NCBI GenBank assembly: GCA_045862995.1
Contig: BTVX01000015.1
Coordinates: forward strand, 17,259 to 81,258
Reading direction: 5' to 3'
Source: Chthonomonas sp.
Lineage (GTDB): Bacteria; Armatimonadota; Fimbriimonadia; Fimbriimonadales; Fimbriimonadaceae
Length of the DNA: 64,000 nt
Below are positions 1 through 64,000 of the stretch, piece after piece. The notes beneath the pieces were generated by a model, which was given only the letters and a program-made list of their open reading frames with translations, was not told the origin of the DNA and made no database searches. The translations under genes and the position numbers were made by a program. Numbering within the stretch: the first letter of the stretch is position 1; each line of letters starts with the position of its first letter.

Positions 1-1129
1 GCAAGCCTTGCCAGAGGTTCGCGGCGTTCGTCCCTGCGGCGATGTTGGAGAACGAGCCGACTTGCACGCCTCCCGCAACGTCCCACACTTCGCTGGCATC
101 GAGATCGCCCGATAGGTCGACGTAGGAAGCGACCGTCAAGTCCGTCCAAAGCGCGGCGTTGCCGTAGTTGGCGTGGTTCGCCACGCCGCCGATCTGCCCG
201 TCGCCGGCGGCCCAGGCAGCCGAGTACCACGCTCCAGCGGGATGAAGGCTGGCGAACGTCCACTTGGGCGCTTCGAGCGCGAGACTGTGGTACGTCCCGG
301 AAGCGACCGCCTGAAAGCGACCCGTGGGCAGCGAACCGAGGCCGCCCACCAGATTCCCCCACGCGTGGAGCGTGCCGTCGCTGCGGATGGCGAGGCTGTG
401 TTCGTAGCCGGCGGCCACGGCCACGAAAGTACCGGCCTGCGCGGTCGTTTGACCGCTCGCGTTCGACCCAAACCCGACCACGGTGCCATCGGTGCGGATC
501 GCCAGAGTGTGAAGGAACCCCGTCGAAACGGCTTTGTAGGTTCCTGGAGGAATCGTGCGCTGGCCGTACTCGTTGGTGCCCCAGCCCACCAAGACGCCGT
601 CGCTCCGAAGGGCCAAACAGTGCGCCTGTCGGGCCGCGATGGCCGTATAGGTGCCTGCTGGAACGTTGGTCTGGCCATAGGCGTTGTGGCCCCAGCCGAC
701 GAGCGTGCCATCGGTGCGGATCGCCAGGCTGTTGAACGCGCCCGCCGCAACGGCCTTGAACGTGCCCGCTGGAACGTTGCACTGCCCCCAACCGTTGTGG
801 CCCCAGGCCGCGAGGGTCCCGTCGTCCCGGATCGCGAGGCTGTGGTAGCTGCCTCCCGCGACCGCTTTGTACGTTCCCGGCGGAACGATGGTCTGGCCGT
901 CCGAGTTGTAGCCCCAGGCGTGGAGCGTGCCGTCCTTGCGGATCGCGAGGCTGTGGTTGGGTCCGGCGGCGAGCGCGACGAACTGGCCTGTCTGTGCGAC
1001 GCTCTGGTTGTACGCGTTGGAGCCCCACACGTTGACGCCTTGCGAAGCTGCTTGCTGAGCCAGTCCGAGAACCAAAACAGCGGCAGCTGCAAGACAACAG
1101 CGGTTTAAAGCGAAAAAAGTCGGTTTCAT
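1..1129 (-). CDS. Secreted RCC1-repeat (beta-propeller) protein, C-terminus runs off the window start
   Basis: Absent from the ORF track because there is no stop inside the window. Hand translation from the ATG (revcomp of 1127-1129) gives the signal peptide MKPTFFALNRCCLAAAAVLVLGLAQQAASQ. At least 6 tandem ~50-aa repeats follow (HSLAIRxDGTLxxWGxNxxGQ..PxGTYxAVAAG), the RCC1 signature. The frame is open to nt 2. Confidence 0.85.
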   Translation of the reverse strand, partial: MKPTFFALNRCCLAAAAVLVLGLAQQAASQGVNVWGSNAYNQSVAQTGQFVALAAGPNHSLAIRKDGTLHAWGYNSDGQTIVPPGTYKAVAGGSYHSLAIRDDGTLAAWGHNGWGQCNVPAGTFKAVAAGAFNSLAIRTDGTLVGWGHNAYGQTNVPAGTYTAIAARQAHCLALRSDGVLVGWGTNEYGQRTIPPGTYKAVSTGFLHTLAIRTDGTVVGFGSNASGQTTAQAGTFVAVAAGYEHSLAIRSDGTLHAWGNLVGGLGSLPTGRFQAVASGTYHSLALEAPKWTFASLHPAGAWYSAAWAAGDGQIGGVANHANYGNAALWTDLTVASYVDLSGDLDASEVWDVAGGVQVGSFSNIAAGTNAANLWQGL

Positions 1130-1303
1130 GACAGCGTTCCGACAGAAAAGGGCGATCTACCTACTTATAACACGCCGAGCATTCCTGTGCTCACCAATTT
1201 CTGTCCTTCGTTGAAGGGACCCTTGCACAGCTTCCCCAGTCTTGGCGATAGGGGATCGCCCCTCGGTTGCATGGAGGCTACGGCGCCCATCCAAAGGACG
1301 ACC

Positions 1304-1684
1304 TCAACGTTGTCCAGCGGCCCAACCGGGGTCGAGGAAGCGCTGAACTTCGATCCGGTAGCCGTTCGGATCGCGGGCGTAGAAATGGTAGATCCCGAAG
1401 GCCGCATGGGTGCGAGGAGGGCCGTCGGTTGGCAGTCCGCTCGACTCGAAACGCCTGTGCCGCGCGTCCACATCGTCGCTGCAAACCGTCAAGACGACCT
1501 GTTCGGGAGCCGTGGGCGCTGCCCGCTCGCAGAACCCCCAATAGCTCGTGCCGACCACGCGGTAAATGCGGCACGAACCCTGATCGAGCACCAAATCCAA
1601 GCCCAAGACGCCCGAATAGAACCGATGCGTCGCTTCAAGGTCGGCGGTCGGGAGAAACGTGATGCCTTCCGTGATCGGTGCCAT
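1304..1684 (-). CDS. VOC/glyoxalase family protein
   Basis: ORF 1304..1768, trimmed to the internal ATG (MAPITEGITFLPTADLEATHRFYSGVLGL...) 17 nt after the DUF1501 stop. Sequence pattern fits a VOC fold and ends ...FYARDPNGYRIEV. Confidence 0.75.
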   Translation of the reverse strand: MAPITEGITFLPTADLEATHRFYSGVLGLDLVLDQGSCRIYRVVGTSYWGFCERAAPTAPEQVVLTVCSDDVDARHRRFESSGLPTDGPPRTHAAFGIYHFYARDPNGYRIEVQRFLDPGWAAGQR

Positions 1685-1701
1685 CGGAGCCGACAACGGG
1701 T

Positions 1702-2931
1702 CTACCGCAGCACCGGAACGTGGTCGAACTTGCCGCCAAGCACCACGCCCGAATCGCCCGCGAGCCACTCGTCGAGCGCGGTGGCATACACCTGACGGAA
1801 GTCCACCTCGTGCCGCAGGTCGCCCCGATTGAGGTCGCCCAGATTCGGCAGGTTGCCGTGGATGCCGCCCTTCACGCCTCGCCCCACCAGGAACATGGGC
1901 GCGGCGGCGCCGTGGTCGGTGCCCATGCTGTTGTTCTCGTGAACGCGACGGCCGAACTCCGAGAACACGAGCACCAGCACCTGGTCGGCCTTGCCGAGCG
2001 CCTCCATCTCGCGCTGAAAGGCCAGCAGCCCATCGCCCAACCCCTTGAGCAGGTTGGCGTGCGCATCGGGTTGGCGCGCGTGGGTGTCGAAGCCGCCCGC
2101 GCTGAAGTAGACCAGTTTGGTCGCTGGCGAAGCGCCGATCAGGTGCGCAATCTGCTGGAAGCCCCGTCCGAACGCATCGGTGCCGTACGTCTCTTTAGGG
2201 GCGTACGTGCCGAGCCGCTTCTCCAGTTCGCTCATCGCGTCGAGCGCCGTTTTGCTGGCATCTTGCACGGCTCGGATGGCCGAACCCGATGCCGCGGCAT
2301 CGCCTTGAATCTGCCGCAACCGGCGCTCGGCGTCCGGGTCGCCGACCAACTGCTGGATGTCGGCCAAGCTGGCAAAGCACGGAACGCTGGCGTTCTTGGC
2401 GTTCAGCGCCAAAGGTTTCTCAGTAGACAAGCCCAGAGCCACCACGGGGTTGAGCGGCTTGGACTGCAGTTGCAGGTCGAAGTGGCGGCCTAGCCACCCC
2501 GTCGTGAACGTGCCGTCGGGACTGGCCGTGTGCCAGATGTCCATGCTCTTGAAGTGCGAGCGATTGGGATCGGGATAGCCCACGTTCTGGACGATCGCGA
2601 CCTTCCCCTCGTCGTAGAGCGACTTCATGCCGGTCAGCGAGGGATGCAGGCCCAAGCGGGCGTCAAGCGGCAGAACCTGGCTTTCGGCGATGGCGAGTTG
2701 AGGCCGCGCCGCATAGTAGCGGGTGTCCGAAAACGGCACAACCGTGTTCAGGCCATCGTTTCCGCCGCTGAGTTGGCAGATGACCAAGATGCGGTCGGAC
2801 AGGGGCTTCAATCCCCGAACCTCGCGCACCAAGTCCGCCTGCGCCAAACGCGCGATCCATGCGGGCGTGGTCAATCCGACGGCGATCATGCCGCCTCGTT
2901 TCATCAAATCGCGTCTGCTGATGTCGCTCAT
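1702..2931 (-). CDS. DUF1501 domain protein (sulfatase-like, Tat signal)
   Basis: 409-aa ORF with twin-arginine leader MSDISRRDLMKRGG. The C-terminal block VFSEFGRRVHENNSMGTDHGAAAPMFLVG is typical of DUF1501. Confidence 0.85.
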   Translation of the reverse strand: MSDISRRDLMKRGGMIAVGLTTPAWIARLAQADLVREVRGLKPLSDRILVICQLSGGNDGLNTVVPFSDTRYYAARPQLAIAESQVLPLDARLGLHPSLTGMKSLYDEGKVAIVQNVGYPDPNRSHFKSMDIWHTASPDGTFTTGWLGRHFDLQLQSKPLNPVVALGLSTEKPLALNAKNASVPCFASLADIQQLVGDPDAERRLRQIQGDAAASGSAIRAVQDASKTALDAMSELEKRLGTYAPKETYGTDAFGRGFQQIAHLIGASPATKLVYFSAGGFDTHARQPDAHANLLKGLGDGLLAFQREMEALGKADQVLVLVFSEFGRRVHENNSMGTDHGAAAPMFLVGRGVKGGIHGNLPNLGDLNRGDLRHEVDFRQVYATALDEWLAGDSGVVLGGKFDHVPVLR

Positions 2932-3051
2932 CGCTGCACCGGGGTAACCATTGTACGGCGAAATCGCCGCCGATGGGTGACCAGACGCTTCGAGTGCGCC
3001 CGGTGTTCAATCACGACCCGCGAACCAACGGCGAACCGGTACCATCGGGGC

Positions 3052-3279
3052 GTGGAACACCTCGGCAAAACGCTGGTCGGCGCAGGGCTGGTGTTGGTGC
3101 TCGCTGGCGGAATCCTCTGGGCGTTGCGCGACGTCAAGGGGCTGCCGCTCGGTCGGCTTCCCGGAGACTTCTCGGTCGAACGCGAGGGGTTCTCGTTCCA
3201 TGCGCCCATCGCCACGATGCTGCTGATCAGCGTCGCGCTGACCCTCGTCTTGAACCTCGCCTCGAGGTTCTTCCGATGA
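3052..3279 (+). CDS. DUF2905 family small membrane protein
   Basis: GTG start inside ORF 2530..3279. The 75-aa product VEHLGKTLVGAGLVLVLAGGILWAL..LPGDF..EREGFSFHAPIATMLLISVALTLVLN matches the DUF2905 pattern. Its stop overlaps the next ATG (ATGA). Confidence 0.7.
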   Translation: MEHLGKTLVGAGLVLVLAGGILWALRDVKGLPLGRLPGDFSVEREGFSFHAPIATMLLISVALTLVLNLASRFFR

Positions 3280-3965
3280 GCCTCCGCGTCATTACGTTCG
3301 ATTGCGCCAACACGCTGGTCGAAACGTCGTGGGATTACGCCGAGCACGCGATGGCCTGTCTCGACCGCTTGGGCGTCGCCACGGACCCCGAGTGGCCGAT
3401 CGTGTATCGGCGGCTGCTCATGCGATCCTGGCCCGAGTATCGCGAGATGAACCAAGCCCGTCCGCACGAAGCCGACGCGTGGTGGCTCGCGTTCACCCAG
3501 GTGTTTCTCGAGCATGCCGGCCTTTCGCGCGACCTCGCCCCCTCCCTGATGGAGGCGTCCGAAGACCTCCTGTACCGCAAAGACAAGGTGGACTTTCGGG
3601 TATTTGACGACATCGTGGAGACCCTGGCGGCCCTGCGCGAGCGCGGCTTCCGCCTGGGCGTGATCAGCAACTGGGACTACTCGCTTGGCAAGGTCCTGGA
3701 GTCGCGCGGCCTGTCGGAGCACTTCGACGTGGTCACGGCATCGCTGGTTTTGGGCGTCGAGAAGCCCGACCCGCTCATCTTCTCGCACACGTTGGAACTC
3801 CTGGGCGCGACCCCGGCCGAGGCGCTGCACATCGGAGACAACCCGCTGGACGACTTCCACGGGGCGCGGTCCGCAGGACTCCGGGCGCTGCTGGTGGACC
3901 GCTCGCAGCCGCGTTCGACCGATGTGATGCTGCACGATATGCGCGAGTTGCTCAACCGCGTGTAA
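3276..3965 (+). CDS. HAD-superfamily hydrolase (subfamily IA)
   Basis: Internal ATG of ORF 2973..3965. Motif I is ITFDCANTLV, with downstream ..GVISNWD.. and ..HIGDNPLDDFHGARSAGLRALLV (HAD motifs III/IV). Confidence 0.85.
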   Translation: MSLRVITFDCANTLVETSWDYAEHAMACLDRLGVATDPEWPIVYRRLLMRSWPEYREMNQARPHEADAWWLAFTQVFLEHAGLSRDLAPSLMEASEDLLYRKDKVDFRVFDDIVETLAALRERGFRLGVISNWDYSLGKVLESRGLSEHFDVVTASLVLGVEKPDPLIFSHTLELLGATPAEALHIGDNPLDDFHGARSAGLRALLVDRSQPRSTDVMLHDMRELLNRV

Positions 3966-5031
3966 GCCTGGCCAGCGTGGCGCGCATGATCGGTGCCGTT
4001 TGCGCCGAAACCGTGTAGACCAACGCCTCGCGGTACACGCGCTGGGCGGGATGATCGGTCGCGTTCGCCGAGCCTCCCGTGGCCGTGATCGCGGCGTGCG
4101 CGCACCGGACGGCCAATTCGATCGCCCAAGCGCGAAGCGCCAATCGCTCCTCGCTGGTGTCCTCTCCCACCGACTGCGCCTCGGCGAGTTTCTGGCGGCA
4201 CGTGGCGACTTCCCGGCCAAGCAACTCGAGCGCCTCGCCGATCGCCGGGTCGCCCTTCTTCTCGAACGCGGCGCGCAGTCCATCGAGACCCGCACGCGCG
4301 CAACCGACAGCGAAGAACCCTTGCAACGCGATGTTGATGAGGTCGTTCTTGTGGATCCAACCCGGCGGCCGCGTGAATGCCGTGTCGCTCGCAGGGAGCA
4401 GCCAGTCGTCCAGTTCGACCTGCACGGTCATCGCGGCCTCCATCGCCGCCAACAGCATCGGTTCCGAGACTCGGATGCGGCCACCATCGGCCTCGCGATT
4501 CTCCAAGGGCACCAGGCCGAAGATGGCCGATCCGTCCGGCAGGCTCGCGCCCGCAAGGAACTCGGGATAGAACGTCCAACCCGTCACCCAAGGCACATGC
4601 CCCGTCAAGCGGCAACCCTCGGCGCAGGGCTCGGCACGCAGCATGGGCGGGCCGGGTCGGCGCAACTGGCTGAACCCGATGCCGACCAGCCGCGTCCCGT
4701 CGGCCATGAACGGCAACGTGCGCTCTTTGAGGTCCTGGTTCTCCGACCGGGCCAGCATGGAGACGGCGCTCTGGTGCTGGGTTTGCAGGAACGCCAACGC
4801 TCCCGAAGCCCGCGCCACCTCTTCCTGGAAGTCGCGAAACAGGGGCTCGGGCATCTCAGGCCCACCGTACGCGATCGGCCGGCGAAGTGCCATCAGACCC
4901 CGCTGGCATAGGCCTTCCAAACCCAAGCGCAAGGCACCAGGGTCGCGGTCCATCGCCGCCGCACTTGGAACGACCACGTCGCGCAGAAACGCCTCGGCTT
5001 CCTGCATCAGGCGGATCGGGTCGTGGTCCAT
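3952..5031 (-). CDS. Acyl-CoA dehydrogenase family protein
   Basis: ORF 3952..5082, start placed at MDHDPIRLMQEAEAFLRDVV. The three-domain length and the C-terminal ..HPAQRVYREALVYTVSAQT resemble ACAD-fold proteins. The start is uncertain (alternative at 5082). Confidence 0.65.
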   Translation of the reverse strand: MDHDPIRLMQEAEAFLRDVVVPSAAAMDRDPGALRLGLEGLCQRGLMALRRPIAYGGPEMPEPLFRDFQEEVARASGALAFLQTQHQSAVSMLARSENQDLKERTLPFMADGTRLVGIGFSQLRRPGPPMLRAEPCAEGCRLTGHVPWVTGWTFYPEFLAGASLPDGSAIFGLVPLENREADGGRIRVSEPMLLAAMEAAMTVQVELDDWLLPASDTAFTRPPGWIHKNDLINIALQGFFAVGCARAGLDGLRAAFEKKGDPAIGEALELLGREVATCRQKLAEAQSVGEDTSEERLALRAWAIELAVRCAHAAITATGGSANATDHPAQRVYREALVYTVSAQTAPIMRATLARLTRG

Positions 5032-5068
5032 GGGGCAAAGGTACCCGCGCTTGGGTAACTTGCAGGAC

Positions 5069-5812
5069 GTGTTGGACTTCACCGATCAAGTCGTCGTGGT
5101 CACGGGTGCGAGCCGAGGCATCGGCAAGGGCATCGCCCAAGCGTTCGCCGAACGTGGCGCGATCGTGGCGTGCGTCGCCACCACCGAAGCCGGTGCCGGG
5201 CAGACGGCGCTCCTGCTCGATCAGGCGGGCTACCGAGCGGTCCCGTTCGCGTGCGACGTGAGCAACGCCGAGCAGGTCGAGGGGCTCTTCGCCAACATCT
5301 GCGACCAGTGCGGACCGCCCTCGGTCCTCATCAACAACGCCGGCATCGCACGCGACAACCTGATGATGCGCCTGAAAGACGAGGATTGGGACGCCGTCCT
5401 CAACGTGAACCTGAAGGGCTCCTACCTGTGCGCCAAAGCCGTGACGCGGACCATGATGAAGGCTCGCTATGGCCGCATCGTGAACATGAGTTCGGTGATC
5501 GGTCTTCACGGGGCGGCGGGGCAAGCCAACTACGCGGCCAGCAAAGCGGGCGTGGTCGGCTTGACCAAGGCGATCGCGAAGGAACTGGGTTCGCGCGGGA
5601 TCACGTGCAACGCCATCGCGCCCGGGTTCATCGAGACCGACATGACCTCCGACCTTCCCGCCGAGTTCAAAGCGCATGTCGAAAAGACCGCTCCGGCAGG
5701 CCGATTGGGCACGTCGCAAGACATCGCGCCCGCCGTCCTGTTCCTTGCGTCGCGCGAGGCGTCGTACATCACGGGGCAGACGCTCACCGTGGACGGCGGG
5801 CTCTTCCTCTGA
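5069..5812 (+). CDS. fabG: 3-oxoacyl-[ACP] reductase (SDR)
   Basis: VVVVTGASRGIGKGIA Rossmann motif, NNAG, catalytic S..YAASKAG, and C-terminal ITGQTLTVDGGL. The start is uncertain: GTG 5069 fits FabG N-terminal length, and the in-frame ATG 5030 is the alternative. The upstream part of ORF 4643.. is antisense to the ACAD gene. Confidence 0.9.
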   Translation: MLDFTDQVVVVTGASRGIGKGIAQAFAERGAIVACVATTEAGAGQTALLLDQAGYRAVPFACDVSNAEQVEGLFANICDQCGPPSVLINNAGIARDNLMMRLKDEDWDAVLNVNLKGSYLCAKAVTRTMMKARYGRIVNMSSVIGLHGAAGQANYAASKAGVVGLTKAIAKELGSRGITCNAIAPGFIETDMTSDLPAEFKAHVEKTAPAGRLGTSQDIAPAVLFLASREASYITGQTLTVDGGLFL

Positions 5813-5831
5813 ATCGGTTCGGGTGTGTTGC

Positions 5832-5837
5832 TAAAAT
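5832..5837 (+). promoter_or_regulatory. Extended -10 box (TGcTAAAAT) placed 6 nt before the GTG start: candidate leaderless promoter
   Basis: Sequence ttgcTAAAATggaatcGTG, with the GTG at 5844 being the first codon of the DinB-family ORF. There is no SD in between. Confidence 0.35.
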
Positions 5838-5843
5838 GGAATC

Positions 5844-6320
5844 GTGCGCAACCACTACCTCCTCCGCGCCCTGAGCCACACGCCCGAGATCGCGCGCCGC
5901 ATCCTGGAACACGTGGACCTTCGCCGCTACGACGAGGCGCTGGACCCCGACCGCTTCACGCTGCGGCAGGCGATGGCGCATCTGGCGGATTGGGAGCCCA
6001 TCATGCTCGACCGGTTGCACGCCTGCGCCGAGCGGCGTCCGACCATCGAAGCCTTCGACGAATCCGCCCGATGCGTCGAGCTGGGATACGACGACACCGA
6101 CCCCAAGGAGCAGGTGCAGGTCTGGGCGCAGCGCCGCAAGGCCACCCTCGCCTACCTTGAGAGCCTGACCGAAGACGACTGGGCCGGAGAGACCACCCAC
6201 CCCGAGCGAGGCGCGATGTCGGCCTACGATTGGGCGGGCACGCTGCTGGCGCACGACGTCTACCACGTCGAACAGTTCGCCCGCTACTTACCCGACGACC
6301 AGCCGGTCGGGACGTGGTAG
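5844..6320 (+). CDS. DinB-family (DinB_2) metal-dependent protein
   Basis: 158-aa ORF with the helix-bundle pattern ..MAHLADWEP.. and ..LLAHDVYHVEQ, typical of DinB_2. Confidence 0.75.
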   Translation: MRNHYLLRALSHTPEIARRILEHVDLRRYDEALDPDRFTLRQAMAHLADWEPIMLDRLHACAERRPTIEAFDESARCVELGYDDTDPKEQVQVWAQRRKATLAYLESLTEDDWAGETTHPERGAMSAYDWAGTLLAHDVYHVEQFARYLPDDQPVGTW

Positions 6321-6375
6321 CCACGGCTGGTATGCTCGAATCGTGGATCAGGGTAGCCGCGACGACCGCAAGGTG

Positions 6376-6543
6376 ATGCGCATCATGACACCCGAAGAGG
6401 CCGATCGGGCCGATCGGGAAGATTACGCCGCCCTCACCCCTGCCGAACGTCTGGCGATCCAAGCCGAACTCATCTGGCGAGCCCATGGAACTCCACCCCG
6501 ATTGGAAAGAATTCTTACGGTTGCTCAACTCCCACGGCGTTGA
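6376..6543 (+). CDS. Small hypothetical protein overlapping and preceding a nucleotidyltransferase gene
   Basis: ORF 6343..6543, with the start probably at MRIMTPEEADRADREDYAALTPAERLAIQAELIWRAHG..PRLERILTV. The last 59 nt overlap the next gene in another frame. Confidence 0.45.
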   Translation: MRIMTPEEADRADREDYAALTPAERLAIQAELIWRAHGTPPRLERILTVAQLPRR

Positions 6544-6940
6544 GTACCTGATCGTGGGCGCCCATGCACTCGCGTTCCACGGGCACCCAAGATACACCGC
6601 CGACATAGACTTCTTCATCCGAACGACGCAAGCCAACGCCGAGCGGCTGTACGACGTTCTTTGCGAATTCGGCTTCGGAGGCTCCTTGGATGGCCCCGAA
6701 GACCTGCTAAAACAGCCGGCTGTTTTCATGCTCGGGCGGCAGCCGTTCCGCATCGATTTGCTCAATCACATCGACGGGGTCGAGTTCGCCGGCGCATGGG
6801 AGCGAAGGGTCGTCAGCGAACTCGACGGCATATCGGTGCCCTTCATCAGCCTTGACGACTATGTCGCGAACAAGCGTGCGGCAGGCCGAAAGAAAGACGC
6901 GTACGACCTCGAAGCGCTGGGCGTCGAACCCGAACCCTGA
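6485..6940 (+). CDS. Minimal nucleotidyltransferase-fold protein (Pol-beta superfamily)
   Basis: The 151-aa sequence YLIVGAHALAFHGHPRYTADIDFFI matches the hG[GS]..D.D NTase motif. The C-terminal ..ANKRAAGRKKDAYDLEAL is typical of this stand-alone family. Confidence 0.7.
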   Translation: MELHPDWKEFLRLLNSHGVEYLIVGAHALAFHGHPRYTADIDFFIRTTQANAERLYDVLCEFGFGGSLDGPEDLLKQPAVFMLGRQPFRIDLLNHIDGVEFAGAWERRVVSELDGISVPFISLDDYVANKRAAGRKKDAYDLEALGVEPEP

Positions 6941-6985
6941 ACCTCCCGACGCCCGGACCCTACCGAACGAACCCCTTGTTCGCGG

Positions 6986-8227
6986 CTATCCGATCAAACC
7001 CAAGGGCTTGGCCTTGAACCCGGGGAACACCTTCGAAACGTCTTTGACGCCCAGATGGGCCGAGGCGACTTCGGAGAGTACGGCACGATAGTCCGTGGTG
7101 ATCGCCAAGTCGGCGCGCTGATCCAACTGCTCGGTGGCCAGGCCGGGCCACTCGCCCAAGATGCGCCCGCCTGCGACACCGCCACCCATGACCATCATGG
7201 CGTTGCCGTGCCCGTGGTCGGTCCCCTGGCTCTGGTTGGCGCGCACACGCCGGCCGAACTCGCTCATCACCACCACACACAGCCGATCTTCGTAGGCATG
7301 TAGATCGTTGGCGAACGCGGCCAACGAGCGCGACAGGTGCTCGACGCGCGGGGCGAACGTGTAGGTCTGTCCCTCGTGCGTATCCCAGCCGCCGTAGTCC
7401 ACCGCAGCCAGGCGCAAGCCCAAATCGGCGCGGATCAGCCGGGCCACGGTGCGCAAGCTCTGGCCCAACTCGCCATCGGGATAGATCGCCCCACGCTCCG
7501 GCACATAGGGCTTCCACGCACCTTCGGGGGTCTTGAGTTCTCGGTGGATCGCTTCGATGGCGTCCAACGTGCGCGTGCCGGCCCGATGGACTTCGCTCGA
7601 GCCCTTGTAGACCGACCGAAGGTAGTTGGCCACTTGCGGGCCAACGGGCACCGAGAACGCCTCGGGGTTCGCCATCGCCATCGCGTTCGCCGCGCCGAGC
7701 ATCGAATCGGGCGCACGGTCGGAAGCGCTGACCAGGCCCATCGAACCGATCCCCGGGACGGTCTCGGCGAGCCGCGTCATCCAGCCGCTGGCGGCCGTGC
7801 GCCCCGTCCCGCCCACCACGCCGCGCTCCACATAGTCCATCGCCTCGAAGTGGCTGCGCGTGCCGTGCACCAATCCCGCCGCATGGACGAACGCAAGACG
7901 CTTGGCGTCGTAGAGTTCCTTGATCGGGGCGGCGGCCTTGTGCAACCGGAAGTCGCGTCCTGCGTAGCCGTTGCCGATCGGCAGACCCGCGAACTCGCCC
8001 GACTCGCCGACGCGAAGGGCAGCGGGCCGCGCGGCCACATAGTCGGCGTCGTCCACCGGGCCGAGCAGGTGCAGCCCGTCCATCCCGCCGCGAAGGAAGA
8101 CCACCACAAGGATGGGCTCAGCAGTGGAATCGGTGTTCCACGAAAGGTGGAGCAGTCGGCTGCCCGAAAGCGCGGCGATGGCTGCGCTGCAGCCGGAGAT
8201 GAACTCGCGTCGAGTGAGGTCGAGCAT
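6986..8227 (-). CDS. DUF1501 domain protein (Tat signal)
   Basis: Internal ATG of ORF 6986..9037, MLDLTRREFISGCSAAIAAL. Core contains ..VVMSEFGRRVRANQSQGTDHGHGNAMMVMGG. The start lies 2 nt after the DUF1800 stop. Confidence 0.88.
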   Translation of the reverse strand: MLDLTRREFISGCSAAIAALSGSRLLHLSWNTDSTAEPILVVVFLRGGMDGLHLLGPVDDADYVAARPAALRVGESGEFAGLPIGNGYAGRDFRLHKAAAPIKELYDAKRLAFVHAAGLVHGTRSHFEAMDYVERGVVGGTGRTAASGWMTRLAETVPGIGSMGLVSASDRAPDSMLGAANAMAMANPEAFSVPVGPQVANYLRSVYKGSSEVHRAGTRTLDAIEAIHRELKTPEGAWKPYVPERGAIYPDGELGQSLRTVARLIRADLGLRLAAVDYGGWDTHEGQTYTFAPRVEHLSRSLAAFANDLHAYEDRLCVVVMSEFGRRVRANQSQGTDHGHGNAMMVMGGGVAGGRILGEWPGLATEQLDQRADLAITTDYRAVLSEVASAHLGVKDVSKVFPGFKAKPLGLIG

Positions 8228-8229
8228 GG

Positions 8230-9801
8230 CTATTTCAAGTTGAATTCGGGGGATATGGCGACGAGCGCGGCGATGCCGGCGATTGCGTCGGCGCCTTGCG
8301 ATCGGTCCAGCGGCGTCTCGGGCGGCGCCCATTGCCTGATCGCATCGCGTAGCGTGGCAAGCATCGCGTCCTTCTCGGTGCCGGGAAGCAAGGTGTTGCA
8401 CCAGTGTTCGGCGGCTGCGCCCAGTGTTGCGACACTCTCGGGTGTGGCGGCGACCCAATCGTGGCGCGTGGATGGGTGGTCTTTGCTGGCCAACCAAAAC
8501 GCACCGTTCCAACGGCCCAGCATCGCGTTGGTGCCCAGCCAAGCCGAACCCTTGTCGGGGGGACCGTCGGGCGTCGGCCAGCCGAACATGCGCTCGCCCA
8601 TGACGAACGTCAGCCAGATCATGCCGGGGTCGGGCTTGACTTCCGCTCCCGTGGCACGCAGGAACGACACGAAGTACTCGAACGGGCGCTTGGTCTTCTT
8701 GCCCCAGGTCTCGGCGAACTCCTTGCTCTCCGCGATCACGCGCACCACGCGGGCGATCTGGTCGGGTGCCTTGTGGTGCCGCATCCACGCATCGGCGGCT
8801 CGGTTCACCAAGCCAGCGGGCGGGTCGTCGGAAACCAACTTGCGCACCAGCTTCGTCGCCAAGTGTTTCGCGGTCGCGGGGTGATCGGCGACCAGGTCCA
8901 GCACGCGCATGCCGTCCGCCATCGGTGGCGCGTTGGCCTCGAACTCGCGACCCAACACCCGCTTTTGGTATGGGTCGTGCCATGCCGCGTGGTACATGAA
9001 CTCGCCGGTGCTCGGCAGCGGCCCTTCGCCCGACCACGAGCCATCGGCCAGCGTCCAGCCGGTGAACGCCCGGGCGGCTTCGTACACGTCCTGATCAATG
9101 TAGCCCACCGGCTCGCCCTTGGTCGCGCCGGGCACGTCTCGCCACCGGTTGTACAGGTCGTTGAGATAGGCGTCTTTGCCCAAGGTGTGAAGTTCGAACA
9201 GTTCGCGCGCGTAGTTCTCGTTGGCCGGACTGGCCTTGCTTGATCGGTTGTTCAGGTACACCAGCATGGCGGGCGACTTGGCAACGTCCTCCAGGAAGGC
9301 GCGGAAGTTGCCAAGGGCGTGCTTGCGCATGATCCGATCGTAGTGCGGCCACGCGACGGCGATCGCCACATCGTCGTGCAGGGCGTTCACGTGGAAGTGA
9401 TCGTGCCAGAAGCCGACCATGACCTCGCGCAGTTGGTACGGGCTATACAGGGCGCGAATCCAAGTCGCGGCGTTCACTTCGTCGCGTGGGCGGACGCGCT
9501 CCTGATAGGGCATCGGCTTCTGCCAATCGCGCAGATGCCAAAGGCTCTTGAGGTCGGCATCGAGCGTTGTGAGCGGGCGATCCTCGTTGACTTTGGGCCA
9601 CTTGCCCGCCTCCTCGGGGTACTCGATGCGGAACTTCGCCTCGGCCAGTCGCCTGGAAGTTTCGGGGTCGTCGCCCACGGGGGGCGCGAGTTGTTCGTCG
9701 AGCCACCGTTTGAGTCCGGCCCGGCCCAGCCGTTCCAGGTCGGCGGCGTTGTGCCCGTAGGCAAGTCGGCCCAAGACGATTGCTTCCTTGGTAGGCTTCA
9801 T
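8230..9801 (-). CDS. DUF1800 domain protein
   Basis: ORF 8230..9846, start at MKPTKEAIVLGRLAYG. Contains ..FWHDHFHV.., ..YLNN..S.., ..NENYARELFELHTLG, the canonical DUF1800 blocks. Classic DUF1800-DUF1501 pair. Confidence 0.88.
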   Translation of the reverse strand: MKPTKEAIVLGRLAYGHNAADLERLGRAGLKRWLDEQLAPPVGDDPETSRRLAEAKFRIEYPEEAGKWPKVNEDRPLTTLDADLKSLWHLRDWQKPMPYQERVRPRDEVNAATWIRALYSPYQLREVMVGFWHDHFHVNALHDDVAIAVAWPHYDRIMRKHALGNFRAFLEDVAKSPAMLVYLNNRSSKASPANENYARELFELHTLGKDAYLNDLYNRWRDVPGATKGEPVGYIDQDVYEAARAFTGWTLADGSWSGEGPLPSTGEFMYHAAWHDPYQKRVLGREFEANAPPMADGMRVLDLVADHPATAKHLATKLVRKLVSDDPPAGLVNRAADAWMRHHKAPDQIARVVRVIAESKEFAETWGKKTKRPFEYFVSFLRATGAEVKPDPGMIWLTFVMGERMFGWPTPDGPPDKGSAWLGTNAMLGRWNGAFWLASKDHPSTRHDWVAATPESVATLGAAAEHWCNTLLPGTEKDAMLATLRDAIRQWAPPETPLDRSQGADAIAGIAALVAISPEFNLK

Positions 9802-9873
9802 GGCGGTTTGCTGATAGCATTGTACGACGGCCCGAGGAAAAACCAAGAGGCCAATTTCGCCGAGGCTTGAACG

Positions 9874-10293
9874 ATGGAGACCCGCTACCCCACCCAGGTT
9901 GATCTGTGGCTGTTGCTGGTCGTCGCGGCAGGCATGCTGGTCGGGACGTTTGCCGTCATCGCGGCGGGCGTCGAGAGCGGCGAGTGGGTCGCCGCTGGCG
10001 CGTTCGTTCTTGTGTGGGCGCTCGTCCTAGCTTTGGCTTGGCCGGTCGAATACGTGCTCTCTGACGAGGAGTTGGTCGTCCGCTCGGGCGTCATCCGTTG
10101 GCGCGTGCCTCTTGGCGAGTTCGTCTCGATCTCGGCCACCCGCGATCCGTCGTCCGCCCCCGCTTGGTCGCTCGATCGCCTGAAGATCACGTATGGCAAG
10201 AAGTCCATCATGATCTCCCCGGCCAGGCGCGAGGAGTTCCTCGATGACCTTGAGCAAAGGGTGCGAGACGCCAGACGGATGGCCAGCCGTTGA
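9874..10293 (+). CDS. Membrane-anchored bacterial PH (bPH) domain protein
   Basis: 139 aa with two N-terminal TM helices, then YVLSDEELVVRSGVIRWRVPLGEFVSI...LKITYGKKSIMISP, resembling YdbS/YdbT-type PH domains. Confidence 0.6.
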   Translation: METRYPTQVDLWLLLVVAAGMLVGTFAVIAAGVESGEWVAAGAFVLVWALVLALAWPVEYVLSDEELVVRSGVIRWRVPLGEFVSISATRDPSSAPAWSLDRLKITYGKKSIMISPARREEFLDDLEQRVRDARRMASR

Positions 10294-10297
10294 GCGT

Positions 10298-10810
10298 TCA
10301 GGGCAACGTGTTGACGGCCACGACTTTGACACCACCCCCCGGCGGTGCGCCCGGGCCGCACGCCGTGGGGCTCATCGCGGCGGTCGTGGCTTGGTCGGCA
10401 GGCACTTTGCTGGGTGCGTCGGCGGGTGGCGCGGCGGGTGCTCCGTGAGGCAGGTCGGAACCTGAGCCATCGCGCACCGGCTCGCCAGAATAGGGCTCTT
10501 GCAGGTGTTGGGCCGCCTGGTACGCCACGAACACGCCCGTTACCAGCAGCGCCGCCACCAACACCGTCCACTTGGCCGCGCGAACCACGGGGATCCACGG
10601 CTGCACCACGCGGCGCGGACGGCCCCGAACGCCGAGGCTCAGGCGATGCGAAAGATCTCCGAAGTCCTTCAGCCGTTGCTCGACTTTGGGGTTGAACGCC
10701 GCGCGGACCGCGATGAGCCAAGCCTTGGGCCCGCGAAGCTCGCCCAGTGCGAACAAAGCCAGGTCTTCTTCGTTCGTCGCTCTGGGATGCGTTGGGGGTT
10801 CCAGGATCAT
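10298..10810 (-). CDS. Anti-sigma factor, single-pass membrane protein
   Basis: Internal ATG of ORF 10298..11188 (MILEPPTHPRATNEEDLALFALGELRGP..). ATGA overlap with the sigma gene stop. One TM helix (WTVLVAALLVTGVFVAY) and a Pro/Ala-rich tail. Confidence 0.65.
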   Translation of the reverse strand: MILEPPTHPRATNEEDLALFALGELRGPKAWLIAVRAAFNPKVEQRLKDFGDLSHRLSLGVRGRPRRVVQPWIPVVRAAKWTVLVAALLVTGVFVAYQAAQHLQEPYSGEPVRDGSGSDLPHGAPAAPPADAPSKVPADQATTAAMSPTACGPGAPPGGGVKVVAVNTLP

Positions 10811-11397
10811 CGCCCCACCTCCAGGTCTTGCTGGCGAAGCATACGTTCCATATTGGCCAGCCCGCGATAGAACTGATACTTCACGGTGTTCAAGTTGCGG
10901 TCGAGGACCTCGGAAACCTCGCGCAGGTTCATCTCGCCCGCATAGTACAGATCGAGCACCTCGCGCTGCTCCTCGCTGAGCTGGGCCAGCAGCGAGCGCA
11001 CGTTCTCGCTGGATTCCAGGGCCGATGCGTGGTCGCTCGCCGAAGCGCGCTGGATGCCCTCGTCGAGTTGCACCGTCTGTGGGCGGCGCTTCTGCGCCCG
11101 GCAATAGTCGCGGTACTTGTTGAAGCAGATCGCGAACAGCCACGTCTTGAACTGGCTGCCCTGCCGAAACCTCGGCATCGCCGTCCAAGCCGCGATCCAG
11201 ACGTCTTGCAGGATGTCCTCGACCTGCGTGTCGCCGACCCGGCTGCCCAAGAACGTCCGAATCCCCGGAGAGTGGATCTCCCGGAGACGATCAAAGGCAG
11301 GTCTGGATCCCTGAGCCGCCTCGCGGACCAACTTGGCCTCCATCTCGGGCGACTCGTGAACCTCGGCCCGCAGGTTGGAGGCTTGCAGGTAGCTCAC
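10807..11397 (-). CDS. ECF-type RNA polymerase sigma factor
   Basis: Region 2 is ..EDILQDVWIAAW..FRQGSQFKTWLFAICFNKYRDY. Region 4 is ..LSEEQREVLDLYYAGEMNLREVSEVLDRNLNTVKYQFYRG. An alternative start at 11343 (MEAKLV..) is possible. Confidence 0.88.
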   Translation of the reverse strand: MSYLQASNLRAEVHESPEMEAKLVREAAQGSRPAFDRLREIHSPGIRTFLGSRVGDTQVEDILQDVWIAAWTAMPRFRQGSQFKTWLFAICFNKYRDYCRAQKRRPQTVQLDEGIQRASASDHASALESSENVRSLLAQLSEEQREVLDLYYAGEMNLREVSEVLDRNLNTVKYQFYRGLANMERMLRQQDLEVGR

Positions 11398-11549
11398 GCG
11401 CGATATGAACTGGGTCTCAGAGGTTTGGATGCATCATTGGTCGTTGGAGTTCCCCCCGATTGTTGGAAACGACCCAGGGCCCTGAATCCTCGCACGCCGC
11501 CGAGGTCTCTCTAGGGTCATACTCCCATTTAGCGGAGCGACTCAAGACC

Positions 11550-12101
11550 ATGCACCCCAACATCACCGTCGCCGAACTCAAGAGCCGTCTCGAACACGGA
11601 GAGCCCATCCAATTGGTGGACGTCCGTGGCGCAGACGAATACGCCGTGGGCCACATCCCCGGCGCGATCAACATGCCCCTGGCCGAAGCCGAAAGCCGCG
11701 TGGACGACTTGGCCCGACGCTCGCCCGTCGTCCTTGTCTGCCAATCGGGCCGCCGCGCTGGAATGGCCTGCGAACTGCTCCAAGAGCACCACGATGGCCT
11801 GCTGGTGCTCGAAGGCGGCACCCAGGCGTGGATGTCCGCGAACAACCCCGTCGTCTCCAGCCTCGCGACGCGCTGGGCCCTGGAACGTCAGGTGCGCCTG
11901 GGCGCGGGCCTGATGGTCCTTGTCGGCGTGATCCTTGGCTTCCTCGTCCACCCCGGCTGGTTCGGCCTCGCGGGATTCGTCGGAGCGGGCCTCACCTTCG
12001 CCGGGCTCACCAACGTGTGCGGCATGGCGATGGTCCTTGCCAAGTGCCCATGGAACCAACCCGCCAAGTCCTCCGCGCCCACGCAGGAGGCCCTGCGATG
12101 A
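11550..12101 (+). CDS. Rhodanese domain fused to a DUF2892 (YgaP-like) membrane domain
   Basis: Internal ATG of ORF 11460..12101. Rhodanese active-site loop is VLVCQSGRRAG. The C-terminal two-TM segment ends ..GLTNVCGMAMVLAKCPWN. Confidence 0.85.
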   Translation: MHPNITVAELKSRLEHGEPIQLVDVRGADEYAVGHIPGAINMPLAEAESRVDDLARRSPVVLVCQSGRRAGMACELLQEHHDGLLVLEGGTQAWMSANNPVVSSLATRWALERQVRLGAGLMVLVGVILGFLVHPGWFGLAGFVGAGLTFAGLTNVCGMAMVLAKCPWNQPAKSSAPTQEALR

Positions 12102-13507
12102 TCCTGAAGCGCTTTTACGAGAACCGCCTCGCGCACGCCAGCTATCTCGTAGGCTGTGCAGCAACGGGCGAAGCCGTCGTCATAGACCCCAACCGAGACT
12201 TCGACCAGTATCTCGAAGCTGCCTCCGCGGAGGGGCTGCGGATTTCAGCGGTCACCGAGACGCACATCCACGCCGACTTTCTCTCGGGCAGCCGCGAACT
12301 CGCCCAACTGACCGGTGCCACGCTCTACCTCAGCGACGAGGGCGATGCCGAGTGGAAGTACGCGTTCGGCGACAACGTCCAACTGGTCAAAGGCGGCGAT
12401 GAGTTTTGGATCGGCAATCTGAGGGTCGAAGTGATGCATACGCCGGGCCATACGCCGGAACACATCTCCTTCCTGGTGACCGACACTCCCGCGGGTTCGA
12501 CCGTCCAGAGCGCGTTCACGGGAGACTTCGTGTTCGTGGGCGACGTCGGCCGTCCCGACTTGCTCGAAAAAGCCGCCGGCTATGAAGGCACGATGGAGGC
12601 CGGAGCGAGGCGCTTGTTCCGAACGATCCAGCGCTTCAAAGCCCTTCCCGATCACCTGTTGGTCTGGCCCGCCCACGGGGCGGGGTCGGCGTGCGGCAAA
12701 TCGCTCGGCGGCGTGCCCGTGAGTACGCTGGGCTACGAGAAAGCCACGAATTGGGCGTTCAAGATCGCCACCGAGGAGGAGTTCGTTCGGGAAGTGCTCT
12801 CCGGCCAGCCCGAGCCGCCGGTTTACTTCGCGCAGATGAAGGTGCGCAACAAGATCGGCCCGGCGATTCTGGGCGGAGAGCGCGTGCCTCCGCACCTGGG
12901 CGATGCCCGCATCGCCGACATCATGAAGGCGGGCGCGCCCATCGTGGACCTCCGACCCTCGACCGAGTTCGGCGCGGGGTTCATCCCCGGGACGCTCAAC
13001 ATCCCCATGGGCAAGAGCCTGACGAACTGGGCGGGCTGGCTGTTGCCCTACGACACCCCGTTCTACTTCATCGCCAGCACGCACGAGGAGGCCGCCGAGG
13101 CTGCCGCGGCCCTTCGCATGATCGGGCTCGACGATGCGGCAGGCTGGTTCACGCCCACCGTCCTCGACGCTTGGGTCGCCGCTGGCGGCTCCTTGGGCGA
13201 AATCGAGCAGATCGACGCCGACGAGTGCGCCCGCCGAGGCGGAACCTGCCGCGTGATCGACGTGCGAGGCCTCACCGAATGGGAGGAGGGCCGCATGCCC
13301 TTCAGCGAACGGCGCTACCTGGGCACGCTCCGCAAGAACCTCGACGGGTTGTCTCGCGAAGAGCCGATCGTGTTGCACTGCGCGGGCGGCGGACGCTCCG
13401 CGATCGCCGCGAGCGTGCTCGCCGCCGAAGGGTTTGGCAGGGTCGCGAACGTGGTGGGCGGATTCGGCGAGTACGCCCGCCGAGGTCATCCGACCGTCTC
13501 CGGCTAG
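12098..13507 (+). CDS. MBL-fold persulfide-dioxygenase-like protein fused to two rhodanese domains
   Basis: ATGA-coupled ATG inside ORF 11828..13507, MILKRFYENRLAHASYLVG. Metal motif is TETHIHADF, with ..HTPGHTPEH.. downstream. The C-terminal rhodanese has the loop VLHCAGGGRS. Confidence 0.85.
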   Translation: MILKRFYENRLAHASYLVGCAATGEAVVIDPNRDFDQYLEAASAEGLRISAVTETHIHADFLSGSRELAQLTGATLYLSDEGDAEWKYAFGDNVQLVKGGDEFWIGNLRVEVMHTPGHTPEHISFLVTDTPAGSTVQSAFTGDFVFVGDVGRPDLLEKAAGYEGTMEAGARRLFRTIQRFKALPDHLLVWPAHGAGSACGKSLGGVPVSTLGYEKATNWAFKIATEEEFVREVLSGQPEPPVYFAQMKVRNKIGPAILGGERVPPHLGDARIADIMKAGAPIVDLRPSTEFGAGFIPGTLNIPMGKSLTNWAGWLLPYDTPFYFIASTHEEAAEAAAALRMIGLDDAAGWFTPTVLDAWVAAGGSLGEIEQIDADECARRGGTCRVIDVRGLTEWEEGRMPFSERRYLGTLRKNLDGLSREEPIVLHCAGGGRSAIAASVLAAEGFGRVANVVGGFGEYARRGHPTVSG

Positions 13508-13537
13508 CGCAGCGAGCAACCACGCTACAAACAAGAA

Positions 13538-13567
13538 ACGGGCCCGGTCGCACTCGACCGGGCCCGT
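13538..13567. terminator. Bidirectional hairpin between convergent genes
   Basis: ACGGGCCCGGTCG-CACT-CGACCGGGCCCGT, a 13-bp GC stem, flanked by AAACAAGAAAC upstream and CTTAATT downstream. It lies between the stops at 13507 (+) and 13585 (-). Confidence 0.6.
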
Positions 13568-13584
13568 CTTAATTGACGCGACCT

Positions 13585-15402
13585 CTAGGCTCCAGACTGA
13601 CCGAAGTTTTTGCGAATGATCAGGAAGTCGTTCGCATTGACCGTGTTGTCCTTGTTGAGGTCGGCGTTGGCGTTCCAGTTGCCGCTGCCGGGGGAAGAGC
13701 CGAACGCGGCGCGCAGGGCCAAGAAGTCCGGGATGCCCACGGAGTTGTCCCCGTTGACGTCGCCGTTCTTCAGCGTGAAGTTCTGACCCGTTGCACCGCC
13801 CGACGTGATGTTCACGTTGGTGCGCTTCGAGGTCAGCCACGTTTGGCCGCGACACGTGATGTCGTAGGTGCCCGTCAACGTGGACGTGAACGAGTACACG
13901 CCGTTGGCCGCAGGGACCGGATTGTAGGTCGCGACGACCGTGCTCGTGCCCGGGTTGAGCAACTGCACCGTCAGGACTTGGTCGGTCAGCGCGCCGGTCA
14001 GGTCTTCCAAGGTCACCGTTCCACTGACCACGGGGCTGGACTGCACCTCGATGCTGAGGTTGTACATCTGGACGTCGTTCGTTCCCGAGCCGAAGACCCG
14101 GATGAAGAACGGACCCGAGCCGTTCAACTGGAAGTTCGTCAGCGTTTCGCCCTGGCCCGCCCCGTTGGTGTTGACCGTGGTGAGCACCGTGGTCCCGTTC
14201 GTGTCGCGCACCTCGAACCCGAGGTTCTGGCGATTGAGCGTGTTGTACGAGGCCGTGGTGCCGTTGCAGCCGCTCGACTGGTTGCCGATCGTGTAGGTCG
14301 CCCCGGTGGGATTCAACGTGACGTTGATCTTGGCGCTGGCAGGTACCTGGAACTTGTAAAAGTCCACATCGGACGTCTTGTCCAGGCTGACCTGGTTCGT
14401 CGGGTGGACCCCGACGCCGAGCGAGCCGAGATCGGTCGCCGTGCCCGAGGTGTCGTTGTTCTCGAACCGGTCGCCGTAAAACCAGTTGCCGGCCAAAATG
14501 TCGTCCAACTGCACCAGGTCGAAGTTGGTGTTCAGGAACGGCTCCATGAGCTTGGTCCCGTCGCAGGGAACCGAGTGGCCAAAGCCCAGTCCGTGGCCGT
14601 GCTCGTGGCCGAGCGTGTTCCGGAGGAAGCGGTAGTCGTTCGTGGACGACTGCCAGTTCTCGTCGGTGTCAATGACCATGTCGCCGCTTTGAGGATAGTA
14701 GTTGTAGGCCAGGACGCCCGATTGGCCGTCCAGCGACTTGCCCGCGATGCGGCAGTCCCCGCGCACGCCGGTCGAGCCTGCAGAGCCGCCCGCATTGAGT
14801 TCCACGCCGTCGTCGTTGTTCTCTTGGGTGTACACCAGGCCGGCCACCTGTCCCCAACGCTCGATGGCGGCCGTCAGTTTGGTCTTCCAGAGCGATCCGC
14901 CGAACTTGGCGTTCATCTGGGCGTTGAGGTTGCTGGGTCCACCCCCGAAGCCCGCATTGGGGATGTTGGTCCCGTCTGGAACGTAGGAGTACGTCAGCCG
15001 AACAGGATCGCCGTTGCTGCCCGTGCTGGTCTGCTGGGCGGTCCGACTCCAGCGGGTGCCGGCGTTGTACCAAGGCTCCTGATTGCCCGCCAGCGAGTTG
15101 GAGAACTGCCACATCACGCGGCCGATGTACTTGGGATCGGTGCCCGCCGCAAAGAGCACCGAGACCTTCACACCGTCTGCGGTCGTCCCGATGACGCACA
15201 TCGGACGATCGTCCGCCGGGTCGCCGAGTTGGGTCAAAGTCGAGGCCGGGGCACCCGAGACCGAGGCATCCACCCCGGTCAAGGCGCAATCCGCCTTCGG
15301 CATGGTTGAATCCGAAACGAGCCAAGCCGCCGTACCGGCGACCGACACCGCTGAAGCGACCCCAAGGGCCAGCAAAAGTTTGGTTTTCACGATCCTGAGC
15401 AT
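13585..15402 (-). CDS. Secreted zinc metalloprotease (HExxHxxGxxH) with PPC and dockerin-like domains
   Basis: Start at MLRIVKTKLLLALGVASAV, preceded by a GGAGGA RBS. Zinc motif LGHEHGHGLGFGH. Pre-peptidase C-terminal-like block DRFENNDT..DVDFYKF. C-terminal dockerin repeats GDVNGDNSVGIPDF and ADLNKDNTVNANDF. Confidence 0.82.
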   Translation of the reverse strand: MLRIVKTKLLLALGVASAVSVAGTAAWLVSDSTMPKADCALTGVDASVSGAPASTLTQLGDPADDRPMCVIGTTADGVKVSVLFAAGTDPKYIGRVMWQFSNSLAGNQEPWYNAGTRWSRTAQQTSTGSNGDPVRLTYSYVPDGTNIPNAGFGGGPSNLNAQMNAKFGGSLWKTKLTAAIERWGQVAGLVYTQENNDDGVELNAGGSAGSTGVRGDCRIAGKSLDGQSGVLAYNYYPQSGDMVIDTDENWQSSTNDYRFLRNTLGHEHGHGLGFGHSVPCDGTKLMEPFLNTNFDLVQLDDILAGNWFYGDRFENNDTSGTATDLGSLGVGVHPTNQVSLDKTSDVDFYKFQVPASAKINVTLNPTGATYTIGNQSSGCNGTTASYNTLNRQNLGFEVRDTNGTTVLTTVNTNGAGQGETLTNFQLNGSGPFFIRVFGSGTNDVQMYNLSIEVQSSPVVSGTVTLEDLTGALTDQVLTVQLLNPGTSTVVATYNPVPAANGVYSFTSTLTGTYDITCRGQTWLTSKRTNVNITSGGATGQNFTLKNGDVNGDNSVGIPDFLALRAAFGSSPGSGNWNANADLNKDNTVNANDFLIIRKNFGQSGA

Positions 15403-15502
15403 TCCTCCAAGAATGTCGTCCCGAAACAAACGGATACGACCATGGTCTTGGGACGACGTTGGAGGCGAGATCGTTCGTTTCGGGGAAGTTGAGGTTCCCA
15501 TT

Positions 15503-16168
15503 TTAGCGTAAAACGCGCCATGCGTCCAACAGAGTTGCGGCAAACCGGTCGCGATCCCAGGTCTGGGTCGCCCCCCGGTGGGGTCTTGGGAACACCGTCG
15601 CGGGGTCCACGAGGGGCTCGCCGCAAGGAATGCTCGCCTGCACCAGCACCGACCCATCGGCCAACGAAAGTGCGCAACCGCAAACCTTCGCCCCGGTTCG
15701 CGAATCCACGATGTCGTTTGGAGAAACATGGGCGAAGCAATCACCCGTCCGTTCGCCGCCGCGCACGAAAGGCGTCTCCTCGGCGAGCGCCGCATCCAAC
15801 CCGCATTCGCGCAACGCCGCGACGAGAGGTGCCGTCAGGGCGCGGTAGGTCCGCTTCACCGCCCGGTCGCGGATTCCCGCAGGCACGTCGGGCAGCAGCG
15901 CATCGAGCCGCGCCGCGAGACCCAACGTGACATCGTGACCGTGCAACACGGCCTTTCCTCCCGTCGGACGGCGTACGGTCGGCACCGAACACCCGGCGAG
16001 GATCTCGCGCTCGTCGCGTTGGAACATGCCCAGACTGACCCACGGGCCGCTCCACCCGTAGACGCGGCCAGCGGCTTCATGCTCGGCGAGCGATTCGATC
16101 AGGGCGCGGTCGCGGGCCATGTTGGTCGGCCCATCGTGGCAGCCGTCCGAGACCAATGCGAGCGTCAA
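15503..16168 (-). CDS. Biotin/lipoate A/B protein ligase family protein (LplA/LipB-like)
   Basis: 221 aa with the motif VRRPTGGKAVLHGHD (compare RRxSGGGAVxHD of lipoate ligases). ATGA-coupled to the upstream gene. Confidence 0.7.
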   Translation of the reverse strand: MTLALVSDGCHDGPTNMARDRALIESLAEHEAAGRVYGWSGPWVSLGMFQRDEREILAGCSVPTVRRPTGGKAVLHGHDVTLGLAARLDALLPDVPAGIRDRAVKRTYRALTAPLVAALRECGLDAALAEETPFVRGGERTGDCFAHVSPNDIVDSRTGAKVCGCALSLADGSVLVQASIPCGEPLVDPATVFPRPHRGATQTWDRDRFAATLLDAWRVLR

Positions 16169-17040
16169 TGATCGAGCCTCTGCCGAATCGAGTCGTCCAA
16201 CTCGCGCTCCGCCCGCTTCAGCGCGCCGATCTCGCTCAAAGTCAGGTCAATGGCCGAGGCCGAGGATTGACGCGCAGCGGTCATGGGACGAACCTGCGGA
16301 GCCGGCGCCTGCTCCATCTCGTCGGCCAAGGTTCTCAGCTTGGTGCCGATTTGGTGCAAGGGCCGCAGCAACGCCGGCTGGTACCCGTACACGTCTTCGT
16401 CCGTAGAAGCGTGCTTGACGCCGAGTTTCTTGAGCAAGTCGTCCACGTCCACGTCGAAGAAGTCCTCCGCCCACTCCAGTATCTCCGGAGAATTCGAGCG
16501 TCGCTTGTCCGAAAGGCTCGCTCTGGCAAGGTAGATCGCCTCGAGCATCGCCTCGTCGCAGGCTCGCAAGGCCTGATCGCGGACCGCGAACCAATGACCT
16601 TCCAGAACGTCGGGACTCCACGCCGGCGAATCCAACGCGGCCCGAACGCGGCTCCAATGGAACGCGCACGCCTCGAGCACCTCGGCGGTGGGCACGTCCA
16701 TGTAGCGATGCAACCTGCGTCCCTTCACGTGTTCGAGCATCTTCTTGGCCGCCTTGTGCGCCTCGACCACAGCCTTCTTGGCCTCGTCCCTGGGGTGGAA
16801 GTTGTTGCGGTACAAGACCACCCAGCCCGTCCAGACGGCGCCCAAGGCCGCCAATCCGCCGAGCATCATCGCGGGCGTGTCGGTGATGGCGGTGGCGAGT
16901 CCAGCCACGACAAGAGAGGTGATCGTGCCGCCGACGCCCAGACCGATCAGCCAGCCCTCGGCCCGCTCCAGCGGGGAGGTCTTGTGCACATGCTCCAGGT
17001 ATTCCCGGAGTTTCGGAAAATGCCGACGCTTCTTGGACAC
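16165..17040 (-). CDS. Hypothetical two-TM membrane protein with a helical C-terminal domain
   Basis: ORF 16165..17127. The start was moved to GTG 17040 (VSKKRRHFPKLREYL..) because the ATG at 17127 would overlap the divergent peroxiredoxin start. No recognisable family. Confidence 0.5.
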   Translation of the reverse strand: MSKKRRHFPKLREYLEHVHKTSPLERAEGWLIGLGVGGTITSLVVAGLATAITDTPAMMLGGLAALGAVWTGWVVLYRNNFHPRDEAKKAVVEAHKAAKKMLEHVKGRRLHRYMDVPTAEVLEACAFHWSRVRAALDSPAWSPDVLEGHWFAVRDQALRACDEAMLEAIYLARASLSDKRRSNSPEILEWAEDFFDVDVDDLLKKLGVKHASTDEDVYGYQPALLRPLHQIGTKLRTLADEMEQAPAPQVRPMTAARQSSASAIDLTLSEIGALKRAERELDDSIRQRLDH

Positions 17041-17125
17041 GGAACGGCCTATTGTGCGTGATTCTCGGGTCGGGTCTGGGCCCTGGCTCGGGAACCCCTT
17101 GCTCGGCTTGCGGCTTGAGAAAGGC

Positions 17126-17740
17126 ATGCGCTCCCTCGTCGCCTCGCTCGTTGTCCTTGGTATCGCCGCCTTTTCCGCCTCTCAGGTCGCTCCGAGCGCG
17201 GCCGAGGCGAAGCCCCTTAAAGCGGGCGACACAGTCCCCTCCGTCACCCTTCGAAGTGCCTCCGGCGAGTCCGTGCGGCTGGCCGATGCGCTGGCCGGGA
17301 AGAAGACCGTGGTCGTGTTCTATCGCGGCGGCTGGTGCCCGTTCTGCAACCGCCATCTTGCCGAACTTGCCGGCATTCAGGGCGACTTGGCCCGGTTGGG
17401 CTACCAAACCATCGCCATCAGCCCGGATCGGCCCGAGGAACTCGCCAAGGCCGAAGCGCAAGGGAAGGTCGAGTACAGGCGGCTGTCCGATTCGAAGGCC
17501 GAGGCCATCCGCGCCTTTGGGCTCGCGTTCCGGGTGGACGACAAGACGTTCGAGACCTACCGCGACCAGTACAAGATCGACTTGGAGAAGTCCTCGGGCG
17601 AGGCGCACCACCTGCTCCCCGTGCCAGCCGTCTTCCTGACCGACGAAAAGGGGATGATCCGGTACGCCCACACCAACCCCGACTACCGCGTGCGCCTCAA
17701 GGGCGCCGATCTGCTGGCGGCGGCTCGGTCGTCCAAGTAG
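17126..17740 (+). CDS. Secreted AhpC/TSA-family peroxiredoxin-like protein
   Basis: Internal ATG of ORF 16745..17740 with signal MRSLVASLVVLGIAAFSASQVAPSAAEA. Redox motif is VVVFYRGGWCPFCNRHL. Confidence 0.85.
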   Translation: MRSLVASLVVLGIAAFSASQVAPSAAEAKPLKAGDTVPSVTLRSASGESVRLADALAGKKTVVVFYRGGWCPFCNRHLAELAGIQGDLARLGYQTIAISPDRPEELAKAEAQGKVEYRRLSDSKAEAIRAFGLAFRVDDKTFETYRDQYKIDLEKSSGEAHHLLPVPAVFLTDEKGMIRYAHTNPDYRVRLKGADLLAAARSSK

Positions 17741-17775
17741 AGTTTGCTTGCGGGTTCGCGGAGCGAGTCGAGCTC

Positions 17776-19116
17776 TCAGCGGCAGTACAGGTCAAAGTAC
17801 ATGTCCGCCTGTTGGTCCGTCATCAACGCTACGGTATCGCATACCAGCCTCATGGTCTGTCTCTCCGCGAGGGGTGAACCCGAGCTCCTGATCACGTGGT
17901 CCAGCGGCGCGAAAAGGTAAGAGAACCGCTCCCCGCCACGGAGTTTGTCCGGGAGGGCCGTGTCGGCGATGAAGTCGAACAGTCCCCTAAGGCGTCTCCT
18001 GGCCCTCGCGTGCATGACGCCCAACTCGCGGTGCCGGTTGATGACCTCAATCCGGGTGAGTCCCTTCAGGATCGTGATCAGCGATCCGGCCCATTGGCTT
18101 CTCTGCGCACACCTCCAGCATGCACGACCTGCCACCTCTCCTCTCGCAAACTCCGTGAGCTGGAAGGGGCGTTCAGGAAAGGGCACGTTCGGGAAGACGA
18201 GCGCATCAAGAATCCGATTGACCCACATGCACAGTTGCAGCTCCGAGTTGGTCGAGCCATCGTGTTTCGATGGAACTTGCTCTCTAAAGTATGCCTTCCA
18301 GATTCCACGCCACACGCCTCCGTTCGGATCCTCACCAAGTTTCTCCACGTAGCTGGAGAAGCGCCCCCAGTCATCCAGCTCGTTAAGGTTGATCATGCCC
18401 ATCCGGTGAAAGTCGGACACGTCCTGCGTCGTGTAAACGACGTCGTCGGAGTAGTCCATGATTTCGCACTCAGCCGTTCGCACGGGTTCGCCCAGCGGGA
18501 GTCCTTCGCTGATCCAATTCCATGCGCTGGCGTCCAGTTCGTCCTCATAGGCGCTGTACTTGCCCGAGTGCCCCTGAAACGGATACTTGAGCACGGACGC
18601 GAGCGCGGCCCGGGTGACGTTTAGCCCCAAGGGCTGAGCCACATCGGCGATTGGAAGAGCCAGGACGCCTAGAATCCGAAACGACTGAGCGTTTCCTTCG
18701 TACCCCAACTCACCCATGATATCGCAGAGGACCTCCTCCCCCACATGACCGTATGGTGGGTGCCCAAAGTCGTGCGCCAAGCCCGCAAACTCGGCGACAT
18801 TGCGGTCAAGCGAGTGAGACGCCGCAACGTCCTCGTTCTCCCTTAGCTCCAGCGTGGCGAGTCGGCGCGCAAACTGGCCGACCTCCAAACTGTGGGTGAG
18901 CCGGTTGTGCGCGCGAGTCTCGGGGCTGGGCGAGACGATCTGAGCGACGCCGCCGAGTCGTGCCAAGAAGGGCGAATAGATGAGCTTGTCACGGTCCTTC
19001 TCAAACACCGTGCGTCCCACACGCTCATCCTCGCTTGGCGGACCGTAGCGCCGCTCACGTCGTAGCAAGTCGCTGAAGGTTGGTTTGCAGTGCAGCGTCT
19101 GGATCGTTCTCGACAC
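17776..19116 (-). CDS. dGTPase-like dNTP triphosphohydrolase (HD domain)
   Basis: 446 aa with FEKDRDKLIYSPFLARLGGVAQI, HNRLTHSLEV and AHDFGHPPYGH, the Dgt-family HD motifs. Third-position codon usage is visibly less GC-rich than in neighbouring genes. Confidence 0.85.
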   Translation of the reverse strand: MSRTIQTLHCKPTFSDLLRRERRYGPPSEDERVGRTVFEKDRDKLIYSPFLARLGGVAQIVSPSPETRAHNRLTHSLEVGQFARRLATLELRENEDVAASHSLDRNVAEFAGLAHDFGHPPYGHVGEEVLCDIMGELGYEGNAQSFRILGVLALPIADVAQPLGLNVTRAALASVLKYPFQGHSGKYSAYEDELDASAWNWISEGLPLGEPVRTAECEIMDYSDDVVYTTQDVSDFHRMGMINLNELDDWGRFSSYVEKLGEDPNGGVWRGIWKAYFREQVPSKHDGSTNSELQLCMWVNRILDALVFPNVPFPERPFQLTEFARGEVAGRACWRCAQRSQWAGSLITILKGLTRIEVINRHRELGVMHARARRRLRGLFDFIADTALPDKLRGGERFSYLFAPLDHVIRSSGSPLAERQTMRLVCDTVALMTDQQADMYFDLYCR

Positions 19117-19130
19117 GGCCTCCCCGCTCT

Positions 19131-19379
19131 CTACGAAAGGCGGCGCGAGTCCTCAAGCCGCCGGATCTCGCCCTCGCCCGAGATACTCACTTGATGATCG
19201 TACAGCAGCCAGAGGAGGGCCGTCCGCCACTGAGAATCGGTTGGCTTGATAGCCAGCTTTCGGTACGTCGCCGCTTTGGCTTCTTCCAGTGCCATCGGCT
19301 CATGGAGGATGCCAAGCAGTTCATCGCAAATCGGTTGCGTGTCCCTCAGGGACAGTCCTTTGTCGAGTGTCGTGGCCAT
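19131..19379 (-). CDS. Small hypothetical protein (82 aa) 14 nt upstream of the dGTPase-like gene
   Basis: ORF on the same strand, with the tight spacing of an operon. No recognisable motif. Confidence 0.45.
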   Translation of the reverse strand: MATTLDKGLSLRDTQPICDELLGILHEPMALEEAKAATYRKLAIKPTDSQWRTALLWLLYDHQVSISGEGEIRRLEDSRRLS

Positions 19380-19562
19380 CCTGACGTTCTTACCTCACAT
19401 CCGCTACCGGAGTCATACCCTACCGAAGGGACGGGCGAGCACCCTCACTTAGGAGCGGGATTGATCGGCCCTGGGGAAGACTAGGGCTCGCGTCCTCCCG
19501 TGCCGAAAGACTCCAGCGCTACTATCCCTGCAAATCTGGGATGTTGTGCCAGAATTGCTGGG

Positions 19563-20726
19563 ATGATCGAGCGCAAACTCGTCTCACGAGTGCGGGGCAG
19601 TCTGGACCGATTCCCTGCCGTTGCCCTGCTTGGTCCGCGCCAAGTAGGCAAAACCACGCTGGCCAGGACGTCCCTCGACCTGCCCCACGTCTATCTCGAC
19701 CTGGAAAGCCCCTCGGATCTGGCCAAACTCGAAGATGCCGAGGGCTACTTGCGGATGCATGCGGGGAAGTTGGTCGTGTTGGACGAGGTCCAGCGCAAGC
19801 CGGGGATCTTTCAGGTCTTGCGCGGCCTGATCGACCAGCGCATCTTGAGTGGCGCCGGGGCGGGCCAATACTTGCTACTGGGTTCGGCAGCGATCGACCT
19901 CCTCAAGCAGTCGAGCGAAACGCTGGCTGGCCGCATCGCCTACCTTGAACTGGGCGGTCTGCGGGCCGACGAGGTCAAGCCAAGCGCCCTGACCGACCTC
20001 TGGAACCGAGGAGGATTCCCGCCCAGCCTGCTCGCTCGAAGCGATGCCGAGAGCGCGGATTGGAGGGAGAACTTCATCCGGTCGTACCTGGAACGAGACA
20101 TCCCCGCGCTCGGACCCCGTGTCCCGTCCGAGACGTTGCGCCGTTTTTGGACCATGCTCGCCCATCGCCAGGGCTCGCCCCTCAACGCGGCAGAACTCGC
20201 CCGCAGTTTGAGCGTCGACGCCACGACGGTCGCGCGTTATCTGGACCTACTGGTTGATCTGTTGCTCGTGAGGCGACTGATGCCCGTGCACTCCAACGCT
20301 GGCAAGCGCCTGGTGAAGTCCCACAAGACATACGTGCGCGACAGCGGTTTGGCCCACACGCTCCTTCGGCTGGACACGACCGATGCCGTGCTGGGCCACC
20401 CGGTCGCGGGCTTAAGTTGGGAAGGATTCGTGATCGAAAACCTGCTCGCCGCATCGCCTCCAAGGACGGATTCCGGCTTCTACCGAACCGCGACAGGGGC
20501 CGAGGCCGACTTGGTGCTCGACATGCCGAACGGTCGCCGTTGGGCCGTCGAGATCAAATTGGGAACCGACCCCACCGTCGGCCGAGGCTTCTGGAATGCG
20601 ATCGAGGACTTGAGGCCCGACCGAGCGTTCGTCGTGTACGGTGGATCCGAGCGCTATCCCAAAGGCAAGGGCGTTGAGGCGGTCGGACTGCCCGAATTGA
20701 TGTCTGAACTCTCCCATCAGGCGTAA
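19563..20726 (+). CDS. AAA-family ATPase with DUF4143 domain
   Basis: Internal ATG of ORF 19500..20726, MIERKLVSRV.. Walker A is LLGPRQVGKTTL and Walker B is LVVLDEVQ. The C-terminal DUF4143-type block is ..KRLVKSHKTYVRDSGL.. Paralog of 58860..60017. Confidence 0.85.
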   Translation: MIERKLVSRVRGSLDRFPAVALLGPRQVGKTTLARTSLDLPHVYLDLESPSDLAKLEDAEGYLRMHAGKLVVLDEVQRKPGIFQVLRGLIDQRILSGAGAGQYLLLGSAAIDLLKQSSETLAGRIAYLELGGLRADEVKPSALTDLWNRGGFPPSLLARSDAESADWRENFIRSYLERDIPALGPRVPSETLRRFWTMLAHRQGSPLNAAELARSLSVDATTVARYLDLLVDLLLVRRLMPVHSNAGKRLVKSHKTYVRDSGLAHTLLRLDTTDAVLGHPVAGLSWEGFVIENLLAASPPRTDSGFYRTATGAEADLVLDMPNGRRWAVEIKLGTDPTVGRGFWNAIEDLRPDRAFVVYGGSERYPKGKGVEAVGLPELMSELSHQA

Positions 20727-20762
20727 CGTCGGCCAGCAACGATGTGTGAAATCTCGCGCGGG

Positions 20763-22330
<1,568 letters not shown>

Positions 22331-22333
22331 AGC

Positions 22334-22741
22334 ATGGCGACGTTCACGCTCTCGGTGGTGGCTCCGGATCGCGCGGTCGTCGAGACCGAAGCCACTTCGG
22401 TCATCGCCCCGGGCGTTGACGGCTACTTCGGCGTGATGGCCAGCCACGTGCCGATCGTCTCGGTGTTGCGCGCCGGGCTCTTGGAATACCAAGACGCCAA
22501 CCTGCAGCGCAACTTCGTGGCGATCGGCGGCGGCTTCGCCGAGTTCTCGGGCAACAAGATGACCATCTTGGCCGACTCGGCCGACCTCGCCGAAGAAGTG
22601 GATGTGGCGCGCGAAACCGCAGCCCTCGAACGGGCGCGCAAGGCGCTTCGGGGCGAGGATTCGACGATGACCGCCGAGCAAGCCACGGCCGAACTCGATC
22701 GCGCCATGAACCGCCTCAAAGCGGCGAAAGCGAAGAACTAA
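22334..22741 (+). CDS. atpC: F1 ATP synthase epsilon subunit
   Basis: 135 aa starting 3 nt after atpD, MATFTLSVVAPDRAVVETEATSVIAPGVDGYFGVMASHVPIVSVL, the AtpC beta-sandwich pattern. Confidence 0.9.
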   Translation: MATFTLSVVAPDRAVVETEATSVIAPGVDGYFGVMASHVPIVSVLRAGLLEYQDANLQRNFVAIGGGFAEFSGNKMTILADSADLAEEVDVARETAALERARKALRGEDSTMTAEQATAELDRAMNRLKAAKAKN

Positions 22742-22757
22742 GCGCGGCCCAAAACGG

Positions 22758-23963
22758 TCACGGCGTGCGGCACCACGGGAGCCCGTAACCGTACTTCCAA
22801 CTCTGCGGCAACATGCGGTCCGAGGCCGTCTTGAGCGGGTTCAAGCTCGCCGAAGCCGCCACCCTGGCCGTCAGGTCGCCGACGTGCAGGTTCTCCATGC
22901 GCCGGCCCACGGTGTGCGTACCCAGCATCGCCAAGTCGAACCGTGTGAACCGCCTACCAGCCAAATCAAACGTGGCATAGGCCATCATCCGGCCCTCGTA
23001 AGAATCCTTGCACCACTCCGAATCGGCACGCATGGTGTACGTGCCCTCGATCTCGAGGTCCATCAGGTCGCCGCGCCGGGCAACCACCCGCGAAACCGTC
23101 TTGCCGCCCACGATGTGCTCCTCCCACCACGCGCTCTGGCCCGCCTGATGGTGGCTGAGCAACACCAGTCGCGTCCGCGCGGGGCCCGTGACCTCGGTCG
23201 CTCGCCCGTCGGCGGGAATAAACGCGCGCCATTCGCTCGGTTTGAACCACAACCGGTCCAAATGGAAGTACATCGGGTGCCGCTGGTCGAACGAGGTCAT
23301 GCCTTTGAACGGTAGCCCCCGGCTCGAAATGCGGAGGTCCAGTGTGCCCTCGGGCTTGGAGAACTGCTCCTCTTCGAACCGCATGCGGTCCTTGTCGCCC
23401 AAGGGTTGGGCCAGCCGTCGCTCGGCCGGGTTCAGCCTGGAATAGGCTGCTTTGGCTTCGCGCATGCCTTGCAGGATGCCGTCGGCGTCGGGGTCGGGCC
23501 AACCCTTGTTGAGGTAGCCCAACGATGCCCCGGCGGACGACATCGCGTACAGACCCTGCTGCGGCAACCCTCGGGTCCCTTTCGAGAGGATGCGCCATTC
23601 GCCCGTCTCGCGTTGGCCGCGGTCGCGGTAGCGGACGTCGTCGCCGGCGTAGACGATGAAGTTCTCTCGCGCGTAGGCGAGAAGATCGGGGCGAGTCCAG
23701 ACAAACTGCCTGGTCTTGACGCCGTTCTGTCAGCAGTGGCCGCGCGGATCGCCGAAGTACATCCAGAGCAGGATGGGCTTGTCGGCTTCTCGCGCGGCGT
23801 TGATCGCCTCGTGGATGCTGCTCTTCCAATCCAGGCTCATGAACCCGAGATCCGAGGGGCTCGGCTGAGCGTAGGCCTGCACCTGGGCGAACGTCGAAGC
23901 GTTCAACTGGGTGGGCGGCGATACGGTCTGGCTCGCCAAGGCAAGGAGCAACGCGGTCAGCAT
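22758..23963 (-). CDS. Secreted thioredoxin-fold protein interrupted by one in-frame TGA (23730-23732): candidate selenoprotein, otherwise a disrupted gene
   Basis: ORFs 23730..23963 (MLTALLLALASQ..ADKPILLWMYFGDPRGHC-TGA) and 22758..23567 share one frame. The bridge between them has no stop and reads QNGVKTRQFVWTRPDLLAYARENFIVYAGDD, continuing a Thioredoxin_7-like pattern. Confidence 0.5.
23690..23723 (-). promoter_or_regulatory. SECIS-like hairpin starting 7 nt after the in-frame UGA
   Basis: RNA GGCGUCAAGACCAGGCAGUUUGUCUGGACUCGCC folds into 3+3+4 bp. It has a 2-nt bulge, one A.G mismatch and a 10-nt apical loop CCAGGCAGUU(U) containing GG. Confidence 0.35.
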
Positions 23964-23974
23964 CGGATGCACGT

Positions 23975-25183
23975 TTAGACGAGCTTCTTGAACTGGTGTT
24001 TCCCGACTCGCAGCACTTTTCCGCTCAAATCGCCGAGCGCGAAGTGTGCGGTCATGTCGTTGACCTTCTCGCCGTCCAAGCTCACCGCGCCCGCTTCGAT
24101 GAGTCTGCGCGCCTTGCTGTTGGATTCGGCCATGCCGAGCGCGGCGATCAATGCGGCCAGGGGCACCCCTCGGTCGCCGTTCAACTCGGCGGGAATCTCG
24201 GCCTCTTCGGCTTCGACGGGCTGACGCTTCTTGCTGAACGTCTCCAAGAAGTAGCGGTCGGCGGCTTCGGCGGCCTCGGCGTCGTGGTACAGCGTCACAA
24301 TCTCCCGCGCCAGCCGCCGCTTGGCGTCGCGCGGGTTCATCGAACCGTCGGCGCACGCCTTCGTCATCGCGCCGATCTCGGCGAGCGGCACATCCGTGCA
24401 CAGCACGAACCAGTTCTCCAGGATCGCGTCCGGGATGGACATCGTCTTGCCGTACATGTCGTTCGGCGTATCCACCACCGAAACGTAGTTGCCCAGCGAC
24501 TGGGACATCTTCTCGACCCCGTCGGTCCCCACGAGCAACGGCATAAGCAGCACGACCTGCGGCTCCTGGCCGTACTGGTTCATCAGCGTGCGCCCGACCA
24601 GGTTGTTGAACTTCTGGTCGTTGCCGCCCAGCTCGACGTCGGCGTTGATCTGCACCGAATCGTAGCCCTGACACAGGGGATAGAGGATTTCGTGCAACGC
24701 GATCGGGCGGTTGTCGGTCCACCGCTTGGTGAAGTCGTCCCGCTCCATAATGCGGGCCACCGTGGTGCGCGAGGCGAGCCGGATCACGTCCTCGAACGTC
24801 ATCGCGCCGAGCCAGTCCCGGTTGAAGAAGATCTCGGTCTTGTCCGGGTCGAGGATCTTGTAGACCTGCTTGGTGACCGCATCAACGTTGGCCTGGACCT
24901 CTTCGCGGCTGAGTTGCTTGCGCGTTTTGCTCTTACCGCTCGGGTCGCCGATCTGGGCGGTGAAGTCGCCGATGATCAGGCAGGCCGTATGGCCGAGCCG
25001 CTGGAAGTCGCGAAGCTTGCGCAAGACGACCGCCCAGCCGAGCGTGACGTCCTTGGCCGTAGGGTCCACGCCGAGCTTGACGCGCAAAGGACGGCCGAGT
25101 TTGAGCTTGGCCGCCAGGTCTTCTTCGCTGATGATCTCGGTCGCGCCGCGACGCAAGATGTCGAGCTGTTGCTCGAGGGTCAT
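23975..25183 (-). CDS. tyrS: Tyrosyl-tRNA synthetase
   Basis: Internal ATG of ORF 23975..25543, MTLEQQLDILRRG.. HIGH-like GVDPTAKDVTLGW, ..GGNDQKFN.., KMSKS-like EKMSQSLGN, and a C-terminal S4 domain. Confidence 0.95.
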   Translation of the reverse strand: MTLEQQLDILRRGATEIISEEDLAAKLKLGRPLRVKLGVDPTAKDVTLGWAVVLRKLRDFQRLGHTACLIIGDFTAQIGDPSGKSKTRKQLSREEVQANVDAVTKQVYKILDPDKTEIFFNRDWLGAMTFEDVIRLASRTTVARIMERDDFTKRWTDNRPIALHEILYPLCQGYDSVQINADVELGGNDQKFNNLVGRTLMNQYGQEPQVVLLMPLLVGTDGVEKMSQSLGNYVSVVDTPNDMYGKTMSIPDAILENWFVLCTDVPLAEIGAMTKACADGSMNPRDAKRRLAREIVTLYHDAEAAEAADRYFLETFSKKRQPVEAEEAEIPAELNGDRGVPLAALIAALGMAESNSKARRLIEAGAVSLDGEKVNDMTAHFALGDLSGKVLRVGKHQFKKLV

Positions 25184-25218
25184 GGGTGGGCCGAGTGTAC
25201 CGCGAGGAGGTACGTCCC

Positions 25219-25731
25219 TCAGGCGGTGAGAACGCAGCCGCACTCGAGACGGATCTCGACAGGCCCGACGTGCTTGACCGACCCACCGCGCCGAAAGTGG
25301 TGGACGATGCCCGTCTCCGGGTCGGCGACGACCACGTCGAGCACGCCGTTGCTCAAGTAGAGCGGTGCGCCGACGTCGAGGTCCTTGGCCTCGAAGCCGG
25401 GCGAGAGCACCTCGACGACCGCCTTGGGCACCAAACGCAACGCGTGACGCTCGGGAGCCGGCCGCTCGCAAAGGATCATCAGATCGGGCCGCTTGAGCGA
25501 GCCGTCGGGCAGCAACACGTAGGTGTCGGCCAACGTGTAGCACCCGCAGCCCGAGGTACCGGGTGCCTGGCCGATGCTCCGGTCAATGTCCCGGACCTTC
25601 ATCTGGTGCACGGGCGAGGGCAAGAACTCCCATGTGGGGGTGCCCTGACCCAGTTCCAGCTTGACCCCGACGTCTTCGGCGGCGACCAGCCGCTCGAAGA
25701 GGTCTTGGATGCCGGTCTGTTCTGTGATCAC
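25219..25731 (-). CDS. Uma2-family (DUF820) restriction-endonuclease-fold protein
   Basis: 170 aa with ..PDLMILCERP.. and ..AVVEVLSPG....D...K...Y...GV, characteristic of Uma2. Confidence 0.7.
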   Translation of the reverse strand: MITEQTGIQDLFERLVAAEDVGVKLELGQGTPTWEFLPSPVHQMKVRDIDRSIGQAPGTSGCGCYTLADTYVLLPDGSLKRPDLMILCERPAPERHALRLVPKAVVEVLSPGFEAKDLDVGAPLYLSNGVLDVVVADPETGIVHHFRRGGSVKHVGPVEIRLECGCVLTA

Positions 25732-25777
25732 GACTTCATTCTAGCCGCAGTCGCCGCCAAGCCCCAGTTTCAACGGG

Positions 25778-26323
25778 TCACCCTTCCAGAGGTATCCCGT
25801 TCGCGTCGTTCATCGAGCCGGTCAGGATTCGAACCAGGTCCACCAGAGCCCAGATGCCCGTGATGATGCCGCCATAGCCACACGTCAGGACCGTGATCAG
25901 GGCCATCGCGACGCCCGTGTTCGTATCCCCAAGGTAGAACCGATGGACCCCGAAGGCCCCGGCAAAGAACGCCAAAGCCGCAGCCACCCACCGATTTCGC
26001 CGTCCCAGCGAAGAAGCCAGCGGGTTCGAGCTGGGCACCTGAACGTAGTTGTGAACTTGGACGATCGGCGTTCCGGGCGGCACGTTCGGGGGCAGCGCCG
26101 TCACCGTGGGCGGAGCGATCGGAGGCGGAATCGCGGCGAGCAGGTCGGCCAACTCGGGGAGGTTTTGGGCTTGTACCTGGGTCTGGGTGTAGGCGTCCAC
26201 GAGGATCGTCGTCCGCAGAATGCGCCCTTGCGAGCACCACTGCCTCAGGGTCGCGGTGTCGGCAGGGCCGTAATGCTGGCCATCGGGACCGTAGACGTAA
26301 TACACCTGTATTTCAGGATACAC
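25778..26323 (-). CDS. GYF_2 (DUF4339) plus TM2 domain membrane protein
   Basis: N-terminal YYVYGPDGQHYGPADTATLRQWCSQGRI (GYF-like), a Pro-rich linker, and a C-terminal TM2 domain (FFAGAFGVHRFYLGD...GIWALVDL). Confidence 0.75.
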   Translation of the reverse strand: MYPEIQVYYVYGPDGQHYGPADTATLRQWCSQGRILRTTILVDAYTQTQVQAQNLPELADLLAAIPPPIAPPTVTALPPNVPPGTPIVQVHNYVQVPSSNPLASSLGRRNRWVAAALAFFAGAFGVHRFYLGDTNTGVAMALITVLTCGYGGIITGIWALVDLVRILTGSMNDANGIPLEG

Positions 26324-26375
26324 CGGAGCCGACCGAACTCAACTCTCCGCCGGCGGAGGGGAATCTGCATCACCA

Positions 26376-26410
26376 CCGAACCAAACCGAACCAAACCGAA
26401 CCAAGCCGAA
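26376..26410. repeat. Tandem decamer CCGAACCAAA x3.5
   Basis: ccgaaccaaa ccgaaccaaa ccgaaccaag ccgaa, in the intergenic region between the sdhA stop (26424) and the next start (26323). Confidence 0.9.
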
Positions 26411-26423
26411 CGAGAAGCCCCGC

Positions 26424-28319
26424 TTACTCCGCCGGACGGCTCAGGTAATCCTCGCCCATGATCACCTTCACGATCTTGTTCTGATTGATCTTGTACTTGC
26501 GGGCGCGGGGGGCGAGGAAGCAGCAATCCACCGGTTCGAACGCGAACTCGGGGCCGGAGGGCGTCCAAGTCGCCATCGTCGTCTTCAGCCAGTTGGCGTC
26601 GTCGCGGTCGGGCGTGTCCATCTTGAAGTGCGCCCCGCGCGATTCGTCGCGCACGATCGCGCCGCCAACGATCGCCTTCGACATCTCGATCATGTGCATC
26701 ATCGAGCGCGTGAACGGGATGGCCTGGTTCGACCAGCCGCCGCCATCGGTCAGGTCGCACTTCTTGATGCGCTCGCCGAGGTCGTTCAGCCGCTCGCGCG
26801 CGGCCAGCAGGTCGCTCTGGAGCCGCCAGATGCCGCAGTTGTTCCACATCACTTCGGCCAGCTCGGCCTGCAGCGCATAGGGGTTCTCGGGGCCGTTCGA
26901 GCGCATCAGGCCCGCATAGAGCGAATCCTGTTCGGCCTTGGCCGCCGCCAGCGTGGCCGCCAGCGACACCTGGTCCGCAGCCTTTTCCATGCCAGCGAGG
27001 TACGCCATGACGCCTTGCGCCGCCAGTTCGCCGCCGGTCAGGCAGCTCAGCAGCGCGTTCGCGCCGAGCCGGTTCGCGCCGTGGTACTGGTATTCGCACT
27101 CGCCCGCCGCGAACAACCCGGGCAGGTTGGTCATCTGGTTCTTGGCCGACGCGATGTCGAGCGTGTTCTCGTGGCCCTTCTCGTATTGGACCCACAACCC
27201 GCCCATGGTGTAGTGAACCGCCGGGTAGATCCGCATGGGGTTCTCGATGGGGTCCTCGTTCATGAACTTCTCGTAGATCTCGAGAACGCCGCCGAGTTTG
27301 TCCCACACCTGCTCCCGGGTCATGCCCTTGTCTTTGACCAAGTGGCTGATGTCGAGGAATACCTGTTGTTCGCCGCGAACGCCCTTGCCCATGCGGCACA
27401 CGCAATAGATCGCGAACGAGACGATGTCGCGCGAGAGCAGGTTCGCGTAAACCGGGTCGAGGTCTTCGCAGAAGTACCAACGGTCGCTCTCGGGGATGTC
27501 CTTGCCGAGCCGCTTGTCCATGGGGTCGCGGGGCGTCCACACGCGCCCGCCTTCGCCTCGCACCGATTCGCTCATCAGGCGGCATTTGTCCTCGCCAGGG
27601 ATGGCCGTCGGGTGGATTTGCACCATCTCGGGGTTGCCGTAGGTGGCGCCTTGTTGGTAGCAGATGGACACGGGCGAGCCCGTGTTGATGATCGAGTTGG
27701 TCGAGCGCCCGAAGATCAGGCCGTTGCCGCCCGTGGCGATGACCACGGCATCCGCCGCGAACGACTCGATCTTCATCGTGCGCAGGTCTTGGGCCACGAT
27801 GCCGCGCACGTTGCCCTCGCCGTCCTTGACCAGCGAAAGGAAGTCCCAACCCTCGAACTTCTCGACGTCGTGGCTCACCTCCCACCGCCGCACCTGCTCG
27901 TCCAGCGCGTAGAGCAACTGTTGGCCCGTGGTGGCGCCGGCATAGGCGGTGCGGTGCTTGAGCGTGCCGCCGAAGCGGCGAAAGCTCAGAAGTCCTTCGG
28001 AGGTGCGGTTGAAGGGCACGCCCATGCGGTCGAGCAGGTAGATGATGGCGGGCGCGCGCTCGGCCATGCGCATGACGGGCGGCTGGTGGTTCAGGAAGTC
28101 GCCGCCGGTGATGGTGTCTTCGAAGTGCAGGTAGGGCGAATCGCCCTCGCCGCGCAGGTTCACCGCGCCGTTGATGCCGCCTTGGGCGCAGACGCTGTGG
28201 CTGCGCTTGACCGGGACGAGGCTGAAGAGTTTGACCTTGACGCCCGCCTCTGCGAGCTTCATGGTGGTCATGAGTCCGGCCAGTCCTCCGCCGACGACGA
28301 TGACTTCGCGCTGTGCCAT
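26424..28319 (-). CDS. sdhA: Succinate dehydrogenase/fumarate reductase flavoprotein subunit
   Basis: 631 aa with VVGGGLAGL FAD fold, RSHSVCAQGGING (covalent-FAD His), ..HPTAIPG.. and ..SESVRGEGG... Confidence 0.93.
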   Translation of the reverse strand: MAQREVIVVGGGLAGLMTTMKLAEAGVKVKLFSLVPVKRSHSVCAQGGINGAVNLRGEGDSPYLHFEDTITGGDFLNHQPPVMRMAERAPAIIYLLDRMGVPFNRTSEGLLSFRRFGGTLKHRTAYAGATTGQQLLYALDEQVRRWEVSHDVEKFEGWDFLSLVKDGEGNVRGIVAQDLRTMKIESFAADAVVIATGGNGLIFGRSTNSIINTGSPVSICYQQGATYGNPEMVQIHPTAIPGEDKCRLMSESVRGEGGRVWTPRDPMDKRLGKDIPESDRWYFCEDLDPVYANLLSRDIVSFAIYCVCRMGKGVRGEQQVFLDISHLVKDKGMTREQVWDKLGGVLEIYEKFMNEDPIENPMRIYPAVHYTMGGLWVQYEKGHENTLDIASAKNQMTNLPGLFAAGECEYQYHGANRLGANALLSCLTGGELAAQGVMAYLAGMEKAADQVSLAATLAAAKAEQDSLYAGLMRSNGPENPYALQAELAEVMWNNCGIWRLQSDLLAARERLNDLGERIKKCDLTDGGGWSNQAIPFTRSMMHMIEMSKAIVGGAIVRDESRGAHFKMDTPDRDDANWLKTTMATWTPSGPEFAFEPVDCCFLAPRARKYKINQNKIVKVIMGEDYLSRPAE

Positions 28320-28397
28320 GGGGTTACCGCCCTATTCTACCGATGCCCGCTGGCAGGAAGGTTGCCCGAAGCTGTGGATGCCATACTCCCCGCAGCG

Positions 28398-29162
28398 ATG
28401 CCCAACGAGCCGCGACTGAGCGAAGAGCAGGTCGGCGCGATTCTGCGCCGAGCCGCCGAGTTGCAGGAAAGCCAGGGCCGACCCGTCGTCGAGTCCGGCG
28501 TGGCGACCGCCGACATCCTCAAGATCGGCGCCGAACTCGGGCTCGATCCGCGATGCCTGCGCCAAGCCATCGAAGAGGCCGCCGCGGGGCTCGAAGCCCC
28601 CAAGAAGCGCGGGTTCTGGGGGGCGAGGGCCAAACTCGACGTCGAGCGCGTCATCCCCGGCGAACTCACCGACGACGCGTGGCACAGCATCCTCTCCGCC
28701 CTGCGGTCCCGCTACAACCGGATGGGCGCCGTTTCCGAAGTCGCGGGCGCGCACGAATGGGACGGCAAGGGCGATGGCGTGTCGCCCATCCACGTTTCGC
28801 TCCGCTCGAAGGATGGGCAGACGCGCGTGAAAGTGCTTTCCGACACGTCGCCTTCGGCTGTCGTGTTCTGCGCCGTGGCGCTCGCGCCGACCATCATGGC
28901 GACCGCCGGTTTGTCCGTGGCGGCCGTGCGCGGATTGGGGGCGACGCCCTTGGGGGGCTTCGCCGCCGCCGCACTGGGCCTCGTGGGCATCGGCGCGCTC
29001 ATCGCCAAAGGGCATTCCCTGATCCGCAACCGGCGGCAAGAGGCGGTTCAGGAGACGCTGGGCACGATCGCCGGAATCCTGGCCGCCGAGGGTGAGGCGA
29101 CCCAGACGATGGGCTCGCCCCAGACGCAGGAGATCATCGAGCAACGCCTCAACCAACCGTAG
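28398..29162 (+). CDS. Hypothetical membrane protein
   Basis: Internal ATG of ORF 26628..29162 (the part upstream is antisense to sdhA). MPNEPRLSEEQVGAILRRAAELQ.. followed by two C-terminal TM helices. Confidence 0.55.
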   Translation: MPNEPRLSEEQVGAILRRAAELQESQGRPVVESGVATADILKIGAELGLDPRCLRQAIEEAAAGLEAPKKRGFWGARAKLDVERVIPGELTDDAWHSILSALRSRYNRMGAVSEVAGAHEWDGKGDGVSPIHVSLRSKDGQTRVKVLSDTSPSAVVFCAVALAPTIMATAGLSVAAVRGLGATPLGGFAAAALGLVGIGALIAKGHSLIRNRRQEAVQETLGTIAGILAAEGEATQTMGSPQTQEIIEQRLNQP

Positions 29163-29221
29163 CGATCGCTTTGTTTTCATCGAACTTCTGGGTGTTGCCG
29201 GGCGTCAAAACCATCAGAACG

Positions 29222-29557
29222 ATGCGATCGCTTCGGAATGAATCCTCCACTCTCGCCGCCAAGCGGTTGGGCGTCGCCGCGCGCAAGAGGCGCAAGGCGC
29301 TCCGCGTGCCGCAGGGCCAGTTGGCCGCCATGGCGGGCTGCTCCGAGTTGTTCGTGCGCGAGCTGGAGCAGGGTAAGCCGACGGTGCGGCTGGACAAGAC
29401 CCTGGACGTCCTGCGCGTGTTGGGCCTCGAACTGCGGCTGGTTTCGGGCCGGGGGGTGCTGGTTGTCGACGAGCGACTCTGTGACGCGGCACCCGATGGG
29501 CCTAACAATCGCTGTCTGAACGTGTCAGGTGGAATAATGCCGGTGATACAGGACTAG
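29222..29557 (+). CDS. XRE-family HTH protein (HipB/Y4mF-like), possible R-M controller
   Basis: Internal ATG of ORF 29171..29557. ..LRVPQGQLAAMAGCSELFVRELEQGKPTVRLDKTLDVLRVLGLEL is the signature of Y4mF/HipB-type antitoxin HTH. No HipA gene is adjacent. Confidence 0.75.
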   Translation: MRSLRNESSTLAAKRLGVAARKRRKALRVPQGQLAAMAGCSELFVRELEQGKPTVRLDKTLDVLRVLGLELRLVSGRGVLVVDERLCDAAPDGPNNRCLNVSGGIMPVIQD

Positions 29558-29582
29558 CATCTTGGTTTGAAGAAAGAGGTTC

Positions 29583-30818
29583 GTGAGGCATGAGCTTGTG
29601 AAGTCGGTTGAGTTGTTCGCGGGCGCGGGAGGACTTGGGATAGGAATGTCCCAAGCAGGATTCCAGCATCAGCTCGTCGTGGAGTGGGACCACGATGCGT
29701 GCGAGACGATCCGAGCGAACCAGCGCCGGAACATCGAGCCGGTGCTCCACTGGCCCCTTGTCGAAGGCGACGTGCGGAGCGTGGACTTCGCGAGCATGGA
29801 GGGCAAGGTGGAGGTGATCAGCGGCGGACCTCCCTGTCAGCCGTTCTCCCTCGGCGGAAAGCACCGTGGGCACGAGGACGCCCGCAACATGTTCCCAGCC
29901 GTGTTCCAGGCGGTGCGCGGGGCTCGGCCGAAGGCGGTCCTGGTGGAGAACGTAAAGGGCCTCCTGCGCCAGTCCTTCGCCAGCTACTTCGAGTACATCG
30001 TGCTCCAACTCACCTACCCCGAGATCATCCGAAGGGGAGGTGAGGAGTGGACGAACCACATCGCCCGTTTGGAGCAGCACCACACCAGTTTGAAGAAGGA
30101 GCACGGCCTGACCTACAACGTCGTGTTCCGGCTCCTCAACGCGGCCAACTACGGGGTCCCGCAGCGCCGCGAGCGGGTAATCCTCGTCGGCATCCGATCC
30201 GATCTGGAGGCGCACTGGTCGTTCCCCGATCCGACCCACTCGCAACTCGCGCTGCTCTACGATCAGTTCGTTTCAGGAGAGTATTGGGAGCGTCACGAGG
30301 TAGCAAAGGCCGACCGCCCCGAGCCTCCCCGCAAGCTCGTGGGTCGCCTGGATCGGTTCGGGAGTGTGCTGCCCCTAATGGACGAGTCACCGTGGCTCAC
30401 GGTGCGCGACGCCATCCACGATCTACCAGACCCCAGGCCGAGCATGAACGGGGCGGCGGGGTGTGCCGTCTGGGCGAACCACGTCTTCAACCCAGGTGCC
30501 CGCGCATACCCTGGACACACCGGAAGCCCTCTCGACGAACCCGCGAAGACACTAAAGGCCGGCGACCACGGTGTCCCAGGGGGGGAGAACATGCTGGCCC
30601 ATCCGGACGGCGCTGTCCGCTATTTCACGGTCAGGGAGGCCGCACGGCTTCAGACGTTCCCCGACGAGTATGAGTTCTCGGGCTCCTGGTCCGAGATCAT
30701 GCGCCAACTTGGGAATGCCGTACCTGTTAGACTGGCTGCGGTAGTCGCCTCGTCGTTGAAGCAGCATCTTGAAGAGGCGGAACGAGGCCGTACCCGTGAG
30801 AATCCTAGAGCCGTATAA
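29583..30818 (+). CDS. DNA (cytosine-5)-methyltransferase
   Basis: Motif I ELFAGAGGLG, motif IV GGPPCQPFS, motif VI LVENVKG, motif VIII NYGVPQRRERV, motif X QLGNAVPV. Confidence 0.95.
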   Translation: MRHELVKSVELFAGAGGLGIGMSQAGFQHQLVVEWDHDACETIRANQRRNIEPVLHWPLVEGDVRSVDFASMEGKVEVISGGPPCQPFSLGGKHRGHEDARNMFPAVFQAVRGARPKAVLVENVKGLLRQSFASYFEYIVLQLTYPEIIRRGGEEWTNHIARLEQHHTSLKKEHGLTYNVVFRLLNAANYGVPQRRERVILVGIRSDLEAHWSFPDPTHSQLALLYDQFVSGEYWERHEVAKADRPEPPRKLVGRLDRFGSVLPLMDESPWLTVRDAIHDLPDPRPSMNGAAGCAVWANHVFNPGARAYPGHTGSPLDEPAKTLKAGDHGVPGGENMLAHPDGAVRYFTVREAARLQTFPDEYEFSGSWSEIMRQLGNAVPVRLAAVVASSLKQHLEEAERGRTRENPRAV

Positions 30819-31512
30819 CCCGCTGGGCGTTGAGAACCTGGGGATCAGCATCGCCAACGCGCTCCTCAGGCAACCCGCAGAGGCAATGCCTCCCCCCGAG
30901 CCATTCATCGCGGCGGGGATCTACGCCATCTACTACCTGGGAGAGTTCGAGCCCTACCGTCCGATCGCCGACCTCAATCGCGTGGAACGGTACAAGTTGC
31001 CGATCTACATCGGGAAGGCCGTCCCCAAAGGCGCACGGATCGGGGGCGTCGGCCTGGGAGGTAGCCCTGGACGTGTGCTGTACGACAGGTTGCGTGAGCA
31101 CGCCGAGTCCATCGAACTGGCCGAGAACCTCAAATTGGACGACTTCCGATGCCGCTTCCTCGCCCTTGAGGACATCTGGATCCCTCTGGGAGAAAGCCTA
31201 TTGATCGAGACGTTTTCTCCCCTCTGGAATCACCCTCTCTCGGGCTTCGGTAACCACGATCCAGGGTCGGGACGTTACAATCAGCAGCGATCAAAGTGGG
31301 ACGAGCTGCACGTCGGCCGAGCGTGGGCGCGGAAACTCCAACCCTACGGCAAGGGCGCGTACGGGAACGCCAACGCAATCGCCCAGGCCCTACTCATCGA
31401 GATCGCCCAGCACCTCGCGCGGACGGCAGCACCCCAAGAGGTGCCGGACGCCATCACCGAGGTCAATATGGCGCGCGAGGTCTCCGATGAGCCCAAGCCA
31501 GCCAACGACTGA
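30796..31512 (+). CDS. Eco29kI-family (GIY-YIG) type II restriction endonuclease
   Basis: GIYAIYYLG..YRP, LPIYIGKAVPKGAR, RLREHAESI, DFRCRFL, WIPLGESLLIETFSPLWN and GFGNHDPGSGR..QRSKWDELH match my recollection of the RE_Eco29kI family. The start is GTG 30796 or TTG 30769, overlapping the methylase end. Confidence 0.7.
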   Translation: MRILEPYNPLGVENLGISIANALLRQPAEAMPPPEPFIAAGIYAIYYLGEFEPYRPIADLNRVERYKLPIYIGKAVPKGARIGGVGLGGSPGRVLYDRLREHAESIELAENLKLDDFRCRFLALEDIWIPLGESLLIETFSPLWNHPLSGFGNHDPGSGRYNQQRSKWDELHVGRAWARKLQPYGKGAYGNANAIAQALLIEIAQHLARTAAPQEVPDAITEVNMAREVSDEPKPAND

Positions 31513-31579
31513 GTGCCTGACATCGGCAGAAAAAGCGTGTTGGGTCCAATGACGCCGAAGGCGTCGGACGTCCCCTACA

Positions 31580-32029
31580 ATGGCGCGCATGGTGCCACGA
31601 TTCATGGTGATGCTCGCCGCGGCGGCGATGCTGGTGGGCTGTCAGGGAGGACTGACCCAGGCCAGCCTCGCGGGCAAGTACAAGGGCGAAATGGTCGTCG
31701 CCGAGTCGGCGAAAGGTGACGAAAACAATCCGGCCAAGGCGCTCGCCGACAGCTTCGGTCAGGGCATGGCGTCCAGCATGACGCTCGAACTCAAAGCCGA
31801 CGGCACGTTCGCGATGACGGCGCTCTTCCTGCCTGTCGAAGGCAAGTGGACGCTCGAAGGAGACAAGGTCACGCTCAAGCCGGAGAAGGTCACGGGGATG
31901 GGCGACAACGCCTCCTTGACCACGGACAGCAACCAGCCCATGACGCTGAAGGCGACCGAGGGCGGCAAGCTGCTTGAGCCCCTGGACCAGAAGGCCAACG
32001 AACCGCAGTTCCGGTTCAAGCGGGAGTAG
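31580..32029 (+). CDS. Hypothetical lipoprotein
   Basis: Signal plus lipobox MARMVPRFMVMLAAAAMLVGC. 149 aa, no family recognised. Confidence 0.6.
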   Translation: MARMVPRFMVMLAAAAMLVGCQGGLTQASLAGKYKGEMVVAESAKGDENNPAKALADSFGQGMASSMTLELKADGTFAMTALFLPVEGKWTLEGDKVTLKPEKVTGMGDNASLTTDSNQPMTLKATEGGKLLEPLDQKANEPQFRFKRE

Positions 32030-33641
32030 ACCCGCCCGCCCCGGCGGGGCCTTGAAACACCACCGTGCGCGTGGGGAAGGCGAACGAGACCCCGTGCTCG
32101 GCGGCGAGTTCGAGGATCGCGCGCACGATCTCGCTCCGCGCCTTGAGCTCGCCATCGTAGTCGGGAACGATCAGGAAGCACTCCAAGAAGATGGAGATGC
32201 TGCTGTCCTCCAGACCATAGACGTACACGCGCCGCTTCTCCGGCGAAACGTCGTCGCGAGCGGCGAGCATGGCATCCACCGCTCGGGCGTACGCCTCCAG
32301 CCTCTCGGGCGGCGTGGCGTATTCCAGCCCCAGCGTCGTCTTGAGCCGCCTCACGCGCCGACGCCCGAAGTTCTCCACGCTGGCCTTGATGAGCGTGCTG
32401 TTGGGCAGCGTGATCAGCGAATCGGCGAACGTGCGGATGCGCGTGCTGCGCAGGTTGATCTCCTCAACGTTGCCGTCTATGTCGCCGATCCGCACCCAGT
32501 CGCCGACGGCGAACGGCATATCGAACAGAATCGTGAACGAGCCGAACACGTTCTCGATGCTGTCTTTCGCCGCGAAGGCGACGACCAAGCCGCCGATCCC
32601 GAGCCCGGCCACGAGAGCCGTCACGTTGATCCCGAACGCCGCAAGCGCCACCACCACGGCCACGGCCACGATCCCGATCTGGCAGAGCTTGGCCGCGAAC
32701 GGGAAGAACAGCTTCTGGGCGCGCTCGCCAAAGCTCTCGGCGTGCTTCTGGGCGCGGTCGAGCAAAGCGTCCACCACGTACCACGCCGACGACGCCCCGG
32801 CGGCGATCATGACCAGCTTGGCCGCGCCGACGAAGAACGCCCCGACCCACACCGGGAGGTTGAGGTAGGGCACCACCTCCAGCACGGCGAGAGACGTCAA
32901 GACCAAACCGATTTGTCGGGCGAATCCCGTCCGGTGGCGTTCGGCCAGACCGTGCGGGAACAGGCGGCGCAACGCGCGGAGCGAACCCGCGATGACCCAC
33001 GCCAACACCCGCGCCAGCACCCAGCCGCCCACCACGAGGACGGCCAGCCCGATCCACTGGTACACGCGCAAGCCGAGGGCGACGCCACGCAACCCATCGG
33101 GGACCTTGCCTTCGAACCACAGGCCGGGGGCGAACTGCCGTTCGCTGACCGCAGGGCCGTAGACGATCTCCCAATCGCGCACGACGGCCCAAATCTGGGG
33201 CAACGCTTCCACGGTTTCGGTCGTGAACCGCCACGCGCCGTCGGCGCCCGGGCCGATCTCGATGCGCCCAACCGTCTCTCCAGCCGAGGACCGGTACGCA
33301 CGGTACACGAACGGCGCATCGGTTCGGTCGGGGATTTGGCCGACGTGGACCAAGGCCGTACGATTGAGGGTTTGGAACAGCAGGTTGGCGCGCAAACGGC
33401 CGAGGGTCGGCCGCTCGACGCCGGGAAGCGACGAGAGGTCCAGGGTCTGGGCTGCAGCGTCCGCGTCGCCGCGGTTCATGGCGTCCAGAAACGTCTGCAT
33501 GGTCGCCCGGGGGTTGGCCAGTGCTTCCGGCACTTCCACGGGCGTCGGCGTCTGGTTGGGAGCCGGCAGTGGAAGCGTTTGAGCCCAAACGCCGGACGCC
33601 AAACCGCACCACGCCGCGATGAACCAAACCGCGCGCCTCAT
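32016..33641 (-). CDS. Mechanosensitive ion channel (MscS family) with a large periplasmic N-terminal domain
   Basis: 541 aa with a signal peptide and multiple TM helices. MscS core is ..FDMPFAVGDWVRIGDIDGNVEEINLRSTRIRTFADSLITLPNS. Confidence 0.88.
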   Translation of the reverse strand: MRRAVWFIAAWCGLASGVWAQTLPLPAPNQTPTPVEVPEALANPRATMQTFLDAMNRGDADAAAQTLDLSSLPGVERPTLGRLRANLLFQTLNRTALVHVGQIPDRTDAPFVYRAYRSSAGETVGRIEIGPGADGAWRFTTETVEALPQIWAVVRDWEIVYGPAVSERQFAPGLWFEGKVPDGLRGVALGLRVYQWIGLAVLVVGGWVLARVLAWVIAGSLRALRRLFPHGLAERHRTGFARQIGLVLTSLAVLEVVPYLNLPVWVGAFFVGAAKLVMIAAGASSAWYVVDALLDRAQKHAESFGERAQKLFFPFAAKLCQIGIVAVAVVVALAAFGINVTALVAGLGIGGLVVAFAAKDSIENVFGSFTILFDMPFAVGDWVRIGDIDGNVEEINLRSTRIRTFADSLITLPNSTLIKASVENFGRRRVRRLKTTLGLEYATPPERLEAYARAVDAMLAARDDVSPEKRRVYVYGLEDSSISIFLECFLIVPDYDGELKARSEIVRAILELAAEHGVSFAFPTRTVVFQGPAGAGGSTPA

Positions 33642-33660
33642 GCCCTAGACCGTACCCAAA

Positions 33661-34629
33661 TCACTCCGCTGAGCCGAGATCCAGAGCCAAATGCATCCAA
33701 GGCGGCATCTGCTTGAACCCGATGGCCTGATTGAGCCGGAACATGGGGTTGTTCGCGTTGTTGCCCGTCCGCACCAGGGTCACCCCGGCATCTCGAAGCA
33801 GCTGCAGCGACTTCACCTTGAGCGCGCGCGCCACGCCTCGTCCCCGATAGGCGCGCCGCACGCCGGCCAAGCCGACGTCCACGATGGTGGCATCCATCTC
33901 CCGGGGCCGCTGCGTGAGCATGCCCACCGGTGTGAGTCCATCCAGCACCACGGCCACGAGGTGCGCGGGGTAGTCCGGTCGCCCGACGTACTTCGCGTAG
34001 TTCTCGAACGTGTCGGGCGTCAGGGGTTCGGGCGAGGGCACGTCCTGGAACGTCTCGGCATAGAGAGCGTACATCCGCTCGGTCGCCTCGGGGCACCGCT
34101 TCCGGTACTCGGCGAGCGTGACGACCTCGAGTCCCTGGGCTTCGACGGCGGCGATGCACGGCTCCCAGCGCGCCCAGTCCACGGTGCCCACTTCGAGTTC
34201 GCTGTCCTCGTCCTGATGGGTTTGGAGAAAGCCCTTGGAACGCTTGAACGCGTCGTCCACGGGGTGGTCGCCCTCGCTGAACGAGGCCAGCGTGTCGGCC
34301 CCGGCCCGACGCGCCTCGGCGACCACGAGTTGAAAGAGCGCGTCGCGGACGTCGTTGGCTTCGTCCTCGGGGACGACAAACTCCATGTAGAGCTTGCCCG
34401 GTCGGTCGCTCCACTTCATCGTGCCGAGCCCGGCATACCCGACGGGCCTGCCGCCCCGCCTCGCCAGCCATCGCCGGTGGCCCGAGTCGAGGTGGTGGAG
34501 GTCGTCGCGCTTCATCTCGTTCTCGGTCACTGCGAACCGAGGGTGGGTGGCGTTGTGGATCGCGACGACGACGACGTAGTCGTCGTCGGTCTTCGCGAAC
34601 GGTTCGAGGGTGATCGGCTCGGCGCTCAT
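33661..34629 (-). CDS. GNAT-family N-acetyltransferase (two GNAT-like halves)
   Basis: Internal ATG of ORF 33661..34953 (MSAEPITLEPF..). Acetyl-CoA loop is VRRAYRGRGVARAL. Confidence 0.75.
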   Translation of the reverse strand: MSAEPITLEPFAKTDDDYVVVVAIHNATHPRFAVTENEMKRDDLHHLDSGHRRWLARRGGRPVGYAGLGTMKWSDRPGKLYMEFVVPEDEANDVRDALFQLVVAEARRAGADTLASFSEGDHPVDDAFKRSKGFLQTHQDEDSELEVGTVDWARWEPCIAAVEAQGLEVVTLAEYRKRCPEATERMYALYAETFQDVPSPEPLTPDTFENYAKYVGRPDYPAHLVAVVLDGLTPVGMLTQRPREMDATIVDVGLAGVRRAYRGRGVARALKVKSLQLLRDAGVTLVRTGNNANNPMFRLNQAIGFKQMPPWMHLALDLGSAE

Positions 34630-34946
34630 GGGGGAGGGAAGATACCACGGCGTCCTCCCGGTCGCCTCGGCAACGGACCCACGCGTCAATGGTCGGCGCG
34701 GCATGAACGAAACATGAACATTCGAAACGCCCCGGAATGGCGTATATTGGGTTGGACCGCGCGCGACGCCAGAGACGTGGACTGATTCAGTCATAGGTTG
34801 TGTAATATGGAACTCGTGGCGTGGCATTCCTTCGGAACGCGTTTTCGGTCTAGAATAGGGCTGTGTCGAACCGTCGGTCGGCGTGTGCTGGCTGACGTCT
34901 TTTTTGCATCGCCCTGGGATGCGACCGCAGCGGAAGGAGCGCAACA

Positions 34947-36719
34947 ATGGCAATGACTCGGATGCCCATGGTCCAGTACCTCGTTCAGAAGGGGTTGCTG
35001 GCCAAAGAGCAGTTGGACGAGGCCCTCAAGGTCCAGCAACAAACGAAGAACCCAGATTTGGGTCGCATTCTCGTCGAACTCAACTTCGTCGGCGAACGCG
35101 AGGTCGTCGAAGCCCGAGCCCAAGAGGCCGGGATGCCGTTCGTTGACCTCGACCGGACGGAGATCGAGACCTCGGCGACCAACGTCGTCCCCGAGCGGAT
35201 CGCCAAGCTCCACACGGTGATCCCCGTCAAAAAAGAGGGGATGCAACTGCTCTTGGCCATGGCCAACCCGCGCAACATCCAGGCGCTGGACGACGTCAAG
35301 CTCGCTTCGGGCTGCCGCGTCGTGCCGGCCATGGCCGTGCCGGGCGCCATCGAAGACGCCATCCGCAAATCCTACGCGGGCTCGTCCCCCGCGGCGGGCG
35401 GTGGCGGCGGAGCCGCCGCGCTCCAGAGCAACTTCACCGCCGACATCCGCCAGGCCATCGCGACGGCAGGCGTCGCCGCCAGCGTCAACCAGCTTCCGGA
35501 CGAAGCCGTGGACGATGGCGACGAGCAGATGGCCGATCAGGCGCCCATCATCCGCTTGGCCAACGCCCTCATCCAGCAGGCCATCGTGGACCGAGCCTCG
35601 GACATCCACGTCGAACCCCAGCAGCGCCACCTGCGCATCCGGTACCGCATTGACGGCGTGCTCATGGAGGCCATGACCGTCCCCAAGAACCTCCAGGCCC
35701 CGCTCATCAGCCGCTTGAAGATCATGGCGGACATGAACATCGCCGAGCGACGCGTCCCGCAGGACGGTCGCATCGAGGTCCGCACGAACCAAAAAGACTT
35801 CGACCTGCGCGTCAGCGCGATCCCTACGCCCTTCGGCGAAAAGATCGTCATGCGCATCCTCGACAAGTCGAGCATCATGATCGGCTTGAACAAGCTGGGG
35901 TTCACCGAGGAGAACCAGGCGATCATCGAGGAACTCACGTCGCAGCCGAACGGCATGTTCCTCTGCACGGGACCCACGGGTTCCGGCAAGACCACGACCC
36001 AGTATTCGGTCCTCAACAAGCTCAACACGATCGGCGTCAACATCCTCACGGTCGAAGACCCGATCGAATACCAACTCGGCGGCATCGCCCAGGTCGGCGT
36101 GAACCGCAAGGCGGGTCTGTCGTTCGCCACGGCCCTCCGCGCCTTTCTGCGACAAGACCCCGACATCATCATGGTCGGCGAAATGCGCGACTTGGAAACG
36201 GCGGAAATCGCCATCGAATCGTCGCTCACGGGCCACTTGGTCTTGTCCACGCTCCACACGAACGACGCCCCGTCCGCCACGCTCCGTATGATTGACATGG
36301 GCGTCGAGCCCTACCTGATCGCGGCCACGGTCATCGGCGTGTTGGCTCAACGACTCGCCCGCCGCCTCTGCCCGAACTGCAAGGAACCGTACGAAATCCC
36401 CGTCTCGGACCTCGTCCGCTTCGGCATGAAGATGGAAGCCGGGGACGACATGGACCGCTTGGTCCAAATCTATCGCCCCGTCGGCTGCGACAACTGCCGA
36501 GGCACGGGCTACCGAGGCCGAACGGGCATCCACGAACTCATGCTGGTCAACGACGAAATCGCCGAAATGGTCGTCCGGCGCGCGCCGCTCGCCGATATCC
36601 GCGACGCCGCCAAGGCCAACGGCATGAAGGAACTCAAGGAAGACGGACTCGGCAAGGTGCTGGCCGGAGTGACCGACCCGGCCGAAGTCCGACGCGTCGT
36701 CTTCACCGCCGGCCACTGA
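34947..36719 (+). CDS. pilB: Type IV pilus assembly ATPase
   Basis: GGAAGGAG RBS. N-terminal GSPII_E-N domain, Walker A GPTGSGKTTT, Asp box, and the tetracysteine CPNC..CDNCRGTGY. Confidence 0.93.
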   Translation: MAMTRMPMVQYLVQKGLLAKEQLDEALKVQQQTKNPDLGRILVELNFVGEREVVEARAQEAGMPFVDLDRTEIETSATNVVPERIAKLHTVIPVKKEGMQLLLAMANPRNIQALDDVKLASGCRVVPAMAVPGAIEDAIRKSYAGSSPAAGGGGGAAALQSNFTADIRQAIATAGVAASVNQLPDEAVDDGDEQMADQAPIIRLANALIQQAIVDRASDIHVEPQQRHLRIRYRIDGVLMEAMTVPKNLQAPLISRLKIMADMNIAERRVPQDGRIEVRTNQKDFDLRVSAIPTPFGEKIVMRILDKSSIMIGLNKLGFTEENQAIIEELTSQPNGMFLCTGPTGSGKTTTQYSVLNKLNTIGVNILTVEDPIEYQLGGIAQVGVNRKAGLSFATALRAFLRQDPDIIMVGEMRDLETAEIAIESSLTGHLVLSTLHTNDAPSATLRMIDMGVEPYLIAATVIGVLAQRLARRLCPNCKEPYEIPVSDLVRFGMKMEAGDDMDRLVQIYRPVGCDNCRGTGYRGRTGIHELMLVNDEIAEMVVRRAPLADIRDAAKANGMKELKEDGLGKVLAGVTDPAEVRRVVFTAGH

Positions 36720-36791
36720 TGCGCTCGACGCCGACTGAAACCATCGTGTCGGGGACGACACTCTAAAGAAACGAAGGAACAACCAAAACGA

Positions 36792-38054
36792 ATGAGCAAC
36801 GTGCAACGTCCGATGCCCGGCCAATCGCCCTCGATGCCGCCGACTATGGGCCGCCCCGGCGCAGCCCCGGTCCCTGAGGAAAAACCCTGGATCCTGCCAG
36901 AAGGCGAGCGCCGCACGCTGGAAGACATCCATATTGACGAGTTGCTCGACATCGTCGTTGATCTCAATGCGTCCGACCTGCACATCTGCACCGACGCTCC
37001 GCCCGTGGTCCGCCACGACGGCCAACTCAAGCGGCTGAACTACACCATGTTCACACCGCAAGACACCCAGCGCATGCTCTACGAGATCATCTCCGACGAG
37101 CAGGTGCACCGGTTCGAGACGACCCTGGAGTTGGACTTCTCGTACGCCATGCCCCGACGCGCCCGGTTCCGCGTCAACATGTATCGCGACCGAGGCTCCT
37201 GTGCCGCCGCCTTCCGCTTGATCTCCAGCAAGATCCCGACGGTCGAACAGCTGAACCTACCGCCGTTCCTCAACACGCTCACGGAGAAGCCGCGCGGCCT
37301 CATTCTCGTGACCGGACCCACGGGCTCGGGCAAATCCACGTCGCTCGCCGCGATGTTGAACCACATCAACGAGACCAACGCCCACCACATCATCACGATC
37401 GAAGACCCGATCGAATACCTGCACGAGCACAAAAGGTCCATCATCAACCAGCGCGAACTGGGCGGCGACACCAAGAGCTTCGCCAACGCCCTGCGCGCCA
37501 GCCTTCGCGAAGACCCGGACGTCCTGCTCGTCGGCGAAATGCGCGACATGGAAACCATCGCCCTCGCGATCACCGCCGCGGAAACGGGCCACTTGGTGTT
37601 CGCCACGTTGCACACGAACAGCGCCGCCGAATCCATTGACCGCATCATTGACGTCTTCCCGCCCGGACAGCAGGAGCAGATCCGCGTCCAGCTGGCCAAC
37701 AACCTGCAAGCGGTCATCACCCAGCAGCTGCTGCCCAAGGCGTCGGGCTCGGGCCGCGTCCCGGCGATTGAAATCATGGTCGCCACGAGCGCCGTCCGCA
37801 ACCTGATCCGCGAGAACAAGACGCACCAAATCCCGTCCATGATCCAAATGAGCCGAGCCCACGGCATGATGACCATGGACCAGTGCCTGCGCGAACTCTA
37901 CATGCGCGGCCAGGTGTCGTACGACGAGATCATGACCCGCGCCCACAACGTGGAAGAACTCAAAAAGATGCTCAACACGCCGCAGGACGGCGACGACAAC
38001 CTCTCGCGACAACGCTCCGCCAGCATGCCGCCGAGTTCGCCGCCGCGCCGCTGA
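36792..38054 (+). CDS. pilT: Twitching-motility retraction ATPase with N- and C-terminal extensions
   Basis: Walker A GPTGSGKST, ..ITIEDPIEY.., ..LREDPDVLLVGEMRD.., ..AIEIMV.T.AVRNLIRE.. Confidence 0.93.
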   Translation: MSNVQRPMPGQSPSMPPTMGRPGAAPVPEEKPWILPEGERRTLEDIHIDELLDIVVDLNASDLHICTDAPPVVRHDGQLKRLNYTMFTPQDTQRMLYEIISDEQVHRFETTLELDFSYAMPRRARFRVNMYRDRGSCAAAFRLISSKIPTVEQLNLPPFLNTLTEKPRGLILVTGPTGSGKSTSLAAMLNHINETNAHHIITIEDPIEYLHEHKRSIINQRELGGDTKSFANALRASLREDPDVLLVGEMRDMETIALAITAAETGHLVFATLHTNSAAESIDRIIDVFPPGQQEQIRVQLANNLQAVITQQLLPKASGSGRVPAIEIMVATSAVRNLIRENKTHQIPSMIQMSRAHGMMTMDQCLRELYMRGQVSYDEIMTRAHNVEELKKMLNTPQDGDDNLSRQRSASMPPSSPPRR

Positions 38055-38090
38055 CAACGCCAGACTTAGCCACACCGAGGACCAAAACCC

Positions 38091-39326
38091 ATGCCGATCT
38101 ACAGCTACTCGTTCCGCGACACCGCCGGAGGCGTCCAAAAGGGCACCGCCGAGGCGGAATCCGAAGAGCTTCTCAAGAAGCGTTTCGAGGAACAGGGATT
38201 CACCATCCTCGAAGTCAAGATGATCCGGGCGCGAGGCAAGCGCCAGAAGTCGTTCGGCAAGGTCAAACTGGGCGTGCTGGCCGTCTTCTGCCGCCAGTTC
38301 TCCACCATGGTCGACGCGGGCGTCTCGCTCGTGCGGTGTTTGGACGTCCTTCAGAACCAATCGCAAGACCCCAAACTCAAGAAGATCCTCGGCGACCTCA
38401 GCGAACGCGTCGAATCGGGCGAAAGCCTCTCGCGCGCCATGCAGCGCCACCCGCGCACGTTCACCCAACTGTTCATCGGTTTGGTCCGCGCCGGTGAAGT
38501 CGGCGGTGTCTTGGAAGAGTCCCTCCAGCGTCTGGCCCAGTTCCTGGAAAAGGACGTCGAACTCCGCCGCAAGGTGAAGTCGGCCCTGACCTATCCCATC
38601 TTGGTCGTCGTCTTCGCCACGGCCATCGTGGGCTTCCTCGTCTACTGGTTCGTGCCCCAATGGGCCGCGATTCTCACCGACCTGGGTCTCGATGCCGAGA
38701 ACCTGCCCGCCCCGACCAAGCTTCTGATCGACATCGCGGACACGATGAAAAACCAGGGCTGGGTTATCATCGTGGGGATCCTCGTCATCGTCGTGAGCTA
38801 CAAACTGTTTGTCAGCACCCGATTTGGGCGACGGGTGGCGGACCGCGTGAAGCTGAAAATCCCCGTCTTCGGCAAACTGCACCACAAGGTGTGCATGGCC
38901 CGCTTCAGCCGCACGATGGGCACGCTGCTCACGTCCGGCGTTCCGATCCTGCAAGCCATGGAAACGGTGTCCGGCGTCGTCGGCAACACGATCATGTCCG
39001 ATGCCATCCTGGAAGCCCGCGCCCGTATCCGAGAAGGAGACCGCATCGGCGACCCGCTCGAAGCGTCGCGCCTCTTCCCGCCCATGGTCGTCCACATGAT
39101 CGGCGTCGGTGAGGAATCCGGTTCGCTGGACTACATGCTCCAGAAGATCGCGGACTTCTACGAGGCCGAAGTGGAAGCGACTCTCGCCTCGCTCACGGCG
39201 GCGCTCGAACCCATCCTCATCGTGGGTTTGGGCTTCGTGGTCGGCTTCATCGTCGTCTCCATGTTCTTGCCGTTGGTGGACGTCATTTCGAAGCTGTCCG
39301 GCGGCGAGGAAGACTCGGGAGGCTAA
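38091..39326 (+). CDS. pilC: Type IV pilus platform protein (GspF/PilC family)
   Basis: 411 aa with two T2SSF repeats (..FCRQFSTMVDAGVSLVRCLD.. and ..FSRTMGTLLTSGVPILQAME..). Confidence 0.9.
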   Translation: MPIYSYSFRDTAGGVQKGTAEAESEELLKKRFEEQGFTILEVKMIRARGKRQKSFGKVKLGVLAVFCRQFSTMVDAGVSLVRCLDVLQNQSQDPKLKKILGDLSERVESGESLSRAMQRHPRTFTQLFIGLVRAGEVGGVLEESLQRLAQFLEKDVELRRKVKSALTYPILVVVFATAIVGFLVYWFVPQWAAILTDLGLDAENLPAPTKLLIDIADTMKNQGWVIIVGILVIVVSYKLFVSTRFGRRVADRVKLKIPVFGKLHHKVCMARFSRTMGTLLTSGVPILQAMETVSGVVGNTIMSDAILEARARIREGDRIGDPLEASRLFPPMVVHMIGVGEESGSLDYMLQKIADFYEAEVEATLASLTAALEPILIVGLGFVVGFIVVSMFLPLVDVISKLSGGEEDSGG

Positions 39327-39334
39327 CCCGAGCG

Positions 39335-39360
39335 GGAACCGATGACGGGCCCGGCTCGTT
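39335..39360 (+). promoter_or_regulatory. ECF-type promoter candidate GGAAC-N17-CGTT
   Basis: gGGAACcgatgacgggcccggctCGTTtcg ends 12 nt before the ATG of the ECF sigma gene at 39373. It overlaps a weak hairpin downstream of pilC. Confidence 0.3.
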
Positions 39361-39372
39361 TCGCCTAACCAG

Positions 39373-39942
39373 ATGTCGGAAAGTCGCACAGGCATTGGCA
39401 TCGGGTTCATCGAGCGCATCGGGCGCGCCACCCCTCGGCGCGACTTCGAACGCGCCGTCAAGGACGAACTGCCGACCCTGTACCGTGTGGCCAAGCGCAT
39501 GGTGCGCAACCCCGACGACGCCGAGGACCTCGTCCAGCAGTGCCTGGTCAAGGCGTTCCGCGCGTGGGAGCGCTTCGATGGCAACCACCTTCGCAGCTGG
39601 CTCATCCGCATCATGCGCAACGAACTCGCGAGCAACAAACGCTCGCTGGCCGCGCAGGCCGTGGACGCCGAACTCGACGAGAGCATCGTCAGCCAGGAGC
39701 CGTTCTGGGACGAGGTGACGTGGCGCGTGGATGCCGACCACGTGTTGCGCGAGTTGGAGGAACTCCCCGCCGAGTTTCGACTCACGTTGCACCTGTGCGA
39801 CGTCGAACAGTTCACCTATGAAGAGGCCGCCGAGGCGATGGGCGTGCCGATCGGCACGGTGCGGTCCCGCCTCTTCCGGGCCCGTTCGCTCCTGCGCGAA
39901 CGGCTCGCCGGAATCGTCTGCTTTGTGGGGTCGCGGCCATGA
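39373..39942 (+). CDS. ECF-type RNA polymerase sigma factor
   Basis: Region 2 is ..AEDLVQQCLVKAFRAWERFDG.HLRSWLIRIMRN. Region 4 is ..LPAEFRLTLHLCDVEQFTYEEAAEAMGVPIGTVRSRLFRAR. Confidence 0.9.
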   Translation: MSESRTGIGIGFIERIGRATPRRDFERAVKDELPTLYRVAKRMVRNPDDAEDLVQQCLVKAFRAWERFDGNHLRSWLIRIMRNELASNKRSLAAQAVDAELDESIVSQEPFWDEVTWRVDADHVLRELEELPAEFRLTLHLCDVEQFTYEEAAEAMGVPIGTVRSRLFRARSLLRERLAGIVCFVGSRP

Positions 39943-40637
39943 ACCGATTCGATTGGCAAGCCTATGTGGATGGCACGCTCGGCCCTGAAGAGCGGGCCCG
40001 CCATGAGACGCGTCTGGCGCAAGATGAAATAGCGCGCCGAGAAGTCGAAGGCTTGCGCAGCCTGAAGCGAGAGGTCCGCAAGGCCGCTCTGTCAGAGCCC
40101 GTGCCCAGGGCCACGCTTTTGGCGGGCCTCAAGCGCGCCCAGCGCCACCCACTTGCCCTGCCCTCGCGCATCGCAGTCGTCGCGTGCCTCGCCATGACCC
40201 TGCTCGTGGGCGCCTACGTGTTCAACCAAAGCGATCCGGTCAAGCTCGACCGTTCGCCCGTGACCGAGGAATTCGCCACGTCGAACGCGATCGTCGCCGC
40301 CCAATGGGTCAAGGAGCAAACCGGCTTGCCCGCGCCGATCATAAAGATGCGGTGCGGCGCCAGAATCCGCGCGGCCAAGTACGGCGACGGCTGGGCGGGC
40401 TACCAGTTCGAGCACGAGGGACGGCGCTTCCGGCTGTTCATGAGCCGCTGCAACAAGCCGTTCGATGGCGCCCGAGTCGTGACCAAAGCAGGCAAAGAAT
40501 TCTACGTCGGCAAGGGAATCGGCTGGAAACAGAACGGCATCGCCTACTACCTGCGCGGCGGCGACGAAGCCACGCGGTGGAACATGGCCATAGAATGCGT
40601 GACCAGCATCGAGTCGCAACGCGCCCGCCGCCTGTAA
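39939..40637 (+). CDS. Anti-sigma factor (membrane-anchored)
   Basis: ATGA-coupled to the sigma gene. MNRFDWQAYVDGTLGPEERARHETRLAQD.. is a zf-HC2-like N-terminus lacking the Cys/His ligands. One TM helix (IAVVACLAMTLLVGAYVF). Confidence 0.7.
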   Translation: MNRFDWQAYVDGTLGPEERARHETRLAQDEIARREVEGLRSLKREVRKAALSEPVPRATLLAGLKRAQRHPLALPSRIAVVACLAMTLLVGAYVFNQSDPVKLDRSPVTEEFATSNAIVAAQWVKEQTGLPAPIIKMRCGARIRAAKYGDGWAGYQFEHEGRRFRLFMSRCNKPFDGARVVTKAGKEFYVGKGIGWKQNGIAYYLRGGDEATRWNMAIECVTSIESQRARRL

Positions 40638-40645
40638 GCCCGGCC

Positions 40646-40777
40646 CTAGGGCCGGTTGAACATGCCCGAACGCACCACAAACGCGACCAAACCCGCCACG
40701 GCCAGCAGCAACACAATGGCCAAAACCAGCTGCACGCGGTCGAGCAAGGCGATGAGTTTCTCGCGCGGGGTTTGCAC
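40646..40777 (-). CDS. Possible 43-aa single-TM micro-protein
   Basis: GTG-initiated ORF below the track cutoff, VQTPREKLIALLDRVQLVLAIVLLLAVAGLVAFVVRSGMFNRP. Third positions are strongly G/C, as in real genes here. No RBS identified. Confidence 0.3.
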   Translation of the reverse strand: MQTPREKLIALLDRVQLVLAIVLLLAVAGLVAFVVRSGMFNRP

Positions 40778-40825
40778 GTCGCCATACTACACCGTGGGGC
40801 CATCGGGCTCCAAGGACATCGCACC

Positions 40826-41782
40826 GTGAACGATCGGAGCAAGCTTCGGCACGATCTCAAAACACCCCTCAACGCCATCCTCGGCTACAGCGAGATGCTC
40901 CTCGACGAGGTGCCGCAGCCGTTTGTGGGCGACCTCGAGCGCATCCGAGCCGCCGGCCTCAAACTGCTCGGCTTGATCGAGGACGCGTTCGCCGATGGCG
41001 AGCCGACGCGCAATGCCCCGGCTCCATCCAAGCGGCCCGGGCCAGCACCCGTGGAATCGGCGAGACAAGGCCCAAGCGGACGCATCTTGGCCGTGGACGA
41101 CGTGGAGGAAAACCGCGACGTGCTGAAACGGCATCTCGAGCGCCAGGGGCACACGGTGTGGCTGGCCGAGAACGGACGCCATGCCCTCCAAGTGCTGGAC
41201 GCTGAAGACATCGAAGTCGTGTTGCTGGACATCATGATGCCGGAGATGGACGGCTACCAGACGCTGGAAGCCATCCGTCGTCACCCCACGCACTCGGAAA
41301 CGCCCGTGCTCATGATCTCCGCCGTGGACGAAGTGGAAAGCGTCGTCCGCTGCGTCGAACGCGGCGCGGAGGACTACCTGCCGAAGCCGTTCAACCCTGT
41401 CCTGCTCCGCGCGAGAATCACCACGTGCCTGCACAAGAAGCGCACGCGGGACACCGAGAAGGCGTTCTTGGCTGCCGTGCAGCAGGTCACGCACGCGGCG
41501 GCGGCCATCGAGGCGGGCTCGTTCGATGCCGTGGACCTGAGCGAGATTCAGGTGCGAACCGACGAACTCGGCGCGATGGCGCGGATGTTCGGAAGCATGG
41601 CGCGCGAGGTACGCGAGCGCGAAGCGAGACTCCAACGACAGGTTGAAGCGCTGCGCGTCGAAGTGGACGACGCCAAGAAGTCGCAGCAGGTCGCCGAGAT
41701 CACGGAGACCGACTACTTCCGCCACTTGCAGGAGAAAGCCCGAGCGTTCCGCGACCGCAAACCACCCTCGGAGCCAGATTAA
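40826..41782 (+). CDS. Response-regulator receiver with an N-terminal HisKA-like H-box and a C-terminal coiled coil (no HATPase domain)
   Basis: The tail of ORF 40184..41782 begins SKLRHDLKTPLNAILGYSEMLLDE (H-box). REC domain is RILAVDDVEENRDVL..VLLDIMMPEMDGY..PVLMISA..DYLPKPF. The C-terminus ends ..VEALRVEVDDAKKSQQVAEITETDYFRHLQEKA. The start is uncertain (GTG 40826 or TTG 40772). Confidence 0.75.
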   Translation: MNDRSKLRHDLKTPLNAILGYSEMLLDEVPQPFVGDLERIRAAGLKLLGLIEDAFADGEPTRNAPAPSKRPGPAPVESARQGPSGRILAVDDVEENRDVLKRHLERQGHTVWLAENGRHALQVLDAEDIEVVLLDIMMPEMDGYQTLEAIRRHPTHSETPVLMISAVDEVESVVRCVERGAEDYLPKPFNPVLLRARITTCLHKKRTRDTEKAFLAAVQQVTHAAAAIEAGSFDAVDLSEIQVRTDELGAMARMFGSMAREVREREARLQRQVEALRVEVDDAKKSQQVAEITETDYFRHLQEKARAFRDRKPPSEPD

Positions 41783-41882
41783 GGAACGGGATTCGATGGG
41801 ACCTTCCGACACTTTGGGACCCGCCGGAACGTGTATGGTGTTAGGGTAGGTTTGGGCGCACACGCCCAAACCCTTCTTCCAA

Positions 41883-43484
41883 ATGACCCGCATTCAGCAG
41901 GACCTCGCCCTGTTCCTTGAGATTCTCCCCGCCTCCGTGCGTGAACGCCTCGAGGATGGACCGCCCGTCGAAACGCTCGTCGAGGTGGTGCTCGACTATG
42001 GCCGGCCGGCCGAGGCGCGCTACATCGGCGCCGGCATCCGATTCCCCGACCTGCAGGTGACCGAGCGCGACATCGAGTTCGTGATCAAGTCCATCGGCGA
42101 GTTCGGGAGCGATAACCGCGCCGGCATCGAGCGCACGCTCCACCGCATCTCGTGCATCCGCAACCGCCAGGGCAAGATCGTGGGCTTGACGTGCCGCGTC
42201 GGACGCGCGCTTGAAGGCACGATTGACATCATTGACGACATCATCCGCTCGGGCAAGAGCATCCTCTTGCTGGGCAAGCCGGGCACGGGCAAGACCACCA
42301 AACTCCGGGAGGTGGCCCGAGTGCTCGCCGACGAGGTGCAGCGGCGGGTCGTCATCGTGGACACGTCGAACGAAATCGCCGGCGACGGTGACGTCCCCCA
42401 CATGGGCATCGGCAGCGCCCGCCGCATGCAGGTGCGGCACGCCGCCGACCAGCACCAGGTGATGATCGAGGCCGTTGAGAACCATATGCCCGAGGTCATC
42501 GTTATTGATGAAATCGGCAACGAGATGGAGGCCCAGGCCGCCCGGACGATCGCCGAACGCGGCGTCCAACTCATCGGCACGGCTCACGGGCAGACGCTCG
42601 AGAACTTGATGCTGAACCCGACGCTCTCGGACCTGATCGGCGGCATCCAGGCCGTAACGCTCAGCGACGACGAGGCGCGGCGACGAGGCACGCAGAAGAC
42701 CGTTCTGGAGCGCAAGGCGCCCCCCACGTTCGACGTGGTCATCGAACTCGTGGACTTCGATCGCCTGGCCGTTCATCACAACGTGCAGAAGACCGTGGAC
42801 CTCGTCTTGAGGGGCTTGACGCCTCGCCCCGAGATTCGAGTCCGCAACACCAACGGCGAGTTCGAGGTGGTTCAGGAAGAGCACAACGAGGCCATGGCCC
42901 AGGTGCTCTCGCGCCCGTTGTTCGAGCCTTTGCCGCCCAAGCCCACGCGATCGGTCGCCGCTCAGCACACCGAGGAAGAGAGGCCGCCCCGCGACCCGGA
43001 ACCCCCGCAGCGAATCGGTCTGCGGATCTACCCTTACGGCATCGCCCGCACTCGGCTGGAGCGAGCGATCCGAGAGAAGCGCCTCGAGGCCAGCATCAGC
43101 ACCGACCCCACGCAATCCGACGTCGTGATGGCCATGCGCAACGGGACCACGGGCCGGCAGCGCAAGATTCGAGACGCCTCCGGCCGCCCCGTACCCACGG
43201 TGACGATCAAGTCCAACGCGTTCACGCAGATTCTCGCGGGACTGGACGAGATCATGCGCCGCTCGAGCAGCGGCCCGGAGTCGGAGTCGGCGGCGATGGA
43301 GGAGGTCTTGCAGGCCATCGAGGTGGTTTCCCAGAGCGGCAAGCCGTACGATCTCGCGCCTCAGCCGGGGCCGATCCGCAAGATGCAGCACCAGGTGGCC
43401 GAGAGCCGCCGCATCCCCAGCGAGAGCGTCGGCCAGGAGCCCCAGCGTCGCCTGAGGTTGCTCCCGGCGGGCAGCGCATCGTAA
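41883..43484 (+). CDS. AAA ATPase of the SpoIIIAA/Ycf45 type with a C-terminal R3H domain
   Basis: Walker A LLLGKPGTGKTT, Walker B VIVIDEIG, ..IGTAHG... The C-terminal R3H-like block is LAPQPGPIRKMQHQVAESRRIPSESVGQEPQRRLRLLP. Confidence 0.8.
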   Translation: MTRIQQDLALFLEILPASVRERLEDGPPVETLVEVVLDYGRPAEARYIGAGIRFPDLQVTERDIEFVIKSIGEFGSDNRAGIERTLHRISCIRNRQGKIVGLTCRVGRALEGTIDIIDDIIRSGKSILLLGKPGTGKTTKLREVARVLADEVQRRVVIVDTSNEIAGDGDVPHMGIGSARRMQVRHAADQHQVMIEAVENHMPEVIVIDEIGNEMEAQAARTIAERGVQLIGTAHGQTLENLMLNPTLSDLIGGIQAVTLSDDEARRRGTQKTVLERKAPPTFDVVIELVDFDRLAVHHNVQKTVDLVLRGLTPRPEIRVRNTNGEFEVVQEEHNEAMAQVLSRPLFEPLPPKPTRSVAAQHTEEERPPRDPEPPQRIGLRIYPYGIARTRLERAIREKRLEASISTDPTQSDVVMAMRNGTTGRQRKIRDASGRPVPTVTIKSNAFTQILAGLDEIMRRSSSGPESESAAMEEVLQAIEVVSQSGKPYDLAPQPGPIRKMQHQVAESRRIPSESVGQEPQRRLRLLPAGSAS

Positions 43485-43589
43485 CGCCCGTCCGAAGGTC
43501 CTTGCATTCCAGGGGGCGGATGGGGCATACTTCTTAGGCTTTCCTGCCGCTCCCATCCCTACACTCGGGGCGGTGGAAGGTGACCCACC

Positions 43590-43757
43590 ATGGCGAAGAA
43601 AGGCGAAGCTCGCGAAATCATCCGTCTCGTTTGCACCGAGGACGGCAAGAGCTATTACACGACCACCAAGAACAAGCGCAACACGCAGGGCCGCTTGGAA
43701 CTGATGAAGTACAACAAGAACCTGCGCAAGCACACGCTCCACCGCGAGAAGAAGTAA
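43590..43757 (+). CDS. rpmG: 50S ribosomal protein L33
   Basis: Below the ORF-track cutoff. Hand translation is [55 protein letters not shown], with the L33 signature [15 protein letters not shown]......HT.H.E.K. Confidence 0.9.
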
Positions 43758-43782
43758 CCGCCCCGCCCACGAGGTTTTCCCC

Positions 43783-43974
43783 ATGCCGAATCCGAAACGC
43801 CGTCACAGTCACCAGCGGACCGCTCTGCGCCGAACGCACTACACGACCGATTTGCCCGAGGTCGAAGTGAACAAGCAGGTCGGCGGTTCGTCGCACAAGC
43901 TGCGCCACCACGCCAGCCCCGAGGGCTATTACAAGGGTCGGCGGCTCCCCGGCTTCCGAGACAAGAACGCCTGA
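43783..43974 (+). CDS. rpmF: 50S ribosomal protein L32
   Basis: MPNPKRRHSHQRTALRRTH...GYYKGRRL matches the L32 N-terminal PKRR.S..R...RR.H motif and the C-terminal G.Y.GR. Confidence 0.85.
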   Translation: MPNPKRRHSHQRTALRRTHYTTDLPEVEVNKQVGGSSHKLRHHASPEGYYKGRRLPGFRDKNA

Positions 43975-44210
43975 TGCAGTTCTGGTACACCGCCCTCTTG
44001 ATTCTGGCGATTGTGGTCGCCGTCATGTTCACGCTCATCGTGCTGCTGATGGGCAAGGGAGATGCGATGTCCGGCGGCGGCGGCGTCCGCACCACGTTCA
44101 AGGGCAAGGCCGGGTTCGACGACTTCGTCTCGCGGCTGACCATCATCTTGGGCGGCTCGTTCATGGTGCTGATGATCGTCCTCGACATCGTCGGCAACAA
44201 GCTCAAGTGA
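43974..44210 (+). CDS. secG: Preprotein translocase subunit SecG
   Basis: 78 aa with two TM helices flanking a Gly-rich loop (LLMGKGDAMSGGGGVRTTFKGKAG). The start overlaps the rpmF stop by 1 nt. Confidence 0.8.
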   Translation: MQFWYTALLILAIVVAVMFTLIVLLMGKGDAMSGGGGVRTTFKGKAGFDDFVSRLTIILGGSFMVLMIVLDIVGNKLK

Positions 44211-44214
44211 CGCG

Positions 44215-44934
44215 TTGCCTGCGCTCCGGATCCTCCACACCAACGACTTCCACGGCAAGCTGAACGAGCGGCGTTTCGGCTTGCTGAAGCCCCTCCGCGA
44301 AGAAGCCGACCTCTACTTCGATTGCGGCGACGCCATCAAGTGCGGCAACCTCGCCATCCCGGTCTCGCCCGACCCTGCGTGGGCACACCTCCAGGCGCTC
44401 GACTGTACGGCCAGCGTGCCCGGCAACCGCGAATCGCACCCGTTGGCCGTGGGCATGAGGGCCAAGTTCGCCGGCGCCTCGCACCCCATCCTCTGCGCCA
44501 ACTGGTTCGACAAATCGGGCGTGTCCGTCTTCGAGCCGTTCCGGTGCTTCGAGGTCCGTGGTGTGCGCGTGGGGGTGTTCGGCGTGATGGTGCCCATCGC
44601 CACGCGCCGCATGACGCTCTATCCGGCCAGCCAGTACGAGTGGACCCAACCGATCGAGGCGGCCCGCGAAGTCGCTGCGGCGCTCCGCCCTGAGTGCGAC
44701 CTGCTCATCGCCCTCACCCACATCGGGCTGCCCCAGGACCGTCGGCTGGCCGAGGCGTGCCCCGAACTCGACCTGATCCTCGGCGGCCACTCGCACGACG
44801 TGCTGGAATCCCCCGAGGTGATCGGCCGAGTCTCGATCTGCCAGACCGGCTCGCACGGGCGGTTCGTCGGCAAGATCAAGGCCGTGCGCTCATCGAGCGG
44901 CTGGTCCGTCCAGAACCGCCTCCTGCCGCTCTAA
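44215..44934 (+). CDS. Metallophosphoesterase (5'-nucleotidase N-terminal-like)
   Basis: TTG start. ILHTNDFHG, ..DCGDA.., ..GNRE.., ..LTHIG.., ..GGHSHD.. are calcineurin-like phosphoesterase motifs. Confidence 0.8.
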   Translation: MPALRILHTNDFHGKLNERRFGLLKPLREEADLYFDCGDAIKCGNLAIPVSPDPAWAHLQALDCTASVPGNRESHPLAVGMRAKFAGASHPILCANWFDKSGVSVFEPFRCFEVRGVRVGVFGVMVPIATRRMTLYPASQYEWTQPIEAAREVAAALRPECDLLIALTHIGLPQDRRLAEACPELDLILGGHSHDVLESPEVIGRVSICQTGSHGRFVGKIKAVRSSSGWSVQNRLLPL

Positions 44935-44938
44935 GGGC

Positions 44939-45373
44939 TCAGCCGTCTTTGTCTGTTGAGCAAATACGGCTCGCCAAGTGCCACCCGAGCACACTGACCA
45001 GTCCGATATGAAACACGAGGTCCAAGCCAAAGCGGAGCAGATTGCGCAGGAATGTCAGTGGCTCTGCCCGGCTGGCCACCATGGCAATGAGCATGATGGC
45101 GATGTAGGGACCGGCGATCCAAGCCGTCACATAGAGCGGTGCTCGGGTTGGGTGTTTCTTCGCCAAGAAGCCGACGAACAGGCACACGAAGAAGAGCACG
45201 CTCGAAAGAGCGAGAGCGTCCGCACTCGGCCACCAAGTTCGATAGCCTCCTCGATCGTCAAGACCGATCTTGTGTTGAACGAACAGCGTGGCGAACCGCA
45301 ATCCGACGAACAGTGCTGGTGAGATGGCAGCGAAGGCGAAGGGGAACCATGCGTTCCTAGCGGTTGTGTTCAT
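44939..45373 (-). CDS. Hypothetical 4-TM membrane protein
   Basis: ORF 44939..45418, trimmed to MNTTARNAWFPFAFAAISPALFV.., 13 nt after the upstream stop. Lower-GC codon usage. Confidence 0.55.
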   Translation of the reverse strand: MNTTARNAWFPFAFAAISPALFVGLRFATLFVQHKIGLDDRGGYRTWWPSADALALSSVLFFVCLFVGFLAKKHPTRAPLYVTAWIAGPYIAIMLIAMVASRAEPLTFLRNLLRFGLDLVFHIGLVSVLGWHLASRICSTDKDG

Positions 45374-45386
45374 CGGTTCAAGGTCC

Positions 45387-46046
45387 CTACCATGAATCGC
45401 GGTCCACAAACATCGCACTCACGCTGTGGGCGTACTGCTCCTCTCCTTCCACCTTGATCCAATGCCACAGAAACTCTCTTGACACGACCGAGCCATCATT
45501 ACAGAGGCGGAGATACCGGCCCTTAAAGAACTCAAGCTGATGGTCGAAGGGTTTCCCATGAGCAGGACTGATCAGCCACCCTGAGAACCTGTCCCCATCT
45601 CTCGGGGCCAGCATTCCATCGGAAGGACCGTAATCACCTCTGCTGATGAAGCTGACGCGAAAACTGGCAGGTGCCGGGATGCGGGTGACACGACTGGGAT
45701 TGGACCCCCTGCGGTACTCGCGGAAGGAGTTCGAATAGCCCGCTCGGTTGGGGTCTGCGAGGCCGGAAACCAATGCCGCGTCGACATGCTTGGTCGCGAC
45801 CAAGTGATCCACCAACAAGTTCCGCATTGGCCCCGAATCCTCCTCGTAGAGGGCCCGCGCCATGCCGATTTGCCTGAGAGCGTTCGTGTCCGATGCGACC
45901 TTCGCGGAAAGAACTCCGCTACGATAGGTACCGAAGCCGATGGCAGCGAGGACCATGATGACACCAAGGACGACGAGCACCTCGACCAAGGTGAAGCCGC
46001 GGGATTGTCTCCGGTGGCCGGTGTTGGGAAGGCGACGCGGGTTCAT
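45387..46046 (-). CDS. Prepilin-type N-terminal cleavage/methylation domain protein (pseudopilin-like)
   Basis: ..RQSRGFTLVEVLVVLGVIMVLAAIGFGTY is the class III signal. The 180-aa C-terminal domain has no recognised family. Confidence 0.8.
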   Translation of the reverse strand: MNPRRLPNTGHRRQSRGFTLVEVLVVLGVIMVLAAIGFGTYRSGVLSAKVASDTNALRQIGMARALYEEDSGPMRNLLVDHLVATKHVDAALVSGLADPNRAGYSNSFREYRRGSNPSRVTRIPAPASFRVSFISRGDYGPSDGMLAPRDGDRFSGWLISPAHGKPFDHQLEFFKGRYLRLCNDGSVVSREFLWHWIKVEGEEQYAHSVSAMFVDRDSW

Positions 46047-46054
46047 CTTCCGAG

Positions 46055-46387
46055 TTACGAACCCCCAGCCGGGTCGTCACACGTGGTCGTTGGGCATGGA
46101 GGGTAGCTCTGGACCACGCCCGATCCGCAACACCCCGTATCGTTCCAAGCTGTACATTGATACACTGCACCATTCGTGTACCAATCCACGTAGACGTGAC
46201 GACTCCTGAGGCAGTCGTGATTGAACCAGTTGCACCAGTTGCCTCCGTTTACCGCAACGTGGTCGAGGCAAGCGTTCTGGTTCCAGTCGTCGTCGGCGAT
46301 CTTCGGAGTCTCGCAGAGCGGTACGGGCTGGCAAAGCGCGATGGAAGCCGCAGCAAGGACGAGGGCCATGAGCAAGCGTTGAACCAT
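46055..46387 (-). CDS. Small secreted cysteine-rich protein (10 Cys, Trp/Asn-rich)
   Basis: 110 aa with signal MVQRLLMALVLAAASIA. The mature part is ..CETPKIADDDWNQNACLDHVAVNGGNWCNWFNHDCL..QCTAWNDTGCCGSG..PCPTTTCDD. It ends 8 nt upstream of the pseudopilin gene. Confidence 0.6.
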   Translation of the reverse strand: MVQRLLMALVLAAASIALCQPVPLCETPKIADDDWNQNACLDHVAVNGGNWCNWFNHDCLRSRHVYVDWYTNGAVYQCTAWNDTGCCGSGVVQSYPPCPTTTCDDPAGGS

Positions 46388-46544
46388 ACATAGACTGTAT
46401 CACAAGTTGAGCAATTCTGAGCCCCCCCCCGTAAATTCATGTGAAATTCAGGTTGTGTAAGCATTGGTCCCATTGGGTCATAGGGCACAAGGCAGTTCGC
46501 CCATCGAACGGCTCCTGCCGCTCTAGCGCCACAATAGAAGCGCC

Positions 46545-47009
46545 ATGCCCGGCGAAACGCCCGTGCGTTACCCCAAGCCCAAACCCGACTTCGGCATCGT
46601 GGCCGAAGCCACGCGCCGTTCGATGGTGGGCAACAAGGGCAAGAACACCTCGCTGGAGACCGACTTCCGCCGTGCGCTCCGAGAGCAAGGGTTGCTCGGC
46701 TATCGCATCCATGCCCGACGCATCCCGGGCAAGCCAGACGTCTCCTGGGCGGGCCGCAAGGTGGCCGTGTTCCTACACGGGTGCTTCTGGCACGGTTGCC
46801 CCCACTGCGGCCGCTACCGGCTACCCAAACACAACCGCGAGTACTGGCAAGCCAAGATCGAAACCAACCGAGACCGTCATGCCCGCGTCGAATCCGAACT
46901 GACCGCCTTGGGCTTTCGGGTGCTGGTGTTCTGGGAGTGCCAGATCAAGGCGGATATGGCGGCATGCGTCGGCCAAGTGCGCGAGGCGCTCGCTCAGTCC
47001 TCGGCGTAA
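46545..47009 (+). CDS. vsr: Very short patch repair endonuclease
   Basis: ..NKGKNTSLETDFRRAL...G..YR.....PGKPDV......VAVFLHGCFWHGC..C......N..YW..KI..N..RD are the canonical Vsr motifs. Confidence 0.9.
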   Translation: MPGETPVRYPKPKPDFGIVAEATRRSMVGNKGKNTSLETDFRRALREQGLLGYRIHARRIPGKPDVSWAGRKVAVFLHGCFWHGCPHCGRYRLPKHNREYWQAKIETNRDRHARVESELTALGFRVLVFWECQIKADMAACVGQVREALAQSSA

Positions 47010-48160
47010 GGCGCGCAGAGCGGATCGCCCAGCACGATGTCCTTCCACTTGATGACCGGCGAGGCGCAGTAGAAGCTCTCGGCGAGGTTGAAACCTCGCG
47101 TATAGCGGTCGAACAAGACGTCTGGACGGCAGAGCGCGAACGTGAACGGCTCGCTGACATACCCCTTCACGCCAGTGGCGCCGCCGCTCACGATGTCGGC
47201 GATCAGGCTTTGGTCGCCCCACGGAGGCTTGCGGAACGTGCGCCCGCTGGTCGAAACGTACGTCTCGACGATGGCCCCCGGCTGGAACCTCATGCCGGCG
47301 TAGGCCGTCGGGTTGAACTTGCCGTCGTTGCTACCCCATGTCACGTATCCCGCCAGCGGAGTGTTGGACTCGGCAAACGTGGACGACGTGTCGAGGACGA
47401 CTTCGAAGCCGCGTTCGTCGAGCATCTGTGCCGCGCGGCGCATGGCCTTCTGCAGTTCGCCATAGCCGCCCGTTTCGCGATTCTCGGCGAGATCGAACAG
47501 GAAGGGGCCGTCGCTGCGCTTGGCCGCCAGCGAGCGGTCCACGAGGGCGATGGCGTCCTCTCGCGTCCATCCATCCAGCCGCGTGACGAGCACCATGCCG
47601 AACTTCTTGGCCGAGAAACGTTCGGTCTTCCCAAAGTAGGGGTTGATGCTCCGCCGAATCTGCTCGACTTCGGGCGTCTTGATCGGCGGGTTGGGCAAAC
47701 GCATCGCGGCCAGGTGCCCGTCCACCGAGTAGCCACCCTCGTTCTCCAGCCGAAGGGGCACCCCCTTGGTCAGCACGACGTAGTCGATCGGCTCCCGCAT
47801 CGAATCCAGAAACCTGCGGACGGGGGCCTCGATCTGGTCTAGATACTCTTGGGTCGGGATGGTTTCGTCGTCGGTGCAATCGAGCGCCAGGGTCCGCGCT
47901 TTGGGAATCCCTCGGGCCTTGCTGTAGTGCGCGGCGATGGCGGCGCTGTCTTCGCTTCGTGCGTTGAAGACCACGGCCACGTTGGCGGCCTTAGGGTTGG
48001 CGTCGGCTTCGGCGACACCCACCTGCATTTGCACCAAACCCCCGGGAGGCTCTTTGGGGGGTGGCGCGCACCCACCGATCAGAACGGCAAGGCCGAGAGC
48101 AACCCACGCGCTAGCGCCAACTCGTGAACGACGTATGGCGTCTGGCGCGGACCACTGCAT
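46994..48160 (-). CDS. TIGR03790-family lipoprotein
   Basis: ORF 46994..48211, start at MQWSAPD.. with lipobox LIGGC. Contains ..LVTRLDGWTRED.., ..GYVTWGSND.., ..GATGVKGYVSEPF.., ..IVLGDPLCAPY. The family assignment is from memory. Confidence 0.65.
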   Translation of the reverse strand: MQWSAPDAIRRSRVGASAWVALGLAVLIGGCAPPPKEPPGGLVQMQVGVAEADANPKAANVAVVFNARSEDSAAIAAHYSKARGIPKARTLALDCTDDETIPTQEYLDQIEAPVRRFLDSMREPIDYVVLTKGVPLRLENEGGYSVDGHLAAMRLPNPPIKTPEVEQIRRSINPYFGKTERFSAKKFGMVLVTRLDGWTREDAIALVDRSLAAKRSDGPFLFDLAENRETGGYGELQKAMRRAAQMLDERGFEVVLDTSSTFAESNTPLAGYVTWGSNDGKFNPTAYAGMRFQPGAIVETYVSTSGRTFRKPPWGDQSLIADIVSGGATGVKGYVSEPFTFALCRPDVLFDRYTRGFNLAESFYCASPVIKWKDIVLGDPLCAPYAED

Positions 48161-48767
48161 GGGCCATCTCTTTGTACATCTTGGCTCGGGCCGCTGTGCC
48201 ACGCACCACACCCAACTTGGATTCTTTGTGCGTGTTGCCGACTCCTTGCAGGTACACGCGCAACACCTTGGCGCCGACTTGCTTGGCGTAGGCGTTGAGC
48301 GCGACTTCGGCGCCCATGCGCTCGCGGTCGAGGTGGGGGACGCTTTCGAAGAAGGCCCGCGTCATCGCCCGCTGACCCGTGAAGAACGGGAACATGGCCT
48401 GCGCGTTGGAACTCCAGAAGCCGCCACCCTTGAGCACGCCCAGCGACATCGTGCAACGGCCCGTGCGAACCGGAGCGATCAGTTGCTTCAGGTGGTCGGG
48501 CCGGAAGCCGACGAGATCGGCATCCAAAAACACGAGGATCGAACCCGAACAAGAGCGGGCGCCAGCGACCATCGCTGCGCCTTTGCCCTGATTCGAGCTC
48601 AACCTCACCACACGAGCGCCGGCGGCGCGGGCGGCAGAGGCCGTCCCGTCCGTACTTCCGTCGTCCACCACGATGATCTCGTCCGCAAGCCCACTGGACA
48701 TCGCGGCACGGACCACCGACACGACCCGGCTCTCTTCGTTGAAGGCGGGGATGATGACTGAGACCAT
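48111..48767 (-). CDS. Family 2 glycosyltransferase
   Basis: VSVIIPAFNEE, ..IIVVDDGSTDGT.., ..NQGKGAA.., ..LVFLDADL.. (the DxD). Confidence 0.88.
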   Translation of the reverse strand: MVSVIIPAFNEESRVVSVVRAAMSSGLADEIIVVDDGSTDGTASAARAAGARVVRLSSNQGKGAAMVAGARSCSGSILVFLDADLVGFRPDHLKQLIAPVRTGRCTMSLGVLKGGGFWSSNAQAMFPFFTGQRAMTRAFFESVPHLDRERMGAEVALNAYAKQVGAKVLRVYLQGVGNTHKESKLGVVRGTAARAKMYKEMAHAVVRARRHTSFTSWR

Positions 48768-48835
48768 GGGGGAACGCTGTTACTAGGATACGCCATTCGC
48801 GGTCATGCGTTGACCCTTTATGGGGACAGAAGGCG

Positions 48836-48841
48836 CATAAT
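48836..48841 (+). promoter_or_regulatory. -10 box CATAAT 6 nt before the GTG start of tsaE: candidate leaderless promoter
   Basis: ggcgCATAATctgcgcGTG. There is no SD between the box and the start codon at 48848. Confidence 0.3.
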
Positions 48842-48847
48842 CTGCGC

Positions 48848-49282
48848 GTGATCGCCGGGCGACCCACCGCTCCGTTCCACCGCCGCACGCTCAGCGAGGC
48901 CGAAACGCGGGCCGCTGCGGGGGAGTTGGTCCAATGGCTGGCGGCGGGCGACGTCGTGTTGCTCGAGGGCCCGCTGGGAGTCGGCAAGACCGCGTGGGTG
49001 CGCGGGGCGCTGGAAGCGCTCGGCCACCAAGGGCCGGTGCGCTCCCCCACGTTCAACCTGGTGCAAGTGTTCGAGACGAACCCGAGGGTGGCGCACACCG
49101 ACCTCTACCGCGTCGCCTCTTCCGAGGGCTTGGGTCTGGACGAACTCATGGCCGACCATCTGCTGCTGGTCGAGTGGCCCGACCGCTTCACCGAGTTGCC
49201 CGCAAACGAGTGCTGGCGCGTGACGCTCGCGTTCGAGGACGAAGCCCGCGCGATCACCGTCCAGCCTCCCGAGATTCGCTGA
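48848..49282 (+). CDS. tsaE: tRNA t6A37 biosynthesis ATPase TsaE
   Basis: ..VVLLEGPLGVGKTAWVRG.., ..SPTFNLV.., ..HTDLYR.., ..VEWP.. are the YjeE/TsaE motifs. Confidence 0.85.
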   Translation: MIAGRPTAPFHRRTLSEAETRAAAGELVQWLAAGDVVLLEGPLGVGKTAWVRGALEALGHQGPVRSPTFNLVQVFETNPRVAHTDLYRVASSEGLGLDELMADHLLLVEWPDRFTELPANECWRVTLAFEDEARAITVQPPEIR

Positions 49283-49302
49283 AGAGGATATGCTTTCTGG
49301 CG

Positions 49303-50667
49303 ATGAGTGTACGCAGCCTGCCGCTTCTCTTTGTTCTGGCCTGGGCCGGATCGGCGTTCGCGCAAGACCACCCGCTGCTGAGTGCCGGGCCGATGAACGC
49401 CTACGCCGAGATGACCGAGGTGGGGGTGTGGGTCCAGACCAAAGCCGACGCCAGCGTACGGCTGCGCTACTGGCCGCAAGGCGCGGCGAGCCCCGCCAAG
49501 GCCGCCACCCAAACGATCCAGACCTCCGCAGTCGGCGACCACATCGCCGTGTTCACCATCGCGGGTCTTCCGTTCGGCACGAAGTTCGATTACGAGGTCG
49601 AAATCAACGGACAACTGGTGCCCCGCCCTTATCCCCTTAGATTCCAAACACAGCCGCTCTGGCGTTGGCAGAGCGAGCCGCCCGAGTTCCGCGTCGCGTT
49701 CGGCTCGTGCGCCTACTTCAACGATGCGCCCTTCGATCGTCCGGGCCGCCCGTACGGTGGCGACCACGAGATCTTCGACGCCTTGGCCAAGAAGCAGCCC
49801 GACTTGATGCTGTGGCTCGGCGACAACGTGTACTACCGGGAGGCGGATTGGCTGACCGAATCGGCCATGCGTTACCGATGGCGGCACAACCGCGCGTTCC
49901 CCGGCCTGCAACCCCTTCTTGGTTTCGCCCAGCACTATGCGACGTGGGACGACCACGACTACGGCCCCAACGATTCCGACCGCTCGTTTCGCTTGAAAGG
50001 AGAGGCGTTGCGTGTGTTCGCCGACTACTTCCCGGCCGTCCGCTACGGCACGCCGGAGACCCCCGGCACGTTCCAGCGGTTCGAGTGGGGCGACGTCGAG
50101 TTCTTCATGCTCGACGACCGCTACCACCGAACGCCGAACCGAATGCCCGTGGACGACGAACGCACGATGCTCGGCAAGGCGCAACTCCAATGGCTAAAGG
50201 ACAGCCTGGTCAACAGCCAAGCCGTCTTCAAAGTCGTGGTGTGCGGCGGGCAGATGCTCAACCCGATCACCCTCTATGAAGGCTTCGGACAGTTCGAGGC
50301 CGAGCGCAAGGACCTGTTCGACTTCCTGGCCAAGGCCAACATCTCGGGGTTGCTGTTCCTTTCGGGCGACCGGCACATCGGCGAGTTGATCAAGGTGCGA
50401 TGGCCCGGCGCGGCATACGATTGGTACGATTTCACGTCGAGTCCGCTCTCGGCGGGCGCGGGCCGCGATGCGCGGGAAGAGAACAACCCGGCACGCGTCC
50501 CCGGCACGTGGGTCACCCAGAAACGCAACTTCGGCATCATCGACGTGACGGGAAAGAAGGGTTCGCGCCGGTTGGTGCTCACTGCACACGACAAGGACGG
50601 CGTCGAACTCTGGAAGCACGAGTTGGGCGAGGCCGATCTGCGCCGCCCGGCGGCGGGGTCTCGATGA
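49303..50667 (+). CDS. PhoD-family alkaline phosphatase (secreted)
   Basis: Internal ATG of ORF 48934..50667 with signal MSVRSLPLLFVLAWAGSAFA. Contains ..FGSCAY.., ..LWLGDNVY.., ..ATWDDHDYG.., ..FLSGDRH... Confidence 0.82.
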   Translation: MSVRSLPLLFVLAWAGSAFAQDHPLLSAGPMNAYAEMTEVGVWVQTKADASVRLRYWPQGAASPAKAATQTIQTSAVGDHIAVFTIAGLPFGTKFDYEVEINGQLVPRPYPLRFQTQPLWRWQSEPPEFRVAFGSCAYFNDAPFDRPGRPYGGDHEIFDALAKKQPDLMLWLGDNVYYREADWLTESAMRYRWRHNRAFPGLQPLLGFAQHYATWDDHDYGPNDSDRSFRLKGEALRVFADYFPAVRYGTPETPGTFQRFEWGDVEFFMLDDRYHRTPNRMPVDDERTMLGKAQLQWLKDSLVNSQAVFKVVVCGGQMLNPITLYEGFGQFEAERKDLFDFLAKANISGLLFLSGDRHIGELIKVRWPGAAYDWYDFTSSPLSAGAGRDAREENNPARVPGTWVTQKRNFGIIDVTGKKGSRRLVLTAHDKDGVELWKHELGEADLRRPAAGSR

Positions 50668-51212
50668 CGGCGAACGCGTTCCTCCACCATTGCTTGGGCG
50701 ACTTCAAATCGCTTCGCGATCGTGCCATGGGGCTTGCCGAGAGCCTCGGCCCGGAGCAGTTGCAGTGGCGTCCCGACCCAAAGCGCTGGTCGGCGGGCCA
50801 GATTTGCGATCATCTGATCGTAAGCGGTCAGCCGTACGAAGCCAAGATAGCGCCCTACATCACGGGCCCGCTTGCCAAGCCGGGAACGGAGTTCGCCATG
50901 TCGTTCATGGGCAAACTGATCGCCCGCGCGGCCGGCCCGAACAGCAACGCTCCGGTGCCGCCGGTGTTCATGCCCCGCCAGGGGCCCACGCCTCCCGACA
51001 TCGCCCACCAGTTGGTGGCCCACCTCGACCGCATGATCGTCTTGACCGAAGCCGCCATGGGCAAGGACCTCGGGGCGAAGGTCTCGAGTCCGGCGAGTCG
51101 GTTGGTCAAGTTGAGCGTGGGCGACGTGTTCCGCGTGACGGCGGAGCACAACCTGCGCCACATCGGGCAGATCGAGGACTTGGTGTTGACGCCCGGGTTC
51201 CCCTCCAAGTGA
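50664..51212 (+). CDS. DinB-family protein
   Basis: ATGA-coupled ATG inside ORF 50400..51212, MTANAFLHHCLGDF..W..GQICDHL...TAEHNLRHIGQI. Confidence 0.7.
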   Translation: MTANAFLHHCLGDFKSLRDRAMGLAESLGPEQLQWRPDPKRWSAGQICDHLIVSGQPYEAKIAPYITGPLAKPGTEFAMSFMGKLIARAAGPNSNAPVPPVFMPRQGPTPPDIAHQLVAHLDRMIVLTEAAMGKDLGAKVSSPASRLVKLSVGDVFRVTAEHNLRHIGQIEDLVLTPGFPSK

Positions 51213-52009
51213 CCGTCGGCGAGTGGGTTCGGTTGGCAGCGGCCCGGCTCGAACGGGCCGGAATCGAGGCCGCGCGGCTGGAGGCCCAGTTGCTGGCCGC
51301 ACACGTCGAGTTGCGGGACCGCTCGTGGGTGCTCGCCCACGCGGAGGCTCCGCTTGCCGAACACGCCGCCGAGGGGCTGTTGCAGCGTCGCGAATCGGGC
51401 GAGCCACTGGCTTACATTCTGGGCTGGCGGGAGTTTTACGGGCGTCGGTTCGCTGTGGATCGCCGCGTCCTGATCCCGCGCCACGAGACCGAGACGCTGG
51501 TCGAAGTTGCTTTGACCTTCCCAGGTGGTCGCGTGTTGGACTTGTGTTGTGGCTCGGGGTGCGTGGGATTGACATTGGCCTTGGAGCGGCCCGATTGGCA
51601 TGTGGTGCTCAGCGATGTTTCGCCCGACGCGTTGGCCGTGGCGGAGCGCAACCGGAGCGATCTTGGCGCGGGTGCGGCCTTGGTGTGTTGCGACTTGGTG
51701 GGGGGCCTGTCCGGACCCTTCGATCTGGTCGTCTCCAACCCTCCGTATGTGGCACGCGACGACACCTTGCCGCGCGAGGTGGCCGACTTCGAACCTGCTG
51801 TGGCCCTCTATGCGGAGGATGACGGGTTGAGCATCTACCGCCGAATGGCAGCTGAACTGCCGCGTGTGATGGCCCCCGAGGGCGTCTTGCTGACCGAGAT
51901 CGGGGATGGGATGGAACTTGCCGTCGCGGGTTGTTTTGAGGCGTGGCGGCGGCTGGGTTCCTGGCGCGATGCGCACCTAACGGCGCGGGTCATGGGCTTT
52001 GGGGTGTGA
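51209..52009 (+). CDS. prmC: Release-factor glutamine N5-methyltransferase
   Basis: GTGA-coupled GTG inside ORF 50690..52009. ..EPLAYILGWREFYGRRF.VD.RVLIPRHETE.., SAM motif VLDLCCGSGCVG, catalytic VSNPPY. Confidence 0.9.
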   Translation: MTVGEWVRLAAARLERAGIEAARLEAQLLAAHVELRDRSWVLAHAEAPLAEHAAEGLLQRRESGEPLAYILGWREFYGRRFAVDRRVLIPRHETETLVEVALTFPGGRVLDLCCGSGCVGLTLALERPDWHVVLSDVSPDALAVAERNRSDLGAGAALVCCDLVGGLSGPFDLVVSNPPYVARDDTLPREVADFEPAVALYAEDDGLSIYRRMAAELPRVMAPEGVLLTEIGDGMELAVAGCFEAWRRLGSWRDAHLTARVMGFGV

Positions 52010-52021
52010 ATCCGGGCGCGC

Positions 52022-52027
52022 TATACT
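52022..52027 (+). promoter_or_regulatory. -10 box TATACT 6 nt before the ATG at 52034: candidate leaderless promoter
   Basis: gcgcTATACTctcgccATG, located 12 nt after the prmC stop. No SD. Confidence 0.35.
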
Positions 52028-52033
52028 CTCGCC

Positions 52034-52330
52034 ATGAAACCGGACGAGATCAAGTCAGCCCTTTTGGAATGGAGGGAGACACAGCCCGAACCGATCGAGG
52101 ACTTCATCGTTCGTGTGGGCTTGAGCGCCTACGACGAGCCGGCTGTTTGGGTTTACGTCATCCTGCCGGATGAGTACGACGCGGAGTCACCAAGCAGGAT
52201 TCGGCACGAGCTGCTTGACTGGATGCCGAAATTGAAGTCAAGCGACCCTGACTTGGGTCCTCGGCCACTGAAGAACCACATGGTGTTCGTCCGCTTCTGG
52301 ACCGTTTCAGAAGTCGGAGACGCCGCGTGA
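52034..52330 (+). CDS. Hypothetical 98-aa protein, first gene of a two-gene cassette
   Basis: MKPDEIKSALLEWRETQPEPIEDFIVRVGLSAYDEPAVWVYVILPDEYD... ATGA-coupled to the next ORF. No family recognised, and no GS..D.D NTase motif. Confidence 0.55.
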   Translation: MKPDEIKSALLEWRETQPEPIEDFIVRVGLSAYDEPAVWVYVILPDEYDAESPSRIRHELLDWMPKLKSSDPDLGPRPLKNHMVFVRFWTVSEVGDAA

Positions 52331-52836
52331 GTCTGGCCGCCGACCTCCTAGAGCAAGCCGAGCACTTGTGCCGACGCGAGGCGAGAAGGCCAAGGCAGGC
52401 GAGTTTGCGTCGCGCGATCTCGGCAGCGTACTACAGCGTGTTTCATCTCCTCGTGGCGTCGGGTGCACAACATCTGGTTGGTCAGAAGAGCGCGACGAGC
52501 GAACTCCGTAGATCGTTGGCGCGGGCCTATCAACACACGGCGATGCGCGATGTCGCACGTCAGTTTGCCGCAGACGACCCGTCGCCCAAGGTCCGATTGG
52601 CGTTGAGCGCGACGTTGCCGCCCGATCTTCGCGTGGTGGCTCAAGCGTTCGTGGACCTCCAGGAGGCAAGGCATGCGGCGGATTACGATGTGGGGATCCG
52701 TGTCCGACGGACCGAAGTTCGGGAGATTATTGTGACCGCCAACAAGGCTCATCGGGCATGGAACCGAGTCAAGAAGCACCCGGACGCGCGCGTGTTCCTC
52801 GTCGCTCTGCTGGCGCAGAAGCACATCCAAGGCTAG
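52327..52836 (+). CDS. HEPN-like helical protein
   Basis: 169 aa. ..SLRRAISAAYYSVFHLLVA.. and ..FVDLQEARHAADYDVGIRVRRTEVREIIVTANKAH resemble the first helix and the R..adY block of PF05168-type HEPN domains. This assignment is from memory. Confidence 0.55.
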   Translation: MSLAADLLEQAEHLCRREARRPRQASLRRAISAAYYSVFHLLVASGAQHLVGQKSATSELRRSLARAYQHTAMRDVARQFAADDPSPKVRLALSATLPPDLRVVAQAFVDLQEARHAADYDVGIRVRRTEVREIIVTANKAHRAWNRVKKHPDARVFLVALLAQKHIQG

Positions 52837-53000
52837 CGCGCCTGCGGGCCCGGTTGATCTGTTCGGGTCGCATCGCTTCACGCCCGAGGGCCGTGCCCGA
52901 CACCGCGCTCTCGGATGCTTGGGGGAAGTGAACGTCAACCGTGAACCGTGAACGTTGCACGTCCCTAGCGAGGATCGCGCAGTCGTCACAGTAAAGCGAA

Positions 53001-53032
53001 ACGGGTCGTCAGCGCTTGCGCTGACGACCCGT
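53001..53032 (-). terminator. Hairpin downstream of the PEP-CTERM gene
   Basis: ACGGGTCGTCAGCGCTTGCGCTGACGACCCGT, a ~13-bp perfect stem. On the minus strand it is followed by TTCGCTTTACT. It lies 25 nt past the stop at 53057. Confidence 0.55.
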
Positions 53033-53056
53033 CCCAAGGATCAACCCGATGCAAAG

Positions 53057-53782
53057 TCAGGCCTTGCATCGGCGACGCGCGGCCAAGCCCAGGGCACCCA
53101 TGCCGAGTGCGATCATCGTCGCCGGCTCGGGCACCGGGGCCGCTTCCGCCTTGTAGTTGTCGAAGAAGCCGCCACCCGTGCCGGCTGCGACGCCCTGGAT
53201 GTCGGCGTCCCCGATCACGGTGCTGATGCCGGTGCGGATCGTGTTGTCCCCGCCAGCCTGCACGCCGTTCACCTTGCCGATCCAGGTCCCCGCCTGAAAG
53301 TCGAGAGCCATGTGGAACCGGTTCCAGGTGTCGTAGGCCACAGCGGCACCCGTGTTGACCACCGTCGAAGTCGTGCCACCGACGAAGTGGATGTAGTCTA
53401 CGGTGCCCGAGGCGTTCACGCGCATGGCGGCCACGCGCTGCACCGCATCGGTGTAGATGTCGATTCCGTAGGATCCCGGCGTGCCGGCGGAGGAGATGAA
53501 CATGTCCCACCGCACGATGAGAACCTTGTTGGAGGCCGTGCTGTGGTCCCAGTTCAACGTGGGCCAGAACCAGCCCGTGCCAGGAACTTGCAGGCTTTGG
53601 GTGCCATCGGCGACCGTGGTGTCCACAACGTTCGCGGTGCCGGAGTCGGACGACCAGCCGTTTTGACCTGCGATGCTGCCGAGAGCGTAACCCTCGCTAG
53701 CCTCGAAACCGGTTTCAAACAGCAGTTGGCTTTGGCCAATTGCGGATACAAGGGCCAAGGCCCCGATCAGGGATTTCTTCAT
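53057..53782 (-). CDS. PEP-CTERM sorting-domain secreted protein (LamG/lectin-like body)
   Basis: Signal MKKSLIGALALVSAIGQ. C-terminal VPEPATMIALGMGALGLAARRRCKA is the PEP motif plus TM plus basic tail. Confidence 0.85.
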   Translation of the reverse strand: MKKSLIGALALVSAIGQSQLLFETGFEASEGYALGSIAGQNGWSSDSGTANVVDTTVADGTQSLQVPGTGWFWPTLNWDHSTASNKVLIVRWDMFISSAGTPGSYGIDIYTDAVQRVAAMRVNASGTVDYIHFVGGTTSTVVNTGAAVAYDTWNRFHMALDFQAGTWIGKVNGVQAGGDNTIRTGISTVIGDADIQGVAAGTGGGFFDNYKAEAAPVPEPATMIALGMGALGLAARRRCKA

Positions 53783-53948
53783 TCCATTCTCCTACGCGTC
53801 TCGGTTAGCCAGTGGCTCGGCGATCATCTATCGTCGCCTACGAGATCACGAGTGAACAATAGCATGGTTCGAAGACGAAATCCACCCCCGCAACCAACTT
53901 TTTTCACTTTTTTTCCAGCCGCCGGCCGGATGGGTCGCGCCGGCAACG

Positions 53949-54614
53949 TCACTCGAGCCCTTTGCCGCCCCTCTTGCCCAGAACGGCCATCGTGCCCGCC
54001 GCCAACGCTTCGGCGATCTTCCTCCGCCCGAGGTCGCTCGCGATCACGGCCTCGTCCTTGGGGTTGGTCAACACGCACAACTCGACCAGCAACACGGGCA
54101 CTTCCGAGTAGATCGAGCCGGTCAGCGCACCTTGCTGCGAACCGATCAGCGTCTGCTTGTCGGTCTTCAGCCCGTAATCGGGGAGCGTGCCCTTGAGCCG
54201 TTCGATCACCACCGGGTGGAACGCCTTGGCCGCCGCCGCGCTGCGCGCGAGGACGAGTTCGCTGGGCCCCTTCTTGCCGTCCTTCGCCGTGCCCGCCTCC
54301 GAGGGATAGTAGGTCGCCAGTCCCGAGCCACTCGCCGCGTCGCAGTGAAGCCGAAGCAACAAGTCGGCCTTGGACGCGTTGGCGATCTCGGCGCGGCGGC
54401 GGTTCGCGACGAACTCGTCCTTCGTCGCCTTGGTGAGCACCACCTGAACCCCCTTTGCTTCCAACAAAGGCATGAGCTCCAGCGCGACGAGCCAAACGGC
54501 GTCGAGTTCCGTGATCAACTTGCCCTTGGTGCCGAGGCCCACTTCCGAAGGGTGGCCCGGGTCAATGCAGACCGTCGGAGTGGAGAGTGCGATCGCGGCG
54601 AGTAAGGGCCACAT
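53949..54614 (-). CDS. N-acetylmuramoyl-L-alanine amidase (Amidase_3)
   Basis: ..VCIDPGHPSE.G..G.., ..LLLRLHCDA.. and ..VLLVELCVLTNPKD match the Amidase_3 blocks. Confidence 0.8.
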   Translation of the reverse strand: MWPLLAAIALSTPTVCIDPGHPSEVGLGTKGKLITELDAVWLVALELMPLLEAKGVQVVLTKATKDEFVANRRRAEIANASKADLLLRLHCDAASGSGLATYYPSEAGTAKDGKKGPSELVLARSAAAAKAFHPVVIERLKGTLPDYGLKTDKQTLIGSQQGALTGSIYSEVPVLLVELCVLTNPKDEAVIASDLGRRKIAEALAAGTMAVLGKRGGKGLE

Positions 54615-54654
54615 GACAGGACTTTACCCATCCCCTCCCGAATCGAAGGTCCGG

Positions 54655-55323
54655 TCAGACCGTGGGATCGTCGCTGTAGAACGAGCAACCGCTGGTCGGC
54701 TCCTGGGGCGCGTAAGCCGCGTCGAAGGGCGTTTCCTCGGTCCCGGTCATCTTCGCCAGCGTGGCGTTCAACTCGCTCAGCATCGTCTGCGAGTAGCCCG
54801 GCCACATGCGCACGATGTTGCCATCCGGCCCGATGACGAGCAGGTACACCGAGCGGTCGGCCTTGTATTCCTTGACGACCTTGATCTCGGGGTCGAGAAG
54901 CACGGGATAGGGCGTCTCCATTTTGGCCAGCCAAGCCTTGGCGATCTCGGCGTCGCCGTTGATGACTCCGGCGAAGCGAACCTTGTCGCCGAACTTGGCG
55001 GCCATGCGCTGGTAGAGCGGCTCGACGTCCACGCTGCACGGGCAGCCGTCCTTGATGAAGTAGAGCGCCAGGGGTTTGCCGCCGGTTAGCGTCGCCAGCG
55101 AGTGGGTCGCGCCGTTGGCGTCCTTCGCTTCGAACACGGGCGCGGGTTGACCGGCGGCCTTCTCGGCGTCCTGCCACATCTCATTCGTCACGGGGTGCCT
55201 GGGCTTTGCAGCCTCCACCGGGTTCGCGGCTCGCGGCTCGGGCGGCGGCGCCTCGGCGCAACCCACCAAGCCAACGCAAACCACGCCGAGAGCGGCGGCG
55301 AAGCCGACAAGAGTCCGGTTCAT
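54655..55323 (-). CDS. Thioredoxin-fold (redoxin/TlpA-like) lipoprotein
   Basis: Internal ATG of ORF 54655..55764 with lipobox MNRTLVGFAAALGVVCVGLVGC. ..KPLALYFIKDGCPCS.. is the redox motif region. Confidence 0.7.
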   Translation of the reverse strand: MNRTLVGFAAALGVVCVGLVGCAEAPPPEPRAANPVEAAKPRHPVTNEMWQDAEKAAGQPAPVFEAKDANGATHSLATLTGGKPLALYFIKDGCPCSVDVEPLYQRMAAKFGDKVRFAGVINGDAEIAKAWLAKMETPYPVLLDPEIKVVKEYKADRSVYLLVIGPDGNIVRMWPGYSQTMLSELNATLAKMTGTEETPFDAAYAPQEPTSGCSFYSDDPTV

Positions 55324-55401
55324 CGGGTTGGAAGTGTACCGATTGCTTCCTCGGGGTCCCGTGACCCAAGGGGTCGGTTCGTCTCCGCTACAATTGGGGT
55401 C

Positions 55402-56130
55402 ATGCGCCGATTCGTGTTGGTGTTCGGCGTCGCGTTCGCGCTCGGTTGCGGCGTTTGGGCCCAGTCTGTGGGCACGCGTTGGGAGCGTCTGAACTCGACG
55501 GAAGGCAAGTTCTGGTCTGCGAAGGCCTCGTTTGCCCAGTTCGCGCCCACTCAGGGGGTGGTCGGGAAGGCCAATTCTGAACTCGAGTTTGTGGTCAGCC
55601 GCGAATTCGAGGCCTTTGTCGGGCGCGCCTTCTTGGCCCGCAAGGCCGATCCGTCGTTTTTCACCACGCCTTGGACCCTTGACGTCAAGACCACGGTCTC
55701 CATTGCCAACCAGCAGTTGATCAGCGCCTACATCGAAACCAGCCTCTTCGAAGGGGGCGCGCATCCGAACCTGACCTACACGTGCATCAATGTCGGCATG
55801 AAGAACGGTCTGCCTGCTCGCCTACGCCTGGCCGACGTCCTCCGATCGGGACCAGACTCCCGCAAAGCGCTCGGCGCCTTGCTCATGTCCAAGCTGCGCG
55901 AACGCAAAGCATCGCAGGTGGTGGACGGCGACATCGAATCGCTTCCCGACGAGTTGCTGGAGAACTTCATCGTCACGCCGTCGGCCATGACGTTCCTCTT
56001 CGCGCCCTATGCCGTGGGGAGCTACGCCGAAGGCTCGTTCTTGGTCAAGCTTGCGTTCGAGGAACTGGGGGCGATTCTCGACCCCGACGGCCCCCTGAAA
56101 CCGGTCTTGGCGAAGCCCGCCGGCGGCTAG
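55402..56130 (+). CDS. DUF4163/DUF3298 (RsiV-like) domain protein, secreted
   Basis: Internal ATG of ORF 55102..56130, MRRFVLVFGVAFALGCGVWA. ..SLFEGGAHPN.. and ..FLFAPYAVGSYAEG.. are the DUF3298 signature. Confidence 0.75.
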   Translation: MRRFVLVFGVAFALGCGVWAQSVGTRWERLNSTEGKFWSAKASFAQFAPTQGVVGKANSELEFVVSREFEAFVGRAFLARKADPSFFTTPWTLDVKTTVSIANQQLISAYIETSLFEGGAHPNLTYTCINVGMKNGLPARLRLADVLRSGPDSRKALGALLMSKLRERKASQVVDGDIESLPDELLENFIVTPSAMTFLFAPYAVGSYAEGSFLVKLAFEELGAILDPDGPLKPVLAKPAGG

Positions 56131-57350
56131 GCCAGCATGCGTTCGTAGAGTTCGAGCAGACGGCCGACGTGGCGCTCGGGCGTCGGCGGGTCGGACCAGT
56201 AGCGATCGTACGCCAGCCGGCTGCGGGCCGAGACCGTGGCATCGTCGGCGTACTCGGCCAACGTTGTCGCCAACGCCTCGGCATCGCCGGAAGGGAACAC
56301 CGACCCTGTGACGCCCGATTCGACGTACTCGCGCGCCGCGCATGTGTCGGCCACCACGACGGGTAGCCCCTGCCCCAGCGCCTCGAACACGACGAGCGGC
56401 GAGTTCTCGTACCATCGCGACGGCAGGACCAGCGCCCGCGCCGCCGCCAGCCTTTCTTTGACCTCGGTGGGGGCCAGCCAGCCCGTGACTTCGCATTCCG
56501 GGTACTCGCGGCGCAAGCGATCGGCCAGCGGCCCGTCGCCGATGAACAACGCCGGGGCCTTTGCCCGGCGGGCGGCCTCGGCGAACAGCAAGGGGTCTTT
56601 CTCTTCGACCAATCGGCCGACGTAGGCGAGCGTCGTGCCACGCTCCGCTGGAACGCGAGGCTCTTTGACCACCTCGATGGGGTTGGGGATGCGCGTCACG
56701 TGCGCCCCGGTGGCGAACGTGGGTTGAAGCACGCGCTCGCTAAGGTCCGAAATCGTGACGATCCACCTCAGCCGCCGCGGCAGTCGAGCCACTCGCGCCA
56801 AGTACGTCCCTCGAGCGATCAGGCGCGCCTTGCTGACGTAAGTCTTCTGGGTGCAGTTGCGCGTGAGGCACCGAAACCCCAGGCCGGGCACCTCGCAGAT
56901 GGCCCTGCGCCGGAAGTCGTATTGCACCTGCGAGGGGCAACTCAACCCATAGTCGTGGCACGTCATCGCTGTGGGGAAACCCAGATCGAGCGCCGTGCCC
57001 ACCGCCGCCGACGAGAGCACGGCCAGGAAACTGTGCGCGTGCACGACCGTCGAGCGCGGGTCCATCGAGTCCAGCACTTCGCGCACAACGGCCTCGGCGG
57101 GCTTGCTGCGCACGGTGTTGGCCAGGGCCTTCTCCTTGGGCATCCACTCGAAGGGGTTCCGCTCGAACACGGTGCGGACCGTCACGCCCGAATCGGCGAA
57201 GGTTTCCGCGGCAGGGCCGCAGCCCGCGAGATACGTCACGTTCACGCCGCGACGGGCCAGCCCGAGGGCCGAAGCGATGGCCACCTTTTCGGCACCGCCG
57301 ACGATGTCGCCATAGTCGCACAGGATGACGGCATTGCGGAGGGCAGCCAT
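56127..57350 (-). CDS. Family 4 (GT-B) glycosyltransferase
   Basis: 407 aa. N-terminal ..GGAEKVAI.., C-terminal ..LVLPSRWYENSPLVVFEALGQGLPVV (EX7E region). Confidence 0.85.
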   Translation of the reverse strand: MAALRNAVILCDYGDIVGGAEKVAIASALGLARRGVNVTYLAGCGPAAETFADSGVTVRTVFERNPFEWMPKEKALANTVRSKPAEAVVREVLDSMDPRSTVVHAHSFLAVLSSAAVGTALDLGFPTAMTCHDYGLSCPSQVQYDFRRRAICEVPGLGFRCLTRNCTQKTYVSKARLIARGTYLARVARLPRRLRWIVTISDLSERVLQPTFATGAHVTRIPNPIEVVKEPRVPAERGTTLAYVGRLVEEKDPLLFAEAARRAKAPALFIGDGPLADRLRREYPECEVTGWLAPTEVKERLAAARALVLPSRWYENSPLVVFEALGQGLPVVVADTCAAREYVESGVTGSVFPSGDAEALATTLAEYADDATVSARSRLAYDRYWSDPPTPERHVGRLLELYERMLA

Positions 57351-57357
57351 GGGCGCG

Positions 57358-57696
57358 CTACTCGGCTCGCTTGTTCGGCCGTTGGGACACGTGCTCGCGG
57401 GAGGCCATGTAGAGCTTCACGCCCCGGGTGGCGATCGTCGCGCCGATGCCCGCCATCAGAACCAGCGCCATGACCTTGACCAAAACGCCCAGGAAGTTCC
57501 GCCCGGCCACGTTGAGGTCCACGGCCTCGCCATCCTTGAGGCCGAGCGTTTGAGCGGGGGTTTGAGTCAGCACGCCGTAGGCCCACTGGAACGTCATCCA
57601 CAACAGCGCGACACCCAGAACGAAGGTCGCGACGCCAAGAATCGAACCCATCCACTCGGGGCGGTTCCCATTCTGCTGGTTCGGGGCGTCTGCCAT
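57358..57696 (-). CDS. Hypothetical 2-TM membrane protein
   Basis: ORF 57358..57786, trimmed to MADAPNQQNGNRPEWMGSILGVATFVLGVALLW... Confidence 0.5.
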   Translation of the reverse strand: MADAPNQQNGNRPEWMGSILGVATFVLGVALLWMTFQWAYGVLTQTPAQTLGLKDGEAVDLNVAGRNFLGVLVKVMALVLMAGIGATIATRGVKLYMASREHVSQRPNKRAE

Positions 57697-57764
57697 AGGA
57701 TGGAACTCGACCACAGGATACCGCGCAGACCGGGGCCGGTCCGGTATCTTGAGGTGGCGCTCCC

Positions 57765-58811
57765 ATGTTGGAAGGTTTTCGCGCACCGCTGTTGGCGATG
57801 GCTCTGGCTGGCGTGGTCAGTTGGTTTCTGACCCCGCTGGTGCGCCGCTTCGCCATCGTGAAGGGCGCGGTGGACGACCCGACCCGCGACGACCGTCGCG
57901 TGCACCAAGAGCCCACACCGCGTTGGGGAGGTTTGGCCATCTATGGCGGCATTCTGGTCAGCCTGCTGGCGCTCATGCCGTTCGCCTACGAGCACAACCC
58001 GTTCCCCATCTACCTGATCGGGCTGCTCGCCGTGGGCGCGTGCATCGTGGTTCTTGGGGCGTACGACGACCTGTACCAGTTCAGCGCCGTCAAGCAGGCG
58101 GCCCTCATCCTGATCCTGGCCGTCGCCATCCAGTTCATCTACGGCACTTCGGGACGGGTGCAGATCGAGGGCATCGGATGGGCGGGCAAGTGGCTCGACT
58201 TCGGCATCTGGGCCGTGCCGATCACCGCGATCTACATCTTCGTGGTGACCAAAACCATGGACACCATAGACGGCATTGACGGGCTGACCGCGGGCATCGC
58301 CGCCATCGCGGGAGCGACGCTCTCGGTCATGGCGACCCAGGAGGTGCTCCAGCAACTGGAGATGAACCGGATGAGCGCGACGCCCGTGAAGCCCTCGCTG
58401 CTGATCGGCGAGCAGCCTCGCGTGGCCCTTATCGCCGCCGCCATCACAGGTTCTGCGATTGGGTTTTTGCGGCACAACTTCAACCCGGCCAAGATCTTCA
58501 TGGGCACGGGCGGCGCGCAACTGCTCGGCTTTCTTTTGGCCAGCATCAGCATCGTCGGCGCGATGAAGACGGCGGCGGCGGTGGCGATCTTCGTACCCAT
58601 GTTCGCGTTCGGCGTGCAGATCTTCGACGCGTTCTTCGTGGTTGCCAAGCGCATCCGCGCGGGCAAACCGATCACCCAGGCCGACAAACGCCACCTGCAT
58701 CACACGCTGCTCCGCAAGGGCTTGACGCAACGCCAGACCGTCGCGGTGCTTTATCTGGCGGCGCTGGTGCTCTGCGGCTTGCTGATCTGGGTGGTTCGCG
58801 CCTTTGGATGA
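57765..58811 (+). CDS. Polyprenyl-phosphate N-acetylhexosamine-1-phosphate transferase (MraY/WecA family)
   Basis: ..HQEPTPRWGG.., ..GAYDDLYQFSA.., ..TKTMDTIDGIDGL.., ..FMGTGGAQLLGF... Confidence 0.85.
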   Translation: MLEGFRAPLLAMALAGVVSWFLTPLVRRFAIVKGAVDDPTRDDRRVHQEPTPRWGGLAIYGGILVSLLALMPFAYEHNPFPIYLIGLLAVGACIVVLGAYDDLYQFSAVKQAALILILAVAIQFIYGTSGRVQIEGIGWAGKWLDFGIWAVPITAIYIFVVTKTMDTIDGIDGLTAGIAAIAGATLSVMATQEVLQQLEMNRMSATPVKPSLLIGEQPRVALIAAAITGSAIGFLRHNFNPAKIFMGTGGAQLLGFLLASISIVGAMKTAAAVAIFVPMFAFGVQIFDAFFVVAKRIRAGKPITQADKRHLHHTLLRKGLTQRQTVAVLYLAALVLCGLLIWVVRAFG

Positions 58812-58859
58812 GGCATTCTCCTTGCAGATTGTCCACACTGTGGATAAAATACAAGGATA

Positions 58860-60017
58860 ATGATTTCGCGATGGGTTCACAAAGAGGTTGTCGAGGCACT
58901 CGACAGCCAGCCGGCCGTTGCGTTGGTGGGTCCACGGCAGGTCGGCAAGACCACGCTCGCCGTCGAAATCGCAGGGCAGCGAGGTGGCTTGTACCTTGAC
59001 CTGGAGAATCCCATTGACTTGGCCAAACTCAGCGAGCCGGTCGGTTTCCTGGGCGCCCACCAGGATCGGCTGATCGTGCTGGACGAGATTCACCGGGCAC
59101 CCGATTTGTTTCCCGTGCTGCGCGGCATCATTGATGCTGGCCGTAGAGAGGGCAAGGGCACGGGGCGGTTCTTGGTGCTGGGCTCTGCCGCGCTTGATCT
59201 CATGCGACAGAGCGAGACCCTCGCGGGCCGAATCCGCTATGTGCCGATGGGCCCGCTGACCTTGCCCGAGACGGGCCCGCCAGACCGACTCTGGCTAAGG
59301 GGCGGATTCCCGAACAGCATGCTCGCCCCCGATGATCGCGAAAGCCTTCGTTGGAGGCAGGACTTCATCCAGACCTATCTCGAGCGAGACATCCCCCTGT
59401 TCGGCCCGCGCATCCCAGCGGAGACGCTTCGACGCTTCTGGACGATGCTGGCTCACAGGCAGGGCTCGCTGCTCAATGCCTCAGACCTGGCTCGGGCCTT
59501 GGAGGTCTCTGCCCAGACGGTGACACGCTATCTGGACTTGCTCTGCGACCTCCTGTTGGTCCGTCGGGTTCCACCCTTCGTCGGCAACGTTGGAAAGCGC
59601 CTGGTGAAGTCGCCGCGAGTCTATGTCCGCGATTCGGGCTTGGTGCATGCTCTGCTGGGCCTGGAGTCGTTGGACGACGTGCTCTCTCATCCCGTGGTGG
59701 GTGCCAGTTGGGAGGGGTTCGTGCTCGAGAACCTGCTGACTTTCCTCCCATGGCGGACCGAGCCATCGCACTACCGATCCTCGGGTGGCGCTGAAATCGA
59801 CCTGGTCTTGTCATTCGCTTCCGGTGCGTTGTGGGCGATCGAGGTCAAGAGAAGCCCGGCCGCAAAGCCCCAAAGGGGATTCCACGAGGCGTGCGAGGCC
59901 ATTGGCGTTCAGCGGCGGATTCTGGTCCGGAGCGGCGAAGGCAGGTTTCCTTTGGGGAACGGCGTGGAGAGTGTCGGGCTTGCCGACCTTTGCGACGAAC
60001 TGAGACGCCATGCCTGA
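58860..60017 (+). CDS. AAA-family ATPase with DUF4143 domain (paralog of 19563..20726)
   Basis: Walker A LVGPRQVGKTTL, Walker B LIVLDEIH, ..FWTMLAHRQGSLLNASDLARALEVSAQTVTRYLDLL.., ..KRLVKSPRVYVRDSGL... Confidence 0.85.
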   Translation: MISRWVHKEVVEALDSQPAVALVGPRQVGKTTLAVEIAGQRGGLYLDLENPIDLAKLSEPVGFLGAHQDRLIVLDEIHRAPDLFPVLRGIIDAGRREGKGTGRFLVLGSAALDLMRQSETLAGRIRYVPMGPLTLPETGPPDRLWLRGGFPNSMLAPDDRESLRWRQDFIQTYLERDIPLFGPRIPAETLRRFWTMLAHRQGSLLNASDLARALEVSAQTVTRYLDLLCDLLLVRRVPPFVGNVGKRLVKSPRVYVRDSGLVHALLGLESLDDVLSHPVVGASWEGFVLENLLTFLPWRTEPSHYRSSGGAEIDLVLSFASGALWAIEVKRSPAAKPQRGFHEACEAIGVQRRILVRSGEGRFPLGNGVESVGLADLCDELRRHA

Positions 60018-60022
60018 CTGAG

Positions 60023-60385
60023 TCAGGGATTCAGCGAGCGGGCGAGTTTCGACCAGAGCGGCGATCCCGATGGCTTCTCATCCGATGGACTGGGCGACGT
60101 CGTCAGCTCCTCGAACATCTTCTGCTCCTGGCCGGCGGATGCGGCGACCGTCTCGGTCAGCGTCTGAATCTGCGCCTGTTGCGCCACCACCACGGAGTGG
60201 AGAGTGCCGATCTCCGAACGGAGTTCGTCAATCCGCGAGACCAAGACGCGTTGCTCCAGGTCTTTGCGCCGGTCCTTGGAATCGTTGCTTTGGACGACGA
60301 TCAACCCCTCCCTCATCCAGCGGCGCAACACGCGAACGGGGACACCCATTGCATCCGCTCGATCTAGCGAAGGGTCCGAGGCCAT
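60023..60385 (-). CDS. Small HTH (MerR/excisionase-like) protein with a coiled-coil tail
   Basis: C-terminal 120 aa of ORF 60023..62158 (the rest is antisense to real genes). MASDPSLDRADAMGVPVRVLRRWMREGLIVV.., then heptad-like ..RIDELRSEIGTLHSVVVAQQAQIQTLTETV. Confidence 0.45.
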   Translation of the reverse strand: MASDPSLDRADAMGVPVRVLRRWMREGLIVVQSNDSKDRRKDLEQRVLVSRIDELRSEIGTLHSVVVAQQAQIQTLTETVAASAGQEQKMFEELTTSPSPSDEKPSGSPLWSKLARSLNP

Positions 60386-60466
60386 GTCACCCGTTCTATC
60401 GGCGGCCACCGACCCTGGGACCACGGCAAATGTGCCGGGATTCCAAGGTCTGGTAAAAGGGGACAA

Positions 60467-61615
60467 ATGCCCGCGTTCTCCGTGCGCCCTTACGAACCGT
60501 CCGATTGGGACGGGTACGCCGCCGTTCGGTCGGCGGTCTATCGCGGCGGCAAAGTCATCGAACCGGGCGAAATCCTGATCCCCGAGGACAGTCTGGCGTT
60601 CGTGGTCGAAGCCGATGGCCGCATCGTGGGTAGCGCCGTCGCGTTGGACATGACGGCGACCTGTGCGGGCGATGACCTTCGCTGCGCGGGCATCGCCTCG
60701 GTCGGGGTGCTGCCCGAAGCGCGGCGCTATGGCGCGGGCCAAGCGTTGATGTGCGGGATGACCCCCTTGTTGCGCGAGGCTGGGTTCGACGTCGCGTCGC
60801 TCTACGCGTACAGCGAGGCGTTCTATCGGAAGCAGGGCTACGAGGTCGCCGCCGGACGTCTCGAGATCAAGGCGCCCACCAGGCTCATCCCACACTACGA
60901 CGGGCCGCTCGAAACCCGCGAAATCACCGCCGACGAGTGGCAGCGGCTGGTGCCCTGCTACGACGCGATGGCCTCGCGCTACTCGGGGATGAACCGGCGC
61001 AAGGAATCCCAGTGGCGGCGTTCGTTTCGGGGCAAGCCGGCCAAAATCTATGTTGCGGGCGACCCCGTCGAGGCCTACATCGTGGTCGCGCTCACCGAAG
61101 GCTTCTTCATGGGCCAGTTCGTCCAGCAGTTCGCCTGGAGCACGTGGGAGGGCTACCGGGCCATGCTCGGGCTGATCCGCGCTCTCGCGATCAACCAGGA
61201 CCATGCCGAGTGGTACGAGCCCACCGACACGCCGTTCGGTCATCGGCTGATGCAACACGGTGTGAACTTCGCGTGGACCAAGCAGCTCATGTTCCGGGTC
61301 TTGGACGTCCCGGCATCGCTGGGCAAACTCCGAGCGCAAGGGGCCACCGAATTCACGTTGAGCGTGGCCGACCCCGATGCGCCGGAGAACGCAGGCCCTT
61401 GGCGCGTCGTCGCCGACCCTTCCGGAACGACCGTCGAGCGAACGGGCAACGCGGATTTGGCGATTGGCCCCGGCGCGTTGGCGCAGGCCGTTCTCGGTTC
61501 GCTTTCGGCGAGTCAACTCGCCGACCAAGGCGCGCTCGCAGGACCCACCCACGCCATCCAAGCCGCAGGAAGGCTGTTCGCGGCGCGTCCCACCCTGTGT
61601 CTCGACGACTTCTAA
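60467..61615 (+). CDS. Eis-like GNAT acetyltransferase with a C-terminal SCP2-like domain
   Basis: 382 aa. ..IASVGVLPEARRYGAGQALM.. (acetyl-CoA loop), ..AFYRKQGYE.., and the three-domain length typical of Eis/MshD-like enzymes. Confidence 0.7.
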   Translation: MPAFSVRPYEPSDWDGYAAVRSAVYRGGKVIEPGEILIPEDSLAFVVEADGRIVGSAVALDMTATCAGDDLRCAGIASVGVLPEARRYGAGQALMCGMTPLLREAGFDVASLYAYSEAFYRKQGYEVAAGRLEIKAPTRLIPHYDGPLETREITADEWQRLVPCYDAMASRYSGMNRRKESQWRRSFRGKPAKIYVAGDPVEAYIVVALTEGFFMGQFVQQFAWSTWEGYRAMLGLIRALAINQDHAEWYEPTDTPFGHRLMQHGVNFAWTKQLMFRVLDVPASLGKLRAQGATEFTLSVADPDAPENAGPWRVVADPSGTTVERTGNADLAIGPGALAQAVLGSLSASQLADQGALAGPTHAIQAAGRLFAARPTLCLDDF

Positions 61616-61623
61616 GCGTCCGG

Positions 61624-61629
61624 TATACT
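61624..61629 (+). promoter_or_regulatory. -10 box TATACT upstream of efp
   Basis: ccggTATACTcccgg lies 32 nt before the TTG start. A CAGGAGG RBS lies between them. Confidence 0.3.
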
Positions 61630-61660
61630 CCCGGTCCGGCTCAGGAGGCCGGAATCCGCA

Positions 61661-62230
61661 TTGGCAGTTGACACCAGTTCCCTCAAGAACGGCATGCACA
61701 TCCGCTTGGACGGCGACGTCTTCCAGGTGGTCGAGTTCCAGCATGTCAAGCCCGGCAAGGGCGGCGCGTTCGTGCGCACCCGGCTTCGCAAGGTCAAGAC
61801 CGGCAACACCGTCGAGCGGACGTTTCGCTCGGGCGAGAAGATCGAACCCGTGTTCGTCGACAAGGTCAAGATGCAGTTTCTGTACCGTCAGGGCGACGAA
61901 GCCGTGCTGATGGACCTCGACACCTACGAGCAGACGCCGTTGCCCATCGCCGACTTCGGCGACCAAGCGAAGTACCTGCTCGAAGAGATGGAGATCGTGA
62001 TGATCAACGCCGAAGGCGAGGTGCTCGGGTACGAAATCCCCAACTTCGTCGAGCAGAAGATCGTCCAGACCGACCCCGGCTACAAGGGCGACACGGTCAG
62101 CGGCAGCAACAAGCCGGCCACGCTCGAATCGGGCGCCGTCGTGCTGGTGCCGTTCCACATCGGCGAGGGCGACGTCGTGAAAGTGGACACGCGAACCGAC
62201 TCTTACTTGGAACGGGTCAAAAAGGACTGA
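61661..62230 (+). CDS. efp: Elongation factor P
   Basis: TTG start. ..FQVVEFQHVKPGKGGAFVRTRLRKVKTG.. contains the conserved KPGKG loop. Confidence 0.95.
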   Translation: MAVDTSSLKNGMHIRLDGDVFQVVEFQHVKPGKGGAFVRTRLRKVKTGNTVERTFRSGEKIEPVFVDKVKMQFLYRQGDEAVLMDLDTYEQTPLPIADFGDQAKYLLEEMEIVMINAEGEVLGYEIPNFVEQKIVQTDPGYKGDTVSGSNKPATLESGAVVLVPFHIGEGDVVKVDTRTDSYLERVKKD

Positions 62231-62242
62231 TCCGGTCCGTGC

Positions 62243-62248
62243 TATACT
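62243..62248 (+). promoter_or_regulatory. Extended -10 box TGcTATACT upstream of rpsU
   Basis: cgTGcTATACTatcg lies 22 nt before the TTG start at 62271. A GGAG RBS is at 62257-62260. Confidence 0.35.
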
Positions 62249-62270
62249 ATCGTTTCGGAGCTTTAGCCCC

Positions 62271-62441
62271 TTGATCTACGTCAACGTACAATCCAACGAG
62301 TCCATTGATTCCGCCCTGAAGCGCTTCAACCTGAAGATGCAGCAGAGCGGAGTGTTGCGCGACCTCAAGGAGCACGCGCACTACGAGAAGCCCAGCGAGA
62401 AGCGCCGGCGCATGCGCCGACGGCGCATTTCGCGAAGCTAG
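62271..62441 (+). CDS. rpsU: 30S ribosomal protein S21
   Basis: Below the track cutoff. Hand translation is (TTG)IYVNVQSNESIDSALKRFNLKMQQSGVLRDLKEHAHYEKPSEKRRRMRRRRISRS, the S21 pattern ..ES.DSAL.RF.......G......R..YEKPS.KR... Confidence 0.85.
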   Translation: MIYVNVQSNESIDSALKRFNLKMQQSGVLRDLKEHAHYEKPSEKRRRMRRRRISRS

Positions 62442-62545
62442 GCGGTCGGGGCAGTGCCGCCCCACCCTTCGCCAGCTATGAGCGACGAGCCTCCTAGTAT
62501 CTCCCTCTTTCGACCCCACGGGCGCAACGCGCCCTTAGGCCAGCG

Positions 62546-63007
62546 ATGAATGCGTCGGTGCTGGTCCTCGTTTGGGACGTCGAGCCCATCCCTCTCCCCA
62601 CCGATGCGCTGCAGCGGCTGGTGCGGTGCGCCATCGGCTCGAAGGGCAAGGTCGTTTGCCTCGTGACCGACGACCCGGGCATCCGCACGCTCAACCGCGA
62701 GCACCGCGCCATTGACCGGCCCACGGACGTCCTGAGTTTCCCCTCCACGGGTCCCACGCGCGGGCAGGTCGGCGACCTCGCCCTCTCCCTTGAGACGGCC
62801 CGACGTCAAGCCAACGCGCGCGGCGTCGCGGTCGAACGCGAATTGGCTTCGCTCATCGTCCACGGCGCCCTGCACTTGGTCGGATTCGACGACGAAACCG
62901 ACGAAGAGCGGGAGCGCATGCTGGCCGAAATGAACCGTTGCCTCGCCGAAGCCGGGTACGAGCCGGACGCCGATTGGCACACCATGGACCTGGCGGTGAC
63001 GGCATGA
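62546..63007 (+). CDS. ybeY: rRNA maturation endoribonuclease YbeY
   Basis: ..TDVLSFP.. and the zinc motif HGALHLVGFDD. Confidence 0.9.
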   Translation: MNASVLVLVWDVEPIPLPTDALQRLVRCAIGSKGKVVCLVTDDPGIRTLNREHRAIDRPTDVLSFPSTGPTRGQVGDLALSLETARRQANARGVAVERELASLIVHGALHLVGFDDETDEERERMLAEMNRCLAEAGYEPDADWHTMDLAVTA

Positions 63008-63723
63008 GCATGACCAAATCGCGCGACATCTTCGGGCCGTTCCGCGTAGCGATCAGCGGCCTGGTCTACACGTTCCGCACCCAGCGCCACATGCGGTTCC
63101 ACGTGTACATGGTGCTGGTCATCACGTTGCTGGGCCTGCTCCTGAACTGGCGTCTGCGCGAAATCCTGATCCTGCTCTTCATCATGAGCCTGGTGCTCGT
63201 GGCCGAAATGTTCAACAGCGCCATCGAAGCCGTAGTGGACTTGGTGCAACCCACGTACCATCCGCTGGCCAAGTTCGCCAAGGACATTGCGGCCGGAGCG
63301 GTGCTCATCTCGACGATGCTCGCGATCGCGGCCGCCATCTTGATCCAGATTGGCGAGAACCGTTTGGAGGAGATTCGACTGTCGCTCACGGGCGAGAGTC
63401 CGAACCTCACGGTCATTCAGCGCATCGTCCTGGGCTCGGTGCTGTTGTTCTTCGTCGTGATCATCGGGAAGGCGATCGGCAAGCGCGGCATGCTGCTCAA
63501 GGGTGGCTTGGTGAGCGGACACGCCGCTTATGGGTTCTTCTTGGCGGGGACGGCCACGCTCATGACCGACAACGCCCTCGTGGCGGCGATCACCATTCTG
63601 TTGGCCGTGATCATCGCCCAAAGCCGGTGGGAAGCGAAGATCCACTCGGTGTTCGAATTGACTCTGGGAGCAACCGCAGGCGTCTTGATGGCCCTCGTGT
63701 TGTTCGGACTTCTGCCGAAATGA
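63004..63723 (+). CDS. dgkA: Diacylglycerol/undecaprenol kinase (DgkA) fused to a PAP2-like C-terminal half
   Basis: ATGA-coupled ATG inside ORF 62938..63723. DgkA motif LVAEMFNSAIEAVVD. The C-terminal ~110 aa contains ..SGHAA.. and ..SRWEAKIHSVFE.., resembling PAP2 motifs C2/C3. Confidence 0.8.
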   Translation: MSMTKSRDIFGPFRVAISGLVYTFRTQRHMRFHVYMVLVITLLGLLLNWRLREILILLFIMSLVLVAEMFNSAIEAVVDLVQPTYHPLAKFAKDIAAGAVLISTMLAIAAAILIQIGENRLEEIRLSLTGESPNLTVIQRIVLGSVLLFFVVIIGKAIGKRGMLLKGGLVSGHAAYGFFLAGTATLMTDNALVAAITILLAVIIAQSRWEAKIHSVFELTLGATAGVLMALVLFGLLPK

Positions 63724-63737
63724 GGATACGTCAGTCA

Positions 63738-64000
63738 ATGAAGGACAATCCACACGAACGCTCGCGGCGCGACGGACAGCCGACGCGCCGCGACCCGGAT
63801 TCAAACGGCCTGATGCCCATGGTGCTCACGGGCTCGGCGATCACGTTCGCCGCCTATGGCGCCAACGGCGGCTTCGGAACCGCCGCCCCCAGCCTTGCCG
63901 CGGTTTCGCTCGCCGGAACGGTCGGCTGGTCGGCCCAAGCCGCCGCGCTCATCATCGCCTGCCTCATCCTGAACGGCCTCTACGTGCTGGCCCAGACGGC
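63738..64000 (+). CDS. Probable CNNM/HlyC-CorC family transporter, N-terminal DUF21 part (runs off the window end)
   Basis: Hand translation is MKDNPHERSRRDGQPTRRDPDSNGLMPMVLTGSAITFAAYG...AALIIACLILNGLYVLAQT. The position after ybeY-dgkA and the ..LNG.....E/QT.. motif suggest DUF21. Weak evidence. Confidence 0.4.
   Translation, partial: MKDNPHERSRRDGQPTRRDPDSNGLMPMVLTGSAITFAAYGANGGFGTAAPSLAAVSLAGTVGWSAQAAALIIACLILNGLYVLAQT

Follow-up and report, generated by a model that had tools for sequence, protein, structure and literature searches.

Just downstream of tyrS in the stretch of DNA analyzed here (64,000 nucleotides; referred to below as the window), a minus-strand open reading frame (ORF) runs from an ATG at position 23963 through ADKPILLWMYFGDPRGHC to a TGA at 23732..23730 and, on translation, continues through QNGVKTRQFVWTRPDLLAYARENFIVYAGDD to the next stop, a TGA at 22760..22758. 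Read through, the complete gene (22758..23963, minus strand; delimited from the sequence, its translation, the ORFs, and the GenBank identities) has 401 codons with one internal UGA, a layout that was repeated in 25 homolog loci. A GTG at 23972, used in GenBank entry GMV89106.1, is a possible alternative start. In GenBank, the locus is split into two hypothetical proteins, GMV89106.1 (the N-terminal part) and GMV89105.1 (the C-terminal part). Inspection of the frame bore out the preliminary description of this DNA, according to which two same-frame ORFs are parted by a single TGA: the ORFs at 23730..23963 and 22758..23567 (minus strand) share the identical frame, and the 162-nt bridge (23568..23729) is free of stops. 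Likewise, the downstream ORF can indeed be started only at a TTG or a late ATG, the earliest of which lie 55 and 63 codons past the TGA, respectively.

The candidate selenocysteine (Sec) codon, the UGA at 23730..23732 (minus strand), follows a Cys codon (TGC) and precedes CAG, giving the local peptide G-H-C-U-Q-N-G. The protein starts with a hydrophobic segment, MLTALLLALASQT (23925..23963, minus strand; boundaries approximate), a probable export signal as read from the sequence, and on account of this hydrophobic N terminus the window protein is probably exported. The N termini of homologs are also hydrophobic, and a distant member (L027) has a classical signal-like N terminus. At the other end, the TGA at 22758..22760 (minus strand), which has no hairpin context, is the true terminator, as judged from the sequence and from a tally of stop codons: among ordinary stops in the window, TGA is the most frequent, ending 23 of 41 coding-like ORFs, including the one at 36717-36719 and the selenoprotein-candidate gene itself. 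The earlier argument that TGA serves as an ordinary stop here, so that there is no global reassignment, therefore stands, while one of its two examples (3277-3279) turned out to be the TGA of a doubtful ORF overlapping better ones.

We sampled 108 homolog loci, 26 from the clade of the window sequence (Fimbriimonadaceae/Armatimonadota) and 82 from a distant clade, found in soil and marine metagenomes and belonging to other phyla than the window clade. A TGA was present at the equivalent column in every one of them (26/26 and 82/82; 108/108 in total). Within the window clade, where protein identity goes down to approximately 41%, the codons at the site read TGY-TGA-CAR in 26/26 loci; the motif is H-C-U-Q-N-G in this clade versus C-T-U-N-N-G in the distant one. 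The residues flanking the UGA are conserved and their codons vary synonymously (CAG/CAA for Q+1, AAC/AAT for N+2, and AAG/AAA for K+5). Conservation within the protein is highest from the TGA to the first potential start (a segment of 55 codons in the window), and since this segment also shows the synonymous variation, we conclude that it is translated. A restart codon is conserved in neither clade, the first candidate lying 9 to 72 codons downstream in one and 4 to 151 codons downstream in the other. If the gene was real, homologs had been expected to be single frames with either TGA or Cys at this column, and that is the pattern found, with one Cys form (P0180; see below) next to the TGA loci. 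The recurrence of the TGA column is far beyond chance, sequencing error and recent pseudogenization are excluded by 108 independent assemblies, and the locus contains one conserved reading frame across a conserved UGA.

The annotation by gene callers and GenBank, and the entry of 34 of 34 database homologs of the C-terminal part as separate proteins, would fit a TGA that is a real stop, in which case the locus would be a pseudogene, a pair of genes (encoding a peptide of 77 aa and a protein of 269 aa), or the product of an error in sequencing or assembly. The data already contradict this explanation, which has next to no chance of being right: the identical TGA recurs in all of the independent assemblies, the segment following it is highly conserved with synonymous variation and is not accompanied by a conserved restart codon, several relatives (P0203, P0194, P0180, and P0123) span the column as a single chain, and the predicted fold requires both halves.

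That fold is thioredoxin-like, of the Thioredoxin_7/AGR type, and occupies approximately residues 40 to 180 (23424..23846, minus strand; boundaries approximate), as judged from PF13899, an AlphaFold2 (AF2) model, and Foldseek. PF13899 matches residues 45 to 115 of the window protein below threshold (E value of 7.8e-4; 20 bits versus a gathering threshold of 27) and P0194 with 14.9 bits. The AF2 model of P0203, a full-length relative approximately 25% identical to the window protein, reached a pLDDT of 89.8, and a Foldseek search of the PDB with this model returned AGR3 (3PH9) as the top match, with a probability of 1.00 and a TM score of 0.61 on the target. In this model, the Sec column (A72) sits in the loop between a strand (residues 58 to 63) and helix alpha1 (residues 74 to 84). 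The active-site placement was thus tested on this relative; of the window protein itself, residues 79 to 401 were modeled (pLDDT of 90.6). Structure modeling thus shows a thioredoxin-like fold that draws on both halves of the split locus, with the Sec column at the active-site position. The Thioredoxin_7 layout across the TGA that had been proposed from the sequence is upheld insofar as the modeled fold spans the TGA and the column falls in the active-site loop, while PF13899 stays below threshold and the fold assignment is a structure prediction. The Cys-Sec dyad (residues 77 and 78 of 401) lies inside the fold, and the CxxC, CxxU, or UxxC tetrad is absent, as neither H-C-U-Q-N-G nor C-T-U-N-N-G has a Cys, Ser, or Thr at +3. 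Approximately residues 200 to 401 (22761..23366, minus strand; boundaries approximate) make up a beta-rich C-terminal domain, recognizable by the conserved motifs GWPDPD, TLDLR, and DRLWFKPSE and conserved across the superfamily. Foldseek found no significant PDB match for this domain; similarities to START, LIMP-2, OmpA, and LmcA were weak and were judged to be noise.

Downstream of the UGA, within the interval (23650-23735) to which the preliminary description had pointed for a selenocysteine insertion sequence (SECIS), we found a SECIS-like hairpin at 23697..23713 (minus strand), with the 5' arm CCAGGCA (23713-23707), the loop GUU (23706-23704), and the 3' arm UGUCUGG (23703-23697). Its 7-bp stem has a predicted stability of -7.7 kcal/mol, equaled by 0 of 200 shuffles, and its loop begins 23 nt past the UGA. 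The extended region comprising the UGA and the hairpin (23690..23732, minus strand; minimum free energy [MFE] of -14.7 kcal/mol) contains a possible lower stem, GGCG (23723-23720)/CGCC (23693-23690), predicted from one single sequence only; taken by itself, the window sequence yields a 43-nt fold that surpasses its shuffles only modestly (z = -1.76). The core hairpin was found in all members of the window clade, its cells being paired in 98% of cases versus 0.7 to 44% with slid partners. No compensatory covariation was found in the hairpin of this clade, the stem being nearly invariant, and the argument for it there therefore rests on the freezing of synonymous sites. Only 4 of the 165 synonymous columns of the gene have zero entropy in the window clade, and 3 of those 4 are inside the hairpin. 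The Arg+7 codon is always AGR, which accounts for just 10.8% of the window's Arg codons, and rare AGG and TTT codons (the latter only 14% of Phe codons in the window) are retained in the hairpin.

The hairpin of the distant clade, GCGGGCC-GGN-GGUCCGU, differs in sequence but lies at nearly the same spacing (7- to 8-bp stem, GGN or GUN loop, 19-nt spacing, -8.8 to -12.2 kcal/mol). It is paired in 89% of cases versus 28 to 57% with slid partners, and two-sided changes occur in three of its pairs. The RNA hairpin downstream of the UGA is thus under selection. Neither Rfam, at the gathering threshold, nor ARAGORN gave a match in the window. The published consensus for bacterial SECIS (bSECIS) elements specifies an apical loop of 3 to 9 nt with a G among its two initial positions, an upper stem of 4 to 16 bp, a distance from UGA to loop of 16 to 37 nt, and an MFE of -7.5 kcal/mol or lower (PMC13188914); the window hairpin agrees with it in all four respects, and the distant-clade hairpin also fits.

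The geometry of this hairpin bears on a second alternative, namely, SelB-independent read-through, in which a near-cognate or suppressor tRNA would insert Trp, Cys, Arg, or Gly and the hairpin would merely slow termination. In bacteria, termination is weak where C follows UGA, and C is the next base in 26/26 window-clade loci; small residues (Ala and Gly) at the column of non-Sec relatives would also be compatible with it. We nevertheless regard read-through of this kind as very unlikely, since the base after the UGA is A or G, not C, in the distant clade, since the hairpins of both clades match the bSECIS geometry (G first in a 3-nt loop, 19- to 23-nt spacing), and since the column lies at the active site of a thioredoxin fold, beside a conserved Cys. 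Moreover, leaky read-through would yield a mostly truncated, nonfunctional product, although the gene is under strong purifying selection.

P0180, the only Cys form found versus 108 Sec forms, is a singleton with a TGT codon at the Sec column (...GGC-T-C-MNG) and no hairpin at the corresponding site; lacking both, it is a natural control for the association of TGA and hairpin. In the remaining non-Sec relatives, this position is taken by Ala, Gly, or Asp, which is atypical for redox selenoproteins. P0180 also indicates that Cys at the Sec column is chemically viable, and sequence data nowhere separate the insertion of Sec from that of Cys. The UGA might be recoded, still in a SECIS-dependent manner, by a tRNA-ReC-like tRNA (SelC*, Sec shaped but charged with Cys), which would give H-C-C-Q. 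Such tRNAs were found beside canonical selC in five of five Armatimonadota genomes with UXXU-type hydrogenases (PMC13582414). Those genomes, though, also had canonical selC and were not shown to be of Fimbriimonadaceae, and no tRNA-ReC-like tRNA came to light in this analysis for the other phyla to which the distant clade belongs. Were Cys the inserted residue, TGY should often have replaced TGA, yet 108/108 loci from several phyla keep both the TGA and the hairpin, the Cys form being a singleton; we therefore consider insertion of Cys unlikely.

Neither the window nor the 109 fetched loci (approximately 0.8 Mb, covering flanks of approximately 10 kb only) yielded a selA, selB, selD, or tRNA-Sec gene in searches by tblastn with E. 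coli SelA, SelB, and SelD as queries and by ARAGORN, and our literature search returned no link between Fimbriimonas and selenocysteine. Cultured members of the Fimbriimonadaceae are aerobes, among which the use of Sec is rarer. Support for Sec machinery in the window organism comes solely from the literature at the level of the phylum, for which Sec-using Armatimonadota with selC have been reported (PMC13582414).

Taken together, we consider it likely that 23963..22758 (minus strand) is one gene encoding an exported protein of approximately 400 residues, in which the UGA is recoded as Sec by means of a SECIS hairpin. Translation would begin at the ATG (or GTG) and reach the UGA at 23732..23730, where the mRNA stem-loop CCAGGCA-GUU-UGUCUGG, 19 to 35 nt downstream, would act as the SECIS element recruiting SelB and Sec-tRNA(Sec); Sec would be inserted and elongation would proceed to the real stop at 22760..22758. 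In the resulting protein, Sec would adjoin Cys (H-C-U-Q) in the loop preceding alpha1 of the Thioredoxin_7/AGR-type fold, the place of CxxC in ordinary thioredoxins. The Cys-Sec pair would most likely cycle between selenol/thiol and selenenylsulfide or else bind a soft metal or metalloid, and the beta-rich C-terminal domain may provide a substrate or ligand site. We infer the identity of the inserted residue as Sec, the dependence on SelB, the export of the protein, the redox chemistry, and the role of the C-terminal domain.

The superfamily sharing the C-terminal domain numbers 536 representative clusters (E value of ≤1e-3; clusters at 50% identity); a homology search with the N-terminal 136 residues recovered two short fragments only. 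In the examined loci and database entries, members are stored either as the pair of an ORF of approximately 80 aa and one of approximately 260 to 320 aa or just as the longer ORF. The family is not covered at threshold by any Pfam or NCBIfam model, and none of the 119 families of a 2026 catalogue matches it. A gene neighborhood search revealed no partner gene conserved across clades; an apparent neighbor cluster of 64 loci proved to be the gene's own N-terminal part, and other clusters were shadow ORFs. A Global Ocean Sampling (GOS) contig carries a family member, yet the family went unreported in the GOS survey. The UGA is almost certainly read as Sec, and the locus would found a widespread selenoprotein family that is missing from current catalogues and family libraries. 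We lean, if only slightly, toward a broader reading, in which a superfamily of at least 536 clusters, near-obligate for Sec and spread over Armatimonadota, genomes of the Planctomycete type, and marine bacteria with T9SS-type neighbors, couples an "inverted" redox or metal center in its thioredoxin-like fold (Cys 1 or 2 residues before Sec, in place of CxxU or UxxC) to a new beta-domain; it would have been overlooked in earlier surveys because these required Sec/Cys pairs and may be a main reason why aerobic soil and water lineages, not usually regarded as users of selenium, keep Sec machinery.

Hundreds of database entries would be mended by a family model, which would also give Armatimonadota and other understudied phyla a further selenoprotein marker, and the family exposes a blind spot of pipelines that rely on Sec/Cys pairs for discovery. 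A vicinal or near-vicinal Cys-Sec center at the active site of a thioredoxin fold, together with the near-absence of Cys-only versions, suggests a reaction in which sulfur cannot replace selenium, candidates being a low-potential selenenylsulfide and the binding of soft metals or metalloids. The hairpin, with its core of 17 nt, offers a compact natural SECIS for study. If the lineage carries Sec machinery, selenium use would extend beyond what current catalogues suggest among aerobic soil, wastewater, and pelagic bacteria.

Among known systems, the VPGUxxT family (NF041382/NF041383) resembles the window family in length (approximately 290 to 350 residues) and in its N-terminal Sec-bearing thioredoxin-like module, and faint N-terminal similarity was detected for the window protein (E value of 0.25; 10.6 bits versus a cutoff of 350) and for P0194 (E value of 0.0068; 16.1 bits versus a cutoff of 275). 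With scores of 10 to 16 bits against 275 to 350, and VPGUxxT as the motif versus HCUQNG or CTUNNG, we ruled out membership in that family. The hypothetical selenoprotein GOS_A of Zhang and Gladyshev (2008), listed with 2 Sec and 155 Cys forms (PMC2398784, Table 4), was also rejected, if indirectly: this family profile, rather than a comparison of sequences, sets it apart from the window family with its 108 Sec forms and single Cys form. Candidates in the Planctomycete S9 table gave no clear match and were rejected.

Known thioredoxin-fold selenoproteins of bacteria with a SECIS in the coding region include Sec-containing thioredoxin, a thiol:disulfide interchange protein, DsbA-like and DsbG-like proteins, and Trx7/PDZ (PMC13188914, Table 1). 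With such bacterial proteins the window family shares a UGA at the active-site loop, a hairpin right downstream whose small apical loop opens with a G, probable export, and an annotation that stops short at the UGA. It differs from them in the position of the partner Cys, 1 or 2 residues N-terminal of Sec (C-U or C-x-U), in a beta-rich C-terminal domain of approximately 200 residues without known relatives, and in the near-absence of Cys forms. AGR2/AGR3 and Thioredoxin_7 (PF13899) provide the best structural match and the best, though subthreshold, sequence match; compared with Thioredoxin_7, the loop from beta1 to the active site is 4 to 5 residues longer in the window family, as read from the alignment. 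AGR proteins are eukaryotic endoplasmic reticulum proteins with a CxxS motif and are not known to contain Sec.

Finally, the vicinal Cys-Sec of the window clade recalls the Gly-Cys-Sec-Gly center of thioredoxin reductase and the bacterial "CU" selenoproteins SaoL, SaoC, HgcA, MbdU, and KCU-star (PMC13188914, Table 1), the family models of which gave no match to the window family. The likeness of H-C-U-Q to GCUG noted in the preliminary description holds as far as this vicinal pair is concerned, but the analogy is a loose one: the dyad is internal to a thioredoxin fold, not penultimate on a flexible C-terminal tail, and the larger sister clade has C-T-U (C-x-U). The vicinal Cys-Sec dipeptide suggests a selenenylsulfide or a soft-metal site.

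The gene studied here (22758..23963, minus strand) starts at an ATG at 23963 (GTG at 23972 in the GenBank deposit), passes through an internal TGA at 23732..23730, and ends at a second TGA at 22760..22758. Its N-terminal part comprises a hydrophobic N-terminus and, directly before the internal TGA, ...ADKPILLWMYFGDPRGHC; the C-terminal part reads QNGVKTRQFVWTRPDLLAYARENFIVYAGDD... after that codon and continues in the same frame to the terminal stop. The read-through gene therefore has 401 codons and one internal stop, confirming the preliminary description, in which two same-frame ORFs were said to be separated by a single TGA. Since TGA, the commonest ordinary stop in the window (G+C content, 64.5%), ends 23 of 41 coding-like ORFs, the codon has not been reassigned genome-wide, again as proposed, although the stop cited as an example (3277-3279) was a weak choice: the ORF that it ends (2530..3279, plus strand) overlaps better candidates at 2973..3965 (plus strand) and 1702..2931 (minus strand). 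In the GenBank deposit (MAG Chthonomonas sp., locus tags AMXMBFR81), the two halves are separate hypothetical proteins, GMV89106.1 and GMV89105.1.

Upstream lies the tyrosyl-tRNA synthetase gene (tyrS; 23975..~25200, minus strand), whose TAA stop is separated by 11 nt, containing the alternative GTG start, from the ATG of the gene studied. The two genes are probably cotranscribed; the linkage is not kept in more distant homolog loci. Past tyrS, two further minus-strand ORFs (25778-26323 and 25219-25731) were read by eye, one with a TM2-like membrane segment (…FFAGAFGVHRFYLGD…) and the other encoding about 170 amino acids.

When the read-through product was searched against 5.8 billion proteins, 34 homologs were retrieved. 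Their matches were confined to the C-terminal 63-80% of the query, with the TGA column spanned in no case, which is the usual sign of a selenoprotein truncated by gene callers. We then examined the DNA of three of these homologs and 21 loci from GTDB species genomes, all from Fimbriimonadaceae/Armatimonadota except for two evidently mis-binned contigs. At the column of the proposed selenocysteine (Sec), TGY-TGA-CAR was present in 25/25 homolog loci and in the window, within a near-invariant peptide (WMYFGDPRG-x-C-*-QNG-[VA]-KTRQFVW). As protein identity to the window ranges from 96% down to ~41% across this clade, retention of the arrangement in all 26 loci excludes both a sequencing error and recent pseudogenization. 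The base following the UGA (23729 in the window) is C in 26/26 loci of the window clade and A or G in the sister clade described below; protein constraint may suffice to explain the constant C, codon +1 always being Gln (CAR). Some contigs with the Fimbriimonadaceae gene bear the names of unrelated organisms ("Methanoregulaceae archaeon" JADZEW010000026, "Methyloversatilis discipulorum" CALRVI020000003, and "Nitrospirae bacterium" MBZ0214863/4), probably through binning errors.

All window-clade members share a SECIS-like hairpin, CCAGRCA-GUU-UGUCUGG (23713..23697 in the window, minus strand), that starts 19 nt past the first base of the UGA. Folded alone, it reaches -7.7 kcal/mol, a stability attained by 0/200 shuffles, and with its flanks it reaches -14.7 kcal/mol. 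With a UGA-to-loop spacing of 23 nt, it agrees on all four counts with the consensus published for bacterial SECIS elements (an upper stem of 4-16 bp, UGA-to-loop distance of 16-37 nt, MFE of ≤-7.5 kcal/mol, and a 3-9-nt apical loop with G in its first two positions) (PMC13188914). Mean normalized synonymous entropy over 165 conserved degenerate codon columns was 0.76; only four columns had zero entropy, three of them inside the hairpin (ACC +6, CAG +8, and GTC +10; positions are codons relative to the UGA). Additionally, Arg +7 is AGR in 24/24 sequences, while in the window AGR makes up only 10.8% of Arg codons and TTT 14% of Phe codons. The hairpin RNA itself is thus under selection. The stem is 98% paired, versus 0.7-44% with slid partners, and its sole variable position alternates between G-U and A-U; such near-invariance leaves no compensatory changes to be seen.

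Searching 1.84 billion cluster representatives with a profile built on the C-terminal part gave 536 matching proteins (E ≤ 1e-3). Most of the distant matches are ~300-330 residues long; they start at or just past an R-x-x-V-W segment C-terminal to the Sec column, never earlier. The DNA of two such relatives reads ...MNGHPL[AG]C-T-TGA-NNGV... at that column, which, as in the window, lies 11 residues past an LLW strand. A scan of metagenome contigs, based on C-terminal-part motifs only and hence unbiased as to the stop, found 322 relatives. TGA occupied the Sec column in 82/82 sister-clade loci examined (the first two included), which derive from soil, TARA, deep-ocean, and GOS data. The motif of the sister clade (for example, L027:2689-3969) is ...MNGHPLGC-T-U-[NG]-NG, with C-x-U versus C-U in the window clade. 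The sister-clade hairpin, GCGGGCC-GGN-GGUCCGU, places its loop 19 nt downstream of the UGA, with folding energies of -8.8 to -12.2 kcal/mol. Among 55 distinct sequences, its stem is 89% paired (versus 28-57% with slid partners), with both-sided changes at three pairs, such as the replacement of G-C by A-U that six sequences show at one pair; the observed covariation score was reached by only 8/500 shuffles. The two clades thus differ in their stems and are alike in architecture and spacing. Some sister-clade loci adjoin Planctomycete-type PSCyt1/PSCyt2 proteins, and marine loci are flanked by a secreted endonuclease that matches a T9SS sorting domain weakly and below threshold, neighbors indicative of several phyla; no neighboring gene was conserved across the clades compared. 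In six marine loci (L052, L060, L063, L066, L080, and L081), the proposed selenoprotein gene is followed at a distance of 2-3 kb by a gene for tRNA-Ser(CGA); tRNA-Sec was not found in any fetched locus.

Conserved residues flanking the TGA vary synonymously (D-6, GAC/GAT; R-4, four codons; Q+1, CAG/CAA; N+2, AAC/AAT; K+5, AAG/AAA), a mark of purifying selection on the protein; the parts before and after the TGA are translated as a single chain. In the window gene, the earliest in-frame restart candidate is a TTG 55 codons downstream. Across members, the first possible restart is scattered (window clade, 9-72 codons downstream; sister clade, 4-151), with no conserved second start in either clade. 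Four relatives from the profile search form single uninterrupted chains through this region, with Ala (P0203), Gly (P0194), Asp (P0123, a kinase fusion with no nearby Cys), or Cys (P0180) at the Sec column. P0180 (...NGNPGGC-T-C-MNG), a singleton cluster and the only relative with Cys there (codon TGT), lacks a hairpin at the equivalent position and does not conserve the GR-R-SVW/KTRQFVW peptide, which ties the hairpin to the UGA rather than to the protein fold.

Pfam gave only a sub-threshold match to Thioredoxin_7, and NCBIfam gave no meaningful match. An AlphaFold2 model of full-length P0203 (59 aligned sequences; pLDDT, 89.8; pTM, 0.88) predicts a thioredoxin-like fold for the N-terminal ~170 residues, with human AGR3 (3PH9) as the best PDB match (probability, 1.00; TM, 0.61 on target). 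The Sec column corresponds to A72, in a loop that connects strand 58-63 with helix 74-84; in the model, this is the classical active-site position of the thioredoxin fold. The predicted fold draws on sequence both before and after the UGA, in keeping with the earlier suggestion that a product of 77 residues would amount to half a fold. A model of window residues 79-401 (pLDDT, 90.6) shows the same order of secondary-structure elements as P0203. The C-terminal ~200 residues are predicted to form a beta-rich domain without a significant match in PDB. Elsewhere, this domain is fused to FGE-sulfatase and Planctomycete PSD/PSCyt domains (P0139), to a PQQ beta-propeller (P0170), or, in P0123, to a Ser/Thr kinase carrying Kelch repeats; there, the N-module has lost Cys as well as Sec. 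P0139 and P0170 begin right after the Sec column and may also be truncated selenoproteins. Judging only from the hydrophobic N-termini, the protein would be exported.

We infer that the hairpin would recruit SelB with Sec-tRNA(Sec), so that Sec would be inserted at UGA 23732..23730 to give a single polypeptide of ~42 kDa. The partner Cys lies at -1 (window clade) or -2 (sister clade), not at +3 or -3, a placement suggestive of a tight selenenylsulfide ring or of two ligands for a soft metal or metalloid; specificity would probably come from the beta-domain. The near absence of Cys forms suggests chemistry poorly supported by sulfur. Some Armatimonadota possess Sec-type hydrogenases together with selC, and these same organisms also carry tRNA-ReC-like tRNAs, which read a SECIS-linked UGA as Cys (PMC13582414). 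Such recoding, the main rival to Sec insertion, seems unlikely here: decay to TGY codons would then be expected, yet 108/108 loci retain both TGA and hairpin.

As for known selenoproteins, a 2026 catalogue lists 119 prokaryotic families, nearly every one tied to a domain model, and none of the 119 matches in motif and architecture (PMC13188914); the window protein scores below threshold with every Pfam and NCBIfam model. GOS_A, with two Sec forms and 155 Cys homologs (PMC2398784), shows proportions opposite to those found here, and these family counts argue indirectly against identity with it. The GOS data do carry a member of the present family (L101), which plausibly went unreported because the survey pipeline required Sec/Cys pairs (PMC2398784). 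We classify the family as a new one among bacterial selenoproteins that have a thioredoxin fold and a SECIS within the coding region, unusual in three respects: its inverted C-U/C-x-U center, its near-obligate Sec, and its new C-terminal domain.
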